From a virus, in IMG/VR virus record IMGVR_UViG_3300031132_000002: 64,000 nucleotides of DNA; one strand, written 5' to 3'. The notes under the pieces are model-generated. The model had not been told where the DNA came from and searched no databases. It was given only the letters and a program-made list of their open reading frames with translations. Within the stretch, counting starts at the first letter, position 1. Each line of letters starts with the position of its first letter. This document shows, one piece after another, positions 1 to 64,000 of this stretch. Both the position numbers and the translations under genes were made by a program.

Positions 1-831
1 AGTAACAGCGTATTCTACAAACTCTGTGATGTTTGCCATACGTTCTGGGTCAACACTGGCTAAGGTTTTGACCTTAGAGACAGAATGCTTATCACCTTTG
101 ACTTTAAACCATAGTCCTGAATCAAGAGCTAAAGATTCATCTGCTGGTGTCCAAACAAAACCTTCACCGATACCGGAGATACCAAAGAACTTACCAACTG
201 GACATTCTTTTTCAGCCTCTTCGGTGATCTGTACAAGCGTGTTCTGAATCAACTCTGGTTTTTCAAAGTCAATGTTCAGTGTGACGAAACCAAACTGCAA
301 CACGTTAAAGATACGTGCTTCATTGTCATTTACGCTACCAATGATACCAGTAGGAAGCCATTTCAGACCACCGTTAGGGCGTTCACCAACCGCTACGCGG
401 AACACAGTGAAGAAAGGATCTAGCTCAGTTACAGCAACACCTTTCTGGATGCCACGGCCTGCCCATTCGCCAGCGATTTCAACAGGGAACTCAAATGTGA
501 TACCTTTCTCTTCACAGATATCTTTCACTTGGCCCAGAAGTTTAGCCATATCTTTCCGATGCATAAATGCTGCAAACCCAGCGTTGTCTTTACCGATATC
601 CACCTGCTGCGCTTTAGACTGGAAGATAAACTCATCTTCTGAGCGGAACAGTACGCTACCATTTGTACCGTGGATTTTAACCGTACCGACATAAGGGATG
701 ACGTAAGTTTCTGGAATCTTAGTGACGTGCTCCTGAGTTTCAGGATTGTAATGATCATACTCAAGTTGAGTTTTCATTGTACGTACAACCTGACGGAATT
801 GATTTGTGCTCGGGTATTTTACATTGCTCAT
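1..831 (-). CDS. RNA ligase, Rnl2 family (runs off left edge)
   Basis: Manual translation from ATG at 831: MSNVKYPSTNQFRQ...GTVKIHGTNGSV...EIAGEWAGRGIQKG...GIGEGFVW...WFKVKG. KxHGTN, GE, EGxV and KxK are nucleotidyltransferase motifs of Rnl2. Not in the ORF track because it is truncated. Confidence 0.88.
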   Translation of the reverse strand, partial: MSNVKYPSTNQFRQVVRTMKTQLEYDHYNPETQEHVTKIPETYVIPYVGTVKIHGTNGSVLFRSEDEFIFQSKAQQVDIGKDNAGFAAFMHRKDMAKLLGQVKDICEEKGITFEFPVEIAGEWAGRGIQKGVAVTELDPFFTVFRVAVGERPNGGLKWLPTGIIGSVNDNEARIFNVLQFGFVTLNIDFEKPELIQNTLVQITEEAEKECPVGKFFGISGIGEGFVWTPADESLALDSGLWFKVKGDKHSVSKVKTLASVDPERMANITEFVEYAVT

Positions 832-832
832 A

Positions 833-1747
833 TTAATTTCCTCCTACTTCGTGATGATCCCAGCTAACAATGCGTTTATTAGCCATAACTTTTCCTACTT
901 CTGCCATAGAGACAGGGCGTAGGGATTTGGTGATACCTACAGTAGCATCTACTCCAACATCCATTGCCTTGCCCATATGTTGTTCCATTGCATTGCTACC
1001 GTGACAGTGACCAAACAGGTGCCAACTGTCTTTATGCATATCATCCCAACTTAAGATTGGGAAGTGACACATAGCAATCTTCTGCCCGTTCAGTGTAGTG
1101 CAAAAATAACTGCTGTCAACAAACTTTTGCTTAGGTAGGTTTACATCATAGTATTCCCACTCTTTTTCGCTGACGTGATTACCTTTCAGATGAATAATAA
1201 AACCGTTCAACTGCTCAAGTAGTTTCAAGCCTTTCGTCATACTACCAAGAGTGAGATCTCCCAGGTCAAACACTAAATCGTTAGGCTTCACCTGTTTATT
1301 CCACTCGTCGATAATCAACTGGTGCATCGTATCAATATCCGCAATGTGTTCGCGGTTATGTCGCAAAATGTTCTTATGAAGAAAGTGAACATCAGATACG
1401 AAGTGTACATTATCTTCCGAATAATGCAAGTCTTTCATTTGGTTTTTACGCAGAGCCTGTCTTTCTACATCAACAGCTTTTGCCCAATAAACATTACCTT
1501 TGATATAACCAAACCAAGGATAAATCCTGGCTAAGATAGGGCGACGACTTGGCTTACGGCCTGTTGACACGTAAAAATCAAACAATTCGTCAAAGATATC
1601 TCCGTCAAAGGACACCATCTCTTCGAAGATCATTACTGGAACCTTTCCAGTGAAAAGAGCCTTTCGTGCTAATACACGATCCATAGGTTCTTGTAGCTCT
1701 TCTCGGTAAGCCCTGAGGTAATCTAGTTTAATACTCACATCAGACAT
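833..1747 (-). CDS. calcineurin-like metallophosphoesterase with N-terminal extension
   Basis: SDVHF, DLGD, GNH, CHFP and FGHCH motifs. Confidence 0.88.
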   Translation of the reverse strand: MSDVSIKLDYLRAYREELQEPMDRVLARKALFTGKVPVMIFEEMVSFDGDIFDELFDFYVSTGRKPSRRPILARIYPWFGYIKGNVYWAKAVDVERQALRKNQMKDLHYSEDNVHFVSDVHFLHKNILRHNREHIADIDTMHQLIIDEWNKQVKPNDLVFDLGDLTLGSMTKGLKLLEQLNGFIIHLKGNHVSEKEWEYYDVNLPKQKFVDSSYFCTTLNGQKIAMCHFPILSWDDMHKDSWHLFGHCHGSNAMEQHMGKAMDVGVDATVGITKSLRPVSMAEVGKVMANKRIVSWDHHEVGGN

Positions 1748-1757
1748 AATCTTCTCC

Positions 1758-2114
1758 TTATAGTGGTCTTCTCACAACGTCTACATCAAAGTGAGCTTTG
1801 AATGTACGAGATGCTAACATAAACTTATGAACTGCGCTAGGGTTTGATGAATGAACAGTTACTTTTTTCAGTCCTTCAAAATAACCCATATGCAGATATT
1901 CCTCAAGAATGCAGAAGCCGTGATAGCCTTCTTTCTCTTCCCCAAGGTCATTGTCGAAACTGATATGAACAATATTATCATCAGTCATATCCCAAATCAA
2001 GCGGGTAAGAGTATCTTCGAAGTCTTGGAAGTTTTTGATCCAGACAGCACCTTGCATATCAAAGTTGTTTGGGTCACGAACATCATCTAACCACAGGGTA
2101 GTGCCTGGTGTCAT
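1758..2114 (-). CDS. cyclic-phosphate-processing receiver-like domain protein
   Basis: LWLDDVRDP, ISFDNDLGE and VHSSNP motifs; adjacent to phosphoesterase and RNA ligase. Confidence 0.72.
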   Translation of the reverse strand: MTPGTTLWLDDVRDPNNFDMQGAVWIKNFQDFEDTLTRLIWDMTDDNIVHISFDNDLGEEKEGYHGFCILEEYLHMGYFEGLKKVTVHSSNPSAVHKFMLASRTFKAHFDVDVVRRPL

Positions 2115-2123
2115 ATCTTCCTC

Positions 2124-2489
2124 CTAAAGTTTAGGTAATTTTAGTACAGCACGTTCTTTTGCGCAACAAGGAACGTGAGTCATTTTTCTTCTTTTTGCTT
2201 CGGGTAACATTTCAGTCCAAACAACCATCCAGTAGATCTCGTCCTTAGTGAACGGTTCTGCCATAGGATCTTCATCCTGTTTGTTCAGCCTATCCATTGC
2301 TGCTTCAATATGTTCGATTGGAGTGTTGAACGTAAATGCCTCCGTATCAAACTTACCTTTCTTCACAGGAACAGACTTAGCCACCTTTAAAGTCTTTGGA
2401 ACTTTTGGTTTAGCCGGAGCACGTTTCTTTGGAGCAGCCCTTTTAGGGGCTGCTTTCTTAATACTGCTCTTGCGCTGCGATAATTTCAT
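2124..2489 (-). CDS. hypothetical protein with Lys/Ala/Pro-rich basic N-terminus
   Basis: ORF in a tightly packed operon; KKAAPKRAAPKK repeats. Confidence 0.65.
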   Translation of the reverse strand: MKLSQRKSSIKKAAPKRAAPKKRAPAKPKVPKTLKVAKSVPVKKGKFDTEAFTFNTPIEHIEAAMDRLNKQDEDPMAEPFTKDEIYWMVVWTEMLPEAKRRKMTHVPCCAKERAVLKLPKL

Positions 2490-2727
2490 TAATGTCCACC
2501 TCTTGCATACGCTCCTGGAAATCTTCCAGAGTACGGAAGAAAGGCATATGCTCTAACGAGTTAACGTCTTCGTACACAATGATGACACCTGTCTCACGAG
2601 AAGTACCCGCACCTCGTGCGCGTCCTACTGTACGATAAAGTCCACCTTTACCGATGCAAGTATAGAACATTTCTTTTGCTTCAAACACTGTCTCATTTGG
2701 CAGTGGGATTCGACCGTCGATACTCAA
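2458..2727 (-). CDS. hypothetical protein
   Basis: ORF packed in the minus-strand operon. Confidence 0.55.
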   Translation of the reverse strand: MSIDGRIPLPNETVFEAKEMFYTCIGKGGLYRTVGRARGAGTSRETGVIIVYEDVNSLEHMPFFRTLEDFQERMQEVDINEIIAAQEQY

Positions 2728-2887
2728 GTAACACCTCCATATCTTTGATTACTGTTACCGCCTGGTAAGCGGCGTCTGTTTGTTTAGTATATTCAATCCA
2801 AGAAAGAAACTTGGATTTAATCTCTGCATATGATAGCGAAGACTCTACTTTATGGTCATCCAAAAAGATTGTATAGATTGGATTCAT
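2693..2887 (-). CDS. hypothetical protein
   Basis: GGAGGA RBS; abuts upstream stop. Confidence 0.6.
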   Translation of the reverse strand: MNPIYTIFLDDHKVESSLSYAEIKSKFLSWIEYTKQTDAAYQAVTVIKDMEVLLEYRRSNPTAK

Positions 2888-3994
2888 TTATCCTCCTTGG
2901 ATAATTTTGAGTTTATCAATGATAGCCTTTAGCTTTCTGATAGGCTTAGCTCGCATATGTCGTTTGTTCTCTGAAAGGAATCCTTCCAAGAACTCGATTG
3001 GCTTGAATGTTAACACCTCTTCGATGCCGTTGTCAACCGAAAACTGTCCTTTTAGCAGGTGGAATAAACCGTCTGGCACTTCTACAGGGATATAACCCTT
3101 AGAAATGCAGGTTTCTGCTACTAATCGACGCTTACCATCCATCCAAGAACGGTTAATTGCCCAAGCGTTATTGCCGTGCTCCTCATAGAATAACTCTACA
3201 GCCCTATCCTCCATTGACTCTTTATCAGAATCACTGGTGTAATGGTTATGATACTTGAAGTGCTCAACATCTAAATACCCCGAGGCAGACATTTCCGCGA
3301 TAAGAAGGAACTGATTTGCCTTCATTAGAAGTTCACTTGCTTCCCAACGAACCTCAAAATCCTTTGCAGTGTTGCGATCACGGTCTAGGGTGAAGGCAGC
3401 AGGACGGAAGTTATAGTCATATTTGTACTTTCCTTCCACATTACAAACAAAGATCCCGTTGATATAGAGGTCACAGCCATCTGCATCCTTCTCATATGCT
3501 TCTCCGTTGTACGATTTGTGTACTGGAGTACGGTTTTGCAGTGGTAAAAACTTATCTTCCACCTCAGAAATCACATTGTTTGGGATATTCTTGATAGAAA
3601 TTTGCACCTCTCCTAAATTATCGGTAGATACAATGCCAATGGAAAGGCATTCTTCTTCAAAAGTATCATTGTACTGGAAGGCTGGATGCCATTCTTCGTC
3701 GTAGTTTTTAACCACAACCTCTGCACCTAATCTACCAAGAACCAAGAAGGCTAATTTCATACCTTCACCAAATTTACCAATAGTGGAATCGTCGTCCTGC
3801 TTGCCGGATTTACCCATAAGCAATGCACTCACAGGTATCTTTTCACCCCGAGAGATGATCGTGATCTCTGAGTCCTCCACCAGGACTTCATAATTTGCTG
3901 TATCCACAGCGTTTTGCAGGAGTTCTCGGACACCCTCCCACCAACTCCAATGGCTTACATACGACTTTGCAATACTCAATGGGATAATCTTCAT
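2888..3994 (-). CDS. GHKL (HATPase_c-like) ATPase domain protein
   Basis: VRELLQNAVD and GKFGEGMK Bergerat-fold motifs. Confidence 0.78.
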   Translation of the reverse strand: MKIIPLSIAKSYVSHWSWWEGVRELLQNAVDTANYEVLVEDSEITIISRGEKIPVSALLMGKSGKQDDDSTIGKFGEGMKLAFLVLGRLGAEVVVKNYDEEWHPAFQYNDTFEEECLSIGIVSTDNLGEVQISIKNIPNNVISEVEDKFLPLQNRTPVHKSYNGEAYEKDADGCDLYINGIFVCNVEGKYKYDYNFRPAAFTLDRDRNTAKDFEVRWEASELLMKANQFLLIAEMSASGYLDVEHFKYHNHYTSDSDKESMEDRAVELFYEEHGNNAWAINRSWMDGKRRLVAETCISKGYIPVEVPDGLFHLLKGQFSVDNGIEEVLTFKPIEFLEGFLSENKRHMRAKPIRKLKAIIDKLKIIQGG

Positions 3995-4012
3995 ACTCTA
4001 AATACCTCCTTA

Positions 4013-4195
4013 TCAGAACTTCTTACTAAACTTCATAGACTTATCCATATAGCCACCCTGCACCATACGAGGGGCAGTGATCTGCTGTTGGCATTCTTGT
4101 TCGCATTCAGGACACGGAGCATAAGATCGTTCAGAGATCTTCTTCATCTTTTCAAATGATCCGTGTTCTTCGCAGTTATAGTTATAGATAGGCAT
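4013..4195 (-). CDS. FmdB-family zinc ribbon protein
   Basis: MPIYNYNCEEHGSFE...CPEC; start moved to ATG 4195 after a GGAGA RBS. Confidence 0.8.
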   Translation of the reverse strand: MPIYNYNCEEHGSFEKMKKISERSYAPCPECEQECQQQITAPRMVQGGYMDKSMKFSKKF

Positions 4196-4196
4196 A

Positions 4197-4325
4197 TTAA
4201 TTCTCCAACAAATATTTAAACTTTTCAGGTAGATCAAGATGGTGCCAGGCTCCAACACTCACGCCGTTTTCGCAAACGCAATGGTACACTTCACCAAACA
4301 CCAGCTTACTAACGATAGTATACAC
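4197..4325 (-). CDS. small hypothetical protein (42 aa, GTG start)
   Basis: AGGAGG 6 nt before GTG; MYTIVSKLVFGEVYHCVCENGVSVGAWHHLDLPEKFKYLLEN*. Confidence 0.55.
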   Translation of the reverse strand: MYTIVSKLVFGEVYHCVCENGVSVGAWHHLDLPEKFKYLLEN

Positions 4326-4377
4326 CTAGCACCTCCTGTATCACATTCTAAGGCGTCATCTCATTAAAGACGATGAA

Positions 4378-4527
4378 TCACCAAGGTTCACTCTTCAATA
4401 GCTTAGAATCGGTTTTATCCAGCTTAGCTTTATGCTTTGCTGCACCTCCTCTCTTAGCCTTTGGAGTAAGGTCTTTATTGTGCATCTCTAGAATAGACAT
4501 AGCAAGCGATTTATTAACTTTTTTCAA
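4378..4527 (-). CDS. small basic protein (49 aa, TTG start)
   Basis: AAGGAGA RBS before TTG; MKKVNKSLAMSILEMHNKDLTPKAKRGGAAKHKAK... Confidence 0.5.
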   Translation of the reverse strand: MKKVNKSLAMSILEMHNKDLTPKAKRGGAAKHKAKLDKTDSKLLKSEPW

Positions 4528-4589
4528 TTGGGTTCTCCTTCGTCAAATCAAGCCTGCACTCTACACGATAGAATAAGACAAATCAAGCA

Positions 4590-4618
4590 TTGACTTCATT
4601 AACAGAATGTGATACCCT
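4590..4618 (+). promoter_or_regulatory. sigma70-like promoter upstream of GA-hairpin 1
   Basis: TTGACT-17 nt-TACCCT with extended -10 TG. Confidence 0.5.
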
Positions 4619-4621
4619 ACT

Positions 4622-4851
4622 TACGAAGTATGGGAGCGAAGCGAACATACTGAGTATTAAAAGACTTAAATATTTATTCTTTTGTTGTTGACTTTTCTTT
4701 TGATGTGTGTTACCCTACTGATCTTCTACGAACGACCGAAGGGAGTGAGTAGTAATAACTTCTTTTGTTTTTAATGTTTTAGGTTGTTTTATCTTAACGA
4801 ACGTAGTGAGTTTAGATAACAGAGATGTTGTGACGCAGGAACAACAGATCT
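4622..4851 (+). repeat. array of four hairpins with tandem GA/GA mismatches and GNA triloops
   Basis: Hairpins at 4622-4656, 4726-4752, 4791-4817 and 4821-4851 (see findings). Confidence 0.75.
4688..4716 (+). promoter_or_regulatory. sigma70-like promoter upstream of GA-hairpin 2
   Basis: TTGACT-17 nt-TACCCT, same boxes as the 4590 element. Confidence 0.5.
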
Positions 4852-4880
4852 ATATAGAAGGATTATTTTTAAAATAGTGT

Positions 4881-4910
4881 TTGACAGGTAAAGTGGTTAA
4901 GGAGTACATT
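4881..4910 (+). promoter_or_regulatory. sigma70-like promoter of the rightward operon
   Basis: TTGACA-18 nt-TACATT with AT-rich upstream region. Confidence 0.6.
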
Positions 4911-4938
4911 ACATCCATCGAAACAAACAGGAGGGAAT

Positions 4939-5166
4939 ATGTTAGAAATTAAACAAGTAGCCAAGAAAAATAAAACCAGCATTCTGCTCTTACCGATTGG
5001 TGGTTTATTCAAGTTTGAAGACTCTGTGTTTATGAAGACGGACGAGGTGGGAACAGGTCATTCATCAGTTTGTGTTGATTTAGCTACAGGCGATATCAGC
5101 CGTATCTCGCAGAGCCACGAAGTCACTCCTATACACAACGCATCAATGGAGGTATTCTATGATTGA
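4939..5166 (+). CDS. hypothetical protein (paralog of next ORF)
   Basis: GGAGG RBS; shares GxxF...F.K.DE...CVxLxxG pattern with 5159..5383. Confidence 0.7.
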   Translation: MLEIKQVAKKNKTSILLLPIGGLFKFEDSVFMKTDEVGTGHSSVCVDLATGDISRISQSHEVTPIHNASMEVFYD

Positions 5167-5383
5167 GATTGAACACAAAAGCCCTACAGTGAAAGAGAAG
5201 TTAAATCGAATTAAGTCAGGTTCTGTTTTCCTGATGGATAACGATTTTTATATCAAGTCGGATGAGACGGACGGATATGGTGATCCGCAATGTGTTCGCC
5301 TACGAGATGGCTGTCTTGTGTCACCAGACGAAGAAATGATTGTCCAGGTAGCAAATTCTGTTAAGATGGAGGTGTCATTATGA
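5159..5383 (+). CDS. hypothetical protein (paralog of previous ORF)
   Basis: GGAGG RBS; overlaps both neighbours. Confidence 0.7.
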   Translation: MIEIEHKSPTVKEKLNRIKSGSVFLMDNDFYIKSDETDGYGDPQCVRLRDGCLVSPDEEMIVQVANSVKMEVSL

Positions 5384-6270
5384 GAATCACAATCCGCACT
5401 ATGTTAGGATTTAATCTTCAAAGTATCGAATGCCCGATTAAGAGTTTCACTTTCTCGGCTGGTGAGCAGCACGTAGTATTACCGAAAACACTTCAAGATA
5501 TCAGTTATGGCGATGAAGTGGTGATTGAAACTGAGATTCGTAGCGCAGAAGACTTTATGTTACTGGCTATGGTGAAAGACGCTATAACCCGCTGTGCGCA
5601 CTTCCACATTCCAGTTAAGCTGATTATGCTTTACGTTCCTTACGGTCGTCAGGATCGTGCCTGTGAAGCAGGAGAGGCATTCGGGCTTAAGGCTTTTGCT
5701 TCTATGCTTAACGCCTTGAAGTTTGACGAGGTTGTGATTGCTGATCCTCACAGTGATGTTACTCCGGCTCTGATTGAACGACTGACAGTTATCCCCCAGG
5801 AAGAGATTGTTAAGCAGATGCTTGGCGTTTACATTCCTAAAGAAGATTTCGCTATCGTTTCTCCTGATGCCGGAGCGTTGAAGAAAATCTTCAAGGTTGC
5901 TAAGGAATTAGGTGGTGTTGATGTGTATTGCGCAGAGAAGATTCGTGATACATCTACTGGTGCAATCAAACATACAGATATCTCTGTCAAAGATTTTAAA
6001 GGTCAGAATCTGATTATGGTGGATGATATCTGTGATGGCGGCTACACCTTCATTAAGCTGGCAGAACTGCTTCGAAGCCGCAACGCAGGACGTATCGATT
6101 TATACGTCACACACGGTATCTTCTCTAAAGGCTTACGTCCTCTAGAAGGAACTATTGATCGGGTTCACTCTCTCAACGTCTGGAAAGACAACATTGAAGC
6201 TGATCAGGATATCTTAGTGTTGAACCAAGGTATCAGTCGCAAAGTTTTACTGTCAAAATACTACAACTAA
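5380..6270 (+). CDS. prs: ribose-phosphate pyrophosphokinase homolog (NARP1 Adps-like)
   Basis: FSAGE, YVPYGRQDR, DPHS, VSPDAGA, MVDDICDGGYT and VTHGIFS motifs. Confidence 0.9.
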   Translation: MRITIRTMLGFNLQSIECPIKSFTFSAGEQHVVLPKTLQDISYGDEVVIETEIRSAEDFMLLAMVKDAITRCAHFHIPVKLIMLYVPYGRQDRACEAGEAFGLKAFASMLNALKFDEVVIADPHSDVTPALIERLTVIPQEEIVKQMLGVYIPKEDFAIVSPDAGALKKIFKVAKELGGVDVYCAEKIRDTSTGAIKHTDISVKDFKGQNLIMVDDICDGGYTFIKLAELLRSRNAGRIDLYVTHGIFSKGLRPLEGTIDRVHSLNVWKDNIEADQDILVLNQGISRKVLLSKYYN

Positions 6271-6333
6271 GTATTGACAATAAGAAGGGAGGGTGTAGAC
6301 TCTCCCATATCAAAAACAAAGAGGAGAACAATT

Positions 6334-8037
6334 ATGGCTAAGCGCATTAAAAACCCACTGTTTAACACTGACGGCTACAAACCATCTCACATCGATCAGT
6401 ATGCCGATAATATGGATACGCTGTTTTCAAACTTCACTCCTCGTGGTGATAAGTATTTCACACACTACGCACCAAACGCACCGCGTGGCGTTATCTCTGC
6501 TGGTGTTCAGGGTGTTCTCAAAGAACGTCTGATTGACGACTGGAACGAAAACTTCTTCTCTCGTCCGAAGGATGAAGTGGTGGCTGAGTACTCGAAGTTT
6601 ATGACTCGTTACAACGGACGCCAGAACCGAACTGATCATATTGAAGCACTGCACGATTTGGGTTATCTGCCTCTATCAGTACGTGCGTTGCCGGAAGGTG
6701 TTCTGTGTCCTATCCAGGTTCCAGTGTATACAATTCACAATACCGTTAAAGGCTTTGCGTGGTTGGTGAACTATCTGGAAACTATGCTGAGTGCAGAAAC
6801 TTGGAAGACAATGAATAACGCAACCATTGCTTTCCAGTACCGCCTGCTTGGTGAACAGTACGCAGATTTGACCTGTGATTCTAAAGATCACCTAGCATTC
6901 CAGTTCCACGACTTCTCTGCTCGTGGTTTGTCTGGTATCGATGACGGATATCGCTCTGGCTTTGGTCACTTAATGTCATTCAAAGGTACTGATACTCTTC
7001 GTGCTGTTTGCTACGTAGATGATTTCTACTACGGAGAAGATACTTTTGTTGCTGGGAGCATTCCTGCATCTGAGCACAGTGTTGCAACAACTAATATTAG
7101 TGATATTCTCGCTAAACTGATGGTTGAAGTTGACGGCTTCGCAGCAATGAACATTGATGAACAACGATTCTTCTCTGAACTGGAGTTCTTGCGTAAATAT
7201 CTGACTCAGATTTACCCTGATGGCATTGTGTCTTATGTGGCAGACAGCTACGACTATTGGGCGCTGGTTACTGAGATCCTTCCAGTTCTGAAACAAGAGA
7301 TTATGGAACGAGATGGTAAACTGGTAATTCGTCCAGATAGCGGCAAGCCCCTGCATATTATCTGTGGATACTATGTTGAGACCTTTGCTTCTCGTGAGAT
7401 CTTTGAAAACTCAAGTCGTGCTCTTCTCACCGAAGTTGCATACATCGCAGATGAACAAGTTTACCTGCGTATTCAGGACAACGAGCAGTATGGTTACGAA
7501 GAGTACGTGGAGATTCCTCGTCACGAGGCCGTAGGTACTATCCAGGTGTTGTGGGAAGAGTTTGGTGGTAAAATCAACTCTAAGGGCTATAAAGAGTTAG
7601 ATTCTCATATTGGACTGATTTACGGCGATAGCATCACTGTTTCTCTGACCAAAGAGATCTTTAAGCGCCTGGAAGGAAATGGTTTTGCATCAAGTAACAT
7701 TGTTCTGGGTGTTGGTAGCTATACTTACAACTACAGCACTCGTGATACCTTCGGGTTTGCTTGTAAAGCTACAGGTTGTGTTATTGATGGTAACGAGATT
7801 CTTGTGAGCAAAGAGCCGAAGACTGATCCAGGTAAACGTTCTGCTCGTGGATTCTTAGCTGTTGTGGCAAATCCAGAAGGTGATTTGACTCTTGAAGATG
7901 GTTTGTCTTTGTCAGACGTTTCTCACCCTAAGAACGAATTGCTGGAAGTTTTCCGTGATAGTCTGATGGTGATTGATACTAATATTGATGAAGTACGAGC
8001 CACACTGGACGATACGGTACGTAAATATCTTAAATAA
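6334..8037 (+). CDS. nadV: nicotinamide phosphoribosyltransferase homolog (NARP1 Namat-like)
   Basis: TDGYKPSH, HDFSARG, PASEHS, VADSYD, IRPDSG, IYGDSI motifs; start moved to ATG 6334 after GAGGAG. Confidence 0.9.
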   Translation: MAKRIKNPLFNTDGYKPSHIDQYADNMDTLFSNFTPRGDKYFTHYAPNAPRGVISAGVQGVLKERLIDDWNENFFSRPKDEVVAEYSKFMTRYNGRQNRTDHIEALHDLGYLPLSVRALPEGVLCPIQVPVYTIHNTVKGFAWLVNYLETMLSAETWKTMNNATIAFQYRLLGEQYADLTCDSKDHLAFQFHDFSARGLSGIDDGYRSGFGHLMSFKGTDTLRAVCYVDDFYYGEDTFVAGSIPASEHSVATTNISDILAKLMVEVDGFAAMNIDEQRFFSELEFLRKYLTQIYPDGIVSYVADSYDYWALVTEILPVLKQEIMERDGKLVIRPDSGKPLHIICGYYVETFASREIFENSSRALLTEVAYIADEQVYLRIQDNEQYGYEEYVEIPRHEAVGTIQVLWEEFGGKINSKGYKELDSHIGLIYGDSITVSLTKEIFKRLEGNGFASSNIVLGVGSYTYNYSTRDTFGFACKATGCVIDGNEILVSKEPKTDPGKRSARGFLAVVANPEGDLTLEDGLSLSDVSHPKNELLEVFRDSLMVIDTNIDEVRATLDDTVRKYLK

Positions 8038-8138
8038 GGCTTAAAGGGTGAGGGGGTGAGTTAGATAGATTGACAACTCCCCTCCATTCGTGGTATATTA
8101 ACTCTTGCTAATACTCCCTCTGTGTATGAGCAATTACT

Positions 8139-8357
8139 ATGAATGGACACAGTTTTCATTTTAGATGTAAAGCGTGTAATCGGAAACTCCACAATAAGGC
8201 TTTTGCCTCCAAAGGTGGACTGATTAAAGAATCAGATTTATGTTCCGTATGTACAAGCCTAGCATCAGATGATTCAGAATATAGAGAGTATCAGCATCAG
8301 GATCTTACTGACGTTCTTACTCCCTATACACCCTCCCCCAATAATAACCTAGATTAA
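8139..8357 (+). CDS. small zinc-binding hypothetical protein
   Basis: CKAC...CSVC; TTGACA/TATATT promoter at about 8070. Confidence 0.6.
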   Translation: MNGHSFHFRCKACNRKLHNKAFASKGGLIKESDLCSVCTSLASDDSEYREYQHQDLTDVLTPYTPSPNNNLD

Positions 8358-8366
8358 GGAAATACA

Positions 8367-8627
8367 ATGGCAACTAAGTCATACGCACTAACCGATACTG
8401 ATGGTTGGATTAAAGTGATTGACGGAAGCACTGTTTCAGTTGTTGAGGTACGAGTAGGTAACGTTTACTTGGCCTTTAGTGATACAATGCCTACAGCTTT
8501 TACTCACGATCATCACCGTCTGTCAAACTGGAGCACTATTGCCCCCGAGTTTGGCCCAGCGTGGGTTAGATCACAAACCGTAAAATCCGAAATTGTAATC
8601 TCTACAATGAACGGATCAACTACGTAA
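8367..8627 (+). CDS. hypothetical beta-rich protein
   Basis: AAGGA RBS; weak resemblance to 13946..14221. Confidence 0.65.
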   Translation: MATKSYALTDTDGWIKVIDGSTVSVVEVRVGNVYLAFSDTMPTAFTHDHHRLSNWSTIAPEFGPAWVRSQTVKSEIVISTMNGSTT

Positions 8628-8636
8628 GGAGCATTT

Positions 8637-8750
8637 ATGGCTCTTGAAATAGCAATCTCCGCACAGTTGATTTCATTACTTGTTGCTTTCGCTGTAGGTA
8701 AGCATCTTGGTAGCAAGTGTCGAAACCATACTGATCTTTCCTCTACATAA
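8637..8750 (+). CDS. small membrane protein (37 aa)
   Basis: AAGGAG RBS; MALEIAISAQLISLLVAFAVGKHLGSK... one hydrophobic helix. Confidence 0.5.
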   Translation: MALEIAISAQLISLLVAFAVGKHLGSKCRNHTDLSST

Positions 8751-8809
8751 CCAATAATCTCAGAGGGAGAAATAAATGCGAATTATTGAGATTATTTAAA
8801 TAAAAGGTG

Positions 8810-8839
8810 TTGACACGGCATCAAAAACCGTGTTAATAT
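8810..8839 (+). promoter_or_regulatory. promoter for the first tRNA-like RNAs
   Basis: TTGACA...TAATAT inside inverted repeat TTGACACGG/CCGTGTTAA. Confidence 0.55.
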
Positions 8840-8857
8840 CCTCCTCGTTGAAACAAT

Positions 8858-8978
8858 GATGCGTCTGGCGAAATAGGTAGACGCGGGGGAATAGGGAATC
8901 TACTACGGTTGAGCGCCGTAGCTTACCGGAAGCCGCCGATGACTCACACATTACAGGTTCGAGTCCTGTTACGCATCA
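8858..8978 (+). ncRNA. tRNA-like RNA with Leu-type D arm and expanded central region
   Basis: GATGCGT/ACGCATC stem; GGCGAAATAGGTAGACGC D arm; ACAGG-TTCGAGT-CCTGT T arm. Confidence 0.65.
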
Positions 8979-8984
8979 ACTAAC

Positions 8985-9091
8985 GCCGGATAAGCCCTTG
9001 GGTAAGGGCGGGGCCATCAAAGCCCGAAAACAGCATTCACTTTTAGGGTGGTGTGAATACATAGGTGGTTCGACTCCACCATCCGGCTCCA
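8985..9091 (+). tRNA. non-canonical tRNA with TCA at the anticodon position (Sec-like or opal-reading), long variable arm
   Basis: GCCGGAT/ATCCGGC; 6-bp D stem GCCCTT/AAGGGC; GGGC-CATCAAA-GCCC; GGTGG-TTCGACT-CCACC; TCCA end. Confidence 0.6.
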
Positions 9092-9172
9092 ATTTTGCTT
9101 AATGCTCTGTTCATTATTATAGTGAGCAGATTACTAATCAAAAATAAATAATTCTTAGAGGAGAATATAGAT

Positions 9173-9781
9173 ATGTCAGAAGTTAAAAAAGTAATCACCG
9201 TAGCAGACCGTTCTACCAAAGCACTGAACACCGCAGCAACTGGCCTGGTTAAAATTACTCAGGATCTGGCAGCAATCGCTGACCAAGCAGTTTCTCTGGC
9301 GACAGACATTGAGTACAAGCAGAATGACCTGGACAATCTGAATCAGCAGTTCGATACTAAATTCCGTGAAGCTTCCGCTGAACTGAAACTGAAAGTAATC
9401 GAAGACGAAGATAAAGTACTCGGCACTCTTCTGAAATCTCGTAGTCTGGTAACTATTGATCCTAAAGAACTGGCAACCCTTCGTTCCGATCTGGCTGTAG
9501 CTCAGGATTCAAATGAAGATGCGCTGGCAGAAGCCAAGTCAGCGGGTGAACGTTCAGCAGCCATCGCGTTTAACGCTCAGAAGTCTGCAATCGAATCAAA
9601 CCATCGCGTAGCTATCGCTCAGTTCGAAGCTAACGAGAAGTCGTTTGAACAGCGTATTGCCTTCCTCGAAGAGCAGAACAAAGATCTGAAAGGTCAGATT
9701 ACCGCAGAACGTGAAACCCGTCTGGAAATCGCTCGTGCTGATGCGCAGCGTCAGGGCGTTACCGTTAACAACGGCAAGTAA
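9173..9781 (+). CDS. coiled-coil hypothetical protein
   Basis: GAGGAG RBS; Ala/Glu/Lys-rich helical 202 aa. Confidence 0.85.
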   Translation: MSEVKKVITVADRSTKALNTAATGLVKITQDLAAIADQAVSLATDIEYKQNDLDNLNQQFDTKFREASAELKLKVIEDEDKVLGTLLKSRSLVTIDPKELATLRSDLAVAQDSNEDALAEAKSAGERSAAIAFNAQKSAIESNHRVAIAQFEANEKSFEQRIAFLEEQNKDLKGQITAERETRLEIARADAQRQGVTVNNGK

Positions 9782-9787
9782 TTTAAT

Positions 9788-9809
9788 AAGCCCCTTCGGG
9801 GGCTTCTTT
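9788..9809 (+). terminator. intrinsic terminator
   Basis: AAGCCCC-TTCG-GGGGCTT followed by CTTT. Confidence 0.7.
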
Positions 9810-9987
9810 AGAAGTGTTTTAATGTAGAGAAAATGCGGAGTCCGATCCGCTGCTTAGATAATGTGTGCTTAACTGCTACCTGAAAGACTGATCAATATAG
9901 TAGGAATACTTGAGAGATGGTATGACTTGGTGCCTCACGTTGGAGTTCGGAGCCAACTTCTCTAAATTAAAATATTTATCGGAGGTA

Positions 9988-10167
9988 ATGATGAAACCAT
10001 ATGGACATACAGAGAAAGATAACTCTATCTGTGGTTGGGGTTGCTGCTTCCATCCTGACCGCACCCAGCGACATTGGACTTGTCGTAAGATAATTGATAA
10101 AGCCAAAAGAAAGAAAGCTCGTCGAGAAGGGAGAAAAGAGATTGACTTACAAAAGACATTCGAATAG
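9988..10167 (+). CDS. small basic Cys-containing protein
   Basis: GGAGG RBS before ATG 9988; ICGWGCC...KRKKARR. Confidence 0.55.
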   Translation: MMKPYGHTEKDNSICGWGCCFHPDRTQRHWTCRKIIDKAKRKKARREGRKEIDLQKTFE

Positions 10168-10363
10168 AATCAAAGCTAAATCACCTAAGAGAGTCTTAGA
10201 ATGGTGCGGTTGTGATCGTGCTCTTGTAGGCATAAATCAAAAATGTCCGGTATGTGGTGTAGTAAATGGAAATAAGAAGAAAAGATTTAAAAAACATATT
10301 GACTTCGATACCATTTCTGTAGTATAGTTACCTCACTGACCAACAAGGTTTAAAATAATATTT

Positions 10364-10440
10364 GCTCCGTTAGCGCAATTGGATAGCGCAAGAGATTTCT
10401 ACTCTCTAGGTTGGGGGTTCGAGTCCCTCACGGAGTGCCA
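10364..10440 (+). tRNA. tRNA-Arg(TCT)
   Basis: cloverleaf; AGAGA-TT TCT AC-TCTCT; encoded CCA. Confidence 0.93.
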
Positions 10441-10637
10441 GTTTGCGTCTGGTATATGCGTTGATTTAGAATTGTAGCGTTTGTAGACTAGCCTTCTTGT
10501 CGAGCACAATCTAATGAAATATACAAGCCATCGTTTTTAAAAGTTATTGTAACTTTTTGTTTTCCGATCATAGTAAGTAACCCCGCTTGCGGCGACAGAG
10601 GGGTACAATTTCAAATAATCATATAAGGAGAGACATA

Positions 10638-10814
10638 ATGGGTAAGAAAGTAAGCGCAGTAGATAAGATCATTCAGCCTTTCCAGTTTGAGAGCAAGTCT
10701 ACTCAGACCGAAAGCAAGCCAGTAGAAATGACCATTAACGGCGAAGTGAAGAAAGTGTCTCACCGTATCCGTACTGGTAAAACGAAGCGTGAACGCGCTC
10801 GCTCTGGTAAGTAG
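10638..10814 (+). CDS. small basic hypothetical protein
   Basis: AAGGAG RBS; MGKKVSAVDK...KRERARSGK. Confidence 0.65.
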   Translation: MGKKVSAVDKIIQPFQFESKSTQTESKPVEMTINGEVKKVSHRIRTGKTKRERARSGK

Positions 10815-10834
10815 TAAATAGTTTAAAATAGTTG

Positions 10835-10863
10835 TTGACAGATAATCAAATACGTGGTACATT
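10835..10863 (+). promoter_or_regulatory. promoter of main tRNA cluster
   Basis: TTGACA-17 nt-TACATT with extended TG. Confidence 0.7.
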
Positions 10864-10902
10864 GGTATTAAGTAGAGAAGATTGTTAGTTAACAACTACT
10901 TA

Positions 10903-10992
10903 GGAAGATAGGGTTTATGGTAAACAACTGGTCTTGAAAACCAGCCCATCGGTTAGTAGCTGGTGATGGTTCGATTCCATTATCTTCCTCCA
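10903..10992 (+). tRNA. tRNA-Ser(TGA)
   Basis: CTGGT-CT TGA AA-ACCAG; long variable arm; CCA. Confidence 0.9.
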
Positions 10993-10997
10993 AATTT

Positions 10998-11073
10998 GGG
11001 GATATAGTTTAGCTGGTAAAAATACTGGACTGTCACTTCGGAGCCACGGGTTCGATTCCCGTTATCCCCGCCA
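10998..11073 (+). tRNA. tRNA-Asp(GTC)
   Basis: CTGGA-CT GTC AC-TTCGG; GCCA end. Confidence 0.9.
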
Positions 11074-11114
11074 ATTAAGATATTGAGTGAGAAATCACAC
11101 CAATAAGAAGTAAT

Positions 11115-11208
11115 GGAGAATTAACCCTAATGGTAAGGGAAGTGTTTGCTAAACACTCAGTAGTCGCGGAAACGCGGCGTATCAGTTCAAGTCTGATATT
11201 CTCCTCCA
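11115..11208 (+). tRNA. tRNA-Ser(GCT)
   Basis: AGTGT-TT GCT AA-ACACT; long variable arm; CCA. Confidence 0.9.
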
Positions 11209-11209
11209 C

Positions 11210-11286
11210 GCATCGCTAGCTAAACTGGATAAGGCATCTGACTTTTAATCAGAATACTGGAGGTTCGAATCCTCCGCGATGCACCA
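11210..11286 (+). tRNA. tRNA-Lys(TTT)
   Basis: TCTGA-CT TTT AA-TCAGA; ACCA end. Confidence 0.93.
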
Positions 11287-11354
11287 AACAAAAAGTAAAA
11301 TAAATCTTTACTTCTGAATACTTTTATGATAGAGTATTGATAAATAAGGTTTAA

Positions 11355-11436
11355 GGGGATGTGGCGGAGAGGCCGAACGCACCTGACTGTAAATCAGGCA
11401 TACCACGCCCTGGTTCGAATCCAGGCAGCCCCACCA
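11355..11436 (+). tRNA. tRNA-Tyr(GTA)
   Basis: CCTGA-CT GTA AA-TCAGG; ACCA end. Confidence 0.9.
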
Positions 11437-11533
11437 AATAATGAAATCGAAATAAGGGAAGACGAGATGGCGTGATCTATATCACTCAGTCCTTCGGGGA
11501 TACAAGCTCGAAAAGTAGATTTCACCAAACAAC

Positions 11534-11609
11534 GATTCTATAGCTATAATGGTAGAGCAGTGGACTGTTAATCCACCGGTTGCAGGTTCGAGTCCTGCTA
11601 GGATCGCCA
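11534..11609 (+). tRNA. tRNA-Asn(GTT)
   Basis: GTGGA-CT GTT AA-TCCAC; GCCA end. Confidence 0.93.
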
Positions 11610-11615
11610 AATAAT

Positions 11616-11691
11616 GCTTGTATAGCTCAGTAGGTAGAGCAGTTGCCTTGTAAGCATCAGGTCACGAGTTCGATTCTTGTTGCAAGCACCA
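11616..11691 (+). tRNA. tRNA-Thr(TGT)
   Basis: GTTGC-CT TGT AA-GCATC; ACCA end. Confidence 0.92.
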
Positions 11692-11705
11692 AATTATCAA
11701 GCGAA

Positions 11706-11756
11706 CGCGCCTGATGAGTCTTTGAAATAAGACGAAACGCTGTGAAGCGTAGCGCG
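11706..11756 (+). ncRNA. type I hammerhead ribozyme
   Basis: CGCGC-CTGATGA-GTCTT(TGAAAT)AAGAC-GAAA-CGCT(GTGA)AGCG-TA-GCGCG: full consensus core, three stems, GUA cleavage triplet. Confidence 0.9.
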
Positions 11757-11882
11757 GAGTATCCCAAGAAGGGGAATAACTGGATACCAGTAGAGACTTC
11801 TCTAAGTATTTTCCAACGAGAATATTTAGAGCGTGGGTGTGCAATGTCTCTATATGCAGCACACAGCTAGCCCTTCAACATT

Positions 11883-11959
11883 GCGAGTTTAACTCAGTCT
11901 GGTAGAGTGTCTGCCTTCCAAGCAGTTCGTCATCGGTTCGAATCCGATATCTCGCTCCA
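11883..11959 (+). tRNA. tRNA-Gly(TCC)
   Basis: CTGC-CT TCC AA-GCAG; TCCA end. Confidence 0.92.
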
Positions 11960-11965
11960 AATTAT

Positions 11966-12053
11966 ATCGTGGTATACAAATTGGCCTAAGTAACCAGACT
12001 TTCAATCTGGCGCAGTTTTCTGCTTACGGGTTCGAATCCCGTCCACGATACCA
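11966..12053 (+). tRNA. tRNA-Glu(TTC) with atypical long variable arm
   Basis: CCAGA-CT TTC AA-TCTGG; variable hairpin GCAG-TTTT-CTGC; ACCA end. Confidence 0.82.
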
Positions 12054-12058
12054 AAAAA

Positions 12059-12130
12059 GAAGCTATAGTTTAATGCAAAACTTGTCACTTCCGAGATTGA
12101 CAAATGAAGATTTATCTTCTAGCTTCACCA
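12059..12130 (+). ncRNA. degenerate tRNA-like RNA (10-nt anticodon loop, no TTCG loop)
   Basis: GAAGCTA/TAGCTTC-ACCA; GTTT/AAAC; TTGTCA/TGACAA; GAAGA-TTTA-TCTTC. Confidence 0.6.
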
Positions 12131-12136
12131 AATTAT

Positions 12137-12283
12137 CGGATAGATGCAATATGAAAGTGCAGCGTTAGGGTTCGCAAGTTGGCGCTTGTTTGACTAACAA
12201 AACATAATTAGTATGGGCATTTCAAGAATACATAGCCTCGCCAAAGGAGATGTAAGAAGGTTCGACTCCTTCCTGTTCGCCCA
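12137..12283 (+). ncRNA. long tRNA-like RNA (147 nt)
   Basis: CGGATAG/CTGTTCG stem; GAAGG-TTCGACT-CCTTC T arm; CCA end; large insert. Confidence 0.65.
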
Positions 12284-12289
12284 AATGAT

Positions 12290-12363
12290 TGGCCTATAGT
12301 GTAGAGGTAGCACAGGAGCCTTTGACTCTCCTAGCCCAAGTTCAATTCTTGGTGGGCCTGCCA
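12290..12363 (+). tRNA. tRNA-Gln(TTG)
   Basis: GGAG(C)-CT TTG AC-(T)CTCC; GCCA end. Confidence 0.87.
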
Positions 12364-12395
12364 AATTTTAGTGCTTTCAATGAGAGCATTAATGT

Positions 12396-12472
12396 GTGGC
12401 TATATCATAATGGCTTAATGACGCTGCTTGTGATGCAGTTCTATGTGGGTTCGAGTCCCATTAGCCACCCCA
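12396..12472 (+). tRNA. tRNA-His(GTG)
   Basis: GCTGC-TT GTG AT-GCAGT; C73-CCA. Confidence 0.9.
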
Positions 12473-12540
12473 AAAAGCTTATTTACAACTCTAAGTAACT
12501 ATGCTATCATCCTTTTCATTACTAGAATAGGAGATGACGT

Positions 12541-12903
12541 ATGAAAAGTTGTGAGTATTGCAAGAAAGAATTTGAAGTAGTGCGAAAACACGGAGGAAAC
12601 AACAGAACATTTTGTTTTGATTGTGTTCCAGAAGGCTTAACCAAGAGCGAGAGAGCTAGAGTACATCAAGATATTCGTGGTATCAGATCTAAGCTTATGA
12701 AATTAGAATTAGGTTGTCACGTATGTGGTTATAAAAGATGTTCCGAGGCTTTAGAGTGGCATCACCCTACAAGTGATAAACTTCACGATCCTTCTAACGC
12801 TATTAAGAGATCTTGGGAAGCATATTTATTAGAGATTAAAAAGTGTATTCTTCTTTGCTCAAACTGTCACAGAGAAGTGCATTCAAATATTATCAGTCTG
12901 TAG
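12541..12903 (+). CDS. HNH homing endonuclease
   Basis: CHVCGY...ALEWHH...LLCSNCHREVH; own TTTACA-17-TATCAT promoter at 12482 and AGGAGA RBS. Confidence 0.85.
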   Translation: MKSCEYCKKEFEVVRKHGGNNRTFCFDCVPEGLTKSERARVHQDIRGIRSKLMKLELGCHVCGYKRCSEALEWHHPTSDKLHDPSNAIKRSWEAYLLEIKKCILLCSNCHREVHSNIISL

Positions 12904-12970
12904 CGCAGCCAGGTAGCGTGATTCCTTTGGAAGGAATGGGTCGTAGGTTCAAATCCTACCGGACTGACCA
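12894..12970 (+). tRNA. tRNA-Pro(TGG)
   Basis: ATTCC-TT TGG AA-GGAAT; ACCA end. Confidence 0.92.
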
Positions 12971-13004
12971 AACAATAGAAATCGAAGATGGTATCGGTTT
13001 CAAA

Positions 13005-13079
13005 GCGACTTTGACATAGACGGATGTGTGCTGCCCTGAAAAGGCAGAAAGGCTGGATCGTTACCAGCAGGTCGCACCA
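13005..13079 (+). tRNA. tRNA-Phe(GAA)
   Basis: CTGCC-CT GAA AA-GGCAG; atypical T loop ATCGTTA. Confidence 0.85.
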
Positions 13080-13083
13080 TTTT

Positions 13084-13156
13084 GCAGGTGTCCTGATGGA
13101 CAGGCAACACTCTACGAAGGTGTTTGTTCGAGGTTCGAATCCTTGCATCTGCACCA
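13084..13156 (+). tRNA. tRNA-Arg(ACG)
   Basis: ACACT-CT ACG AA-GGTGT; ACCA end. Confidence 0.82.
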
Positions 13157-13240
13157 TATCAAGGCTACGATTCCCTAATTGAAGATAGGATTCTGATAGG
13201 GCCGTGGATAATGCTTTTAGTTTAAAGCTGATTTAACAAT

Positions 13241-13322
13241 AGCGGTATAGTGAAACGGACATATAGATCACACTAGGCTCATACCCTAGTAATTGCGGGT
13301 TCGACTCCCGCTACCGCAACCA
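13241..13322 (+). tRNA. tRNA with CAT anticodon (Met/fMet; 1:72 mismatch)
   Basis: CTAGG-CT CAT AC-CCTAG; long D loop; ACCA end. Confidence 0.85.
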
Positions 13323-13329
13323 AACAAAT

Positions 13330-13414
13330 GCTCTTGTGGCGAAATTGGTAGACGCACCAGATTTAGAATCTGGCGTTGAGAGACGTGTGAGTTCGAGTCT
13401 CACCAAGAGCACCA
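13330..13414 (+). tRNA. tRNA-Leu(TAG)
   Basis: CCAGA-TT TAG AA-TCTGG; long variable arm; ACCA end. Confidence 0.93.
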
Positions 13415-13420
13415 AACAAT

Positions 13421-13565
13421 GTCGTAGTGATACAAAGCGAAAGAAAGATGGTTACGAGATACTTCCTCGACGGAGGTGGTGATGTGATTAATCGCTGGAG
13501 TAATGAGGATCACAGGTGGAGTTGATCGCCTTCTCTGAGAGGTTCGAATCCTTTCTACGATGCCA
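13421..13565 (+). ncRNA. long tRNA-like RNA (145 nt)
   Basis: GTCGTAG/CTACGAT stem; AGAGG-TTCGAAT-CCTTT T arm; GCCA end. Confidence 0.65.
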
Positions 13566-13571
13566 ATCAAT

Positions 13572-13652
13572 GCGTGGGTCACTAATCCTGGTGGTCAGGA
13601 GACGGCTTCCAAACCCGTTAGTTCAGGTGTTCGAATCATCACCTACGTGCCA
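13572..13652 (+). tRNA. tRNA-Trp(CCA), atypical
   Basis: ACGG(C)-TT CCA AA-(C)CCGT; G73-CCA; possible 8/4 acceptor/T stem geometry. Confidence 0.7.
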
Positions 13653-13657
13653 AATAT

Positions 13658-13733
13658 GGGAATATAATTCAGTTGGTAGAATGCTCGACCGATAATCGAG
13701 TCGTCACTGGTTCGAGTCCAGTTATTCCCACCA
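13658..13733 (+). tRNA. tRNA-Ile(GAT)
   Basis: CTCGA-CC GAT AA-TCGAG; ACCA end. Confidence 0.9.
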
Positions 13734-13872
13734 TATCCGCGCCAGCGGTGTAGATGTAAAAATCTACGGACACTTTATGTGTCCATCTTCGAAGACTAAT
13801 GCCTAGTTCCTTCAAAGAGTAGCCGAAAGGCAAGTTAGAGGGCTGCGACTCTTCAACGCAGGCAAAACTTAA

Positions 13873-13902
13873 GCCCCTGCCCTTTTAGGGTGGGGGTTTT
13901 TT
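13873..13902 (+). terminator. intrinsic terminator ending the tRNA cluster
   Basis: CCCCTGCCCT/AGGGTGGGGG + T6; near-identical stem at 23698. Confidence 0.85.
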
Positions 13903-13945
13903 ATTGTCTATTTTAGACTAACCTCCTACTTAAAGGAACCTCTAT

Positions 13946-14221
13946 ATGTCTGATACCCTACCAGATGTAAAATTACTTGGTGTAGAATACCAAGATCTGT
14001 ATGATGCAACAGGAATTACTCCTACCACACATATTGCCATTCAAAACAAACGTTCAGTAGCTGTTTATATTCAAGTTGCTCCAAATAAACCTTCATCCAC
14101 AAGCACAGATGGATATTTGCTTTTACCAAATAAAGTATGTATTGTCGTAGGAACAATCTCTAGGGTTTGGGCAATGGGGAGAAGCACAGTCTCAGTGCAA
14201 ATCGTGGAGGACAATAGCTAA
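13946..14221 (+). CDS. hypothetical protein, possibly virion-associated
   Basis: AAGGA RBS; coupled to the collagen-repeat gene. Confidence 0.7.
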   Translation: MSDTLPDVKLLGVEYQDLYDATGITPTTHIAIQNKRSVAVYIQVAPNKPSSTSTDGYLLLPNKVCIVVGTISRVWAMGRSTVSVQIVEDNS

Positions 14222-15162
14222 TGCCAGTAATGCCTTTTGAAATGTCAATGGATTTAAGTAGGGTAAAAGGTGGTGGTAGTGGAACACCAGGAAAGGATGG
14301 TAAATCTGCTTATCAGGTCTGGCTAGATTTAGGTAACGAGGGAACCGAGGAAGATTTTATCGATTCTCTTGAAGGCCCAGCGGGGCCAGAGGGGAAGCAA
14401 GGCAGGCAGGGTGATGCAGGGCCAGTAGGCCCAGCAGGATTAACCTGGAAGCATCAATGGAACTCCACTACTACCTACCAATCAGACGATGCCGTAGGCT
14501 ACGCAGGAGCCTCTTGGTTTGCCCTAAAAGAGAGTACAGGTAACGTACCTAATGAAGATGCAAGTGAATATTGGGCACTGCTTGCTTCTCAGGGAGCACG
14601 AGGCCCAGAGGGGCCACAAGGTGTACAGGGAATTCAGGGAAAGGATGGTAAAAGTGGAAGTTTTGAAGTTGACTCTTTAACAACTACACAACTCCAGAAT
14701 CTTAGGGCCAAATTAAAGACAGTAACACCTCAGAAGTTTTGGGCATATAGGGGTAAGATTCAAAGTGCTACCGGAGGATTAAAAACTTTCCCTCTGGCAG
14801 ATACGAATATTACTTTTCAAATCAAAACAACATCTGCTGATAGTGTTGAGTTTAGCATCTATGCTACAGATAAAGCAACACCTGCTCAGTATATGGTGAG
14901 ACGTTTCACTGTTTACGGGACAGCTTCACTAGAAGGTAAAGTCACCCCTAGCTACAGATACCAAGATTTAACAACGTCCACCTTCCAGATTGACGATTAC
15001 GATTATGCTGATGGAAGATCTCAGGTGATTATGAACATCATTGATTCGAGAAACAACCTTTTCTATTCGGTTACTCTCCAGATGGATGTAGGTGTTGATA
15101 CCGCTCGTTGGTTATATATGGAAGTTAATAAAGTAGGAGAAGACGGGTATATCTCGTTCTAA
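14221..15162 (+). CDS. collagen-repeat fibre protein
   Basis: G-x-y runs (GPAGPEGKQGRQGDAGPVGPAG); GKSAYQVWLDLGNEGTEEDF motif of phage fibre proteins. Confidence 0.8.
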   Translation: MPVMPFEMSMDLSRVKGGGSGTPGKDGKSAYQVWLDLGNEGTEEDFIDSLEGPAGPEGKQGRQGDAGPVGPAGLTWKHQWNSTTTYQSDDAVGYAGASWFALKESTGNVPNEDASEYWALLASQGARGPEGPQGVQGIQGKDGKSGSFEVDSLTTTQLQNLRAKLKTVTPQKFWAYRGKIQSATGGLKTFPLADTNITFQIKTTSADSVEFSIYATDKATPAQYMVRRFTVYGTASLEGKVTPSYRYQDLTTSTFQIDDYDYADGRSQVIMNIIDSRNNLFYSVTLQMDVGVDTARWLYMEVNKVGEDGYISF

Positions 15163-15282
15163 CGGCTCCCGCTTCGGCGGGTTCTCTACTTACGATGGTA
15201 CTGTCAAAAAGATTTAACTTGTAAGGATCAGAGATACGTGCTATATTCAAGATAGAACACTTTCTAATCAACAGGTATAAAA

Positions 15283-15474
15283 ATGCATAATTTCCACATA
15301 GACCCAGATATATTGGAGTCTAGGCGTGATTGCTATCAGGCTATTGAGACCATTATAAACAATCCCGCTTTCATTACAAACTATCTCGCACCAGAACAGG
15401 GTCAGTTGAGAAATCTGGTTGCCATTCTTGAGAAGATGATCATCTCTGACGAAAGGCTTGACAGGAATCGTTAA
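15283..15474 (+). CDS. hypothetical protein
   Basis: ORF with AGGT RBS. Confidence 0.5.
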   Translation: MHNFHIDPDILESRRDCYQAIETIINNPAFITNYLAPEQGQLRNLVAILEKMIISDERLDRNR

Positions 15475-15513
15475 ATATGCTAAGGTAAAGACAGGTAGTA
15501 AAAGGAGTAACCT

Positions 15514-15801
15514 ATGAAGAAGCTTAAGAGAAGTGTTGGACGTCCACCAAAAGAACTACAGCAAATTTACGCTATGGATGATGCTCAAGGTACAGTAAAA
15601 GAAATCTTTGCTGATAGATACCTCGAAGCTATGCGTTATATTGCGGATCTAGTGGTTGATGAAAAAGCTTCGCCTAACCTTAGATTTACCGCAGCCAAGA
15701 CGGTCAAAGACCAAGTTGAAGCCTGGCTCGAAGAACATCACGCCTCAATGGAAGCAGAAGACGATCAGGAAGACTCTGAATCTCAGGCCATTGTTATCTA
15801 A
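15514..15801 (+). CDS. hypothetical protein, candidate terminase small subunit
   Basis: VGRPPK N-terminus, helical, upstream of terL; AGGAG RBS and TTGACA promoter. Confidence 0.45.
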   Translation: MKKLKRSVGRPPKELQQIYAMDDAQGTVKEIFADRYLEAMRYIADLVVDEKASPNLRFTAAKTVKDQVEAWLEEHHASMEAEDDQEDSESQAIVI

Positions 15802-15902
15802 TTACCCTCTCTCCTCATTGCGCATTTGCGCCCTTTCTGTTATTGTTACAGCCCCTGTCTAAAAAGCAGGGGATTTTTTACATAAAGACAAGGAGAAATA
15901 AT

Positions 15903-16061
15903 ATGAGAAACTTCGTAGCTAAGAATGACTTTAACCGCGCTTCCACACACAGAGATCGTAAGAACGATTACAACCGAGAGTGGAACCTAGAAGATGAGTT
16001 AGATGATGAACCAAGAGACACTAATCCGGCTGTTGAAGACAGCCAATCCGATGCCGATTAA
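15903..16061 (+). CDS. small hypothetical protein
   Basis: AAGGAGA RBS; MRNFVAKNDFNRASTHRDRK. Confidence 0.6.
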   Translation: MRNFVAKNDFNRASTHRDRKNDYNREWNLEDELDDEPRDTNPAVEDSQSDAD

Positions 16062-16108
16062 AAAGGTAAAGGATAACTCCCCACCCAAAGACATACAGGA
16101 TCTTATAG

Positions 16109-16531
16109 ATGCTAGAAATCGTAAAAGTAGCACTGACTAGTAAATATGTCAGGAAGGGAGTTTTAATCGTAGCTATTATTATTGCTTTGGTGGTCGGAGG
16201 AACGATCCTTCATCACCACATCTACGAGAATGGATACTCGGCTGGAGTTCAATACCAAACACAGGTGTTCCAGAAAGAACAGGATACAGCCAAGGCCAAG
16301 CTGGAACAACAGCAAATCCAGGCAGATAAAGATAGAGCAGGTTTGAATAACACGATCCAAACTCTAACTGACAAATCAAACGCTCTCCAGCAAAAGCTTG
16401 ATGAGAAATATGCCAAACAGAAACAAGAGGTAATTGACTATGCGAAATCTAACGAAGGTACTGGTACTTGCTTCCGTCCTTCTAGTAACGGGTTGCGCCT
16501 CCTCAATGAAAGCTTCCCCGCTAGTAATTGA
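16109..16531 (+). CDS. i-spanin (Rz-like)
   Basis: N-terminal transmembrane segment, coiled coil, C-terminal Cys; overlaps a lipoprotein gene. Confidence 0.8.
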   Translation: MLEIVKVALTSKYVRKGVLIVAIIIALVVGGTILHHHIYENGYSAGVQYQTQVFQKEQDTAKAKLEQQQIQADKDRAGLNNTIQTLTDKSNALQQKLDEKYAKQKQEVIDYAKSNEGTGTCFRPSSNGLRLLNESFPASN

Positions 16532-16766
16532 TCAGTGCAAGGTAGTAGCAACGGCTCCGGTAGCTGGCCCTCCTGATAAGTTAATGCAGCCTAAGTCAAT
16601 CCCAATAAAATACACCGATAGCCAACTTAAGAATGGGGTAACTCCTGGTGAAGTAGTGGCTAATCAAACCGATAATAATAAACTATGGGCAGATGATAGA
16701 GTCAAAGTCGATGGTTTACAGGAATATGTGCATACCCTACAGGAAAAGGGTATTGTAGCTAAATAG
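16440..16766 (+). CDS. o-spanin (Rz1-like lipoprotein)
   Basis: Lipobox LLVTGC; Pro-rich; overlaps the 3' end of the i-spanin gene. Confidence 0.8.
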   Translation: MRNLTKVLVLASVLLVTGCASSMKASPLVIDQCKVVATAPVAGPPDKLMQPKSIPIKYTDSQLKNGVTPGEVVANQTDNNKLWADDRVKVDGLQEYVHTLQEKGIVAK

Positions 16767-16776
16767 GAGTTTCCCT

Positions 16777-18861
16777 ATGGGAAGAGCAGCAGCTAAGAAA
16801 AAGATTAACGTAAATAACATCCATATTAATGCCCAAGAGGGTAAGCAAACTATCGCTATGGAAAGTATGCCTGATGTTATGATCTACGGTGGAGCGGCAG
16901 GATGTGTATCTGCTGAAACGGAATATCTCTCCGCTGACGGATGGAAACCAATCAAGTATTACGATAACGAAAAGATTTATCAATACAATCCTCGCAACAA
17001 GAAACTCGAACTGGTTATGCCATACTTCATTGAGATGGAAACCAAGAAAGATAACTTCCATAGAATCCAGAACGCCGCTGGTATTTTCCAAGAGCTAAGT
17101 ATGGAGCATAGGTTTGTATTTTACAAGAAAAAGAAATCCAAGAAGCATTTTGAAATTGCAGTTGGTGATCTTATTGCTTTGCAGCAGTCTGGCAATCCTC
17201 TAAAAGGATACGTAGAAACCTTCTTTGGTGAGAGAATTCCATTCAACATCAAAGGGAAGCCAAGCACTGCACTCAAGATCTACGAATCTATGCCGACAGA
17301 TGGATTGAAATATTGCTTTGAAACCCCATCATCATACCTGATTCTGCGTAGAGCAGGGCATACATTCGTCACAGGTAATAGTGGTAAGAGTCGTCTGTTA
17401 CTGCTTAAGGCTTTGAAGTTTGCATTCAAAGATCCTTTGTTTGAAGGTGTTCTTTTCCGTAGAACAACTAAAGCACACAGATCCGCTGGTGGACTTTTTA
17501 CTGAGGCCAAGAAATTATTCTCACCTCTGCAACCACACGTTCGTGAATCTTCTATGGAGATTGAGTTCCAAGCCACCAAAGGTGGAAAACTTAAGTTTGA
17601 CCATCTGGAGCTAGAATCTACCGCAGAACAGAACCATCAGGGTACACAGTACTCAATGGTAGGCTTTGACGAGCTTACGCATTTCAGTATCACTCAGTTC
17701 CTGTACTTGATTGGTCGTCTTCGTTCTGAATCAGAAACATCCAGCTTCTGTCTGGCAACCTGTAACCCTGATGCAGATAGTTGGGTATTGAAGTTTGTTC
17801 TTCCTTATTTGGACGAGAAAGGATTCCCAACAGATGAAATGTGTGGTAAGCAGTTATACTTCATCATCAACAACGATGAACCAGTATTCTCAGATTCAGA
17901 ACAAGAGCTAAGAGAATTATATCCTGATCTGTGTAGCCAGTACAACCAGAATACAGGGGAGACAATTGATGTTCCACCTAAGACTTTCGTTTTCATTGGT
18001 GGTACAATCTTTGATAACCCAGCGCTTATTCGCCTTAACCCAAACTACCTGGCTTCTCTGAAAGCACAGACTAAGGTTAACCGTGAACGTCTATTGGATG
18101 GTTGCTGGTATGCTCGTGAGCAGGCTTCTAGCTACTTCCAACGCGATTGGCTGAACAAGATTAGTTATGCCGAAATTCCTAATAATATGACTTATGTTCG
18201 TGGTTGGGATAAAGCAGCATCTATTCCATCTGAAAAATATAAGTACCCTGACTATACAGCCTCTGTTAAATTAGGTAAAGATAGTGATGGTAACATTTAT
18301 ATCTTCGGTGACTATGACTATGACGCAATCGACGAGAAGAGTAAGGTGTATGGACGCTTCCGTAGACTACCAGGCGACAGGGATAAGCTAATCCTTAACC
18401 AGAGTAAGGTTGATGGTACAGAAGTTACTGTGGTGCTTCCTAAAGACCCATCTGGTGCAGGTATCATTGAATATACTGAATCAGCTAAGAAGCTTATCGC
18501 ACAAGGATTCAATGTTAAACCTGATGCAATGCCAAACAACAAAAAGAAACTTCAACGTTTCGTTCCATTCAGCAGTGCTTGTCAGAATGGCTTTGTTTAC
18601 ATTGTAGAGGATTCATTTAACAACCAAGAGACCTTAGATCACTTCTACCGTGAACTGGAAGTATTTACTGGTGAGAGATCAAGCGCAACTATTAAGGATG
18701 ATTTACCCGATGCCGTTGCATCTGCATTTAACACAATCCAACGTGAGCAGGTATTCAACGCTATCAGCATTCCTACTATTTCTGCAAGTACTCGCTGGGG
18801 CCAATCTTCTCTAGGCAAGCCGTCTATGCCTAAGATGCCTTCTAAAATGCGTAGCTGGTAA
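16777..18861 (+). CDS. terL: terminase large subunit (intein-containing)
   Basis: Walker A GGAAG/SGKS split by an insert; Walker B VGFDE; nuclease motifs GWDKA and DDLPDA. Confidence 0.93.
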   Translation: MGRAAAKKKINVNNIHINAQEGKQTIAMESMPDVMIYGGAAGCVSAETEYLSADGWKPIKYYDNEKIYQYNPRNKKLELVMPYFIEMETKKDNFHRIQNAAGIFQELSMEHRFVFYKKKKSKKHFEIAVGDLIALQQSGNPLKGYVETFFGERIPFNIKGKPSTALKIYESMPTDGLKYCFETPSSYLILRRAGHTFVTGNSGKSRLLLLKALKFAFKDPLFEGVLFRRTTKAHRSAGGLFTEAKKLFSPLQPHVRESSMEIEFQATKGGKLKFDHLELESTAEQNHQGTQYSMVGFDELTHFSITQFLYLIGRLRSESETSSFCLATCNPDADSWVLKFVLPYLDEKGFPTDEMCGKQLYFIINNDEPVFSDSEQELRELYPDLCSQYNQNTGETIDVPPKTFVFIGGTIFDNPALIRLNPNYLASLKAQTKVNRERLLDGCWYAREQASSYFQRDWLNKISYAEIPNNMTYVRGWDKAASIPSEKYKYPDYTASVKLGKDSDGNIYIFGDYDYDAIDEKSKVYGRFRRLPGDRDKLILNQSKVDGTEVTVVLPKDPSGAGIIEYTESAKKLIAQGFNVKPDAMPNNKKKLQRFVPFSSACQNGFVYIVEDSFNNQETLDHFYRELEVFTGERSSATIKDDLPDAVASAFNTIQREQVFNAISIPTISASTRWGQSSLGKPSMPKMPSKMRSW
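16903..17379 (+). mobile_element. mini-intein (159 aa) in the terminase Walker A motif
   Basis: Starts CVSAETEYLSADGWKPI; SMEHRF block B His; ends YCFETPSSYLILRRAGHTFVTGN|S. Confidence 0.9.
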
Positions 18862-18950
18862 TATCGCTTGACTTTTAGAATGTTTGGTGTTATATTGGGA
18901 TTAGGAGATCTTTGATCTCCTCTTCTTTTCAACAAACAATATAAGAGGTA

Positions 18951-20510
18951 GTGGTGGCTAAGAGACAATATACCAAAAAGTCCGACTACTGGAACTCAAA
19001 AACTTCGGTACAGAAAGCAGCACCCGTTCCGCAGAAAGAAGAGTCTAATCTAGTTCTCTCTCAAGAAATCGGTACATTGGGCCTAAGTTCAATTCGTAAC
19101 TTCACTGCATTTCTTCATAATCACGAGACTAAGTTCCCAGAGTCTATTCGCACATACAGAGAAATGGGCGAAGATCCAGATGTAGCAACAGCACTTGATG
19201 CAGTTTATACATTTGTTGATAGAGCATTCTTCGATTTCAGAATTGAGTGTAATACCAAATCAGCTAAATCTAAGAAAGCCGCTAAGTTCATCGACTTCTC
19301 TCTTCGCAATATGGAAGCACCATTACGTCAGTATGTTAGATCACTTCTTACATATAAGCAATATGGATTTGCTATTGCAGAGAAAGTTTTCGAAATCGAC
19401 GAAGATCCAAAGAGTCCTTACTTCGGTATGTACCGTTTACAGAAACTTGGATTCCGTCCACAAGATACAATTGATTTGACAACTCCATTCACGTACAGTG
19501 ATGACGGTCGTGAGATCATCTCAGTAAACCAGAACATCACAGGCAGTATGCTGAGTAAAGCATTGCCACAATCTTTGGTCGGTAAGAAGTCTATTCCGAT
19601 TCAGAAGTGTGTACTGGTTGGAAATAACATCACCGATAACAACCCTCTCGGCGTAAGTCCACTGGCTTCTGTATATCGTAGCTGGAGAGAGAAAACTCTT
19701 ATCCAAGAATATGAAGTTGTTGGTGTGAGCAAAGACTTAGGTGGTATGCCAGTACTGATGGTTCCAGGTACAATCCTAAACCGTGCATCTCTAAACCCTA
19801 ACGGGGAAGAGGCTCAGTCACTTCGCGTACTACAGTCGAACATTGCAAACCTACACGCTGGTGAACAGTCGTATATGGTGTTGCCTTCTGATATCTATGA
19901 AAACACATCTATGCGTCAATATGACCTAGTGTTTCAGGGTGTTCAGGGAAGCGGTAAGCAGTTTGACACACAGGCTCTGATTAAGCAACGCCAGCTTGAT
20001 ATCTTTAACAGGTTCGGTGCAGGTGTTCTTATTATGGGCGGCGGGGAAGGTGGTAGTCTATCTCTTTCCGATAACAAACAAACTCTACTTTCTCATTACG
20101 TAGAAAGAGATGTTGATACGATCATTGAAGCAATCCAGACACAGGTAATTCCAACAATGTTGAGAATTAATGGGATGTATCTTTCACAAGAAGATATGCC
20201 TAAGTTCTGTAGCGATGATATTGGTGATCCAGATATCGACACTGTATCTTCTGCAATCCAGAAAATTGTAGGTGTTAAAGGCTTGCCAATGACGCCAGGA
20301 ACTATTAACGAGTTCTTTGCAATGATGGGAATGAAAGAAAGGATTCCTGATGATGTAGCAGCAGACCCTGAGAAGTTTAAAGAGTATGTTGAAACATATA
20401 TGTCAGATCCTAGCTCTCGATCAGGAGATGGAATCGCCGCAGGAGCGGGTAATGGTACATCAACAACTGCTGCCACCCGCGATAATTCAGTAGCGAACGT
20501 AGCTAATTAA
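18951..20510 (+). CDS. portal protein
   Basis: 519 aa directly after terL; YGFAIAEKV and NPLGVSPL motifs. Confidence 0.85.
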   Translation: MVAKRQYTKKSDYWNSKTSVQKAAPVPQKEESNLVLSQEIGTLGLSSIRNFTAFLHNHETKFPESIRTYREMGEDPDVATALDAVYTFVDRAFFDFRIECNTKSAKSKKAAKFIDFSLRNMEAPLRQYVRSLLTYKQYGFAIAEKVFEIDEDPKSPYFGMYRLQKLGFRPQDTIDLTTPFTYSDDGREIISVNQNITGSMLSKALPQSLVGKKSIPIQKCVLVGNNITDNNPLGVSPLASVYRSWREKTLIQEYEVVGVSKDLGGMPVLMVPGTILNRASLNPNGEEAQSLRVLQSNIANLHAGEQSYMVLPSDIYENTSMRQYDLVFQGVQGSGKQFDTQALIKQRQLDIFNRFGAGVLIMGGGEGGSLSLSDNKQTLLSHYVERDVDTIIEAIQTQVIPTMLRINGMYLSQEDMPKFCSDDIGDPDIDTVSSAIQKIVGVKGLPMTPGTINEFFAMMGMKERIPDDVAADPEKFKEYVETYMSDPSSRSGDGIAAGAGNGTSTTAATRDNSVANVAN

Positions 20511-20607
20511 AATATTTTTAAAAAATATTATAAAAGCTATTGACAAATCACCGTATATCCTATAGAATGAGATTTATAGGATATATGTTTTCAAAAGGAA
20601 CTACACT

Positions 20608-21096
20608 TTGAACCTATCTCCAGAAGAGTTTATCGCATTGTCTAAGGCATTGCAACAAGCTCCAGAAAAAGTTGAAATCGACAAGAGCGCACTCTCTGCC
20701 GACAAGACAGAAGACAGTTTACCTATTTTGAAAGTTGAGCAATTTGCAGAAGAGAAAATGCAGGCCATTGAGGTTATGTATTGTCCTCCAGAGTATGATG
20801 ACTTGCACGGCGAACGAATGTCAGAACTTGAAATTCGCAAAATGGTTGATAACTTTAATGAGAACATCAACAACGTTCAAGGTAACTTAGGTCACATCAA
20901 AAACACGAAACAGTTCAAACCAGTTAAAGCCTGGGTGAATGAAGTTGACTGTATGATTGGTGATAACCTCGTTACAGAAGGAACTCCCCTAGTTAAGATT
21001 CAATTCTACGACAGAGACTTGTTTGAAGCAAGAAAAAATGGCGTACTGAAAGGTCTTAGCATTGGTGCTCTCGGTCGCTCAGTCGCAAAGGAATAA
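20608..21096 (+). CDS. prohead protease (XkdF-like), TTG start
   Basis: DLHGE...H...GLSIG catalytic Ser motif; TTGACA-17-TAGAAT promoter upstream. Confidence 0.8.
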   Translation: MNLSPEEFIALSKALQQAPEKVEIDKSALSADKTEDSLPILKVEQFAEEKMQAIEVMYCPPEYDDLHGERMSELEIRKMVDNFNENINNVQGNLGHIKNTKQFKPVKAWVNEVDCMIGDNLVTEGTPLVKIQFYDRDLFEARKNGVLKGLSIGALGRSVAKE

Positions 21097-21100
21097 CTTA

Positions 21101-22213
21101 ATGTCTAATACATATTTAGAAGATATCGACTTCTCCGCACCCGCATCCGATATCTCTTGTGGAGCACATATTGCTTACACATTCGCAGAACAAGGTGGTG
21201 CAGCATCAGGATTTAATACTCCTTTGATGTTCAAGAATAACGCGGCTGACGCTGAACTGTCATTTGAAAAGCTAGAGACTCTTAAATCTCTGGGTGAAGA
21301 TATTACAGAACTGCGTAAGTCTTATGTAAGTCAGATTATGGACTCTCTTCAATCTGCTGTCAATGATAAATATTCTGACGGTTGGAGTTGGGTGAGTGTG
21401 GTGGATGCAGACTTTGATAACAACCTTGTTGTCTTTGTTACAGACTTCGGACTGTATGCTGCCGGATTCACTATTAACGGACTTACTGTTGAGTTGGAAG
21501 ATACTGCTAATCCAGTGATGCCTGTCACAGATTATCAAGTTCTCGACGGAGCGGTTTTAATCTCTATCGATTACTTTGACGATATGATTGATGAAGCATT
21601 GGCTAGTCTGGTTAAGAGCACAATCAAACACTCTCACGTAAAAGAATTACTGGTTAAGGCTAAGGCCAAACCGGAAGAAAACTCTGTGAATGCAGAGGAA
21701 ACTCACGCAGGATCAACTGCAAACACAACCGATATCCAAAAAGGAGAACTCCCATTGGAACTTAATAAAGAAGAGTTTCTGAAATCAGCAGAATTCCAAG
21801 ATCTGATGAAAGCTCAAATTGCAGAAGCTGTAGAAAAGGCTAGCGCCGAAGCTAAAGAAGCTGCACAAGCCGAAGCTCAGGCTGAGATTGCAAAAGCTCA
21901 AGCAGAACTCGAAGAACTTCGTAAAGCTGAACAGGCTCGTGTCGAAGAAGATTACGCAACCGTCCTGAAATCTTATGGCTTCGTGTCAGAAGAAAAAGTT
22001 GACGTGCTGGTTAAATACCTAGTAGCAAACAGTGAAGTAGCTGATGCCATCGTTGAGTCTTTCGATAAGGCTAAAGACGAAGTAGCAACAATCAAAGCTG
22101 AGTTTGCCGCTGAAAAAGGTGCTTCTGTAGAGAATGCTTCTGCTGTAGTTAAAAGCTCAAGTGACCTGATCGCTCGTCGCGCTCAAGAAATGAAAGCCCG
22201 TAAATCTAAATAA
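21101..22213 (+). CDS. capsid scaffolding/assembly protein
   Basis: Between protease and capsid genes; Ala/Glu-rich coiled-coil C-terminal half. Confidence 0.7.
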   Translation: MSNTYLEDIDFSAPASDISCGAHIAYTFAEQGGAASGFNTPLMFKNNAADAELSFEKLETLKSLGEDITELRKSYVSQIMDSLQSAVNDKYSDGWSWVSVVDADFDNNLVVFVTDFGLYAAGFTINGLTVELEDTANPVMPVTDYQVLDGAVLISIDYFDDMIDEALASLVKSTIKHSHVKELLVKAKAKPEENSVNAEETHAGSTANTTDIQKGELPLELNKEEFLKSAEFQDLMKAQIAEAVEKASAEAKEAAQAEAQAEIAKAQAELEELRKAEQARVEEDYATVLKSYGFVSEEKVDVLVKYLVANSEVADAIVESFDKAKDEVATIKAEFAAEKGASVENASAVVKSSSDLIARRAQEMKARKSK

Positions 22214-22232
22214 TTTAAAAGGAATCTATTAA

Positions 22233-22625
22233 ATGGCAACATTTAAAACCTACTCTCGCGGCTTCGGTCGTTACAGTGACCTGGTACTTGGAAACGTATT
22301 CTCTTCTGATCTAGGCCATTGTGTTCGTGAAATCAACCTGGTTAAAACTGCCTCAATGCAACTTGGTAGTGTCCTGACCGCTGCTGGTGTTGAAGCTGCT
22401 TCTGCTAATGACGCTGCTACTGTTCTGGTATGGACTGACGTTACCTTTGACATTGCTGACGTTCCAGTTGGTGAAACCTTCACAGCAGTAGTCGCTAAAC
22501 GTGACCTGACCCTGAATCGCTTCAAAGTTGTTTACTCAGATGGAAGTCTGATTGATGACGCTGGTGTTGCGGCTCTGGAAGAAGTCGGTCTGAAACTGAC
22601 TGCTAAAGTCCTTGTGACTTCTTAA
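22233..22625 (+). CDS. head decoration protein
   Basis: 130 aa immediately before the major capsid gene. Confidence 0.75.
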   Translation: MATFKTYSRGFGRYSDLVLGNVFSSDLGHCVREINLVKTASMQLGSVLTAAGVEAASANDAATVLVWTDVTFDIADVPVGETFTAVVAKRDLTLNRFKVVYSDGSLIDDAGVAALEEVGLKLTAKVLVTS

Positions 22626-22654
22626 TTTCTAACTTTTAATAAGGACGCTAAATA

Positions 22655-23671
22655 ATGGCTTTCGATTTTCAAACTGACCGCAAGGTTGACTTTACTCCAC
22701 TGATTGAACTGGCTCCAACTCAGAACACTCTGATCAGCAGCCTGGGCATCTTCGAGTCATACAACCACGCAACCACTGAGATCCGCGTTGATCGTGACGT
22801 TTCAAGTGACAAACTGATTCCTGCCCGTGTACGTGGCGGTGAGCGTAACTGGCTGACCACTCCTGGTCTGAACGGCGTTGCTGTGACCATTCCGTTCTTC
22901 CCACTTGACCACAACATCAAAGCTCAGGATATTCAGTCATTCCTTGACTTCCTGAACCCAGATGCAGATCGCCTGACTACTCAGGAAGCAGTTGTTAACC
23001 GTTATCTGAACCAGATTCGTCGTAACGTAGCCTTCACCAAAGAACGTATCCTTGCTGATGCAGTTATGGGCCGTGCTTACGTTGGTACTGATGCAGACGG
23101 TTTCCAGAACCAGAACCAGAACTACAACTGGTATGATGTATTCGGTGTTGCTCAAGAGTCAATCTCTATTGACTTCACAAGCACAACCATTGACCCAACT
23201 GAGGTTATCGAAGCTCAGGCTCGTGGTTACATCATCGACAACAAGCAAGATGGTAGCACTGTAAGTAACATCATCGCCCTGTGCGGTCGTCAGTTCTTCT
23301 CTCGCATCATCAGCAGCCCGTTTGTTCGCTCTGCATTCACTTACTACCAAGGTACTCCGAACCCGATTCGTGATCGTATCGGTGGAAACCTGGATGCGCG
23401 TGTTTGGAACTTCAAAGGTGTAACTTACATCGAAGATATCCACAACAACGTTCCAACAAACGAAGCGTTTGTATTCCCAGAGGGCATTTCCAATATGTTC
23501 CAGGAACACTTCGCACCAGCAGATGCTTACGCATACGCTAACCAACTGGCTCAGGATTTCTACCTGTTCCTGATCAACACTGACTGGCGTGTAATGTCAA
23601 TGCAGTCCGAATTCGGAATGCTGGCAGTTTGTACTCGTCCAGAACTGGTTGTTCGTCTGACCACTGCTTAA
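22655..23671 (+). CDS. major capsid protein
   Basis: 338 aa, strongly biased codons, C-terminal VCTRPELVVRLT, followed by a terminator. Confidence 0.9.
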   Translation: MAFDFQTDRKVDFTPLIELAPTQNTLISSLGIFESYNHATTEIRVDRDVSSDKLIPARVRGGERNWLTTPGLNGVAVTIPFFPLDHNIKAQDIQSFLDFLNPDADRLTTQEAVVNRYLNQIRRNVAFTKERILADAVMGRAYVGTDADGFQNQNQNYNWYDVFGVAQESISIDFTSTTIDPTEVIEAQARGYIIDNKQDGSTVSNIIALCGRQFFSRIISSPFVRSAFTYYQGTPNPIRDRIGGNLDARVWNFKGVTYIEDIHNNVPTNEAFVFPEGISNMFQEHFAPADAYAYANQLAQDFYLFLINTDWRVMSMQSEFGMLAVCTRPELVVRLTTA

Positions 23672-23697
23672 TTGTAGCGGAACGATTGGATAATATC

Positions 23698-23729
23698 AAC
23701 CCCTGCCCTTCACAGGGTGGGGGTTTTTT
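23698..23729 (+). terminator. intrinsic terminator after capsid gene
   Basis: ACCCCTGCCCT/AGGGTGGGGGT + T run. Confidence 0.85.
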
Positions 23730-23743
23730 ATTTAGGAGATAAA

Positions 23744-24091
23744 ATGAATAACATTCTCAAGCATTACCACAGCACATACGATATGGTGATGGACTTTGCC
23801 ACTCTTAGTGATAAGATTGACGCAGAAGCTACACTGGCTCGTGCTCCAGAGTTTTCTTTCTATACCAAAGACGGGTCTATTCACCTCGGTGGAACATTCC
23901 TGATCTTCTTGGTTAAAGTCGTTGAAGCCACTGGCATCAAAATTCTTCCAATGTCTAGCCTAGAAATGCCTGGTGTATTTGCTGTTAGCTACGAAGATTA
24001 TTCTCCGGTAGAATCAGAAGCACAAGAGAAGATCGCAGTTAAGGCTGTAGATACTCCTGCTAAGAAAAGAGCTACCCGAGCTAAAAAATAA
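23744..24091 (+). CDS. hypothetical protein
   Basis: AGGAGA RBS before ATG 23744. Confidence 0.7.
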   Translation: MNNILKHYHSTYDMVMDFATLSDKIDAEATLARAPEFSFYTKDGSIHLGGTFLIFLVKVVEATGIKILPMSSLEMPGVFAVSYEDYSPVESEAQEKIAVKAVDTPAKKRATRAKK

Positions 24092-24104
24092 ATAGGAGCG
24101 GATT

Positions 24105-24644
24105 ATGGCATTACAAGCTATTCAGCTTCTACCAACGATCCGTTTACTAACCTACAACCCTAGCCCAGAGACCATTTCAGATGATATTCTTCTGACAATC
24201 ATCCAGGGATGGATTGACATTCTGGGAGACGATGATAAGAACAAGTGCATCGTTTTGTGGAACAGCTTAGTCTCAGCACTAGAATATCTGTTAAACAGTG
24301 ATCTAATCAATCACGCTCAGCAGTCTGGAGGGGCAACCTCAAGGCTTGAGAAAGTTGGACAGGTTCAGGTACAGGTTCAGTACGGAGATGGTAGCAGTAG
24401 CTATACATCACCTTGGCAAGCTATCTACGATAACTACCTCAACGGTACGCTACAGATTCCAGGGTGTGCCATTTCAAATGGTATCGGAAGCAAAGTACTG
24501 ATTGGTGGTGTTAGCGCTACAGAAATTGACAGAGTGAACAGTAACCCTGACGCTGTTAATGGATTAGGTCGTGTCGCTAGTGTAGACAGAAAGACAAGAA
24601 ATATCAAATGGGATCAACCTAACAGGTTTGGTTACTGGTGCTGA
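24105..24644 (+). CDS. head-tail adaptor
   Basis: Synteny; EKVGQVQVQVQY motif. Confidence 0.65.
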   Translation: MALQAIQLLPTIRLLTYNPSPETISDDILLTIIQGWIDILGDDDKNKCIVLWNSLVSALEYLLNSDLINHAQQSGGATSRLEKVGQVQVQVQYGDGSSSYTSPWQAIYDNYLNGTLQIPGCAISNGIGSKVLIGGVSATEIDRVNSNPDAVNGLGRVASVDRKTRNIKWDQPNRFGYWC

Positions 24645-24645
24645 T

Positions 24646-25122
24646 ATGAAAGTCAAAGTAACAAAGGGAACTGATGGTTCCCTTGACAGCATTTTCGCTA
24701 AGTATTTAGCACTAGAAGAGATGCAAGTTGAAGCAGGATTCATCACTCATAAGAAACACCCTGAGACGGGTATTGATATGGTGGAACTGGCAACTATACA
24801 GCAATACGGTAGCGTGACTAAGAACATTCCTGAACGCCCATTTATGACAGATGGTTTTGTTTTATCTCAGAACGAGATTAAGAAGGAACTGCCAGGCGCA
24901 ATCCATAGATACCTGAAAGGTACTAGTTTGAACGTTGCCCTTAAGCCAATTGCTGAAATCTCTAAAGAGAGTATCGTAAAAGCTATCAAGATGCAAAGGT
25001 TTACTCCATTGTCTCCGACAACTATCAAGAAGAGAAGAGAGAAGGGAAATAACAGTACAACCATCCTGATCGATACATCTTATATGATTAACAACATCGA
25101 GACCAAAATCTCTAAGAAATGA
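24646..25122 (+). CDS. neck/tail completion protein
   Basis: YG...IPERPFM...PLSPTTIKKR...LIDT motifs. Confidence 0.72.
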   Translation: MKVKVTKGTDGSLDSIFAKYLALEEMQVEAGFITHKKHPETGIDMVELATIQQYGSVTKNIPERPFMTDGFVLSQNEIKKELPGAIHRYLKGTSLNVALKPIAEISKESIVKAIKMQRFTPLSPTTIKKRREKGNNSTTILIDTSYMINNIETKISKK

Positions 25123-25166
25123 CTTGCATTTATTTTAAATCTGAGTTATACTGAAAGGAGAACGAA

Positions 25167-25583
25167 ATGTTACTTTCACAGTTTAAATTACTGGATTTGA
25201 CTCAGTATCAAGGACGCCGCAGAACTTATGTGGAAAACCCTGACGCTGTATTCTCAAACCAAGACAATTCCATCTTAACCGAAGACTTCATTATTGAATC
25301 CTCTTCTCTACAACCTATTGGTGGCTTTACGCTCCAGGCTGTTCCTGATGGTTATCGTTCTAAAGCACAATACACATTCTGGACAGTGACTGAGATTCAT
25401 CCCCTTATTCAAGGCAGCAGTCAATTGTCGGATCAGATTCTGATCGATGGTAAGTGGTATTCTATCTACGCTCTAAGCGATTGGACAAGAACTTCCTTCC
25501 TGCAACACACTCAGTGTGTAGCTATTTACGATGACCAGGATAACTCTTGGCACGAAGATGTAGATGGAGGAAACTTTGGCTAA
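25167..25583 (+). CDS. head closure/joining protein
   Basis: Synteny; SLQP...DQILIDGKWY. Confidence 0.6.
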   Translation: MLLSQFKLLDLTQYQGRRRTYVENPDAVFSNQDNSILTEDFIIESSSLQPIGGFTLQAVPDGYRSKAQYTFWTVTEIHPLIQGSSQLSDQILIDGKWYSIYALSDWTRTSFLQHTQCVAIYDDQDNSWHEDVDGGNFG

Positions 25584-26148
25584 TATTATGAATCAGATTG
25601 AGGCTTACGAAGATCATATTTTAAATAGCATCGGTGTTTTTGTAAAGACCGTGCTGGGGCTTCCGGTATATTTGAAAGATAAACCTTTCATTGCACCAGA
25701 GAATCCCTATGTAACACTCCGTGTCATCACTTCCGATAACTCGGGAGGTTGGGGCCAGAGGAACAAATTAGAAAATGAAATGTTCTCTTACTTCAACGAT
25801 AACACATACACGATTGAGATTATGGTGTATCGTGGCAGACCAATGGCTGCACTATCATATCTTATGTCGGCATTCAACAGTTTAGACGAGTTGAAATACC
25901 AAACAATGTATTCAAAAGGCGTTTCTTATTTATCGTCTTCTGATATCTCACAAGCAAATACTATTTTGGACGGAGATAAGACTCAGCTAAGAGCAAGAGC
26001 TATCTTCACATTCAATACCAGAATGCTTGTAGAGGACATTCCTACTACACCGATTGAGAGAGTATCACACTCAATCCATAGTTACAAAGGAACGTATGCA
26101 GATCCAGATCCTCTGTTAATCGATCATACCTTCGTCTACGTAACCTAA
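25564..26148 (+). CDS. tail terminator/neck protein
   Basis: Position just before the sheath gene; PENPYVTL. Confidence 0.6.
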   Translation: MEETLANIMNQIEAYEDHILNSIGVFVKTVLGLPVYLKDKPFIAPENPYVTLRVITSDNSGGWGQRNKLENEMFSYFNDNTYTIEIMVYRGRPMAALSYLMSAFNSLDELKYQTMYSKGVSYLSSSDISQANTILDGDKTQLRARAIFTFNTRMLVEDIPTTPIERVSHSIHSYKGTYADPDPLLIDHTFVYVT

Positions 26149-26191
26149 CCCAATCCCTATGGATATAGCTATAACCTAATCAGGAGCACAA

Positions 26192-27610
26192 ATGGCAACT
26201 TTTCGTGATAAGGTAGTTACCGTAACTCTAAACTACGGCGCTACAGCAATTAACGAAACTCAGTTTGACATTCCTCTGATTCTTGTAGGACATAACGTTA
26301 CCTCAGACGTTACTAACACCTACACGTCTACAGATGCAATGGTATCGGCTGGTTTCTCTGTAAACAGCGCAGCCTACAAAATGGCTAAATTACTTTTCGA
26401 TGGACTTTATGCTCCTGAAAGAGTGATTGTCGGTAAGCGTGATATTACCGCAACAGACTTCACAGTTGGTGAACTTGAAGATGGTGGAGTATATGCTATC
26501 ACCCTCAGACAAGGCAAGACTTCAAAGACCTTTAGCTACAAAGCAACAGACAACGCTACTGTTCAGGAAGTCAACGAAGGCGTAGCAAAACTGATTCAAT
26601 CAGACGCTACCTGGAGTGCCAAGATCACTGTAGAAGGTACTGAAACACAGATTCTGTTCTCTCCTGTTTCAGGTCAGAATATTACTGTCGAAGGATCTGA
26701 TAACTTTGTCGAGAAAGTTCAGTTTGCTCAAAGCGTACTGGAAGATATCACAAAAGTGGCAGAAGAAGATAGTTCATTCTTCTACGTCCTATCTGAATCT
26801 CACGCAAGTGCAGATGTTCTGGCTCTGGCTGGATGGGTAGAAGAACACGACAAGATTTATTTCTTCTCAAGTCAAGACACAGATATTGCAGATGATGTTG
26901 AAGGAAACCTGCTGGTTACTCTAGGTGACACAGGCTACAATAACACAAGCCTTGCTCTGTGGACAAGCACCGCTGATAGCACCTTCCCTGAGGCTGGAGT
27001 CGTTGGTAGCATTTGTTCTGCACAGCCAGGTACAACTCCGCTGCACGGTAAAACCCTTGTCGGTGTTACACTGGAGAAACTTAGCACAGATCGTGAGTCT
27101 AAGATCGTAGCTAACAACGGAAACATCTACCGTAAAGAACACGGACTTCTATTCTACCGCGATGGATTTATGGTGTCAGGACTGTTTGCAGACTACATCA
27201 TTCACGCACTGTGGTTCAAGGCCCGTCTGGATGAATCTCTGTTCACCCTGTTCAAGCAGCAGTCTATGCTAGGTGGTGGTGTTCGTGCAACAAGTTCTGG
27301 TATTGCTCTGATTCGTCAGGCAGTGACAGCTAACCCGATTCAGGTCGGTATCTCTAACGGTACGATTGCAAACGAAGTTGTTACTTCAAGCGATACAGGA
27401 ATGTATGTCAGCCTGAAACCAACTGTTTACATCCCATCTCGTGCGGATATGACTACTGCTCAGATCAACCAACGTCTCGTTGATGGTATGATTGTTGAGT
27501 ATGTATACGCTGGATTCTTCCACTACGTGAAAGTGCAGGTGAACGTTCTGACCAACAGAACTGGAACCACAAGCTCTGCTTCAAGCTCAGTAAGCACAAC
27601 ATCATCATAA
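26192..27610 (+). CDS. tail sheath protein
   Basis: 472 aa; HGKTLVGV, GLFADYIIHALWF and YAGFFHYVKV sheath motifs. Confidence 0.88.
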   Translation: MATFRDKVVTVTLNYGATAINETQFDIPLILVGHNVTSDVTNTYTSTDAMVSAGFSVNSAAYKMAKLLFDGLYAPERVIVGKRDITATDFTVGELEDGGVYAITLRQGKTSKTFSYKATDNATVQEVNEGVAKLIQSDATWSAKITVEGTETQILFSPVSGQNITVEGSDNFVEKVQFAQSVLEDITKVAEEDSSFFYVLSESHASADVLALAGWVEEHDKIYFFSSQDTDIADDVEGNLLVTLGDTGYNNTSLALWTSTADSTFPEAGVVGSICSAQPGTTPLHGKTLVGVTLEKLSTDRESKIVANNGNIYRKEHGLLFYRDGFMVSGLFADYIIHALWFKARLDESLFTLFKQQSMLGGGVRATSSGIALIRQAVTANPIQVGISNGTIANEVVTSSDTGMYVSLKPTVYIPSRADMTTAQINQRLVDGMIVEYVYAGFFHYVKVQVNVLTNRTGTTSSASSSVSTTSS

Positions 27611-27647
27611 TTGAAGGGCTTCGGCCCTTCCTTAAAAAGGAATACAA

Positions 27648-28127
27648 ATGGATAAGATGCTAACTGGTGTAATGGCCTATGATCCATCTAACATCACGCT
27701 ATCTCTTGGTGGATGGGAACCTTACGGGTTTGCCTCTGACACTAAAATCGTTATCAGTAAATCTAACGATATCATCAACCCTTATGGCGGTACAGACGGA
27801 GACGTGTCACTTGCTCTGAGTCGTAATCGTATGGGTACAATGACAATCTCCCTACAGAGAACCTCTGAGGCTAACGAAGTTCTTTCAACTTACGCTCAGA
27901 CAATGTACTCTACTCGGCAGGTTGCCTTCCCTGTTTATCTGGAAGATCCACGCGGATATTACATCAGCACGATTGGATGGATTCAGTCACAGCCAGACGA
28001 CACAATGGGTGACACAATCACTACAAACGATTGGGTTATTGGATTGAAAGATGCTTCCCTGCTTCGCAACACTGCAACGCTAGGTTTGAGTGTCCTGAAC
28101 TCAATTACTGCCCTGACAATCGCATAA
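27648..28127 (+). CDS. tail tube protein
   Basis: Follows the sheath gene; YDPS...GF...GTDGD...GTMTISLQRTS. Confidence 0.85.
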   Translation: MDKMLTGVMAYDPSNITLSLGGWEPYGFASDTKIVISKSNDIINPYGGTDGDVSLALSRNRMGTMTISLQRTSEANEVLSTYAQTMYSTRQVAFPVYLEDPRGYYISTIGWIQSQPDDTMGDTITTNDWVIGLKDASLLRNTATLGLSVLNSITALTIA

Positions 28128-28201
28128 AAAGATTGACTTTAATTTCCATCTGGGGTAACATATCGTTGTTACCCCTTTTTTATTAACTAGAGAAAATAAA
28201 T

Positions 28202-28681
28202 ATGCAAGAACAAGAAAATGTCATCGCACAATACGCGAAACCAGAAGTTAAAGTGGAACTGGAACTTGATACAGGTCGTAAAGTAGGATTCAGGATCATT
28301 CGTTGGAAACCTTCCAAAGTATTTGACCGCATCCCTGAATACGGCAGCATCTTCGCAGTTCCTATGGTGATGTATGGTACAGCCGAAGAACTTGCAGGAG
28401 AAGACTACGAGCAGAAGATTGCTATGTCTCTTATCCAACTATTCTCTGGACTTGATCAACGTGTCCTGTCTGACCTTCTGAAAGATATCTTAGACGAAAC
28501 TTACACAGAAGACAATATCTCCGTAGTCGAAAAGTTTGAAGAGTTATTTATGTTACACCCCTACCTTGTAGTTGATTTAGCAGCAAAGGTGCTTGAGGTG
28601 AACTATGGCCCTTTTTTCAAACGCGGTTTCGGAAAACTGTTGACCCAATTTCAAAGCGTACAGACGCTGAACAACAGCTAA
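28202..28681 (+). CDS. tail assembly chaperone (gpG-like)
   Basis: Between tube and tape measure genes; slippery site near the 3' end. Confidence 0.8.
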   Translation: MQEQENVIAQYAKPEVKVELELDTGRKVGFRIIRWKPSKVFDRIPEYGSIFAVPMVMYGTAEELAGEDYEQKIAMSLIQLFSGLDQRVLSDLLKDILDETYTEDNISVVEKFEELFMLHPYLVVDLAAKVLEVNYGPFFKRGFGKLLTQFQSVQTLNNS

Positions 28682-28929
28682 ATCCCACTATAGCCAAGGC
28701 TATTGAGATTGCCCAAGAAACTGCGAGTTTCCGGTGGTGGGACTACCTAATCTACAGAATCACTACCAAAACGTCAGAAACACTTTATTCCTTGGACAAG
28801 TATAATATTGATTACTTGCTCAAGCAAGCGGAGATCATTGACCACGAAGACTATGTACGTGCATTGCACAGAAAGGATTCGGATCAGAAAGACGAGATGC
28901 GCCGTAAGTGGGAGACATTCAAGAAATAA
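28609..28929 (+). CDS. -1 frameshift extension of the tail chaperone (gpGT-like)
   Basis: C CCT TTT TTC slippery run at 28609-28618; -1 frame open to TAA 28927-28929 with no early start codon. Confidence 0.75.
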   Translation, partial: PFFQTRFRKTVDPISKRTDAEQQLNPTIAKAIEIAQETASFRWWDYLIYRITTKTSETLYSLDKYNIDYLLKQAEIIDHEDYVRALHRKDSDQKDEMRRKWETFKK

Positions 28930-28966
28930 TATATGCCCTTGCTAGCCAAGGACTTTGCGAGGTAAA

Positions 28967-30946
28967 ATGGCGGGATCGTCGTTAAATACACAGAAGCTAA
29001 CAAACGTTGTAGATTTTAAGGTAGACAAGAGATCTTTCAACGCAGCAAAGAAATCACTTGAAGATTTGAAGAAATTCTCTGAGGGAATTAAACCTTCTCT
29101 TAAGATGACACAAACCAAGAAAGATTTCAAGGAAATGGAAAAGTACGCCAAGAGCATCGCTAAGCATATGAATGATGCACGTAAAGGTGGCCCAAGACCT
29201 CCTGTACCTCCAACTCCCCCTCCAGCAGGAGGCGGTGGTCGTGGAGGAAGACGTGGTGGCGGTGCCGGAGGCGGTGGAAGAGGCGCAGGCGGTGGTCGTG
29301 GTGGAGCATCAGGAACACGAGCAGAAACAGCCCAGCTAAGACGCGAAAACTTTAACTTCCGTTCTGGTCAATTAGGCAATGTCAGTAGAGCAGGACGAGA
29401 GAGCGCTACTCGTGCAGTCGAAGATGTAACTAAGGCATTTGAAGAACAGCGTGTTAGTGCTTCAAAAATGAACCAGGTTATTGCTCATCAACTTTCTATT
29501 CTTCGTCAAGAGAACCGTGCAGCAAGAGAACGTTTGGAAATTGACAGAAGACAAATGCGCCAAGCGGAAGCAGAGGCACATCGGGAAGACGCTCGTAGGG
29601 AAAGAGAGAGACGCCAACAAGCAGCAGAAGATAGACGCCAGCGTGAGAGGGATGAAAGAGATCGTCGCCGCCGTAGAGAAGAACGTAGGGATAGATTTAC
29701 TCGTGCAGGCTTAGGACTAAGCCCAGGTTTGCTTTTAGGTGGAGTAGCCGGAGCCGCAGCCCTACAAGGTATTTCTCGTATCAAAGGTAATTTATCAGAT
29801 TCTGCTGACAGGATCAACTATGTAGGACAAGCCGCCAAGAACATTGAGGTTAACCCTAACGTAATCCAGGCTCTCACCGCTTGGGGCCAGAATAACGGTG
29901 TTGACTCTGCAAATATGACCAAGAGTGTTGACCAGATCAAAGATATCCGCGAAAAACTTGCGTCCTCTGTAACCACATCCGAACTGAACAAGAAAGGAGA
30001 GTGGACAAAAGGTAACGCAGGTGTCAACGAGATTATGAACCAGTTTGGTTGGAACCTCGATGATATTAAATCTATGCAACACAACCCTATCGACTTCCTA
30101 CAATCTGTTGTTGGCGCTGGTCAACAGAAAGGCTTAAGTGATGGTCAGATCGGTAACTTGCTGGAAAACTTAGGTGATGACTTGTCTCACTTTGTTCGTG
30201 CGTTTAAAAACAACGGACAAGAGTTATTAGATTCTAGTGCAAGCCTCGTTAACTCTGGTTCAAACCTAACAGAAAGTCAAGTTGAGAATGCTCATAAGTA
30301 TGTTACTATGGGACAAACTATGGATAAAATCGAAGAGGGACTTAGCAATAAATTCTTAGACGGTTTTGTTGGTAGCCTAGATCCTAAAGTGATGGACGAG
30401 TTCCAGCAGCATATCAAAAACCTTGGGCCTGCGATTGACGGATTAGGTAAGTGGATTGGAGATGTTGTAAACTACGGTACTCAATTCTCTAACTGGTTAT
30501 CTACCTTTAACGAAAGGTTCAACTTTAACGCTGATGGCACCCAGAAGACGCCAGGGCAGATTTACGGTACTGATCCTCGTCCTAGTACAGGCAATGCTAT
30601 TGCAGACGCCTACGGTACTGGTATGGGGGATGGTAGTGCTTCCTTCCTGCAACGTTGGGCTAACAACTTCGGTTGGGTAGATCCTGTTGGCTTAGGTAAT
30701 GCTCCAATCTCAGATATCGGTCAAGGATATAAGTATGGTTCATTGAATCAATCTGTATCTCAGCAACAGCAATCTGTGAATGGCGGCGGTGCTCCTATCA
30801 TTAATATTCCTTCGGATATTATTCGTGTGGAAGTAACGCCTAGCTCTACCTTCGGTGATATCCTGGATGTAAGAATTCAGGACAGTCAGAGATTTAACCA
30901 CAACTCTCTGATTCGGGATATTTCGTCTTCTAACAGCAGCAACTAA
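28967..30946 (+). CDS. tape measure protein
   Basis: About 660 aa after the chaperones; helical, with Gly-rich and Arg/Glu-rich tracts. Confidence 0.85.
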   Translation: MAGSSLNTQKLTNVVDFKVDKRSFNAAKKSLEDLKKFSEGIKPSLKMTQTKKDFKEMEKYAKSIAKHMNDARKGGPRPPVPPTPPPAGGGGRGGRRGGGAGGGGRGAGGGRGGASGTRAETAQLRRENFNFRSGQLGNVSRAGRESATRAVEDVTKAFEEQRVSASKMNQVIAHQLSILRQENRAARERLEIDRRQMRQAEAEAHREDARRERERRQQAAEDRRQRERDERDRRRRREERRDRFTRAGLGLSPGLLLGGVAGAAALQGISRIKGNLSDSADRINYVGQAAKNIEVNPNVIQALTAWGQNNGVDSANMTKSVDQIKDIREKLASSVTTSELNKKGEWTKGNAGVNEIMNQFGWNLDDIKSMQHNPIDFLQSVVGAGQQKGLSDGQIGNLLENLGDDLSHFVRAFKNNGQELLDSSASLVNSGSNLTESQVENAHKYVTMGQTMDKIEEGLSNKFLDGFVGSLDPKVMDEFQQHIKNLGPAIDGLGKWIGDVVNYGTQFSNWLSTFNERFNFNADGTQKTPGQIYGTDPRPSTGNAIADAYGTGMGDGSASFLQRWANNFGWVDPVGLGNAPISDIGQGYKYGSLNQSVSQQQQSVNGGGAPIINIPSDIIRVEVTPSSTFGDILDVRIQDSQRFNHNSLIRDISSSNSSN

Positions 30947-31093
30947 TAACAATCCCCTTCTCTTCGGAGTTGGGGATTTTTTATTATCCTTTGACTAGGG
31001 AAGGTATTTATGATATCATAGATCCCCCGAAAGTTCTTTACTTTTTATCACTAAAGTGGTATCATAAAAGATAGGACTATAGGAGGACGCCTA

Positions 31094-31837
31094 ATGGCAG
31101 CACCAATTACGCAAGCAGTGGGAACACCAACTAACGCTAATAAGTCTGTTAACAGCCGTACAAATGTCAACTCAAACTCTTCTCTTAAGGCAGAGAATGG
31201 CTTTTGTGTTTTGGCTAGTTTATACAATACAGCAAGCGACAGTTTCATTCAAAATTATCAGGCTATTGTTTTTGACGCAACAACTAACACTAGCATTAAT
31301 CATCAAGCGGAAGTATCTTCTTACGCGATTGAGGCAAGCAGTCAAACGAGCAGTAGTAACTCAAACACGAGTCAAGACAACTCAAAAAGCAGTGAAGTTA
31401 GTGATCATATCCAGATCAAGAACACCAAGATTGATATCTCTGGAATCATCAGTGAAACACCTATCCAGCTAAAGAAAGACCTTCTTTACAGTGGAGAACC
31501 TAAGGGTGACAGGGTTAGCCAGGCAATCACATATCTTACAAAGATTATGCAAGCTAGGCAACCGATCACTCTCATCACAGAGCACAAGGTTTTTAAAGAT
31601 TGTGTTTTGATTGGTATAGATTACAACTATAAATCTGAATATGCAATGCAATTCGATTTGAACTTTGAGCAAATCAGATTAGTCAAGGGAGCGACAGTTA
31701 ACGCAATCGCAGTTAAGACAGCTTCTACTTTGAACACAGGTAAGCAGGTTAAGAAAGCTGTTTACAAGCCTACTAGTGCAGATCTGGAACAACGTATTCA
31801 GAATCAGGCTGGTGGAGTAAATAACAAGACGGGGTAA
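31094..31837 (+). CDS. baseplate/tube initiator (Dit-like) protein
   Basis: VSSYAIE...VSDHI...ISGIISETP...FEQIRLV. Confidence 0.7.
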   Translation: MAAPITQAVGTPTNANKSVNSRTNVNSNSSLKAENGFCVLASLYNTASDSFIQNYQAIVFDATTNTSINHQAEVSSYAIEASSQTSSSNSNTSQDNSKSSEVSDHIQIKNTKIDISGIISETPIQLKKDLLYSGEPKGDRVSQAITYLTKIMQARQPITLITEHKVFKDCVLIGIDYNYKSEYAMQFDLNFEQIRLVKGATVNAIAVKTASTLNTGKQVKKAVYKPTSADLEQRIQNQAGGVNNKTG

Positions 31838-31839
31838 TA

Positions 31840-32274
31840 ATGGCAATTTCAAATAACATTACATCGTTTGCAGAAACAACCAGAGCAGATACCGGAAACA
31901 AAGGATACGATAATGTATTCATCGATTCCGAGATGGGATATACGGCTTGGGCCTTACAAACACTTCAACATACGGATCACACTTATACAGTTACGCTGGA
32001 TGGTGTTGACTATGACATTCGTATTCGTTGGAACACCCGAGATGAATCCTGGCAACTGTTCTTTGGCCCTTCTGGTGACGAAGCAGTTATCACATTCAAA
32101 GCCACAAACGGATTAGATCTTCTTGCCCCTTACAAATACCTTGAAGGAGTGCCAGATGGTCAACTCTACTTGGTAGACACAGTTAAAATCAATGGACGCC
32201 CAGACTTTTACGGTACGGGGATCGATATGAGATTTTGTCTTATGTACATTGATGCGGTACAGGATCAAGACTAA
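31840..32274 (+). CDS. baseplate protein
   Basis: VTLDGVDYDIRIRWNTRDESW. Confidence 0.65.
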   Translation: MAISNNITSFAETTRADTGNKGYDNVFIDSEMGYTAWALQTLQHTDHTYTVTLDGVDYDIRIRWNTRDESWQLFFGPSGDEAVITFKATNGLDLLAPYKYLEGVPDGQLYLVDTVKINGRPDFYGTGIDMRFCLMYIDAVQDQD

Positions 32275-33287
32275 TGCCGGATATTAAAACTAACGCTGTT
32301 GCTAACTTAAATCACAGTTATAAACTCCTGATTGGTCAAGCAACAGATACAGCTAAAAAGACAAACGCCAACGGTACGTTTACTTCTAAGATCGATCTAG
32401 ATACTAAACTAGCATCAACTAAGAAGTCAAGTGGAACGTTGAAGTTACTCACAGAACATCAGATCACTTTTAACGTTAAGAAAGATAATAATAAAGATCC
32501 TAATAAGGCATCAATTATTATTTACAACTTATCTGACGACACAGTGAACTACATCAACAACAGCATCCGTAACAACTTAGCAGTGGCATTGGCTGTAGGT
32601 TATCAAGGACAAGAAGAAGTGCTGATCTTTATCGGCACTGTCCAGTGGGTAAGTGATGTATGGAAAGGAACGGATAGACTGACAGAGCTACACTGTGTAG
32701 ACGGCGGTATTAACATTTCTTTGGCAAACACAAGCCGTAGTTATCCGAAAGGAACTAAGATTTCAAAAGTCATTAAAGATATTGCCGGAGACTTGGGTAC
32801 AAACTCAGGTAACTTGAGCATCGATAGTGACGCTGCGATTTCTAGTGCGAGTCATATGTGTGGTAACTCTTCCGAATATCTGGAGAGCTTATGCAAGAGC
32901 ATTGACCACAACGTATCGATCCAAGATGGATCTGTTTATATCACACCACGTTCTCAGCGACAAGAGAAAAGAAGTGCATACATCAGCCCAGACACAGGAT
33001 TGATCGGAAGTCCTCAGCCTTTCCACAACGATATCAAACCAACTAAGAAAGTAACCAAAAGCACTTCGAAGAAAGCTAAAAAGCCAACTGACGGTGTTAC
33101 TTTCAAATGCCAGATTAACGGTAATATTCTGCCCGAGAAAACAGTATACCTAAAGTCCAGAAGTTATGACGGATATTTTAAAGTGGTTACGGTAACTCAC
33201 TCAGGAGACTACGAAGGTAAGGATTGGATCTCCGAAGTTGAGGCAGTCTCTGTTTCTGGTATCATCAATAAATCTACAACGGGGTAA
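32274..33287 (+). CDS. baseplate hub protein
   Basis: PNKASIIIYNLS, SIQDG, ISPDTGLIGSP and HSGD motifs. Confidence 0.78.
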   Translation: MPDIKTNAVANLNHSYKLLIGQATDTAKKTNANGTFTSKIDLDTKLASTKKSSGTLKLLTEHQITFNVKKDNNKDPNKASIIIYNLSDDTVNYINNSIRNNLAVALAVGYQGQEEVLIFIGTVQWVSDVWKGTDRLTELHCVDGGINISLANTSRSYPKGTKISKVIKDIAGDLGTNSGNLSIDSDAAISSASHMCGNSSEYLESLCKSIDHNVSIQDGSVYITPRSQRQEKRSAYISPDTGLIGSPQPFHNDIKPTKKVTKSTSKKAKKPTDGVTFKCQINGNILPEKTVYLKSRSYDGYFKVVTVTHSGDYEGKDWISEVEAVSVSGIINKSTTG

Positions 33288-33290
33288 TAG

Positions 33291-34022
33291 ATGGATTCTC
33301 TAAACATCGTTACAGCTTTGCGTGGATTGATTAAGAACCAAATCTCTGAGGTGCATACGTCTCTGCCTGTACGTGTTACAGGCGTTGACTATGACGCTAA
33401 AACAGTGGTACTTGAGTCGGTTGTGAAAAATACAAAAGACTCAGAAAACGAGATCAACTATCCTACCTTTTACGATGTGCCAATGGCAATCAACGGAGGA
33501 GGAACAGGACGAATTTCTTTTCCCACGAAAGCTGGAGATGTTGGAGTTTTAATCTTCTCTGAAAGAGATCCATCTAACGCATTGCAAACAGACGGGAGCA
33601 CGGCTTCCAGTGCAACACTAAATCAACCTTGTGGATTATATCCTGTAGCCTTCATCCCAAAAATTACTATGGGAGGAGACTCAACCGAGAGTGTTGATCC
33701 AGATAAAGTTGTACTTAGCAATAACAAACAAAGTTATGTTTCACTTTCACCCGATGGTGAGATTGAAGCGAGGAATGCTCAAGGAATGCTGGTAAGAGTT
33801 GACTCCTCAGGTATTCACTTAACAGATGGTGTCGGTACGCTAGATCTGGCTGGTGGTAATCTAACCTTTAAAGGTGGAACCGCCAATATTAATGGTATGA
33901 CTGTTGACTCAGCAGGTAACGTTAAAGATGCTAACGGCATTGGCTTGAATACGCATACTCACCCTGTAACAGGAGTGCAGACAGGAAGTAGCACAATCGA
34001 TACTAACACAGCACAAGGATAA
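33291..34022 (+). CDS. baseplate central spike
   Basis: N-terminal OB-like region (ISFPTKAGD); C-terminal HTH (His-x-His) iron-binding apex. Confidence 0.82.
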   Translation: MDSLNIVTALRGLIKNQISEVHTSLPVRVTGVDYDAKTVVLESVVKNTKDSENEINYPTFYDVPMAINGGGTGRISFPTKAGDVGVLIFSERDPSNALQTDGSTASSATLNQPCGLYPVAFIPKITMGGDSTESVDPDKVVLSNNKQSYVSLSPDGEIEARNAQGMLVRVDSSGIHLTDGVGTLDLAGGNLTFKGGTANINGMTVDSAGNVKDANGIGLNTHTHPVTGVQTGSSTIDTNTAQG

Positions 34023-34028
34023 TCATCA

Positions 34029-34646
34029 ATGGGGATTGCCTTCGATTTAAAGTTAGATACTTCTAACGATATTACAATTGGAGACGATGGTGATTTAGTA
34101 CTGACGACAAAAAGATCCGAGATGTGTATACAGACACTGAGCATCACCTTGAATACGTTTCAGGGTGAATGGTTTCTGAATACAAACTTCGGTATTCCAT
34201 ATATTCAGCAGATTATTGGTGTTGCTAGGAAGAAAGAGACCGTAGATAAGATCTTCCTTGCAGCCCTTGCAGAAAATACATATGTGGATGCTATCGTTAG
34301 CTATACATCATCTTTCGACAGAGATAACAGGTACTACAGTATCCAGGCAGCAGTTCAGGTCGCAGAGGAGGTGGTTTCAACAACCTTTAGCACCAGACCT
34401 TCTGATGAATACTATTACCCAACACCAAGCACAGAATCAACTGTTACTTGCTCCAAGTACACCTTGGAACCTTACGCAGGTGAGCTATACTACTTTGAGA
34501 ACATCGATGGTCTACCGTTCAATACCTACGCTACGTGGTGGAATGAGTGGTCAGGATCTGAGATCACTGAGATTGTATACGTTACTGACGAACAAGGTCA
34601 AGTGTTACTTACAAGTAGTGGTGCGAACTTGGAAATCACAAATTAA
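34029..34646 (+). CDS. baseplate wedge/sheath initiator
   Basis: LNTFQGEWFLNTNFGIPY motif, with C-terminal extension. Confidence 0.72.
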   Translation: MGIAFDLKLDTSNDITIGDDGDLVLTTKRSEMCIQTLSITLNTFQGEWFLNTNFGIPYIQQIIGVARKKETVDKIFLAALAENTYVDAIVSYTSSFDRDNRYYSIQAAVQVAEEVVSTTFSTRPSDEYYYPTPSTESTVTCSKYTLEPYAGELYYFENIDGLPFNTYATWWNEWSGSEITEIVYVTDEQGQVLLTSSGANLEITN

Positions 34647-34684
34647 TTAAGGGGGCTTGCCCCCTCTTTTAAAAGGAAGCTATA

Positions 34685-35635
34685 ATGGCCTCATCAGTAA
34701 GAATTTCACAACTACCAGAGTCAGGCAACTTAGCTGATACTGATTACCTGCTGGTAGAAAAGACAGACAGAACAACGAAGACAAGCATTGGTTATATGGT
34801 AACAAACTTGAAGCTGGCTAAGCTGACAGATTATAGTGCCAGTTCAGGAGCAGGGCTTGTGGGAACAACCGCAGGCGTGACTGTACAATCTGCTATCACC
34901 TCTTTACAAAGTGCAGACACAACACTGACAAACAGTATTTCTGCATTGACCACTAGAGTTAAGACAAATGAGACAGATATCTCATCGCTGAAAAGCAGCA
35001 CGTCCAGTAACTCAAGTTCTCTAAGTGAACTATCTAGTCGTGTAAGCAGTGCAGAGACTTCTATTACATCGCTTTCAGATACGAGTGTTCAGCAGGATTC
35101 AGATTTAGTGGCAATCAAGAGCAACATCTCAGGGCTTACATCCAAAACAGATCAAACTGATAGTGATGTTACTGCCGCAGTTGTTCGTATTAGTACATTA
35201 GAGTCTGGCCTGACTAATACAAATGATAATGTCGAGAATGTTACCACTAGCGTAACTGCCTTGCAAGACCGTTTTGTAGAAGTGCCGGAGATGATTGAGT
35301 ATAAGGTAACAGATACTGGTGGATATAAGATCTTCAAGAACGGAAGTATGCTTTCTTGGGGTAGAGTTGTCCCTACATCAGGGCAGACAGACGTAACCTT
35401 TACCAAGGCTTATTCTACAGCACCAAATGATATTCAGTTAACAACTGAAACAGGGAGCGGTGCCTCAAGCGGTGCAGTTCTGGCGACAACTATTCTTGTG
35501 ACCGATAGTGTTACAACAACAGGCTTCTCTGTTCGTTCTCTCCAGGTTGATTCAGGTACTGTAGGTAATTCTACTTCTCCTTTCCACTGGAGAGCAGAAT
35601 ACACGCCAACAGGTACGCTGATCCCTACAACATAA
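34685..35635 (+). CDS. tail fibre-like protein
   Basis: VRISQLP N-terminus; Ser/Thr heptad coiled coil; GYKIFKNGSMLSWG C-terminal fibre domain. Confidence 0.7.
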   Translation: MASSVRISQLPESGNLADTDYLLVEKTDRTTKTSIGYMVTNLKLAKLTDYSASSGAGLVGTTAGVTVQSAITSLQSADTTLTNSISALTTRVKTNETDISSLKSSTSSNSSSLSELSSRVSSAETSITSLSDTSVQQDSDLVAIKSNISGLTSKTDQTDSDVTAAVVRISTLESGLTNTNDNVENVTTSVTALQDRFVEVPEMIEYKVTDTGGYKIFKNGSMLSWGRVVPTSGQTDVTFTKAYSTAPNDIQLTTETGSGASSGAVLATTILVTDSVTTTGFSVRSLQVDSGTVGNSTSPFHWRAEYTPTGTLIPTT

Positions 35636-35681
35636 GGATTGACTTTTTAGGACAAGGATGTTATGATACAGGTTGACAATA

Positions 35682-35924
35682 ATGAAAAAGTTTTTTATCG
35701 GTATGTTTTGTACCTACCCTGGGAATAAGATCAGCAGCACTAAAGTCTGGAACTTTATTGGACTTTCAGTAATGACTGGAATGTTTATTTACTTGGGAAT
35801 CAAAAAGGACATTCCTGAATGGATGGGATGGACTTACGTATTTATGATTACTCCATCAAGGCTTATGAAAAATCTTATTGATCTACGTTGGGGTAGAGTA
35901 TCATCTTCTAAAGGAGAAGAATAA
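35682..35924 (+). CDS. small membrane protein (holin-like candidate)
   Basis: ISSTKVW followed by two hydrophobic segments; own TTGACT-17-TATGAT promoter. Confidence 0.5.
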   Translation: MKKFFIGMFCTYPGNKISSTKVWNFIGLSVMTGMFIYLGIKKDIPEWMGWTYVFMITPSRLMKNLIDLRWGRVSSSKGEE

Positions 35925-37408
35925 TGGCAGATTATGGTTTAACTGACGCAGGGTTTGTAATTCCTACGTTTGACGATATCTTAGATCGTTATGTAACAGC
36001 ACTACAAAATACTTTCGGAAGTGATGTAGCCACATCAGAAGATACTGTCTTCGGTCAGTTATTCCGTATTGTAGCCTACACAGACTACACCCTTTGGGAA
36101 GGAATGCAAGGAGTCTACAACTCCCAAACCCTGAACGGTGCAGAAGGTACATACTTGGATGACCTGTTCGCTAAGCGTGGCTTGACTCGTCAATCAGCTA
36201 CAGCAGGTAGTGGCTTTGTTTATGTCAAGTCAACAAGCAAGGCATTGTGGACTGCATCTTTGGACACAGACACATATTTTACCGCAGATAATGATCTATC
36301 ATACTACGTCTCAAGTAAGACTCTGCTCAATGCTTCCATTGCAGCATACACTCTTACTAAAGCACAAGCTACCAGTGCAGCAGATCAAGTTACGTTCTAC
36401 ATTCAAAACACTCTGGATGGTGGTTTAAACTCCATCACTCTTACATCATCGTCTAACACATTTATGTCTGACCTGGTTACTTTTATTCAGGCTAACGTAG
36501 CATCAGCGGATAAGAGCCTTGTCAGTACTAAAGATGGCGTTTTGTATGTGGGTTTCAATACCGCAGACTACACCAATCCTGTAGGGCTGTCAACTGCAAC
36601 TAAGTTCTATGCTACAGTAAGTATTGGTACAAAGTGGAGCCTGATTCCAGTAGCTGCCTCTGAAAAAGGATATAATCCAGTAAGTACAGGCGGTATTACG
36701 GGTATCTCATCTACTTTCACCGGATACTCTGCGACAGGTAACTTCACTGCTTTCAGCACTGGTACGGATGTTGAGACAGATGCTGAATTCCGTTCTCGCT
36801 TCAATGATAACCAAGACGAAGCAAACGCTGCCACACGTCCGGCTATTATTTCGGCTCTGCTGAACGTTCCTGGCGTGACAAAGGTTAGAGTATATGACAA
36901 CCCTACTTCTGTAGATCAGAACTACGCTCCAGCATTCACCTTCAACACAATCGTGTACGGTGGAGATGCAGAGACAGTGGCGCGTACCATCTACGAGAAG
37001 AAGCCAATCAACACTCTTACTTATGGTACTGTTGCAACGACAATTACCACAGAAGACGGTGGAAGTGAGATCATCAAGTTCACTCCAGGAAGTACCCGAG
37101 AGTACTCAGTAAAACTGGTTTACACTACAGCCTCAGGGAAAGTACTTACCACAACAGAGAAAGCTAACATTACCACAGCACTACGTGATTTGGAAGCATA
37201 CTTTGAGATTGGTAGTAAAGTAACTAATGATCAGATGAAAGGTGTTATTTACAACGCACTGGATTTTGGACGCTTGACTTACCTTGCTGTTTATGTTAAA
37301 CTAAGTAGTGAAGATGATGGAAGTTACAATAATGGTGACATTGAACCAGCATATAGCGTTGTACCATCTTTTGACACGAGTAACATCTCATACGAATACA
37401 AGGACTAA
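35924..37408 (+). CDS. baseplate J-like wedge protein
   Basis: YGLTDAGF, AEGTYLD, GTDVETDAEFRSR and VPGV motifs. Confidence 0.85.
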   Translation: MADYGLTDAGFVIPTFDDILDRYVTALQNTFGSDVATSEDTVFGQLFRIVAYTDYTLWEGMQGVYNSQTLNGAEGTYLDDLFAKRGLTRQSATAGSGFVYVKSTSKALWTASLDTDTYFTADNDLSYYVSSKTLLNASIAAYTLTKAQATSAADQVTFYIQNTLDGGLNSITLTSSSNTFMSDLVTFIQANVASADKSLVSTKDGVLYVGFNTADYTNPVGLSTATKFYATVSIGTKWSLIPVAASEKGYNPVSTGGITGISSTFTGYSATGNFTAFSTGTDVETDAEFRSRFNDNQDEANAATRPAIISALLNVPGVTKVRVYDNPTSVDQNYAPAFTFNTIVYGGDAETVARTIYEKKPINTLTYGTVATTITTEDGGSEIIKFTPGSTREYSVKLVYTTASGKVLTTTEKANITTALRDLEAYFEIGSKVTNDQMKGVIYNALDFGRLTYLAVYVKLSSEDDGSYNNGDIEPAYSVVPSFDTSNISYEYKD

Positions 37409-37410
37409 AA

Positions 37411-38058
37411 ATGACTACCAATGTTGACCACGTAACTGTGTGGACGGACATTGTAGCTGACGTTAAAGATTTGCTTATTGAGGATTTTAAGTCATCTGAG
37501 AATATTGTCAAGTTAACTTACATTATTTCAGAGTCTAAGGCAAAGATAGATCAGGCAATGATCTATCTAGCCAAGCATCGACTTATTAGCACTGCCTCTG
37601 GAGCTTACCTCGACGAACTAGGGAAACAGTTAGGTGTTGACAGACAAGACTCAAATGACGATGAATATCGTGCTGTATTGCAAATCAGAGCATACCGCGT
37701 AACATCTGCTGGTAGTCGTCCTAACATTATTGAAGTTTTCTCGCGTTTCACAGGTTTGGAATCCACAGAAGTAAATACTTATGTAGGCTTACAAAAGTCC
37801 TTTGATATTGCTTTCTATAGTAGCTGTTTAAACGAGTCAGTTGCAGTAGAAGAACTAGAAAAGCTATTCCCTGTTGTATCATCTTATAGACTTTTAAGCA
37901 AGGGTGGTACTCCGTTTATTTTCGGTAGTGTTTACGATGACACAGATATGAGTCCAGACGGCGATAACGGGTTTGGTTCAATCACAGATAGTCAGAGCAA
38001 AGACTTCGCCGCAGGATATGGTGGAAGATTAGCTTCCCTATTAGCCGCCACTAAGTGA
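37411..38058 (+). CDS. baseplate wedge protein
   Basis: TASGAYLDELGKQLGVDR...DDEYR. Confidence 0.75.
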   Translation: MTTNVDHVTVWTDIVADVKDLLIEDFKSSENIVKLTYIISESKAKIDQAMIYLAKHRLISTASGAYLDELGKQLGVDRQDSNDDEYRAVLQIRAYRVTSAGSRPNIIEVFSRFTGLESTEVNTYVGLQKSFDIAFYSSCLNESVAVEELEKLFPVVSSYRLLSKGGTPFIFGSVYDDTDMSPDGDNGFGSITDSQSKDFAAGYGGRLASLLAATK

Positions 38059-38067
38059 GGATTTTAA

Positions 38068-39012
38068 ATGGCTGCACCAACTTATTACCCAATCTGGGCT
38101 GAGCAAGATCAAAACCTGCCAGCTACAGGTGAGCCAAATAAGGATAGACCTAAGACAACCCTCCGCACAATTGGTTGGGATAAAGGTCAGATTCCTTCGG
38201 CAGAAGAAATGAACTGGATGTTAAATAACGTCTACCTTTGGATTAAATATTTCGACTCAGAACTTATTCCAGTTGGTTTGCGTAATGATAACACAAAGAT
38301 TACATTAGCTGGAGAAGTCACAGGTACTGCTACTTTTAGTGGAACCAATGAACTCTCTATTACAACTACAGTTGCCGCTTCTAGCGTTGCAACAACTGCA
38401 AATACCTTGGTACGCAGAAATTCAGATCAATCGATCCGTGCAGGAGATATTTACTCATACGCAACAAGTTCATCTGATAGTGCCAGCTACTTCTTAGTTG
38501 ATCCTAGTGGAGTAGAGTACGGAGAGATGAGCGCCGCGCCAGGTGCAGCAGGGGCAGTATTCATCCTTAGTAAAAACCCTGTTAACGGTGCAGTAGTATC
38601 TTCTATTTATTTGCAGTCAGGATACATCACTCTGACCTCTCCTCGTAGTTCTACTGGACAAGAGACAACGGGGGCTGCGCTGGTGCGTTATGATACTTTC
38701 AGTGCTAACGTATCTAACTTGCAGAATAGCATCAATACTGTAAACTCAAACCTGACAAACTCCATTAACACAAATGTTAATAACTTGAGTGCTGCTATAA
38801 ACCAGCTTAGAAGCGATGTAGCAAGAACCTATGTTACTAACATCCGTCTTGTTAATAGGGCAGGTTGGGAAGTTGGGGGAGATGCTTATGAGTATGCTAA
38901 CGGTTATGTCGTAACTACAGGGGGAGACTTCGGTGCCTCAAACGGTTACTATCTTGGACGTCAGTTACAGTACCAAATTAACGGCAACTGGTACACAGCA
39001 AACTACGGATAA
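38068..39012 (+). CDS. tail fibre protein
   Basis: GWDKGQIPSAEEMNW N-terminus; RQLQYQINGNWYT C-terminus. Confidence 0.8.
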   Translation: MAAPTYYPIWAEQDQNLPATGEPNKDRPKTTLRTIGWDKGQIPSAEEMNWMLNNVYLWIKYFDSELIPVGLRNDNTKITLAGEVTGTATFSGTNELSITTTVAASSVATTANTLVRRNSDQSIRAGDIYSYATSSSDSASYFLVDPSGVEYGEMSAAPGAAGAVFILSKNPVNGAVVSSIYLQSGYITLTSPRSSTGQETTGAALVRYDTFSANVSNLQNSINTVNSNLTNSINTNVNNLSAAINQLRSDVARTYVTNIRLVNRAGWEVGGDAYEYANGYVVTTGGDFGASNGYYLGRQLQYQINGNWYTANYG

Positions 39013-39014
39013 TT

Positions 39015-39443
39015 ATGCATAAGAATTTCCAAAAGTACATTCCAGAAGACCCCTTTTTAAGGGGTTTATCTACTGATCATAACATTGCATTTCTTCGTGA
39101 TGAAGATGGTGTTGATTATTATGACTTAGCTAAGACACTGGACACTACTAAATATACAGTAATGCTGTGCAAGAACAATATTGTGCGCAGTTACGATAAA
39201 GACCCTAATGTTATTTTTCCAATTCCAGAAGGTCATCTGTTACAAGTGGATGATTTAAATAACATTGATTATTTATCAAAGTATGACCCAGAAACAAAAA
39301 CGTTTTCACCTTTCGTCCCTAAGCCTTCTCTGGATAAACTACTCAGTCAACTTAAAGTTGCGGAGATCAAGAAGGAGTTAGGGGATTCCTCAGTTGACCA
39401 AGAGATTACATCTCTTAAGAGACAGATTGTAGATATTTCATAA
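39015..39443 (+). CDS. tail fibre assembly chaperone
   Basis: FLRDEDGVDYY motif; follows the fibre gene. Confidence 0.72.
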   Translation: MHKNFQKYIPEDPFLRGLSTDHNIAFLRDEDGVDYYDLAKTLDTTKYTVMLCKNNIVRSYDKDPNVIFPIPEGHLLQVDDLNNIDYLSKYDPETKTFSPFVPKPSLDKLLSQLKVAEIKKELGDSSVDQEITSLKRQIVDIS

Positions 39444-39453
39444 GGAGATTGTA

Positions 39454-39792
39454 ATGAACTGGAGCGACATTTGGGGCATTGCAAAAGACGCAATAATTCC
39501 TCTCGTAGGGATTATCGGGGCTTTCTTTAAGCAAAAGATTGACAAACTTGAAGAAGATATTGAAGAGTCCCAACAATCATACAGAGAGTTAGAGAAGAAA
39601 GTTGTATTTGTCGAATCTACTTATGCTACTAAAGCTGAGCTGACACAAATGTTGAACCAGATTAACTCAACCCTGATGAACAACAACACGACATTGGAGC
39701 AGAAAATCGAAAAGATTATGGATCTTAAGAATGCACCAATCAAACTTATGCTTGAAGAAGTTTATAAGCGCCAACGTACTAAGGATAATTAA
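39454..39792 (+). CDS. membrane-anchored coiled-coil protein (holin/antiholin candidate)
   Basis: One N-terminal transmembrane segment followed by a coiled coil. Confidence 0.5.
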   Translation: MNWSDIWGIAKDAIIPLVGIIGAFFKQKIDKLEEDIEESQQSYRELEKKVVFVESTYATKAELTQMLNQINSTLMNNNTTLEQKIEKIMDLKNAPIKLMLEEVYKRQRTKDN

Positions 39793-42368
39793 TGGCTACT
39801 AACTTTCCAACATATCCGTCAACTACATTTGAGCAAGCCGTTGAGCTTGCCATCTTCTCGGCAAACCAATTGCATAACGTTATCAACGGAGATGCAACGT
39901 CTACCGTAGAAAGTGAAGACGGTGACATTCCATCGCTGAGATATGCGCTGGTAAACAACTTCTACTTCCGTTCACCTATTGCTTGGTCGGAAGGAAACAC
40001 TGCTGTAGTATTCAACCAGTTGTATTACTTCACGTCATTAAATGATCGTGTATCTGGACTATACTACGCCCCGTCAGCAACTGCAACAAACCCGATCACT
40101 TTAGGATCTAGCCCTATTGGAGATCCTAATTTTGTAATATACACTGCTACTGCAAATATCAAGCCTCTTCCTTTCACGAAAGATAAAGAGATTTCTGCCT
40201 ACGGTCGTATCTATTACAAAACCAATGACAGAGGAATCGATAGCTCTTACGCCTATATCGGTACAGCTATCCCTTATGTTACTACAGCAGACTCACCAGA
40301 AGCAGACCAGAGCGGTGTATGGTCAGCATCAAACCCTACAGGTATCTGGTTGAAACTAGGGGAAGCAAACTCATACGATCTATTCTCTGCTAAAGATGGT
40401 GAGAAATACATTGGTAGCGCAGCGAACATTTCTGATTTACGTACTATTGAGCCTACTGTCCAAGGTCAACGTGTTTGGCTGAGAGAGTATGCCTCTAACA
40501 CAGGCCGTGGTCAAGGATATTTCATCTATAATGCTAACGACACTACATCCGTAGATGACGCTGGATACATTGTAGTGACCGCAGGTGGTAAGCGTTGGAA
40601 ACGTGACCTTGAACCAGAACAACTGCTTGTAACGCATTACGGTGCGCTTATGGATGGTACAACAGATGATATGCCCGCCTGTAAGAGAATGTACACAGGT
40701 ACAAGGAACTTAGGCTCAGCTAACGCCATTGGTATTCGTCTGCCAGCAGGTAAGATTGCTCTAAAAAGTACATTCAACGAAAGTGGATCTACAGAGCAGC
40801 CAATCTTCTCTATTAAAGGGCCAGCAGTTGATTACGGGGTTAACCCTAAAGTTCAGGTTTACTTCTTGGACAAGACTTCAACTACACCTGTGTTCCAGGT
40901 GAATGCTCGTCGTACAGAGGTTACTGGTTTGCACCTTCAAGGGGCTGGAACTACAACTCCATTCTTCAAGAACGTGTGTCCGGCAGGTCAGTATTACCGT
41001 GTTAAGAACATCCGTTGTAACAGTACAGGTGGAATGGTATTTGAACTTCTTGATACCATTGATACAGCCTTCGAGCAAATTTATTGCTACAGCATTACGG
41101 GCGGCTTCCTTCGTGCGGGATGGACTAACACCAAAACTGGTGCTTGGGATCACTCAACAGCGATTGAAATCTCTAACTCAAACTTCTCAAGTGGGAAGAA
41201 AATCGAAGCTATTACAGCGATTCGTGCTGGTCAGTGTATTATGCGTAATACTTGGTTCAGTAATAACGAATACACCTTTGATATTTCTCAGGGTGGTTGG
41301 CTGTTTGATACGGTAATTATGGAGAACTCAACTTACCCAGGTAAGACTAAGTACTCTAAAATCATCCAGATCAACTGTCGTTTCGCTCAGGGTGCTACTA
41401 TGGATGATACATTATCTGGTTACACTAAAGATATGGATCTTGTCAATGGTGGTAGTGGTAACATTCCTTCTTGGGTAGGTAACAGTTATGACCAAGGTAA
41501 GGTACGTATCAACCTATTAGGTAGTTACTTCGACGGGCCATTAGCCGCAAGATTTACGTATACCGAGCAGTACCTGGATAACGGAAATAGCGCAGCAACT
41601 TGGTTTGACTTAGGGAAGATTACTCTGCAAGGACTAGGTAGAACAGCACATATCAAAGTAACAGGTATGCGTGGTTGGGATTCAGTGAGTGACGGGCCTA
41701 AGATGCCAGCACACACAGCCTTCGGTGGTGGTGAAGCCAATATCTACTTCGAGCTTAAGTACCCTAATAGTTCAGGAACTACTGCGGGTCAGTTACACTG
41801 GCACGGTACAGATGGTTGTCCTGTAACCGCAGTTAAATATGTTCATACTTGGCAGAGCATCCAGCTTTATGTACAGCTTGCGCCATACGCTCTCCACGCT
41901 TCGGTCTTTATGACTCTGAACGGTACTGTACGTATCGCAACGGGGAACCCAGCATACACTGTATGGTCAGGGGCAGAGATCTCAGAAGCAGAGTTGAATG
42001 CAAAGACGAACATTACTACTGCACCTTGCAGATGGTCAATCAACAAAGGGGATTATAACGGTAACGGATTCGGTATGGATATTGATGCTGGTATGCTACA
42101 GTACCACGGTGCCACTACCGCAGAAGCTGCTGCTACCTCATTACCAATCTACATTAACGGTTCACAGTATAACATTCCACTGAACCCACTAACATCTTCT
42201 ATGCGTATCCCACGATACACAGTAGACACTATGCCTTCTCCATCGGCTAACGTGTACGGAATTGTGCTTTGTACGAACACGATTCTTTCTCCTGCTGCAC
42301 AGTTGATGTATAGCGATGGAACCAGATGGTTTGCCACAAGCGGAAACGCAAACTGGAAAACTGCATAA
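39792..42368 (+). CDS. tailspike / exopolysaccharide depolymerase
   Basis: Virion-binding N-terminus; YGALMDGTTDD beta-helix cap motif; 858 aa. Confidence 0.8.
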   Translation: MATNFPTYPSTTFEQAVELAIFSANQLHNVINGDATSTVESEDGDIPSLRYALVNNFYFRSPIAWSEGNTAVVFNQLYYFTSLNDRVSGLYYAPSATATNPITLGSSPIGDPNFVIYTATANIKPLPFTKDKEISAYGRIYYKTNDRGIDSSYAYIGTAIPYVTTADSPEADQSGVWSASNPTGIWLKLGEANSYDLFSAKDGEKYIGSAANISDLRTIEPTVQGQRVWLREYASNTGRGQGYFIYNANDTTSVDDAGYIVVTAGGKRWKRDLEPEQLLVTHYGALMDGTTDDMPACKRMYTGTRNLGSANAIGIRLPAGKIALKSTFNESGSTEQPIFSIKGPAVDYGVNPKVQVYFLDKTSTTPVFQVNARRTEVTGLHLQGAGTTTPFFKNVCPAGQYYRVKNIRCNSTGGMVFELLDTIDTAFEQIYCYSITGGFLRAGWTNTKTGAWDHSTAIEISNSNFSSGKKIEAITAIRAGQCIMRNTWFSNNEYTFDISQGGWLFDTVIMENSTYPGKTKYSKIIQINCRFAQGATMDDTLSGYTKDMDLVNGGSGNIPSWVGNSYDQGKVRINLLGSYFDGPLAARFTYTEQYLDNGNSAATWFDLGKITLQGLGRTAHIKVTGMRGWDSVSDGPKMPAHTAFGGGEANIYFELKYPNSSGTTAGQLHWHGTDGCPVTAVKYVHTWQSIQLYVQLAPYALHASVFMTLNGTVRIATGNPAYTVWSGAEISEAELNAKTNITTAPCRWSINKGDYNGNGFGMDIDAGMLQYHGATTAEAAATSLPIYINGSQYNIPLNPLTSSMRIPRYTVDTMPSPSANVYGIVLCTNTILSPAAQLMYSDGTRWFATSGNANWKTA

Positions 42369-42369
42369 T

Positions 42370-42397
42370 AAAAAAGGAGCCGAAAGGCTCCTTTATT
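42370..42397. terminator. bidirectional terminator at convergence point
   Basis: A-run, GGAGCC-GAAA-GGCTCC, T-run. Confidence 0.8.
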
Positions 42398-42400
42398 TGT

Positions 42401-42820
42401 TTATACGATATACAAACCTAAACTCTCTTTATTGAATAGAGGTTCGTTTGTTTTGATTTCGGACAAGGATTCAAGTTCCTTGATATTTTTGCTGATCTTA
42501 ATCTGCTGAGCAGCGATCTCGCCGTTTGCTTTGCTGATGCCTTCTGCCAGAACGTCACGCTGATATTCAACATCACGGAAACCGTTGAATTTGATACTCT
42601 GGAGAGACCGACCATCCTCACCCAAGACACGTTCGATCTTGAAGCAGGAGAACGGATGCATATCTTCACGGATAATACGACTACCGTTACTCACCTGGCG
42701 CAAGCCAGACATTTCTTCGATATCTTTCATCGTGATATAGTCAGAAACACCTGTCTCTACATTCAGGCCCAGAGCCTGCAATGCCACCATAGTTTCCTTC
42801 ACGCGATTAATCTTAGCCAT
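42401..42820 (-). CDS. hypothetical protein
   Basis: AGGAGA RBS; TTGACG-17-TAATAT promoter; start MAKINRV. Confidence 0.7.
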   Translation of the reverse strand: MAKINRVKETMVALQALGLNVETGVSDYITMKDIEEMSGLRQVSNGSRIIREDMHPFSCFKIERVLGEDGRSLQSIKFNGFRDVEYQRDVLAEGISKANGEIAAQQIKISKNIKELESLSEIKTNEPLFNKESLGLYIV

Positions 42821-42963
42821 CTTTCTTCTCCTCTTTTGATTTAAGCAGTATTGCTTCTTGTTGAAATGAATATTACAGCAGTCTTTAGTATGCGTCAACA
42901 TTTATTTTAGACAAAAGAAAAGGAGCCTTTCGGCTCCCTTATTTCCCTTTATAAATCAGCGAC

Positions 42964-43887
42964 TTAGAAGGGGATATCATCATCGAAATCTACTGGAGCG
43001 TCTGGAGTCGGCTCAGGATCTTTCGGAGTAGAAGCTGGTTTATCAGCTTTTGGTTTAGCTTCGATCTTAGCCGGAGCTTTTGCTTCTGAGTTTGCACCTT
43101 TGATAACAGCCAGAACTTCATCACTCACTGCTAGGATAGGCTTAGCAGCCTCAATCAGACTAGCAACAGTAACTTCACCTTTTGCATCACGGCAAGCATT
43201 CAGAACAGCGTGACCAACAGAAGCGCCAGTATCGTAGTCAGAAATATCGACACCACGTTGCAGAGCAACCTCGGTTTTCATCTGGACAGTTGCTTCGTGA
43301 ACCAGCTTAGCCAGGTCAACAGCACTACCAGAGACGCCATTGCGTTGCAGGTATAAAGCGCCGTTTACAGCGTGACCTGCTTCCATACCTGAGTTGTCTT
43401 TCTTCCAAGTGCCTTTACCCGCAGCCTGACCGTTTCCTGCTGGCTTGTTAGAGGCTGGAGCCTGCTGAACACCATCAACAGATAGTACGCTGATCTTGCC
43501 TTTAGATGAGTTGTAATAGGTCTTACCCTGCCACTCACTTACTTTCAGATCCAGAGCTACTTCAACACCACGTTCAATAGTTACCCAACGCTCAGGTGCA
43601 TCACCTACGGCTGCTTTAACCTGTAGATTCTCGTGTTCTGGGTGCAGTTTTACTTCACCTAATCCAATCCACTGACCCGCATCTTCACGAGAAGCACCTT
43701 TCTCTTTCAGGAGAATAGAAGCTTTGTGTGTTGACTCAATTTTCTTGTCTGGCTGACCCGCTACTTTAATGTAGGAAGTTTTCATTTCAGGGAATTTGTC
43801 CAGTTTGACAAACTCAACCACGCCTTCTGCGAAAAATACTTCTTTCTTAGTGCGACGGTCGATTTCTGATTTGATTACTGCTGACAT
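42964..43887 (-). CDS. single-stranded DNA-binding protein
   Basis: Acidic C-terminus PVDFDDDIPF; replication region. Confidence 0.72.
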   Translation of the reverse strand: MSAVIKSEIDRRTKKEVFFAEGVVEFVKLDKFPEMKTSYIKVAGQPDKKIESTHKASILLKEKGASREDAGQWIGLGEVKLHPEHENLQVKAAVGDAPERWVTIERGVEVALDLKVSEWQGKTYYNSSKGKISVLSVDGVQQAPASNKPAGNGQAAGKGTWKKDNSGMEAGHAVNGALYLQRNGVSGSAVDLAKLVHEATVQMKTEVALQRGVDISDYDTGASVGHAVLNACRDAKGEVTVASLIEAAKPILAVSDEVLAVIKGANSEAKAPAKIEAKPKADKPASTPKDPEPTPDAPVDFDDDIPF

Positions 43888-43914
43888 ATGTATATCTCCT
43901 ATATGAGTTCTTAT

Positions 43915-44322
43915 TTAATGTAATGTTTCTGCTGCAAACGTTCTCAAACGTAACGCTGCATCCTTGGGAACAAGGAATTTATTTCCTGAGAAATCCATCC
44001 CTAATTCACCTGTAGGTAAGTGAACAAAGTTAAAGTATTCACTCCCTAATACGATTCTTCTACCAGTGTTCTTGTTATCAATAACCTCTAATATGTGGTC
44101 TTGAAAACGTCTGAACTCCCGCAGATCGACAGTGAAGGATGTAGTCTCTTTCTTACCAACAAAAGTGTTAATCTCAACCACTGTCTTTTCGTTATGAAAA
44201 CGCTTGACCTTCAAGTAGAACCTGTTGTTCATCATAGTATCTTCACTGAGATAGATTTCGGATGCTTCTTCAAAGAAGTTTGTTCTTACCTTAACGAGAG
44301 GTCTTTTTAAAGCTGTTGTCAT
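43915..44322 (-). CDS. hypothetical protein
   Basis: TTGACA-17-TATAGT promoter upstream. Confidence 0.65.
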   Translation of the reverse strand: MTTALKRPLVKVRTNFFEEASEIYLSEDTMMNNRFYLKVKRFHNEKTVVEINTFVGKKETTSFTVDLREFRRFQDHILEVIDNKNTGRRIVLGSEYFNFVHLPTGELGMDFSGNKFLVPKDAALRLRTFAAETLH

Positions 44323-44362
44323 TTCGAATCCTTACTATATCAAAATACTGTTATCGTGTCAA

Positions 44363-44983
44363 CTAAAAGTTGAAAACATCTGGACTTTCTTTACCATCTC
44401 GCTCGAAAGAGTCAAAGCCTAAGTCAGCAGATACCTTCACTTCCACAAAAGAAGGACGCACTTTAACAAACTTAGCAAAGGTGTAGCCAGGGAACTTACC
44501 TGCAATTTTCTGAACGTGCTTTGTGTTCTCGTCTACATCATCAGACAAGATGATCACCTTATCCAGAAGAGTTTTCATAAACTTCGGAGAAGGGTGATAC
44601 TGACCATCATAATAAATCTCGCAGATGCTACAGCTAAAATGACCAGTGTACGGGAAGGCACAGTACTCATCCATAAACATAATGTTGAACGTCTTACCTT
44701 CGTAATCGAATTCAAATACTGCCAACAGATCTGAGATACCTTCATAGTCCTCGTCTACGGCACTCATAGAGCGTACACGGTTGAACCCGAGCAAAGATAT
44801 TGCTGCTTGTCGCAGAGGGTCAGAGGATAGCTCAGGGGCTTTCAGATAGATATCGATATCAGAACACTCCTTACCCATCCACCAATCACGAGGCGCACCG
44901 CCTGCAATAATAGCATTAGGATCAATCTTCTTAATGCGTTCCAGTACTTCTTCACCTAAACGCTTTTCATTATGACGATTCAT
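44363..44983 (-). CDS. nucleotidyltransferase (CCA-adding/poly(A) polymerase head-like)
   Basis: IAGGAPRD...DIDIY motif. Confidence 0.8.
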   Translation of the reverse strand: MNRHNEKRLGEEVLERIKKIDPNAIIAGGAPRDWWMGKECSDIDIYLKAPELSSDPLRQAAISLLGFNRVRSMSAVDEDYEGISDLLAVFEFDYEGKTFNIMFMDEYCAFPYTGHFSCSICEIYYDGQYHPSPKFMKTLLDKVIILSDDVDENTKHVQKIAGKFPGYTFAKFVKVRPSFVEVKVSADLGFDSFERDGKESPDVFNF

Positions 44984-45192
44984 TATTTTACCTCCACAGT
45001 AGTAAAGATTCCATCTTCGTTAAACTCATCTTGGATAAGTTCTACGAAACAACCAGTTAACATCTCAGTCAAGCCTGCCACGATCTCTTCGTGTGTTTCT
45101 CCTGCTGCGATGCGCATATCATAACCTTCTTTCAACTCGGGATTGTCTAAGTCAATTTCAAGATGTGCAATAAGATCTAACTTAACGATCAT
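44983..45192 (-). CDS. hypothetical protein
   Basis: Coupled ORF with AGGAGG RBS. Confidence 0.65.
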   Translation of the reverse strand: MIVKLDLIAHLEIDLDNPELKEGYDMRIAAGETHEEIVAGLTEMLTGCFVELIQDEFNEDGIFTTVEVK

Positions 45193-45374
45193 TTGTCCTC
45201 CTTAGCCAGTAAAGATATAGTGTAGGGATTTTGTAGAACGTAAAAGTCGTAGTACTCATCCCCAATAACAACACGAATGTGTGTACTATCCGATTGCTGT
45301 ACTTGTTGGGCAAATAGGATTGTATGTGTATTGATCAGTATAGTTTCACCTGAGACTCTTGTAAGTAAAATCAT
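45189..45374 (-). CDS. hypothetical protein
   Basis: Coupled ORF. Confidence 0.6.
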   Translation of the reverse strand: MILLTRVSGETILINTHTILFAQQVQQSDSTHIRVVIGDEYYDFYVLQNPYTISLLAKEDK

Positions 45375-45375
45375 A

Positions 45376-45603
45376 TTACCCGATCCTCTGAATTTTCACA
45401 ATGATAATATATAGCTCACATATTTGGCCCATAATCTTCTCCAAGTTATTTGGACTATGAACAACATCATAAACCACGTACTCAACACCTTCTAGTACCA
45501 TACCTTCACCCTTACGAGGCACAGGCGGGGTGTAGAATTTAGATGATCGCTGGTAGTCGATAACAGAATCACCTTCCATATATTGAACTTTCACTGTTGA
45601 CAT
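45376..45603 (-). CDS. hypothetical protein (paralog of next ORF)
   Basis: GGAGG RBS; VPRKGE...V..V.H.P. Confidence 0.65.
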   Translation of the reverse strand: MSTVKVQYMEGDSVIDYQRSSKFYTPPVPRKGEGMVLEGVEYVVYDVVHSPNNLEKIMGQICELYIIIVKIQRIG

Positions 45604-45604
45604 A

Positions 45605-45808
45605 CTACACCTCCATTAGTTCTATGCTGATGATATGCACAGGATCTGCAATGTTAAAATACTTAGTACCAGGATAATGAGAAATACTGGCTACAAAGAA
45701 CTGTCCTTCTGGTAAAAATACCAGTTCATTCTTTCGCGGGATAACTGCATCTTGGTTATCATCGAAGTGGAGAGTTTTACCTTTAAAATCGTAATCAATC
45801 CTCTTCAT
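45605..45808 (-). CDS. hypothetical protein (paralog of previous ORF)
   Basis: Start moved to MKRIDY; IPRKNE...V..I.H.P. Confidence 0.6.
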   Translation of the reverse strand: MKRIDYDFKGKTLHFDDNQDAVIPRKNELVFLPEGQFFVASISHYPGTKYFNIADPVHIISIELMEV

Positions 45809-46091
45809 TTTCTTCCCAGCCCTCTTTAGGATTACCGAAGCGATCAGTCGGTTCATCACAATAACAACCGCAACACTTGCAGCAACCACAAGAATATGTG
45901 TCATCCCAATCGTCTTCATAATCGTCTTGGTCATACTCCGATTGTTCAGAGTCTGTGAGTGTGTACCATTCGTCAGTGAATGCTAGCACTACACGGAAAT
46001 CATCAGATCGACCTTGGAGCATTTCCTCCAGATCTTCACCAAAACACATCACGTCATCAGGCCACAACACTAAATCTTCATTGCCAATCAT
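45795..46091 (-). CDS. acidic protein with Cys cluster
   Basis: GGAGG RBS; CGCCKCCGCYC. Confidence 0.65.
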   Translation of the reverse strand: MIGNEDLVLWPDDVMCFGEDLEEMLQGRSDDFRVVLAFTDEWYTLTDSEQSEYDQDDYEDDWDDTYSCGCCKCCGCYCDEPTDRFGNPKEGWEENEED

Positions 46092-46212
46092 AAAAACCTC
46101 CGTTTAAAGGGCCGAAGCCCTTATTCATCATCTTTAATGTAGAACACGCATCCTATCACAAGAATAGTGAGCATTGCAACATCAAAGATTGTTAACATTG
46201 TCTGTCTATCCA

Positions 46213-48807
46213 TTAGTGACACTCAGCCCAGGATCTTCCTACGTCATAACCCGCAGTTAACTCTACATTTAGACCGTAGTATCGCCCAGCCTCCGTTACG
46301 GCAGTAACAGCCAATTCTCCAGCACGGGAATAAGCACTATAGAAACCACCGCGAGGCGAAGGATGCAGGTTAGCCCATTTACGACCTTCCTTCTCTTCCA
46401 ACTCTGCAAGAAGTTGTTTAGCCCTCTTCTCACAAGCTTTATCAATTGCTGCCTGCTCTTTCTCGTCTTCTACCTTCACCCAACCTAGTTCTTCTGGTCT
46501 CCACCATTTAAACTCAACCAGTTCTTTAGAGACTTCCACCTGTGCCTCATCGTGATAGGCGATCATTTGTTGAGCAAAAGGCATATTCTTCCAATCGTCA
46601 ACAAAGAAGTCACACAGCAAACCTTCTTCTTCAATGTAGTCATCATACAACACCATTGCACGTTTAGCACAAATAACACCGCCTGATTGGAACAGAGAGT
46701 TCAGGATAGCGTGAGCGGAACGAGTAGGGACTTTACGACCATCAATACCAGGAACGTAAGTTTTACCTGTTGCTGTCCAGTATGCAGACAACTTCTCTTT
46801 CAGATCTGCTAAAGGCTTCGCTGCTTCCCAGAAACCTCCAAACACCAGTTCACCAGTGTAAAGGTCACTACCGATAGTCTTGGCAACACGAGCCGCCTGA
46901 CTACCATAAGTACAACCGTATTTCACTGCCTTAGCACTGCCACGTTCAAACTTCTTACCGAGGATCTCAGAGATCTTTTCAGCAGTCTTAGTGTGAACAT
47001 CGTTGGGCTTATCCAACAGCAATGAGTTGCAGTATGGCTGACCTTCAACATCATATTTCCAAGTGTAGTGCGCTTCGATACGTGCTTCAAGGCTATCAAA
47101 GTCGTAACCGATTTGGAAGTAGTTAGGTGTATCTGCTCCAAACAAACTACGCATCTGTTCACCATACAGCGAAGTAACGCGAGGAATGTTTGCCACTGAC
47201 CTGTGCTTCATACGGCTTGTTGCCGCATCACACGTAGCCGCAGGTGTAGGGATTCGACCATCAGCCCTTACCGCAGCAACATAACCTTTATCTGGCTCTT
47301 CCTCTGGATCATCCCAATCAACACCACCGCCCAAGATAGAGTTACGACGATGCTTGAATGTCAGGTATTCCACAATGTCGATTGCAAACGGGAACTGCTC
47401 TGCAATCAGTGATAGGTTAGGGCAAATCTCTTTCTCCTGGCCCTTTGTAAAGCTAGGATTAGTTCTTACCTTAACACCACGCCCTTTTGCGATACGTGCT
47501 CTTAGAGTGGCTTCTAGGCGGTCTGGTGTACATTCCAGATGTTCACAACGATCATTCAGGAAGTTAGATTCAAAGGTTTGTTTCAGATAGTCCTGAATAC
47601 CTTTTTCCATCGCAGCATCTTCCTTTCGGTTCTTGGTGCCGGACTTCAAAGTAATGTCTTTATCCTTGTACTCACTTGGATTCCATCCCAAACCAACGAG
47701 CCAGTTTTTAATGTGCGTTGTATCGTTCAGCGTAGCCGGAACGTTAGGATCACAAATCGGAACTTCGGCTTCGAGCGGTAATGTAAACTCTTTACCTAGC
47801 GCTTTCAAGATGTAACCACCATTACCATCACCTACTAATTCACCGCCGTGTTTTGCAGCAAACTTGATAATGTTGGACGTAGGTTCTCCGTTCTTCTTGA
47901 ACTGCAACTTAGGTGGAATAAAATCTTTCAGATAACCCTTAGTGGCAGGCTTAGGTGGAAGAATAGGCTCTGCACGTTGACGGCGCTCCTCCATCTTTTC
48001 ATCAAGATCATTAATGTTAGCTTCTGCTTTCTTCATATCGAAGGCAAAGCCACGGTGTTCCTGTCGAGTGATAATGTCAGCTACACGCTGCTCAAGGATG
48101 AACGGGTCTAACCACTTGTCATAATCGCCCCACTCTTCTTGCAACATACGATATACAGCGGTGTTAGCCTTGTTGTCGTAGATACAGTAATACATCATAT
48201 CCGCAGCAAAAGTCTTAAATCGATCTTCTACAGGAATCTCTTTACGGAAATCACGTTTTACATCACCACCTGCTTTCTGTGATAGTGCGTCCAGGCTGTG
48301 ACCACCGAAGCGATCTGGGTTTAACACCTTACTCAGAATCATTGAGTCGATAATTTCTACGTTACTATCGCCCCAAGTGTTGTATTTAACACTGTAGTTC
48401 AGCTTGTAGAACAGCTTAACGGCTAAGAAGTCATAGTTAATGGTGTTATGACCAATGGCACGTTCAACTTTATACTCAGGTTTATCTGCAAAGTAACCTG
48501 TATGATTGACAAAATCAATAAACATACTAAGAGGAAAGTGAGTATAGTCCACTGGAACGTATTCTTTCAACTCGTATGTGTACTTATCGTCAGATTCAGT
48601 ATAAGGACGACCATCAAAGACATACTTATCACCATCGTGGAAGCCGACAATCTCTCCGCTTTCGTGGTTCTCCAGCACAATACAGTGCATACCGAAGCTG
48701 TCCCGCAGTCGATAAGGACTCTGCTTGTAGTCGATAGACGATTCTCGCAGTAAGTCTGTTGCCTCAATATCCCAAGTATAGGTATTCAGGGGAATATCAC
48801 CAATCAT
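46213..48807 (-). CDS. DNA polymerase family A with 3'-5' exonuclease
   Basis: DIEA, GHN..YD, YCIYD (exonuclease); DFDSLEAR, RGSAKAVKYG, YHDE (polymerase motifs A, B, C). Confidence 0.95.
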   Translation of the reverse strand: MIGDIPLNTYTWDIEATDLLRESSIDYKQSPYRLRDSFGMHCIVLENHESGEIVGFHDGDKYVFDGRPYTESDDKYTYELKEYVPVDYTHFPLSMFIDFVNHTGYFADKPEYKVERAIGHNTINYDFLAVKLFYKLNYSVKYNTWGDSNVEIIDSMILSKVLNPDRFGGHSLDALSQKAGGDVKRDFRKEIPVEDRFKTFAADMMYYCIYDNKANTAVYRMLQEEWGDYDKWLDPFILEQRVADIITRQEHRGFAFDMKKAEANINDLDEKMEERRQRAEPILPPKPATKGYLKDFIPPKLQFKKNGEPTSNIIKFAAKHGGELVGDGNGGYILKALGKEFTLPLEAEVPICDPNVPATLNDTTHIKNWLVGLGWNPSEYKDKDITLKSGTKNRKEDAAMEKGIQDYLKQTFESNFLNDRCEHLECTPDRLEATLRARIAKGRGVKVRTNPSFTKGQEKEICPNLSLIAEQFPFAIDIVEYLTFKHRRNSILGGGVDWDDPEEEPDKGYVAAVRADGRIPTPAATCDAATSRMKHRSVANIPRVTSLYGEQMRSLFGADTPNYFQIGYDFDSLEARIEAHYTWKYDVEGQPYCNSLLLDKPNDVHTKTAEKISEILGKKFERGSAKAVKYGCTYGSQAARVAKTIGSDLYTGELVFGGFWEAAKPLADLKEKLSAYWTATGKTYVPGIDGRKVPTRSAHAILNSLFQSGGVICAKRAMVLYDDYIEEEGLLCDFFVDDWKNMPFAQQMIAYHDEAQVEVSKELVEFKWWRPEELGWVKVEDEKEQAAIDKACEKRAKQLLAELEEKEGRKWANLHPSPRGGFYSAYSRAGELAVTAVTEAGRYYGLNVELTAGYDVGRSWAECH

Positions 48808-48865
48808 TTCCTCTCCTTTTGTTATTTATTAGGGGGCAGAGTATACACTAAACCCCTCTGCTCTG

Positions 48866-49207
48866 TCAATACTCCGAAATTTTAAATAGTGCTGTAGGAA
48901 CTTCTGATCCTACTAGTCCAACACGGTAAGTTTCCAGCGTACCCGAGTGCCCATCGAACCAAGAAAGAACCTCTTTATCTGATCCCTTAGAAGCAAGACG
49001 AATACGAACATCACTACCTTCCAGCTTTAGAAGGGTAGGGACGCATTCACTTGTCATTTGAAGAGAAATAAATACTTCTCCTTGCTCGTAGTAAATCTTC
49101 TCTCCAGCAACAAATCCATAAAGGGCAACATCACCCTCTTCTGTTTCTAGATAAGCACTAACCGAAGAAGGATCATATACCGAAAGACCACGTAACATCA
49201 CTGCCAT
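48866..49207 (-). CDS. tail tube protein paralog with internal deletion
   Basis: AAGGAG RBS; MLRGLSVYDPSSV / YGF...KI / GEVFISLQMTSE match tube MLTGVMAYDPSNI / YGF...KI / GTMTISLQRTSE. Confidence 0.72.
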   Translation of the reverse strand: MAVMLRGLSVYDPSSVSAYLETEEGDVALYGFVAGEKIYYEQGEVFISLQMTSECVPTLLKLEGSDVRIRLASKGSDKEVLSWFDGHSGTLETYRVGLVGSEVPTALFKISEY

Positions 49208-49243
49208 TTTAAAACTCCTTTAAGGGGCTTTCGCCCCATTAGA

Positions 49244-51022
49244 TTAAAACTTCATATCGCCGCCAATGTTGGCGGGATTGCTAAAGTACTGCTCTTTATC
49301 GTGCAGCGTAGCTGTTTTGATATCGTAGTAGAAGTTACCCGCAGCACCTGTCTCAGAAAACTCACGGTTTTTCAGGATGAAACAGTTTGTTGTGTTACGT
49401 TCAATCGGATCTTCCGCTGCTTTATCACGTTCAAGTGCAATTGTGATGCCTGCACCTTTAGCAAGGAAGCTACTGCCCATTGTGTCATCTTCGGTGATGT
49501 GCTCATTGTTACCGTTAGCTGACTTCTTAACGTGAGAAATCACGATAATGGTGATGCCGTACTCTTTCATAATACGCTTCAACCAAGTAGCCAATTCCTC
49601 CTGCTCACGAACATCCATACCTGAGAGTAAGTCTGAGTATGGGTCAATGACCAGAATTGTTACACCGTAGTGTACAACCATCTCCAGCACTTTCTCTTTA
49701 ACACTCTCAACGCTTGCTCCACGGTCATCACAGACAAAGAACTTTGGAGTACCGTCTGGACGTTCATAGAATGCACGAATGCGTTGTTCGTTATCCAGCA
49801 AGATAGCTTCCCGTTCTTCTGGTGTCTTCCTGTGCAGAGGAATATGCAGATAAGAAGAAAGCAAGTTACGAGAGTATTTCTTGTATGTGGCTTCCAGTGA
49901 CAGGATACCTAAAACATCCTCAGGATGCTCTACAATGATATGCTTCGTTACTTCGTTCACCAATAGAGTTTTACCGATACTGGTTTTAGCCAGGATAACA
50001 GTAATCTCTTCTCGCACCAAACCACCACCAAGCATATTTGCAGCAACACGCATAAACGCTGGCAGCGTGATAATCTGTGCATCCATACACTCAAGCGCAG
50101 CTTCAAACAGCATATTCGAGGCATAAACACCTGCTGGAGTATACAGCTTAGACTTGAAGAACTGAGTCATAAAGTGATCTTTCTTTCCGTCTTCCAGCGC
50201 CTGATTTGGATCTTTGCAGTCCAAAGTCATCACGTAGACACGGTTACGAGGCAGTACTTTAACACACTTCTCCATCGCTTCTTGACCAGCTTTATCATTA
50301 TCCAGACAGAGAATGATTTTCTTGAACTGATTCAAGAAGTTATACTGACTCTGTAGTTGACGATGAAGAGAAGTCTCACCACAAGTTCCTGATACTACAG
50401 CAATCTCTGGGTATTTACCAGCAGGATCGTTGTCTTTCAGTAGCTGTACAGCCGCCAGTTGATCGTGCTCACCACCTACAATCAGGATTGTACCGGAAGC
50501 ATTACGGTATTTGAACTGACCAAACAGGTCACATTCTTTACCTGTTTCACCCAGAGGGCCAGGGTGTGCAAATTCTTTAGGGTGTTCTCTCACCTTATAA
50601 CCTGCAATCTCATATCCCTTTGTCACAGGATAATAGGTGCGGAAGATACTACCATCACTTGCATATTCGTACCGAACACCAAGAGGCTTTGAAATATCCT
50701 CTCGAATACCACGGTAGTTTTTAGGGTGTGTACCAGTAATCTCCTTTAACTTTTTGTGAATCTCAGCATTGAATTCTCTTCCCACTATTTCTTCCTCTTC
50801 TTCTAGTTCTTGACCATTTTCTCTTAACCATTTTTGACTCGGGATGGTGTATTCACAAGAGAAACAGAATCCACCTTTATGTTCTTCATCTGAATCCAAG
50901 CCATATACCATAAGGTTATTTCCTGAACGATCCCTTCCCTTGCTTACGCAACGGGGGCAAGCCTGATGCCCTTCTCGTGATAAATCAACTTCTACGCCAT
51001 ACTTCTTAATGATGAAGCCCAT
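49244..51022 (-). CDS. primase-helicase (T7 gp4-like)
   Basis: CPRC...CFSC zinc finger; GGEHD and DND TOPRIM; AKTSIGKT Walker A; VIDP. Confidence 0.93.
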   Translation of the reverse strand: MGFIIKKYGVEVDLSREGHQACPRCVSKGRDRSGNNLMVYGLDSDEEHKGGFCFSCEYTIPSQKWLRENGQELEEEEEIVGREFNAEIHKKLKEITGTHPKNYRGIREDISKPLGVRYEYASDGSIFRTYYPVTKGYEIAGYKVREHPKEFAHPGPLGETGKECDLFGQFKYRNASGTILIVGGEHDQLAAVQLLKDNDPAGKYPEIAVVSGTCGETSLHRQLQSQYNFLNQFKKIILCLDNDKAGQEAMEKCVKVLPRNRVYVMTLDCKDPNQALEDGKKDHFMTQFFKSKLYTPAGVYASNMLFEAALECMDAQIITLPAFMRVAANMLGGGLVREEITVILAKTSIGKTLLVNEVTKHIIVEHPEDVLGILSLEATYKKYSRNLLSSYLHIPLHRKTPEEREAILLDNEQRIRAFYERPDGTPKFFVCDDRGASVESVKEKVLEMVVHYGVTILVIDPYSDLLSGMDVREQEELATWLKRIMKEYGITIIVISHVKKSANGNNEHITEDDTMGSSFLAKGAGITIALERDKAAEDPIERNTTNCFILKNREFSETGAAGNFYYDIKTATLHDKEQYFSNPANIGGDMKF

Positions 51023-51038
51023 TACTACTCCTTACTTA

Positions 51039-51308
51039 TTAGAATCCCTCATTATCGTACATAACGTTTTCAATAGCATCTTCACGTAATTTTGCTTGAA
51101 GCTCTCGCATCAACTCTTCTTTACTGACATATCCAGCCCAAGGCTTACCGTCTTGAGTGAGAGAAATAATATCGACAAAGAAACCACCTTGATAATCCCA
51201 ATCGCTATCTACACAATAAGGGTCTGGTGCATTATATTCACAAGCCACTTCTACCTGAATCTTTTCGCCCAGGTCAGTTTTATAATCAAAATCATAAGTT
51301 ACGTACAT
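51039..51308 (-). CDS. hypothetical protein
   Basis: Coupled ORF; DSDWDYQG. Confidence 0.65.
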   Translation of the reverse strand: MYVTYDFDYKTDLGEKIQVEVACEYNAPDPYCVDSDWDYQGGFFVDIISLTQDGKPWAGYVSKEELMRELQAKLREDAIENVMYDNEGF

Positions 51309-52255
51309 TAAATCCCCTTAAAAATATCTCGACGAATATCATTCATCTGTTTAATCGTGTAATGCTTGCGAACGTGTTCCGCTAAGCCCTTTCCAACTTC
51401 CTCTGCAAAATCAGGTGAAGTATATAACAGAGAAGTCATATCTTCCCACTGCATTATATCTTTTGCATATAGCAGGTAATCAGACAACGTTTCGTCATCA
51501 TAGCAATCCACCTTGGAGCAGATAATAGGCAAACCCTTGGCACCAGCCTCAAGTATTTTCAGGTTGCTCTTAGACCTGTTGAAGTTTGAATCTTCTAAAG
51601 GAGCCAAGGATACAGCGTGACCGTCATAGGCTTGCATATAGCTGTCAAGAGAACGATGATGCTCATATTTAGCGTAAGGCAGAATGTTCTTAGATATATC
51701 CATCCACTCCTGCTTCGCCACAGGCTCTGAGGCGTCTGTCTTGTAGCCACAAACGGTAAGTCTGTCGCCCAGATCAGGGAGTTCCCTCAGATCATTCTTG
51801 TGCGTCTCACTACCCGCCCAAACAAAGTAGGACTTGGATTTTTTATCCTCGGATAGTGTAAACCCTTTCTCATCAAAAGGCAAGCCATTTGGAACAATAA
51901 ATACGTTCTTATTGTACTGAGACAATTCTTCTGCCAGACGACTAGTGGTTGTTAGCACAACATCACTATTCTGCAAACACCAGATCAGCTCTGCACGGAT
52001 GCCGGAGTTAAAGACAGGCCACAGTACGTGGTCAATAGGGAGGTCAAGGCTGTCATCAAGATCCATTACAATCTTGAAACCTGCTTCTCTCAGTTTAGTA
52101 ATGCCTTCTCTACCGTGTGTTGGTAGACCATTAAAGACATAGATATCCGATTTAGTGGTGAAGTTATCACCTGTAAGGTAGGGCAAATAGATACGATGGT
52201 AGTCGCATACACTGAGTTCAGCAGCGCCGCGATCATCAACTAAAATCTTAGGCAT
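51308..52255 (-). CDS. glycosyltransferase, GT-B fold
   Basis: YHRI, MDLDD, VPNGLP, WAGS, FNRSKSNLKILEAGAKGLPIICS. Confidence 0.85.
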   Translation of the reverse strand: MPKILVDDRGAAELSVCDYHRIYLPYLTGDNFTTKSDIYVFNGLPTHGREGITKLREAGFKIVMDLDDSLDLPIDHVLWPVFNSGIRAELIWCLQNSDVVLTTTSRLAEELSQYNKNVFIVPNGLPFDEKGFTLSEDKKSKSYFVWAGSETHKNDLRELPDLGDRLTVCGYKTDASEPVAKQEWMDISKNILPYAKYEHHRSLDSYMQAYDGHAVSLAPLEDSNFNRSKSNLKILEAGAKGLPIICSKVDCYDDETLSDYLLYAKDIMQWEDMTSLLYTSPDFAEEVGKGLAEHVRKHYTIKQMNDIRRDIFKGI

Positions 52256-52282
52256 TTTTCTCCTCTTAAAGGGCCGAAGCCC

Positions 52283-53293
52283 TTATTTTAAACTCTCATA
52301 TACCTGGCGTCTAAGTTCATTAGCATCATCCAGTGAGTAATGTAATCTAACGTGCTCTGCCAATGCAGCACCACGATCTTCGCAGTAGGAAGGATTATTA
52401 AGGTAACGATTCAACTCCTGTTCCCACTCCCAAGTTTTGCTTGCGTAATCAACGAAAGGTTCATCAATGGGATTGAAATATGGTAATACTCGGGAACAAA
52501 TAATTGGTAATCCTTTTGCACCTGCTTCTAAGATCTTTAAGTTAGATTTACAGCTATTAAACTTATTATCCATTAAAGGGGCAATAGCTAAGCGGTGTCC
52601 ATCATAAACCTGCATATAGTTTTTGATATCCGCTACAGCATTCACTAAGTTTACTCCTTCGAAAGAAGCCTTGATCTTTAGCCACTCTTTCGCTGAGGCT
52701 TCCTTGTGAGATCCTATTGCAACTCTATTAATGTCCTCATAGCCAGCTAACGTCAGGAGATTATTATCATCTAATGCCCAAGCTACAGCCTGTAGATCTC
52801 CTGCGTGAGAAGCTCCACCTGCCCAAACCACCGGAGTACTGGAGGTTTTGTTGAGGCTTAGAGTAAACTGACTCTTATCGAAAGGCAAGCTATTTCTAAT
52901 CACAACAATGTTCTTGTGATAGGGTCTCAACTTCGATGCTAAAACCTCTGTAGTGACCGTCACAACGTCTGCAAGTTTTAGGTATGCAATCGCCTGTCCT
53001 GCAAAGTCTGTTGCTGAGAATGCGTTGTACAGATAATGCGAAGGGTCTAACTCAAAGAAGTCATCCCAATCCACAACAATTTTAACTCCTTGAGCCTTCA
53101 TACGCTCCAAGAGATCCAAACCACCTGAGAAGATCCTATTGAACACCAGGATATCCGCTCTAGGACTGAACACAGCCCCGCTATCATATAGAGGCATTGT
53201 GACACGATGATAATCACAGCTACTGTTCGGTTTCAGATCTAAGAACAGATCAAATTCCTTGGGCTTCTGCGTATGACCAGTAAACTTTTCCAT
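52283..53293 (-). CDS. glycosyltransferase, GT-B fold (paralog of previous)
   Basis: YHRV, VDWDD, WAGG, FNSCKSNLKILEAGAKGLPIICS; start at MEKFTG after GGAGG. Confidence 0.85.
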   Translation of the reverse strand: MEKFTGHTQKPKEFDLFLDLKPNSSCDYHRVTMPLYDSGAVFSPRADILVFNRIFSGGLDLLERMKAQGVKIVVDWDDFFELDPSHYLYNAFSATDFAGQAIAYLKLADVVTVTTEVLASKLRPYHKNIVVIRNSLPFDKSQFTLSLNKTSSTPVVWAGGASHAGDLQAVAWALDDNNLLTLAGYEDINRVAIGSHKEASAKEWLKIKASFEGVNLVNAVADIKNYMQVYDGHRLAIAPLMDNKFNSCKSNLKILEAGAKGLPIICSRVLPYFNPIDEPFVDYASKTWEWEQELNRYLNNPSYCEDRGAALAEHVRLHYSLDDANELRRQVYESLK

Positions 53294-53930
53294 TTCTAAC
53301 GTCCTCCAGCGACTTATGATATTCATCTACATTCTGACCAACACCAAACTCCTTAGCCTCTTTTGTCATATTGATATAAGGCGTAGGATTATTACCAAAA
53401 ACATCGTCTGGATGAATGTAAGCCATAACACGAACTGGACAAGGGAATCCGTAGATACCTTGGTTAAGCAACCCTGCTTTCTGCAACTCTTGGATACGGT
53501 ATACATATTCAGTATCTTCGAAGCCGTAAGCATTTGTGAAGCGACGATAGAAGCCAGCCGTCTCTACGAGTTTACGTGAGTACAGTGCAAACTGGACGAG
53601 ACAACGTTCAAAGGCTAGAATTTCTCCACCATTACCGCCGACAATAGGATCTTTAAAATACTCTGGCATTCCGAAGAAGTCCCAGCCTTGCTCTGCCTGA
53701 GAGACAAAGTAATCCTGCCAACCATCCATCGCAGGATGAACATCGTCATCGAAGATAAACCAGTAATCGCAGCCTTCCTCGTAAAACTTATTCATCAGGA
53801 AGTTTCTGCCATAAGCAGCACCCTTCCGCTCTGTATCATTGAATACTTCGAACAGATCACCCTCGCGTAAACGATAATCTGGGAGTGGACGTTTGCCCAC
53901 TGTAATTACTCCAATACCAATCTTAGACAT
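53250..53930 (-). CDS. glycosyltransferase, GT-A (family 2-like)
   Basis: GAAYGRN, FIFDDD and YGFEDTEY motifs. Confidence 0.82.
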   Translation of the reverse strand: MSKIGIGVITVGKRPLPDYRLREGDLFEVFNDTERKGAAYGRNFLMNKFYEEGCDYWFIFDDDVHPAMDGWQDYFVSQAEQGWDFFGMPEYFKDPIVGGNGGEILAFERCLVQFALYSRKLVETAGFYRRFTNAYGFEDTEYVYRIQELQKAGLLNQGIYGFPCPVRVMAYIHPDDVFGNNPTPYINMTKEAKEFGVGQNVDEYHKSLEDVRNGKVYWSYAEAQGI

Positions 53931-54510
53931 TTGATTCTCCTGGTGTGTACACTTTGGAGAAGTCTTGGCAATGCATCAGATGGCTAATCGCACGTTGAGG
54001 ATCTTCTGCACCTAATCGATATAGGTGGAAAATATAAATACCTCGGGCAATGCCTAGACGCTTTCCTGCCTTCTTTAACTTCTCAGACAAAATAATATCA
54101 AACTGAATAGATTTCTCTTCAATAGGAAAATCTTTCCATAATGACTTTCTGAACAGCAGGAACATTCCAGCTAACACTTGGTCATCAGGGACTTCTTCAA
54201 TTTGAAGTTTGTGTTCTTCGTAGGCTTGAACCGCAAGATCCATATGAAAGAGAATATCTGGGTTCTCGCTACGTCTACGGTCGAATAGTTGATATGTACC
54301 GCCTAAGCGGTTTGTTGCACATCCGATAAGGTCAAACTCAGGATTTGATGCGACTAGTTGCTCAATCCAAGCTCCCTGTTGGGGATGAAGAAACATTGTA
54401 TCTGTGTCTCTTAAGCAGATCCAAGAGTCATCGGGAAGGCTACTGATTGTCTCGTTGATTGCTTTGCCGATATCCCCTGTATGATAAGGGGTGATGTGAT
54501 AGATGCTGAT
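53923..54510 (-). CDS. glycosyltransferase, GT-A (family 2-like), probable ATC start
   Basis: Frame open 38 codons upstream of the called Met and includes WICLRDTD (DxD); AGGAGG 5 nt before ATC; AGMFLLF and IFHLYR. Confidence 0.75.
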   Translation of the reverse strand: MSIYHITPYHTGDIGKAINETISSLPDDSWICLRDTDTMFLHPQQGAWIEQLVASNPEFDLIGCATNRLGGTYQLFDRRRSENPDILFHMDLAVQAYEEHKLQIEEVPDDQVLAGMFLLFRKSLWKDFPIEEKSIQFDIILSEKLKKAGKRLGIARGIYIFHLYRLGAEDPQRAISHLMHCQDFSKVYTPGESNV

Positions 54511-54605
54511 AACGTCCTCCTACAAAAATGTGGAGAGGTTTTCTCTCCACTTCTTAATACTACCACCAAAAGTGTTTGATGGGAAATCGGTTTTACCTAT
54601 CAATC

Positions 54606-54779
54606 TTAAGAGCGGGACTTAATCTCCGATAATACATTGATAAGTAACATCCTTTCATCTTCGAGCGCTGCTCCTAGTTCACGAACGTTATCTGTTGCAA
54701 CGTCACGAAGTTTAATCAGCTTATCTGTACTGATAGTGCTGAGGTCATCCCAGCGGTCAACTACCTTACCATCCTTCAT
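54606..54779 (-). CDS. small hypothetical protein
   Basis: MKDGKVVDRWDDLSTISTDKLIKLRD...; overlaps upstream stop. Confidence 0.5.
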   Translation of the reverse strand: MKDGKVVDRWDDLSTISTDKLIKLRDVATDNVRELGAALEDERMLLINVLSEIKSRS

Positions 54780-54984
54780 CTTCTACAGCCCCCGCTACTT
54801 TGATTGCACATTCTTTACACAAACCCTGAGAGCTATTCTTTTCAAAACTGATAAACGGATCATAAGGTTGTTTCCGGCTATCGTGAATAGTGTCTTTCAG
54901 GCAGTTTGCGCACAGGTATTTTTTAACTGTGAACTTTTCAATCTTCTTTTTACGATTGAAGTCTACCTTAATTACGTCACCCAT
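54766..54984 (-). CDS. zinc-finger hypothetical protein
   Basis: MGDVIKVDF...CANC...CKEC; GGAGG RBS. Confidence 0.65.
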   Translation of the reverse strand: MGDVIKVDFNRKKKIEKFTVKKYLCANCLKDTIHDSRKQPYDPFISFEKNSSQGLCKECAIKVAGAVEDEGW

Positions 54985-55271
54985 TAATGTACCTCCCGAT
55001 AAATAGCTGGTTGTGCGGCTGTGATGCCGGTATGCATTGCCTCTTTGTTCTCTGTGTAGAGTAACCAATACTCACGACAGACGACTAAAGACAACATCAG
55101 ATATTCTTCGTGGTCAATATATTCAATCTTCCACAGAATGTCTTCATCTTCCAGCTTTACACCGAAAACAGGAAGCATACGCTCCAGGTTACAACGAGAT
55201 TGGAACACTTCTTCTTCTGTCATCCCATTAATCAGCACGTTTGCCACTACAGTAGTATTATCGCGTTCCAT
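54984..55271 (-). CDS. hypothetical protein
   Basis: AGGAGA RBS before MERDNTT. Confidence 0.65.
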   Translation of the reverse strand: MERDNTTVVANVLINGMTEEEVFQSRCNLERMLPVFGVKLEDEDILWKIEYIDHEEYLMLSLVVCREYWLLYTENKEAMHTGITAAQPAIYREVH

Positions 55272-55281
55272 TTTATATCTC

Positions 55282-55761
55282 CTATTTGTAAAATTGATGT
55301 TCTTTGTATCTGTAGACCAACACCATATCACGTTGCCAAGCTGTTCTTACAGTTCTTTTCTTAAAGTGTGTAGCGCCTTTCGTAGGATCTGCTGCCTTTC
55401 TGACCTCGGGAAAGTTTGCATCTAAGTATAACAGCTTCTTTGCTATCACCTTAGCATCTTCCCAACTCTTTTTGTCGTAGGCTCGGAAAGAACCTGCTCC
55501 AGTATACGAGAATTGTCCTCTTTGGTACAGCACTCCTTTCACACTACTAGGGTATCCAGAATCATCGGTGCGATTGATAACCACATTACCAACAGCAACC
55601 ATTCCTTTCTTACCCTGACCTCGACTCTCAGCATACATTGCACAGGCTAATAAGTCAACCTTCGCATCATTCCTTGTACACTTATGCGAGACTGAGGTTT
55701 TTGCATCAACACTTGGAGATACTACAGCAAGAGTTAACGCAAGTAAAGGTGCAACTAACAT
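55282..55761 (-). CDS. SleB-family cell wall hydrolase
   Basis: Signal peptide; AMYAESRG, AVGNVVINR, GQFS, DPTKGATHF, HQFY. Confidence 0.9.
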   Translation of the reverse strand: MLVAPLLALTLAVVSPSVDAKTSVSHKCTRNDAKVDLLACAMYAESRGQGKKGMVAVGNVVINRTDDSGYPSSVKGVLYQRGQFSYTGAGSFRAYDKKSWEDAKVIAKKLLYLDANFPEVRKAADPTKGATHFKKRTVRTAWQRDMVLVYRYKEHQFYK

Positions 55762-55874
55762 CTTTTTCTCTCCTTTCAGGGGGTTAAGTAGCAAACTTGC
55801 CTCCTCTATTTCGAGAGTGTACTTTAACACTAACGACTACATAAAGAAAGAGGGCCGAAGCCCTCTCTTAAATC

Positions 55875-56474
55875 TTACTCAAACCACTCTGGGTCAGCAC
55901 CGAAGGCTGTGAATGCATCTAGAATGCTACCGCTCTTACCTGCGCCAACACCTACGATATCCCAGCCACCTGCATCAGAACGTTTCAGAGAGGCTACGTG
56001 GATGATGCTACGACCAGCGTGTTCTTTCTCCAAGAAGTTGAAGTCCAGTACAGTTTCGTTGGTCTCCATATTAACCAGTTCCAGCAGACCTGATGTTGCA
56101 TTACCGAAGGTCAGGCTGTCTGAGTCATCGTCGATGGTCAGAACAAATGGGATCTCAGTGACGTCTTCTGGCAGAGTTTCCAGGTTAATATCGATGGTTT
56201 CAAAGTCGCCAGTACCATCACGAACGTCACCACCGTAGAATACAGAGCGGCTCGGGTCAAAGCCATTCGTAGGGGCATAGAACACGATGTGACGAACATC
56301 AATAACTTCTGGATAACCTTTAGCGTCATTACGACACAGCAGCGCTGAGCAGTCCAGATCCAGTTTAACATCAGAAGTCCAGTTAAAGCGCATCAGAATC
56401 TTTTTCAGCAGCGGAGCAACTTTACGCAGTGATACTTTCTCAGAGTTACCTTTTTTCAGTGATACCTTAGCCAT
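55875..56474 (-). CDS. terD: TerD-family protein
   Basis: VSLKKG...VSL; DLDCSA; GDVRDG...ETIDINL. Confidence 0.85.
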   Translation of the reverse strand: MAKVSLKKGNSEKVSLRKVAPLLKKILMRFNWTSDVKLDLDCSALLCRNDAKGYPEVIDVRHIVFYAPTNGFDPSRSVFYGGDVRDGTGDFETIDINLETLPEDVTEIPFVLTIDDDSDSLTFGNATSGLLELVNMETNETVLDFNFLEKEHAGRSIIHVASLKRSDAGGWDIVGVGAGKSGSILDAFTAFGADPEWFE

Positions 56475-56504
56475 TATATTCTCCTTTCTCTTATTCAGTT
56501 AAAA

Positions 56505-57287
56505 TTATTTAGATACAGACTGTACGTTGTGTGCATCGCACCACGACTTGAACTTACCTTTAAGGAGTTCATCATACAGCTTTTCATCCGACATATCAAG
56601 ACTTTCTACAGGAATAAAGTCAACATTCGGGAAATCATTTGCCAGACCTCGCAGGCTACGGAAGCTACTATCACCAACGCCAACCATAAACCAGAACACC
56701 GGAGTGTTAATGTGACGTGACAGCAGGCTACGAACATAACCATCGTCTGAGTTTTCACCGTCAGTCTGGAACAGTACCATTGCTGGCATCATATTCTCAG
56801 GATCTTCATACGTAGTATGAGTTGTGGAAACTGTCACAGTTTCTTTCTTACCCAGCAGTTTACCAAAGAAACCACCTTTTGCACGTTCTTCTTGAGTGTG
56901 GACAACATTATCACGGCGGGTTTTGCCGAAGTAGCTGTTATAAATATCATCCATCACCGGAGCATATGCAGTACCACCAGAGATGCTAATACCGCGCATA
57001 CAGTTACCAACGTAGTCGTCGTATACCGCAGCAGTCGCAGAAGGCAGTTCACGGAAGCCGTGGTCAAATGCCCACATATCGATCTCTTCGTTATCGTCAA
57101 ACTGAATACCAAATGGCAGCAGTTTACCAACAAACTCGCTCATTACACCATTACGGTAGTAACTGTTCATACTACCTGAGATATCCAGTGCAGCAGCAAC
57201 GCGGAGCATCAGACGATCACCCAGGCCAGCTTTTTTCAGGGAAACTTTCAGAGTTTCACTACGTTTCTTAAGGGATACTTTAGACAT
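56505..57287 (-). CDS. Ter-associated vWA domain protein
   Basis: MIDAS DISGSM, GGTAYAP, FQTDGEN, FWFMVGVG. Confidence 0.85.
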   Translation of the reverse strand: MSKVSLKKRSETLKVSLKKAGLGDRLMLRVAAALDISGSMNSYYRNGVMSEFVGKLLPFGIQFDDNEEIDMWAFDHGFRELPSATAAVYDDYVGNCMRGISISGGTAYAPVMDDIYNSYFGKTRRDNVVHTQEERAKGGFFGKLLGKKETVTVSTTHTTYEDPENMMPAMVLFQTDGENSDDGYVRSLLSRHINTPVFWFMVGVGDSSFRSLRGLANDFPNVDFIPVESLDMSDEKLYDELLKGKFKSWCDAHNVQSVSK

Positions 57288-57367
57288 TTTCTACCTCCAA
57301 TGTTAGTTTATTTTCTAGTAGGTATTCTAGCAAACTTATCGCTGAATTCCAAGCTGTTTTACAATAT

Positions 57368-57568
57368 TTATTTTCCATACTTTAGCGCATTTACTTTCAA
57401 TTGTACTGCGTCTTGTATCTGTTCCTTCATCTTCAAACCCTTTTCAGCGCATAGAGATTTAAATTCTCGATAAAGATCAATGTCAATTTCTGCACTAATT
57501 TTGAACAAATCCTTTTCAGCTAAACCTTTAGCTGTAATTGGATGAGTACTGTCTTTCTTCTGTGTCAC
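57368..57568 (-). CDS. ribbon-helix-helix-like small DNA-binding protein
   Basis: KISAEIDIDLYREFKSLCAEKGLKMKEQI. Confidence 0.6.
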   Translation of the reverse strand: MTQKKDSTHPITAKGLAEKDLFKISAEIDIDLYREFKSLCAEKGLKMKEQIQDAVQLKVNALKYGK

Positions 57569-58251
57569 TAGTCTACCTCCAGTAGTTTCGTATCTAATTT
57601 CAAACCTAAGTGCTCAGCACCAAGTCGTTTTGCCATTGTACTGAGCGTAGATTCTACCTCAATACGAGCATTGCTTACAAGCGATTCCATACTCTCTTCA
57701 AAGCAACCTACCGCAAAAGTGGTATCTGATCTGAATCGACCTAGTGATTGTTGCATAAGAGATCGCAGTTCGTCAAGATCTTTTTTGCCAGCTTTTCCTT
57801 TAAGGATCAACTCTTCAATCTGAGCCAATACTTTCTCCCCACGCTCCAGAGTTTCAGCAAGTTTGCGATCATATTCACGCTTAGCTTTGTTTTTAGCTGT
57901 ATCTTGCTTACCAATACCAGGCAAGACCGTAAGATCTCCGTCACGGAAGTATTTGAAGGTCACAGGAGTAGGACTTCCCATACTGCTGCTAACCAAACTA
58001 GCCCACTGAGCGTGAGTTAGTTCCACTTCTAAGATGCGACCGCGTTCGTGATACCAACTGCTACTAAGGTTACGATCTTCTTCTGCTAAACAGAAGGTTA
58101 GGCAGACACGTTCATTATGAACCAGATCACTACCAAACATCTTCAAATTACCACCAGAAGGATGTGTTACCCGCACCAGCCCGTAGGCTGGATGCGTGAT
58201 TGTATAGTTTTCTGCTGTCCCTGTAATTACCGGATCAACATCATTCCGCAT
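57568..58251 (-). CDS. hypothetical protein
   Basis: HPAYG...FGSD...AQWA..VSS. Confidence 0.7.
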   Translation of the reverse strand: MRNDVDPVITGTAENYTITHPAYGLVRVTHPSGGNLKMFGSDLVHNERVCLTFCLAEEDRNLSSSWYHERGRILEVELTHAQWASLVSSSMGSPTPVTFKYFRDGDLTVLPGIGKQDTAKNKAKREYDRKLAETLERGEKVLAQIEELILKGKAGKKDLDELRSLMQQSLGRFRSDTTFAVGCFEESMESLVSNARIEVESTLSTMAKRLGAEHLGLKLDTKLLEVD

Positions 58252-58504
58252 CTTTCACCTCGTAATCTAAGTGAAGAATCAGTTCGCCCTTAGGCAGAAT
58301 GCCAGCCGGAGTACCAGCTAATTGCTCACGACATTCCAACAAGGTTTCCACAATGTTAACCTGCATCCCAGGATTATCTAGAGGCAATGTAGAGATGGCC
58401 TTTAGCACCATAACACCTACAGGATAAACGCTCTCTTTCTCTACTGAGTATTCAATCTGAAACAGTTCTGTTTCGGGGATAGAGAAGATCTTGATGTATT
58501 CCAT
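58241..58504 (-). CDS. hypothetical protein
   Basis: Coupled ORF; AAGGAG RBS. Confidence 0.65.
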   Translation of the reverse strand: MEYIKIFSIPETELFQIEYSVEKESVYPVGVMVLKAISTLPLDNPGMQVNIVETLLECREQLAGTPAGILPKGELILHLDYEVKDAE

Positions 58505-58505
58505 A

Positions 58506-59618
58506 TTAAGCTCCTTTGTTTACAATACCAGTACGGATTGTCTGAACAATACCATCTTCAAGTTCGCCTACACGGGTAATGTATTCGATACGTTCTTGAC
58601 GAGCATTGTTATTAATTTCATTAATCGCTTCCAGATCTTTAAGCAGTGTTGCCTGCTCACGTTCCAGAGTTTCGATGCTCAACACCTGACGGTTAGCCAG
58701 ACGTGCTGCTTCTACGCGGTTTGCAGAAGCTAGTTCACCACCCAATGCGATAGCATTGTTGAACTCATCAATCGTGTTGTTAAGCGCTTCTGCTGCTTTT
58801 TTCTGACGCATACTGTGAACATATGCAGAGAATGCTGCGGTATATGCTGGAATAACGTTTGTCAGTACGTTATTACTTGCACGGATAAGCTGACGACCAA
58901 CTTCCTCCATACCTTTAACACGTTGACCAAACTGAATCATCAACAGACGAAGTGCTGCGAGGTCATTGATTCGAGTTTCAATCAGATCCATTGTAGCACG
59001 TTTATCTGAACGAGCCTCAACTTCTTCCTCAGGAATACCATCAAAGGTCTCCTGCTCACGAGCAAGATTTGCAGAGAGAAGTTCAATATCACGATTCAAA
59101 GCCAGTGCATAGTGTCCTGCCTGCTCACGCAGATTACGCAGTTGATGCTGACCGTCTTTCTCGCGTTTCAGATCTTCATTAAGCTCATTCACCAGAACGT
59201 TGATACGACCATCGATTGTATCAAACTGCTCAAAGATATCTTCTTTGATACCGAGAACACGCTTCCACAGTTTCTTGAGTCCAGTAGAATTCTTCATACT
59301 GTTTGGATCAAGTTGTTTAGTCTCTTTCACCAAGGCATTCAGGCGATTAGAGAGTTCATCACCGTTATTCGCACGTTGATGTTTTAATACCTGGGATGCT
59401 ACGGTTTTAATCTGCTGACCTGCGGCTGCACCAGTAGACTGAATATCATCCTCAGACATTACAGCCGGAAGCGTAGTTTGCTTAGCCGTCACTGCTGGAG
59501 CAAATACCGGACTTTCTGCTAAAGGGTTATTCAGTGCTGACTTAACTTCCTTCTCTACTGTTGCCATTGGGCTACGAGAGCGCGAAGCGGTTGATGCTTT
59601 CAGGAACGGACTAGTCAT
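58506..59618 (-). CDS. telA: TelA/KlaA toxic anion resistance family protein
   Basis: 370 aa all-helical coiled coil; NVIPAY motif; Ter-cluster context. Confidence 0.75.
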   Translation of the reverse strand: MTSPFLKASTASRSRSPMATVEKEVKSALNNPLAESPVFAPAVTAKQTTLPAVMSEDDIQSTGAAAGQQIKTVASQVLKHQRANNGDELSNRLNALVKETKQLDPNSMKNSTGLKKLWKRVLGIKEDIFEQFDTIDGRINVLVNELNEDLKREKDGQHQLRNLREQAGHYALALNRDIELLSANLAREQETFDGIPEEEVEARSDKRATMDLIETRINDLAALRLLMIQFGQRVKGMEEVGRQLIRASNNVLTNVIPAYTAAFSAYVHSMRQKKAAEALNNTIDEFNNAIALGGELASANRVEAARLANRQVLSIETLEREQATLLKDLEAINEINNNARQERIEYITRVGELEDGIVQTIRTGIVNKGA

Positions 59619-59628
59619 TATGTTCTCC

Positions 59629-60213
59629 TTAATTAAAGATGTATTCGGCAGTTAAGATATCACGAGAATGCCCGTGTGTAAACTCTTTTGCTGTCTCTTC
59701 GTCGAAATAAATCACAGACGAGTAACCTGTTTTAGCATCGGATACAACAATAGCAGAAAGGCTGGAACGTTCGATGCGAACATTCTTCTGCACAACAACA
59801 TCATCGACACCGATCTGACCTTTAGCTTCCAAGGCAATAAGAACTGAGTCTTGGGTGATATGCATAGCTATAGGGTTCTTGATCACATACTTTTCACCAA
59901 GAACATAGCGAATCTCCAGCTTAGAAACAGCTTTAGGTGTTTTCTTAGCTCCCTTTTTACGTGCAGTTTTAACCTTTTTAGGTTTATCTTCTACGAAGTA
60001 TCGCTCGGCAATAGTAATACCACCGAAAGGCCAGCGCCCAGGGATCTCCCGCTGAGTACTTTCACCACCTTCATAACCAGCGATGTATTGGTATTTTTCT
60101 CCATTGCTCCATACTCGCAGTGAACTTAACATCCGATCACTTTCCAGCACTTTTGTTGCCCACTTTGGAGCGCCTTTAAACAGTTCTGGCTTTCCTGTAA
60201 TAATAGATCCCAT
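59629..60213 (-). CDS. hypothetical protein
   Basis: GAGGAG RBS; FKGAPKWAT. Confidence 0.7.
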   Translation of the reverse strand: MGSIITGKPELFKGAPKWATKVLESDRMLSSLRVWSNGEKYQYIAGYEGGESTQREIPGRWPFGGITIAERYFVEDKPKKVKTARKKGAKKTPKAVSKLEIRYVLGEKYVIKNPIAMHITQDSVLIALEAKGQIGVDDVVVQKNVRIERSSLSAIVVSDAKTGYSSVIYFDEETAKEFTHGHSRDILTAEYIFN

Positions 60214-60214
60214 A

Positions 60215-60793
60215 TTAATTCTCCTCTCTATAAGGTGATTGACCGAGTATTTGACAGATTGTAACCCATTTTTCCCAAGTATACAACCAAACTTTACCCA
60301 TACTCTCTTCTTTCTTTCCCTTCATAAACGTATCAGCCATAACTGAGTTGGGTTTATAATGAGCAGGCTTTCGATGATAGCCCTTAAGCATTTTAACGCT
60401 ACGATCACTCTCTCGATAAGCACATACAAATTTGTATTGAACCTTCACCGCACGTTTAGAAGCAGATTTAGCAATGGCTCCTAATTGTTCTGCGATTGCT
60501 TTCCATTGAGGGCCGTGGTCAGATACGCCACGTTGACAGAAATCAATAGCGTGGGCTATTTCGTGCCACATAGTATCAAGGATAGCTTCGTCTTGGCTAT
60601 TCTTATGCAGAAACTTGTTGATTGCAACAATCCGCTCTTTGTGATTGCACCATCCAAAACTATTGTTTCTTCTTTCACGAACACAAGCCTTGTATCCGTG
60701 ACGCTTAAGTAGTGAGTGATACTCGGGGAAGTTATCCTTTAACTCAGTCATAACTCCTGCCCATAACATCATTATTTCTTGAATAGATTTCAT
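60215..60793 (-). CDS. SprT-like zinc metalloprotease
   Basis: FGWC...HEIAH...HGPQWK. Confidence 0.85.
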   Translation of the reverse strand: MKSIQEIMMLWAGVMTELKDNFPEYHSLLKRHGYKACVRERRNNSFGWCNHKERIVAINKFLHKNSQDEAILDTMWHEIAHAIDFCQRGVSDHGPQWKAIAEQLGAIAKSASKRAVKVQYKFVCAYRESDRSVKMLKGYHRKPAHYKPNSVMADTFMKGKKEESMGKVWLYTWEKWVTICQILGQSPYREEN

Positions 60794-60847
60794 ACTTCCT
60801 CCGGTTTCTCTTAACAAGAGAGATCTTATGACCTCTCTGAGTAAAAG

Positions 60848-61060
60848 TCAACCTACTTCGTGAATGATTGCCAAACCGATATCTTGAGTAGTCTTATGAC
60901 ATACTTGCGTCCTTGAAGTGGATACACCCTTAAAAATGTACGCTTCATTTTTAGTCCCTTTATCTTCGATATCTACCAACTCGAAAATATTTGCATTTTC
61001 TAGTAGAGCTATATCGTCAAAGATAGCCCCCATTATCTGATATTTCTTTCCTACTTTCAC
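60848..61060 (-). CDS. hypothetical protein
   Basis: AGGAGA RBS, GTG start. Confidence 0.6.
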   Translation of the reverse strand: MKVGKKYQIMGAIFDDIALLENANIFELVDIEDKGTKNEAYIFKGVSTSRTQVCHKTTQDIGLAIIHEVG

Positions 61061-61072
61061 CTTTATCTCCTA

Positions 61073-61669
61073 TTAGCGACGACGAGAAGAACTGAAACTA
61101 CGTGAACTGCTGCTTCGTGAAGAGAAGCTAGACGAGCTACGGCTAGGCTTGCTATAAGAGCGGGAGCTAGATGAGCTAGAAGAACGGCTAAAGCTACTCG
61201 GTGCGCTCTTATAAGTGCTGCTAGATTTACCGCCACCAAACCAACCGCGAGTTGTCGTAGTACGTGTGGTTGTAGTCGGAGCGTTGCGGTTATAAGAACT
61301 GCTGCTTGAATATGAACTACCACCACGATAGTTACCACCGTTGCTGTAGCTACTGCTATTATTGTGATTATTAATCACAGTAGTATTATTGCCACGACCA
61401 GCATTAGACAGAAGATGACCAGTAAGTGCGCCAGCGGCGAAAGTTGCCAGACCGCTATCGTGATGACCACTACCTGCAACAACTATAGTAGAAGGCTGTT
61501 GCTGAACCACAACTGGATTATCTGCATAGCCGTCTCCGTCATAATCGTATTGCTGCTGCTGCTGGGGAGCAGGGACAACCACGGTACGGGTACGATGATC
61601 GTCACAACCTGTAAGTGCTACGGTTGCCAGAAGAACAGTTGCTGCCAGAGTGATGATTGACTTTTTCAT
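61073..61669 (-). CDS. lipoprotein with Ser/Arg-rich low-complexity tail
   Basis: Lipobox ALTGC; hydrophobic FAAGALTGHLL; SRSSSS tail. Confidence 0.8.
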   Translation of the reverse strand: MKKSIITLAATVLLATVALTGCDDHRTRTVVVPAPQQQQQYDYDGDGYADNPVVVQQQPSTIVVAGSGHHDSGLATFAAGALTGHLLSNAGRGNNTTVINNHNNSSSYSNGGNYRGGSSYSSSSSYNRNAPTTTTRTTTTRGWFGGGKSSSTYKSAPSSFSRSSSSSSSRSYSKPSRSSSSFSSRSSSSRSFSSSRRR

Positions 61670-61860
61670 AATTTATCCTCGCTTTAAGTTATTTAGATTG
61701 TATTACTTCACACTTGCCAAAACAATGAGACTCACCTTTATTTGTGAACTCAATCTTACCACCGTTCAGAGCACAAATCAATACCGTTGCAATAATAATC
61801 CATCCGATTGTTGATGCTACAAAGTCTATGACTGCAAAGACATATCCGAACCACTTCATA

Positions 61861-62226
61861 CTACACCTCCGCTACAGGTACGTCAACAAATACTTCAACA
61901 TCTTTTTCTTCATCCCAGAACATCAAACCGTTATCTGTTTCTGCGGTACTAAAAGAAGAAGTCCAATACTCGTGTAAGTGGATCTCCAAGATAAGCGTAT
62001 CGTCTGCGTCGGTGACTAACTTATGGTAGCTTACGCGCTTTCTGACTTCACACTCGCCTTCACCGTCTCCATCACAAGCCACAATACCGGACGGGATGTA
62101 AAGGTTATCTACAGTAGATGCAACAATCTTGATGCCAGGATGAGCAGCCTTCAAGCCTGTTATTGCATCGGATAAATGACGACAGAATAGATAGTTTTCT
62201 AGGAAGTCTTCGTTAGAATATACCAT
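61861..62226 (-). CDS. hypothetical protein
   Basis: AAGGAGA RBS before MVYSNE. Confidence 0.65.
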   Translation of the reverse strand: MVYSNEDFLENYLFCRHLSDAITGLKAAHPGIKIVASTVDNLYIPSGIVACDGDGEGECEVRKRVSYHKLVTDADDTLILEIHLHEYWTSSFSTAETDNGLMFWDEEKDVEVFVDVPVAEV

Positions 62227-62423
62227 TACTTTTCTCCTTGTGGAATGCAATCACTGAATTCAATAACATATCCGTGCTTCTGACCGTCTCGGTTCTCTGC
62301 TTGCATAGCAAACTTAGCTATTTCAGTTTGACACGTTTGATAGGACAGGTCAGGAACAACTACCTGATTCCAACCACCGTTACTATTATAAAGCATACTC
62401 GTTATCAGCACTAAAGTAAACAT
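62226..62423 (-). CDS. small hypothetical protein, possibly exported
   Basis: GGGGAG RBS; hydrophobic N-terminus; two Cys. Confidence 0.55.
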   Translation of the reverse strand: MFTLVLITSMLYNSNGGWNQVVVPDLSYQTCQTEIAKFAMQAENRDGQKHGYVIEFSDCIPQGEK

Positions 62424-62664
62424 ATTATCTCCCCTCTCTTATTGATAATGCCATTAGCGCGATTGCTGCCGATGGCAGGAATATAAACACTGTACAGCAT
62501 AGAAATAAAATAATCAAGCTCTTGTCCTATAAAAGTTTTTTGATAATTGACACTATGAAACATATTGCCAACACCGGAAGAACCAAGAGTACGATACCTA
62601 AGGCAAACATTGCAAACATTATTTTCTCCTTTAACGAAAAAGCCTCCCGAAGGAGGCTCTATTT

Positions 62665-63729
62665 TTATTCAGTTGCTTCTTCTAAAGCTTCTTTCTTGTT
62701 GAGTACGTGGCTGTGGTAAACCGCTGCACCCAGGAAAGCTACGCCAATCAGACCAGTTACTACTTCCGGCACTTCGAACACAAAGTTCAGAAGCATAATC
62801 ACTGCCAGGCACAGGATAGCGAAGAAAGCTCCGTTCTCCATATAGCGGTATTCACCCATATGTCCAGACTCAAGTACGTGGAGAGTCATAGAACGTACAA
62901 ACAGTGCGCCAATGCCCAGACCAATCATAATCACCAAGAAGTACTGTGTGATAGCGAATGCTGCAATCAGTCCATCAAAACTCATAGATGCATCCAGAAT
63001 CTCCAGGTAGATAAAGCCAGCCAGACCTGATTTAACCGCCATTCCTGTAACTTTAGCCATTGCTTCATCTTTCGCTTCAAGCCACTCAGACAGTAAGTGG
63101 ATACCCAGGAACAGCAGGACACCTACTGCACCAGAAGCTAGGAACGGTACACGTTCTGCTTGTTCTGCACCAAAACTTGCTGCAATCAGTGCTACTAAAG
63201 TAATACCAACCTGTACTGTAAGACTACCGCCCATCTTAGCTAAAGGTTTTTCAATCCAACCCAACCAGTGATTATCTTTCTCATCATCCAGGAAGAAGCC
63301 CAGAGCCACCATTAACAGGAATGCACCACCAAAACTCGCTACCAGATGATGACTAGACTGTAACACCTCTGCATACTGCTTAGGGTCATTGAAGCCTAAC
63401 CATACTGCGTGCCAAGGTGTCATTTCACCCAGACCAGCCACAATCAGAATCGGAAGCACCAGCCGCATACCAAATACCGCAATCAACATACCCCAGGTAA
63501 GAAAACGCTTTTTCCAAACCTCATCCATATCTGCCAGTTTCTTTGCGTTCAGTACTGCATTATCTGCTGAGAGAGAAACCTCAAGAACAGACAGAATCAT
63601 CACCGCCACCAAACCTTCAATCAATCCGGTAATAGTACCCGTCTCTGCGAATCCGATGTAACCGCCGAGTGCGATACCGATACCCCAAAGGATTGTTGGG
63701 ATCTTATAGTATTTCATAAATGTGTTCAT
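62665..63729 (-). CDS. TerC-like integral membrane protein (DUF475 type)
   Basis: LEVSLSADNAVLNA, WGMLIAVFGMR and YLEILDASMSFDG. Confidence 0.88.
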   Translation of the reverse strand: MNTFMKYYKIPTILWGIGIALGGYIGFAETGTITGLIEGLVAVMILSVLEVSLSADNAVLNAKKLADMDEVWKKRFLTWGMLIAVFGMRLVLPILIVAGLGEMTPWHAVWLGFNDPKQYAEVLQSSHHLVASFGGAFLLMVALGFFLDDEKDNHWLGWIEKPLAKMGGSLTVQVGITLVALIAASFGAEQAERVPFLASGAVGVLLFLGIHLLSEWLEAKDEAMAKVTGMAVKSGLAGFIYLEILDASMSFDGLIAAFAITQYFLVIMIGLGIGALFVRSMTLHVLESGHMGEYRYMENGAFFAILCLAVIMLLNFVFEVPEVVTGLIGVAFLGAAVYHSHVLNKKEALEEATE

Positions 63730-63826
63730 TTGTTTCTCCTCTAATTAGCTAGCAACCTATTTGCTAACTCTCTCGTCTTGATGTGATACATCTTACCAGA
63801 ATCTTTTTACTCGTCAATCTTTATTT

Positions 63827-64000
63827 TCAATCTTTATCAAAGTTTTGCACTTGGCTTGCTGGTAGACATTGGGAGGTGATGTTACTACCTCCATCGAACA
63901 CCCAACACATTACACCGTGTGTTTTATCTTTTACAACTAAAACATCAGCCTTTGTAAAACCGCCGCTGTAAACCTTTTCTTGCTGAATATCAGCAGCGTG
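63827..64000 (-). CDS. hypothetical protein (3' end only; starts beyond the window)
   Basis: Open frame ...DKTHGVMCWVF...SQCLPASQVQNFDKD*. Confidence 0.5.
   Translation of the reverse strand, partial: HAADIQQEKVYSGGFTKADVLVVKDKTHGVMCWVFDGGSNITSQCLPASQVQNFDKD

Follow-up and report, generated by a model that had tools for sequence, protein, structure and literature searches.

A candidate hammerhead ribozyme joined to a conserved knotted RNA within a phage tRNA array

The tRNA array and its transcription

The locus described here is located on the + strand of a 64-kb stretch of phage DNA (the window, which is the whole of the sequence analysed). Metagenomes from the phyllosphere and from plants contain DNA of this phage, and a search of GenBank phages revealed no relative close to it at the DNA level. 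The window carries an array of 17-18 tRNAs (ARAGORN, Rfam). A nicotinamide phosphoribosyltransferase gene (6274-8037, +; phrog_448, 3e-188) immediately precedes the tRNA region, and genes with tail-fibre-like, spanin-like and large-terminase products lie on the other side of the array. Between tRNA-Thr(UGU) and its downstream neighbour tRNA-Gly(UCC) are a hammerhead ribozyme motif and a conserved RNA containing two pseudoknots (Table 1). Only 14 nt separate the CCA of tRNA-Thr from stem I of the hammerhead, the 3′ trailer of the tRNA continuing into the ribozyme.

Promoter-like sites near 10142-10863 precede the array, the sole strong same-strand terminator (13871-13899) follows the last tRNA, and no terminator was detected between the array's promoters and 13871; co-transcription of the array and the intervening RNA is therefore likely. 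Among RNA-library contigs (Logan), which show no ends or strand and may derive from DNA, X18 (wastewater) covers 11708-11862 and X17 covers 11787-11898, and one such contig spans the predicted cut site uncut.

Several other features of the array can be recorded. An 18th tRNA (13241-13319, +) is detected by the Rfam tRNA model (52.6 bits) and is not reported by ARAGORN. tRNA-Glu(UUC) (11966-12053, +; ARAGORN) is, at 88 nt, unusually long for a tRNA-Glu, which suggests a long variable arm. An HNH endonuclease ORF (12541-12903, +; 120 aa; phrog_2255, 4e-21) lies between tRNA-His and tRNA-Pro within the array and may represent a homing-type insertion. Long non-tRNA spacers at 10441-10902, 12054-12289, 12473-12893 and 13415-13657, for which no match was obtained at the Rfam gathering threshold, may hold further structured RNAs.

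Table 1. Features of the interval from tRNA-Thr to tRNA-Gly, in window coordinates.
Feature	Position	Strand	Basis or remark
tRNA-Thr(UGU)	11616-11691	+	ARAGORN; Rfam tRNA 67.5 bits; CCA at 11689-11691
Stem I, 5′ strand CGCGC	11706-11710	+	Sequence, fold, covariation in relatives
Catalytic core CUGAUGA (C3-U4-G5-A6-U7-G8-A9)	11711-11717	+	CUGANGA invariant in 29 distinct ribozymes
Stem II hairpin, GUCUU 11718-22 / AAGAC 11729-33	11718-11733	+	Loop UGAAAU; closed by G10.1-C11.1
GAAA (G12-A13-A14 and A15.1)	11734-11737	+	Invariant in 29/29
Stem III hairpin, A15.1-CGCU 11737-41 / AGCG-U16.1 11746-50	11737-11750	+	GUGA (GNRA) tetraloop
Predicted scissile bond	11751/11752	+	A17 = A11751; position from hammerhead chemistry
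Stem I, 3′ strand GCGCG	11752-11756	+	Sequence
5′ tail GCGCGGA	11752-11758	+	Consensus NCGYGGA; kept in hammerhead-less members too
Helix A hairpin, GUAUCC 11759-64 / GGAUAC 11782-87	11759-11787	+	Loop contains strand B5 (GAAGGG 11768-73)
Helix B (pseudoknot 1), GAAGGG 11768-73 / CCCUUC 11871-76	11768-11876	+	98.0 % paired
Helix C (pseudoknot 2), UAGAGAC 11791-97 / GUCUCUA 11846-52	11791-11852	+	Latter strand in helix E loop
Helix D hairpin, 11800-10 / 11821-31	11800-11831	+	8/11 pairs compensatory; opened in permuted members
Helix E, GUGUGC 11837-42 / GCACAC 11859-64	11837-11864	+	100 % paired; invariant CGUGG junction precedes
3′ tail AACAUU, up to tRNA-Gly RNase P site	11877-11882	+	
tRNA-Gly(UCC), downstream neighbour	11883-11959	+	ARAGORN and Rfam tRNA model

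The hammerhead motif

A first-pass annotation of this DNA had claimed a complete type I hammerhead at 11706-11756 (+), and the letters, the minimum free energy (MFE) fold, and conservation and covariation in relatives all agree with that assignment. Three helices of 5/5/5 bp surround the core, with stem I open as in type I, and folding of 11700-11762 gives precisely the same three-way junction as its MFE structure (-19.7 kcal/mol, z -2.3). A strict descriptor (core, GAAA, U16.1, non-G17 and stems of at least 4, 3 and 3 bp) detects a single site in the window, that at 11706-11756, where 0.013 would be expected per window by chance (300 first-order Markov resamples). Cleavage by hammerheads leaves a 2′,3′-cyclic phosphate on the upstream product, here predicted to be on A11751, and a 5′-OH on the downstream product, here G11752.

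The Infernal search with Rfam models that had been suggested as a check was only partly favourable, with RF00008 matching the core under permissive filters at 29.1 bits (E 1.6e-4) and its gathering score of 48.5 not being reached; the hammerheads of relatives scored 24.7-28.7 bits against a gathering score of 34 (RF00163). At the gathering threshold the tRNA region returned tRNAs only and no hammerhead. This combination of significant E-values with sub-threshold scores is what would be expected of short stems in which the loop features of the models are missing. Since stem I of the window's copy is only 5 bp long, and a conserved loop II contact is not evident in the subgroup with the same strand order (the standard order; see below), the speed of cleavage at cellular Mg2+ is uncertain.

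Comparison of 29 distinct hammerheads of the family showed that C3, U4, G5, A6, G8, A9, G12, A13, A14, A15.1 and U16.1 never vary. Position 7, the one hammerhead core position that tolerates any base, is U in 19, A in 5 and C in 5, and position 17 is C in 15, A in 11, U in 3 and never G. The 10.1-11.1 pair is G-C in 26/29. Stems II and III diverge in sequence with pairing kept in 26-29 of the 29, stem III ranging from 3 to 6 bp with compensatory changes, and stem I covaries (CGCGG/CCGCG, GCGA/UCGC, CACGG/CCGUG), five pair types being found at 1.1-2.1. Conservation and covariation of this kind rule out a chance origin of the hammerhead and, as far as can be judged from sequence comparison, indicate selection for catalysis. 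Loop II is not conserved among the standard-order hammerheads.

The knotted RNA adjoining the ribozyme

Immediately after the predicted cut is a conserved RNA of ∼125 nt (11752-11876, +) with five helices, A to E, and two pseudoknots. It begins with the strand that the cut would free, the 3′ strand of stem I being its first five bases, and every one of ∼75 distinct relatives with a hammerhead has the ribozyme joined to this RNA. Its strands follow the order A B A′ C D D′ E C′ E′ B′, a nearly two-fold arrangement.

The fold was evaluated by counting base pairs in relatives. For helices A, B, C and E in 42 distinct members, most positions show 3-6 pair types, and none of 1000 shuffles was as good. 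Helix A is 98.4 % paired with up to five pair types per position, and helix C 93.5 % paired with 3-6, six of its seven pairs being compensatory; the three inner pairs of helix E have 3-4 types each, and helix B is found in the covariant forms GCCGGG/CCCGGC, GGCGGG/CCCGCC, GUUGGG/CCCAAC and CCGGAG/CUCCGG. In 19 standard-order members, 95.8 % of cells are paired and 23/36 pairs are compensatory, with 0/500 shuffles as good, and when partners were slid as a control pairing fell to 35-44 %. Around the helices are ∼40 invariant junction bases (NCGYGGA, GAAUAAC, CAG, CGUGGGY, CAA, GCAG and ACRKCU), and the loop of helix A also carries an invariant GAAUAACU. The knotted RNA is conserved more strongly than the ribozyme's own stems.

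No match to this RNA was obtained with Rfam 15 at E ≤ 10 across 11650-11900, and seven related loci gave nothing at E ≤ 1 except hammerheads and tRNAs. It was not called a tRNA by ARAGORN or by the Rfam tRNA model, and its supported fold has no T arm. A theta/HDV relationship was also sought: no HDV-family Rfam match was found at E ≤ 10, and the strand order differs from that of HDV. Nor did comparison with the HDV, glmS and xrRNA topologies reveal any likeness. In the literature searched, no published description of a composite of a hammerhead and this knotted RNA was found. As conserved and intricate as a riboswitch or ribozyme, it is nevertheless without an Rfam family.

Distribution and circular permutation of the family

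Apart from hits to tRNAs, BLAST of the tRNA region against GenBank phages identified four small phages whose similarity is confined to 11704-11880 and amounts to 73 % identity (Enterobacter phage SDFMU_EhYP, Pectobacterium phages Pappous and Taid, and Dickeya phage Setonix), and an exact 20-mer scan of prokaryote genomes gave no match. Pattern scans of IMG/VR, a metagenome collection and GTDB genomes, anchored on the invariant bases of the RNA, yielded ∼105 distinct copies from phages, prophages and metagenomes. Many of the phages that bear the RNA are unrelated. L024, L075, L077, L079, L080 and ∼100 further pattern matches were rejected as chance matches; the chance matches from the same scans, minus six true members, served as controls in the comparisons below. 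Genomes or MAGs with true members carry the labels Bordetella, Mycobacterium, actinobacterium, Bacteroidetes, Enterenecus, Armatimonadetes and Angelobacter, and phage, prophage and metagenome sequences containing the knotted RNA have been assigned to Proteobacteria, Actinobacteria, Bacteroidetes, Firmicutes and other phyla, so that the family is not restricted to a single phylum.

Two circular permutations of the RNA were detected. The standard order, that of the window, has the hammerhead first and a closed helix D hairpin. The permuted order runs from the D 3′ strand through E, C′, E′, B′, a linker, the NCGYGGA tail, A, B, A′ and C to the D 5′ strand. The linker is a complete hammerhead in ∼45 distinct permuted copies, with the predicted cut exactly before the tail; in ∼20 others it is 2-32 nt long and without a hammerhead, and the same 5′ tail is kept. 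When the linker is at least 12 nt long, it usually pairs with the tail in a hairpin of 4-6 bp (UCCGC/GCGGA), and the hammerhead looks like an elaboration of this hairpin, whose stem would have come to serve as stem I.

Helix D, which closes the permuted copies, is 14-19 bp long and differs in sequence in every lineage. With a duplex of this length the two halves would stay paired after cleavage, and the cut would therefore produce a nick and no release. Consequently, a free 5′ end does not appear to be a universal requirement of the RNA, given also the ∼20 members without a hammerhead. The ribozyme and the knotted RNA would thus form one structural unit, as opposed to a cutter beside a passenger.

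Hammerheads of the permuted members (e.g., L028, L031, L047, L054, L065 and L085) have a common loop II, (A/G)GUAACGC, not found in standard-order members, which could possibly pair with the NCGU bases preceding the invariant GGGY junction. L072 (A-U) and L081 (G-C) fit such a pairing and L074 breaks it; these changes, two supporting and one break, are too few for a loop II-junction pseudoknot to be claimed.

Some copies show a weakened or missing ribozyme. The permuted hammerhead of L008 (oriented ∼1140-1345) has a stem I of 3 bp and a 10.1-11.1 pair that is not G-C, and two permuted copies have decayed cores (GUAAAGA in L026 and CCGAUGA in L057), which suggests that the knotted RNA can outlast the loss of its ribozyme. 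L117 and L179 have the standard order without a recognisable hammerhead; upstream of their tail is ...AUCUUGCCCUCAC, a sequence similar to another copy's 3′ end, and the arrangement may be a tandem one.

Genomic context of the family

A same-strand tRNA is located at most 60 nt away in 16/105 members, compared with 1/103 chance matches (p 1.6e-4), and the neighbouring tRNAs are diverse (Thr, Gly, Met, Ser, Lys, Arg, Trp, Val, Pro, Leu and Glu). About 85 % of the family members are without an adjacent tRNA. Copies in lambdoid prophages lie in the late leader, between the Q antiterminator and the holin-endolysin-spanin genes, and a T7-like copy occupies the gap between the capsid and tail tubular genes. 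Many permuted copies stop 13-70 nt upstream of a start codon, and the genes that follow them vary, including those for RtcB, small terminase, portal-like and Mom-like proteins and others without assigned identity. No protein family common to the flanking genes of members was found.

In standard-order copies of the lambdoid and T7-like type, the flanks pair in an outer helix of ∼19 bp, termed P0 (ΔG -21 to -30 kcal/mol, z -5 to -9). P0 was sought in the window's copy and is absent there (ΔG -4.6, z +0.5), and tRNA-embedded copies in general tend to be without a long closing duplex. There appear to be two ways of setting the outer ends of the RNA, either by a long duplex, possibly a target of RNase III, or by flanking tRNAs that are cut by RNase P and 3′ tRNA enzymes.

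Proposed mechanism and alternatives

The hammerhead (11706-11751) and the knotted RNA (11752-11876) would together constitute one mobile RNA module of phages, transcribed in the window inside the tRNA polycistron. As the ribozyme folds, its upstream CGCGC would pair with the knotted RNA's initial five bases and the core would cut after A11751. The upstream product would then consist of the tRNA-Thr trailer and the ribozyme, ending in a 2′,3′-cyclic phosphate, and the knotted RNA would start with a 5′-OH at G11752. Cleavage by RNase P at the 5′ end of tRNA-Gly (11883), as expected from established tRNA processing, would set the 3′ end, giving an RNA of ∼131 nt that folds into helices A-E. We consider it probable that the hammerhead is the cis-processing part of the knotted RNA, generating its 5′-OH end at G11752, with RNase P at tRNA-Gly generating the 3′ end, and we infer that the cleavage occurs, that the 3′-end enzyme is the one named, and that the RNA accumulates and acts in trans. 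Of the two roles suggested in the first-pass annotation, generation of the 5′ end of the downstream RNA is the one upheld, by a fixed junction in ∼75 relatives; cutting of the tRNA precursor is not, given the ∼85 % of members without a tRNA. Breadth across phyla, sites in tRNA arrays and occasional linkage to RtcB point towards RNA processing or repair in preference to one host-specific defence system.

The linkage to RtcB bears on a second reading, in which the RNA nicks itself and the nick, with its cyclic phosphate and 5′-OH, is clamped by the knotted fold and mimics a nicked tRNA, acting as substrate, decoy or inducer of the RtcB ligase or the RtcR sensor. Nicked tRNAs have been proposed as activators of the Rtc operon in the part of PMC10159003 drawn on here, and the halves of the permuted members would indeed stay joined after the cut through helices B, C and the 14-19 bp helix D, as P0 would keep the ribozyme piece attached in the lambdoid and T7-like members. 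Four contigs have a same-strand RtcB gene adjoining the module, on its downstream side in L054, L089 and L176 and on its upstream side in L165; RtcB is also encoded ∼6 kb away in L026 and elsewhere on the contig of L025, and is present on 3/37 whole contigs. We regard this reading as unlikely all the same. The enrichment of RtcB in the flanks (5/111 members and 0/97 controls, p 0.06) is marginal, not significant and only a lead, the four abutting RtcBs share 61-89 % identity and may be one lineage, and no RNA-repair cassette beyond RtcB was found around L054 or L176. Most members are without RtcB, including G001, a near-complete 141-kb relative of the window's phage. Furthermore, both P0 and an open D helix are missing from the window's copy, whose ribozyme piece would be held by 5 bp only, and the hammerhead-less members cannot nick themselves. 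Were the self-nicking reading true, phages of many phyla would engage RtcB/RtcR, for example by switching on or occupying repair during nuclease attack on tRNAs; it would give a bacterial hammerhead a defined physiological role and represent the first phage RNA known to target RNA repair.

A cis-acting role, in which the knotted domain with its 5′-OH would protect or regulate the RNA downstream, for example against 5′-end-dependent decay, is suggested by the position of many permuted copies shortly before start codons (of RtcB, small terminase, portal-like and other genes) and of the lambdoid copies in the late-operon leader. It is improbable, as the downstream genes have no family in common and, in the window and at least 15 other members, a tRNA lies within a few bases downstream, where RNase P would detach the domain.

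Cutting of the tRNA precursor independently of host RNases, with the downstream RNA an incidental spacer, has in its favour the position of the ribozyme just after tRNA-Thr in a large array and the precedent of HDV-like theta ribozymes beside phage tRNAs (in the part of PMC10879173 drawn on here), but it is highly improbable, being contradicted by a distribution in which the ribozyme accompanies the knotted RNA and most members have no nearby tRNA, by a 'spacer' that outdoes the ribozyme stems in conservation and shows compensatory change in most of its pairs, and by the 60 nt and cyclic phosphate that would stay 3′ of tRNA-Thr and leave that tRNA not matured.

Relation to known RNAs

To our knowledge, hardly any of the hundreds of bacterial and phage hammerheads recognised since 2011 has an assigned job. 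For the module proposed here, a fixed conserved partner provides a concrete hypothesis, namely that a specific knotted RNA has its 5′ end produced, or nicked, by the hammerhead, and the presence of relatives in E. coli lambdoid prophages and a T7-like Enterobacter phage makes the system tractable. The association with tRNA arrays, and with RtcB in some phages, suggests a piece of phage RNA biology yet to be explored.

The window's hammerhead resembles the type I hammerheads of bacteria and phages (RF00163, clan CL00010) in its core, its junction open at stem I, its GUH triplet and its location at an intergenic site of a phage or prophage. It differs from them in that a ∼125-nt pseudoknotted RNA has the 3′ strand of stem I as its invariant beginning, in that the family also occurs circularly permuted with an internal ribozyme, and in scoring under the gathering thresholds. 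Hundreds of bacterial hammerheads, many near prophage genes, have been described (Perreault et al. 2011, PMC3088659); these flank genes, and none is described there as fused to a conserved RNA.

Theta ribozymes adjoin viral tRNAs and are linked to tRNA-based recoding in the part of Kienbeck et al. (2024, PMC10879173) on which we draw. As characterised in the same part of that paper, they have in common with the present motif that they are small self-cleaving ribozymes in phage tRNA regions producing 5′-OH and cyclic-phosphate ends (predicted ends in our case), while the present motif is of another class and fold, has a fixed non-tRNA partner and is found mostly away from tRNAs.

The encoding of one fold by two gene orders, with a processing site at the point corresponding to the termini of the alternative order, recalls two-piece tmRNA (RF04321/RF01849) and the permuted hammerhead types I-III. 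There is no sequence or structure similarity to tmRNA, and, in contrast to tmRNA, the junction is predicted to be cut by a built-in ribozyme and is left uncut in some permuted copies. Two natural circular permutations are, as far as we know, rare among RNAs.

Structured non-tRNA RNAs in phage tRNA regions include the T4 species 1 and 2 RNAs, and we know of no GOLLD, ROOL or T4 species 1 or 2 RNA with an integrated hammerhead. GOLLD and ROOL, likewise structured and not tRNAs, frequently occur near phage tRNAs (Weinberg et al. 2017, PMC5737381). Like these and the T4 RNAs, the knotted RNA is a structured non-tRNA RNA near phage tRNAs and presumably co-transcribed with them; GOLLD and ROOL are several-fold larger, and their Rfam models do not match here.

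Open reading frames over the knotted RNA

A minus-strand ORF at 11662-11862 (66 aa) is most likely no gene, since the stretch accumulates compensatory base-pair substitutions. A 38-aa 'hypothetical protein' is annotated over the knotted RNA in Pectobacterium phages Pappous and Taid (L002 3037-3153 and L004 3037-3153), and, as the stretch evolves by compensatory pair changes, it is very likely a mis-annotation.

Follow-up and report, generated by a model that had tools for sequence, protein, structure and literature searches.

A shortened tail tube paralog encoded among the replication genes of a phi92-related myophage

Why should a relative of a phage tail tube gene lie between the genes for a primase-helicase and a DNA polymerase, and what might its product do there? 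The question is raised by ORF113, an open reading frame in the stretch of viral DNA analyzed here (64,000 nucleotides, IMG/VR record IMGVR_UViG_3300031132_000002; hereafter, the window), which originates from a myophage related to phi92 and to the Stephanstirmvirinae. A sequence-only reading of this DNA had described ORF113 as a copy of the phage's own tail tube protein from which a hairpin had been deleted, and had suggested that it serves as a decoy or as an inhibitor of assembly. The genes and elements concerned are the following.

48866..49207, minus strand: ORF113, a 113-aa tail tube paralog without the hairpin and without the C-terminal arm; PHROG 22634; counterpart of phi92 gp160
49215..49220, minus strand: ribosome-binding site AAGGAG, 7 nt 5' of the ORF113 ATG, read from the sequence
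49244..51022, minus strand: primase-helicase, upstream neighbor of ORF113, 74% identical to phi92 gp161
46213..48807, minus strand: T7-like family A DNA polymerase, downstream neighbor of ORF113, 67-72% identical to phi92 gp159, without an intein
27648..28127, plus strand: tail tube protein, parent of the paralog, 159 aa, matching phi92 gp131 (PDB chain 21vm_A, E 2.3e-85)
27762..27833, plus strand: codons for tube residues 39-62, the beta3-beta4 hairpin, with no counterpart in ORF113 (gap in hhalign, HMM match in two stretches, AF2 strands E42-47 and E53-58)

Homology between ORF113 and the tail tube protein

As read from the sequence and its translation, ORF113 begins with an ATG and runs for 113 codons. 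It lies 21 kb from the tail tube gene, on the opposite strand: the structural module, with the sheath gene (26192-27610; PHROG 205, E 1e-94), the tube gene and a tail assembly chaperone gene, is on the plus strand, and the replication genes are on the minus strand. By tblastn, the tubes of Phapecoctavirus and Justusliebigvirus (Stephanstirmvirinae) share 82-85% identity with that of the window. The window's tube also matches other solved tail tubes, that of phiTE being ~47% identical, and it scores 25.1 against Pfam PF11681 (KPP10_Orf10), for which the cut-off is 25. At the DNA level, no cultured phage in the searched collection was found to be near the window.

ORF113 is a true homologue of its own phage's tail tube protein. 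A BLASTP comparison of the two yielded an E-value of 4e-5 over the first 48 residues, and their Smith-Waterman score stood ~6 sd above those of 1000-2000 shuffles, none of which scored as high, whether or not a long gap was made cheap. When a profile of the ORF113 family (11 members, described below) was compared to 177,635 PDB sequences, the phi92 tube gp131 was the top match (E 1.2e-7) and two further tail tubes came next; the match to gp131 consists of two stretches, with tube residues 40-62 skipped between them. Alignment of the family to an 18-member tube alignment by hhalign gave a probability of 98.4% and an E-value of 4.7e-15 over 59 columns, and contained one gap, of 24 residues, at tube positions 39-62. 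Among the 644 six-frame ORFs of the window, the paralog and tube profiles are each other's only matches, and in the whole genomes of phi92 and phiWec188 the family profile matches only gp160 and the tubes.

The paralogy that had been proposed by eye is thus borne out by BLASTP, by the shuffled sequences and by the PDB profile search, as well as by similarity at the level of profiles (hhalign) and of structures, tubes being at the top of the all-PDB structural search described below. The first three of the alignment blocks originally seen (the N-terminus, YGF..KI and ISLQ.TSE) stand up statistically; the fourth, at the C-terminal strand, does not do so by sequence, and its position is that of the last beta-strand in the structural match. 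The homologous part is made up of the N-terminal ~63 residues, which comprise the arm, beta1-beta2, beta5 and the start of helix alpha1; past residue ~63, hhalign detected no sequence similarity between ORF113 and the tube. Neither ORF113 nor the other family members had a Pfam match at E up to 1 besides noise, and they fall below the gathering threshold of PF11681.

Elements lost and kept in the predicted fold

The AF2 model of ORF113, built on the family alignment, has a mean pLDDT of 81. In an alignment-based structural search of 48,161 PDB representatives, tail tubes hold all of the top ranks, and tube-like tail proteins together with Hcp account for most of the top 35; the matches (Z 9.2-6, the best at 9.2-8; rmsd 2.6-3 Å) extend over 92-97 of the 113 residues, at model positions 10-113. 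The top Foldseek matches were also tubes, and weak (E 5e-3). Split-barrel flavin reductases and PilZ proteins (Z ~6) were discarded, as they rank below the tubes, have no sequence support and are taken to reflect a general barrel likeness. In BFVD, the best viral matches of the model (mfa18f8aa10c3) are uncharacterized proteins of 111-115 aa, among them proteins of Cronobacter phage CR9 and of Bacillus phage CP-51; the distribution of short proteins with a tube fold may extend beyond the ORF113 sequence family.

Comparison of the secondary structure of this model to that of an AF2 model of the tube gives the following map of elements.

ORF113 strands 16-22 and 38-41: tube strands 17-20 and 35-38
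ORF113 strand 44-50: tube strand 62-70
ORF113 helix 55-61 (shortened): tube helix 75-89
Last three strands of ORF113: tube strands 94-99, 104-114 and 126-134
Tube hairpin strands 42-47 and 53-58: nothing in ORF113
Tube C-terminal helix 146-155: nothing in ORF113, which ends after its last strand

No region of the tube family is more conserved than the hairpin. At the hairpin site ORF113 has a four-residue turn, and the hairpin is absent from all 11 family members; the deletion reported earlier is confirmed as a single gap, its limits being better drawn at tube residues 39-62 than at 35-62. A second loss, that of the tube's C-terminal arm (~residues 136-159), had been missed. The match to the phiTE tube (9cb9_B) pairs model positions 12-113 with chain positions 14-136, and since it stops at 136 of the chain while the model ends at 113, the arm is left without a counterpart. 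ORF113 is therefore modeled as a tube core (a beta-sandwich and a helix) with the N-terminal arm, minus the hairpin and the C-terminal arm.

The structure of the phiTE tail indicates what these elements do in a tube. Much of the interface between rings is made by the hairpin, which lies between strands 2 and 5 and touches subunits of the head-distal ring. At the head-proximal ring, 18 residues that extend the N-terminus are wrapped over the nearest subunit's hairpin, and the C-terminal arm wraps the intra-ring neighbor and contacts the sheath (PMC11972413). As ORF113 has lost both the inter-ring hairpin and the arm that makes the intra-ring and sheath contacts, we infer that it most likely cannot polymerize or enter the tail.

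The N-terminal arm, in contrast to these losses, is kept. Hhalign pairs it with the tube N-terminus position by position, it matches the tube arm motif MDK.L.G..AYDPS, and nowhere is the family more conserved than at its residues 1-15 (a mean pairwise BLOSUM of 2.67 vs 0.9-1.6 elsewhere), which include four of the eight invariant or near-invariant residues (M1, Y11, D12 and P13). In the AF2 model it is a low-confidence coil outside the sandwich. Conservation of an arm that lies outside the core argues for a conserved partner, and the only known partner that this arm appears to have in the parent protein is the tube hairpin.

This combination of losses and retained parts bears on two of the possible functions. 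One is that the protein joins a ring or the end of a tube and blocks its growth, acting as a dominant-negative poison of the tails of co-infecting related phages or of premature polytubes. The sandwich core, which in the tube forms the inner barrel of the ring, is kept along with the arm, and related genera with 82-85% identical tubes share hosts, some of them without the gene. Stable incorporation is nevertheless doubtful for a protein without the hairpin that docks on the ring below and without the C-terminal arm that holds the ring neighbor. Moreover, the phage's own near-identical tube would also be hit unless timing or specificity prevented it, and we found no evidence of a specificity that would spare it. 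We regard such poisoning as improbable. Since the phiTE hairpin docks a subunit onto the ring below, ORF113, which has none, would be poorly suited to cap premature polytubes, and the capping of growing tubes is likewise disfavored.

The other is that the tube fold belongs to a minor and so far unseen component of the virion or of its assembly, for example an additional tube-like ring, or a scaffold lost before maturation. Two distant relatives in the family alignment match PHROG 13903 ('virion structural protein'), and small families of tail-tip proteins came up in a language-model search, a result that we treat as a lead only. The tube N-terminus also touches PHROG 13903 weakly, and the label may have been carried over from the tube, not derived from virion data. 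The gene itself is outside the structural module and on the opposite strand, and Phapecoctavirus, with the same tail genes, does without it. In the cryo-EM atlas of phi92, gp131, gp135 and gp137 account for all of the tube-like rings, and gp128 and gp129 for the neck; gp160 is neither assigned to a part nor mentioned (PMC13450770). As the atlas covers all tube-like rings without gp160, a structural role is unlikely, and we consider the chance of a hidden virion or assembly component to be very slight.

An accessory gene family in DNA-metabolism modules

When 1.84 billion representative proteins were searched exhaustively with HMMER, ten relatives of ORF113 were found, 112-123 aa in length and 27-56% identical, all of which share an MDK.L.G..YDPS N-terminal motif, YGF and an LQ.TS block. 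With phi92 gp160 included, the family consists of ~10 clusters at <50% identity, with lengths of 112-131 aa. Close relatives of ORF113 are present at the full 113 codons in ~30 near-identical contigs. PHROG 22634 is matched by ORF113 at E 3.3e-7 and by nine of the 11 family members (best 1.5e-28). Phi92 gp160 is 31% identical to ORF113 (E 2e-13), is found by the family profile at E 3.6e-26, and occurs in 56 Justusliebigvirus records at 90-100% identity; over seven Justusliebigvirus genomes its dN/dS was 0.11, compared to 0.027 for the primase-helicase and 0.032 for the polymerase. Taken together, the number of clusters, the full-length copies, the spread of gp160 and its dN/dS indicate a conserved gene that is not decaying.

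The gene is nonetheless accessory and not core. At profile sensitivity, no family member was detected in the whole genome of phiWec188 (Phapecoctavirus), in which the primase-helicase and polymerase genes are side by side, and in Salmonella phage PVP-SE1 the family profile matches only the tube. (A small gene after the PVP-SE1 polymerase, gene 18, was considered as a family member and rejected, at 0.4% probability.) The gene also diverges much faster than its neighbors: dN of gp160 is ~10 times that of the primase-helicase and polymerase, and ORF113 and gp160 are 31% identical, compared to 67-85% for the neighbors and the tube. An 89-aa gene upstream of the primase-helicase (window 51039-51308, minus strand) is just 36% identical to phi92 gp162; rapid divergence is thus common to the small genes of the operon and not peculiar to ORF113.

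The family has gone unrecognized in the databases and papers searched, its members being labeled 'endonuclease/hydrolase' or hypothetical. We reject the nuclease reading of gp160 ('endonuclease' or 'endonuclease/hydrolase' in GenBank), since no member matches a nuclease or hydrolase Pfam family and the fold is a tube-type sandwich. Also excluded were P0011, P0012, P0014, P0016 and P0017, five long proteins (474-1874 aa) that each had several short matches; their only Pfam matches were unrelated or sub-threshold, and we took the similarity to be one of chance or composition. A tblastn search of cultured phages with the distant members P0013 and P0005 gave no match, and an IMG/VR scan with a single protein gave no relatives.

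Some family records deserve separate mention. P0085 and P0093, which are closely related to ORF113 and P0003 and belong to different sub-clusters, have a similar ~10-residue insertion in the N-terminal arm (..LV.D.K.VP.H..), which may mark either a different form of the arm or a different start site. P0081 is a 66-aa truncated version of ORF113 on six short contigs, and may reflect contig ends or a frameshifted copy. Four 'Campylobacter phage' records (MG065639, MG065645, MG065656 and MG065689) are Justusliebigvirus genomes with gp160 copies ~98% identical to that of phi92; MG065639, the one opened, is marked UNVERIFIED, and the Campylobacter host label looks doubtful.

The placement of the gene in the replication region, first noticed in the window, proved to be general. 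In ten independent contexts it was found in a DNA-metabolism module each time, and never in a tail module; in eight of them it adjoins a primase-helicase or family A polymerase gene, in varying order.

Window, phi92, L003 and L010: gene between primase-helicase and polymerase
L008: gene after primase-helicase
L007, L009 and L004: gene after polymerase
L011: gene overlapping the end (stop codon) of an exonuclease gene, with a RuvC-like resolvase gene after it
L005: gene near a DprA-like gene

Homing endonuclease genes (HNH, Endo VII) were observed near the paralog in L004, L007 and L011, and at the head of the DNA-metabolism module of L011 (positions 1-655 of a 135-kb contig with member P0010) a SIR2-domain protein is encoded.

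One possible explanation for this placement is that the tube fold was exapted as an accessory subunit or a regulator of the primase-helicase/polymerase machinery, with a role in replication or recombination that is unrelated to tails. Besides the ten contexts, and in particular the copy that overlaps the exonuclease gene and precedes the resolvase gene, it is in line with the arrangement in the window, where ORF113 is on the same strand as its neighbors, closely packed with them and provided with its own ribosome-binding site. It is difficult to reconcile with phiWec188, which does without the gene while its primase-helicase and polymerase genes match those of the window at ~74% nucleotide identity, and with a dN an order of magnitude above that of the supposed partners. 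All members are acidic (pI 4.5-5.6), so that DNA binding is unlikely, none matches a nucleic-acid or nuclease family, and the conservation of a tube-specific arm would be left unexplained. In T7, small host-takeover genes are also located beside the polymerase gene, and position alone is therefore weak evidence. We consider a replication role of this kind unlikely.

Two signals flank the gene.

49224..49237, minus strand: GGGGCGAAAGCCCC stem-loop, between the primase-helicase stop codon and ORF113, found by sequence comparison
48840..48869, minus strand: sigma-70-like promoter TTGACA-N18-TATACT ahead of the DNA polymerase gene, with 11/12 consensus matches; a consensus match only

The stem-loop, of the form GGGGCG(A/C)AAGCCCC with a GNRA-type loop, is kept where the primase-helicase and polymerase genes meet, in the window as well as in phi92 and phiWec188 (elsewhere at approximately 4345-4358 of L001 and ~3345-3358 of L002), and candidate roles for it are those of an attenuator, a processing site or a stabilizer. 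The stop codon of ORF113 lies inside the -35 hexamer TTGACA of the polymerase promoter, an arrangement also seen in the metagenomic locus L003. In phiWec188, the primase-helicase gene is followed by the GGGGCGCAAGCCCC stem-loop, a TTGACT promoter-like site and the polymerase gene; in the window and in L003, the paralog is found between the stem-loop and the polymerase promoter. Phi92 gp160 is upstream of the stem-loop, whereas ORF113 is downstream of it, and this presence of the gene at slightly different points in the window/L003 and phi92 lineages fits a moved or replaced cassette. Judging by gene position and the consensus promoter, production of ORF113 probably precedes or accompanies that of the late structural proteins.

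The polymerases at these junctions differ as well: that of phi92 (L001 4436-7750) is ~240 residues longer than that of the window (1104 vs 863 aa), their alignment consists of two blocks, with phi92 residues ~585-822 left unaligned, and records of related phages label their own polymerase as intein-containing.

Possible functions and comparison with known systems

Mimicry of a tube subunit is the best-supported functional direction for the ORF113 family. Since the N-terminal arm is its most conserved and most tube-like part, and in phiTE wraps the hairpin of another subunit, we propose that ORF113 imitates the acceptor face of a tube subunit, which would take a tube hairpin under its arm and have none to offer in return. 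With the arm and without a hairpin of its own, it would bind free tube subunits and would not join or cap a tube. ORF113 may accordingly be viewed, tentatively, as a soluble and non-polymerizing mimic whose arm would clasp the hairpin exposed on unassembled tube monomers. Such clasping could hide the conserved, immunogenic hairpin from sensors that read it; alternatively, it could restrain tube monomers from untimely self-assembly. The first of these effects has a possible target in Avs16, a sensor of the tube for which the hairpin has been modeled as the contact surface (preprint, PMC12803255).

Several observations count against clasping. The arm of phi92 gp160 resembles that of the tube less closely (AYDYTKT, 4 residues being inserted), and the alignment of gp160 to the family profile begins only at position 9. 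Shielding each tube monomer would require near-stoichiometric amounts of a protein that is encoded outside the late operon, and the Phapecoctaviruses, with an 85%-identical tube, lack the gene. Furthermore, a replication-linked function would also explain the placement of the gene in DNA-metabolism modules in all ten contexts.

An additional scenario is that ORF113 acts on the sensor and not on the tube: produced early, it would occupy a sensor of unassembled tube without triggering it, and the later burst of tube protein would go unnoticed. Small amounts would be enough to saturate a sensor, and a decoy of this kind agrees with a gene located among the replication genes and not the late genes, present in some genera and not in others, and diverging fast. 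The N-terminal arm, exposed only in unassembled subunits, is kept and conserved, and DSR2 is activated only by monomeric tube, via its core domain (PMC10981675). Avs16, on the other hand, is modeled as a reader of the hairpin (PMC12803255). Lacking the hairpin, ORF113 would be no decoy for Avs16-type sensors, and a DSR2-type sensor of the monomeric core or arm is the kind that it might still occupy. The decoy is further weakened by the absence of detectable tube sequence similarity past residue ~63 and by the degree of divergence, the paralogs differing by 69% where the tubes differ by 15-18%, so that most of the tube surface is uncopied. No defense system is linked to the ORF113 family, and we know of no sensor of phi92-type tubes. 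Occupation of a receptor is, in our estimate, rather unlikely.

Taking the two routes together, a tube copy turned immune-evasion protein, which either masks the hairpin read by Avs16-like sensors or sits on a sensor of unassembled tube, is possible and at present doubtful. What probability remains belongs to functions outside the readings discussed here. Because unassembled tube is read by both DSR2 and Avs16, a non-assembling tube mimic derived from the phage itself would be a candidate for a new way to hide or imitate a viral pattern. If immune evasion is indeed its function, ORF113 would be, to our knowledge, the first anti-defense protein derived from the structural protein that it protects; if it functions in replication instead, it would represent an unexpected reuse of a tail fold. 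Phi92 has the gene, as do phages of E. coli K-12 in the BASEL collection, and it is absent from sister phages whose tube is nearly the same, which makes these proposals easily testable.

Compared to the phi92 and phiTE tubes (gp131, PDB 21vm, and PDB 9cb9; PF11681, PHROG 280), ORF113 shares the N-terminal ~63 residues, the fold over its whole length and the acidity. It differs from them in size (113 vs 159 aa), in the lack of the beta3-beta4 hairpin, the C-terminal arm and alpha2, in a shorter alpha1 and an extra short helix, in its location in the replication module, in its score below the Pfam threshold, and in that its counterpart gp160 is not among the phi92 virion parts. Gp160, with which ORF113 has in common the family, the primase-helicase and polymerase neighbors and the missing hairpin, is longer (131 aa), has a longer and less tube-like N-terminal arm, and is upstream of the stem-loop that in the window precedes ORF113.

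Duplicated tube folds with a new task are also found in gp135 (the tube initiator), gp137 (the hub) and the phiTE head-completion protein, and lambda gpU/gpFII and T4 gp48/gp54 are further tube-fold paralogs in virions. These virion proteins are structural, belong to tail or neck modules and form rings, whereas ORF113 is without the ring and stack contacts and is encoded with replisome genes. Duplication of the tube fold was thus known, but only for parts of the particle; what is new is a family without the polymerization elements, with the arm kept, and encoded with DNA-metabolism genes. Hcp of type VI secretion is of the same fold class as ORF113 (Z 6-8), but it forms rings and tubes, carries effectors and has no sequence relation to ORF113. 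In its logic, a parallel would be DSAD1, the SPbeta inhibitor of the tube-sensing DSR2: as a phage protein that prevents tube-triggered immunity, ORF113 would have the same aim as DSAD1, which acts by binding the open sensor domain of DSR2 (PMC10981675).
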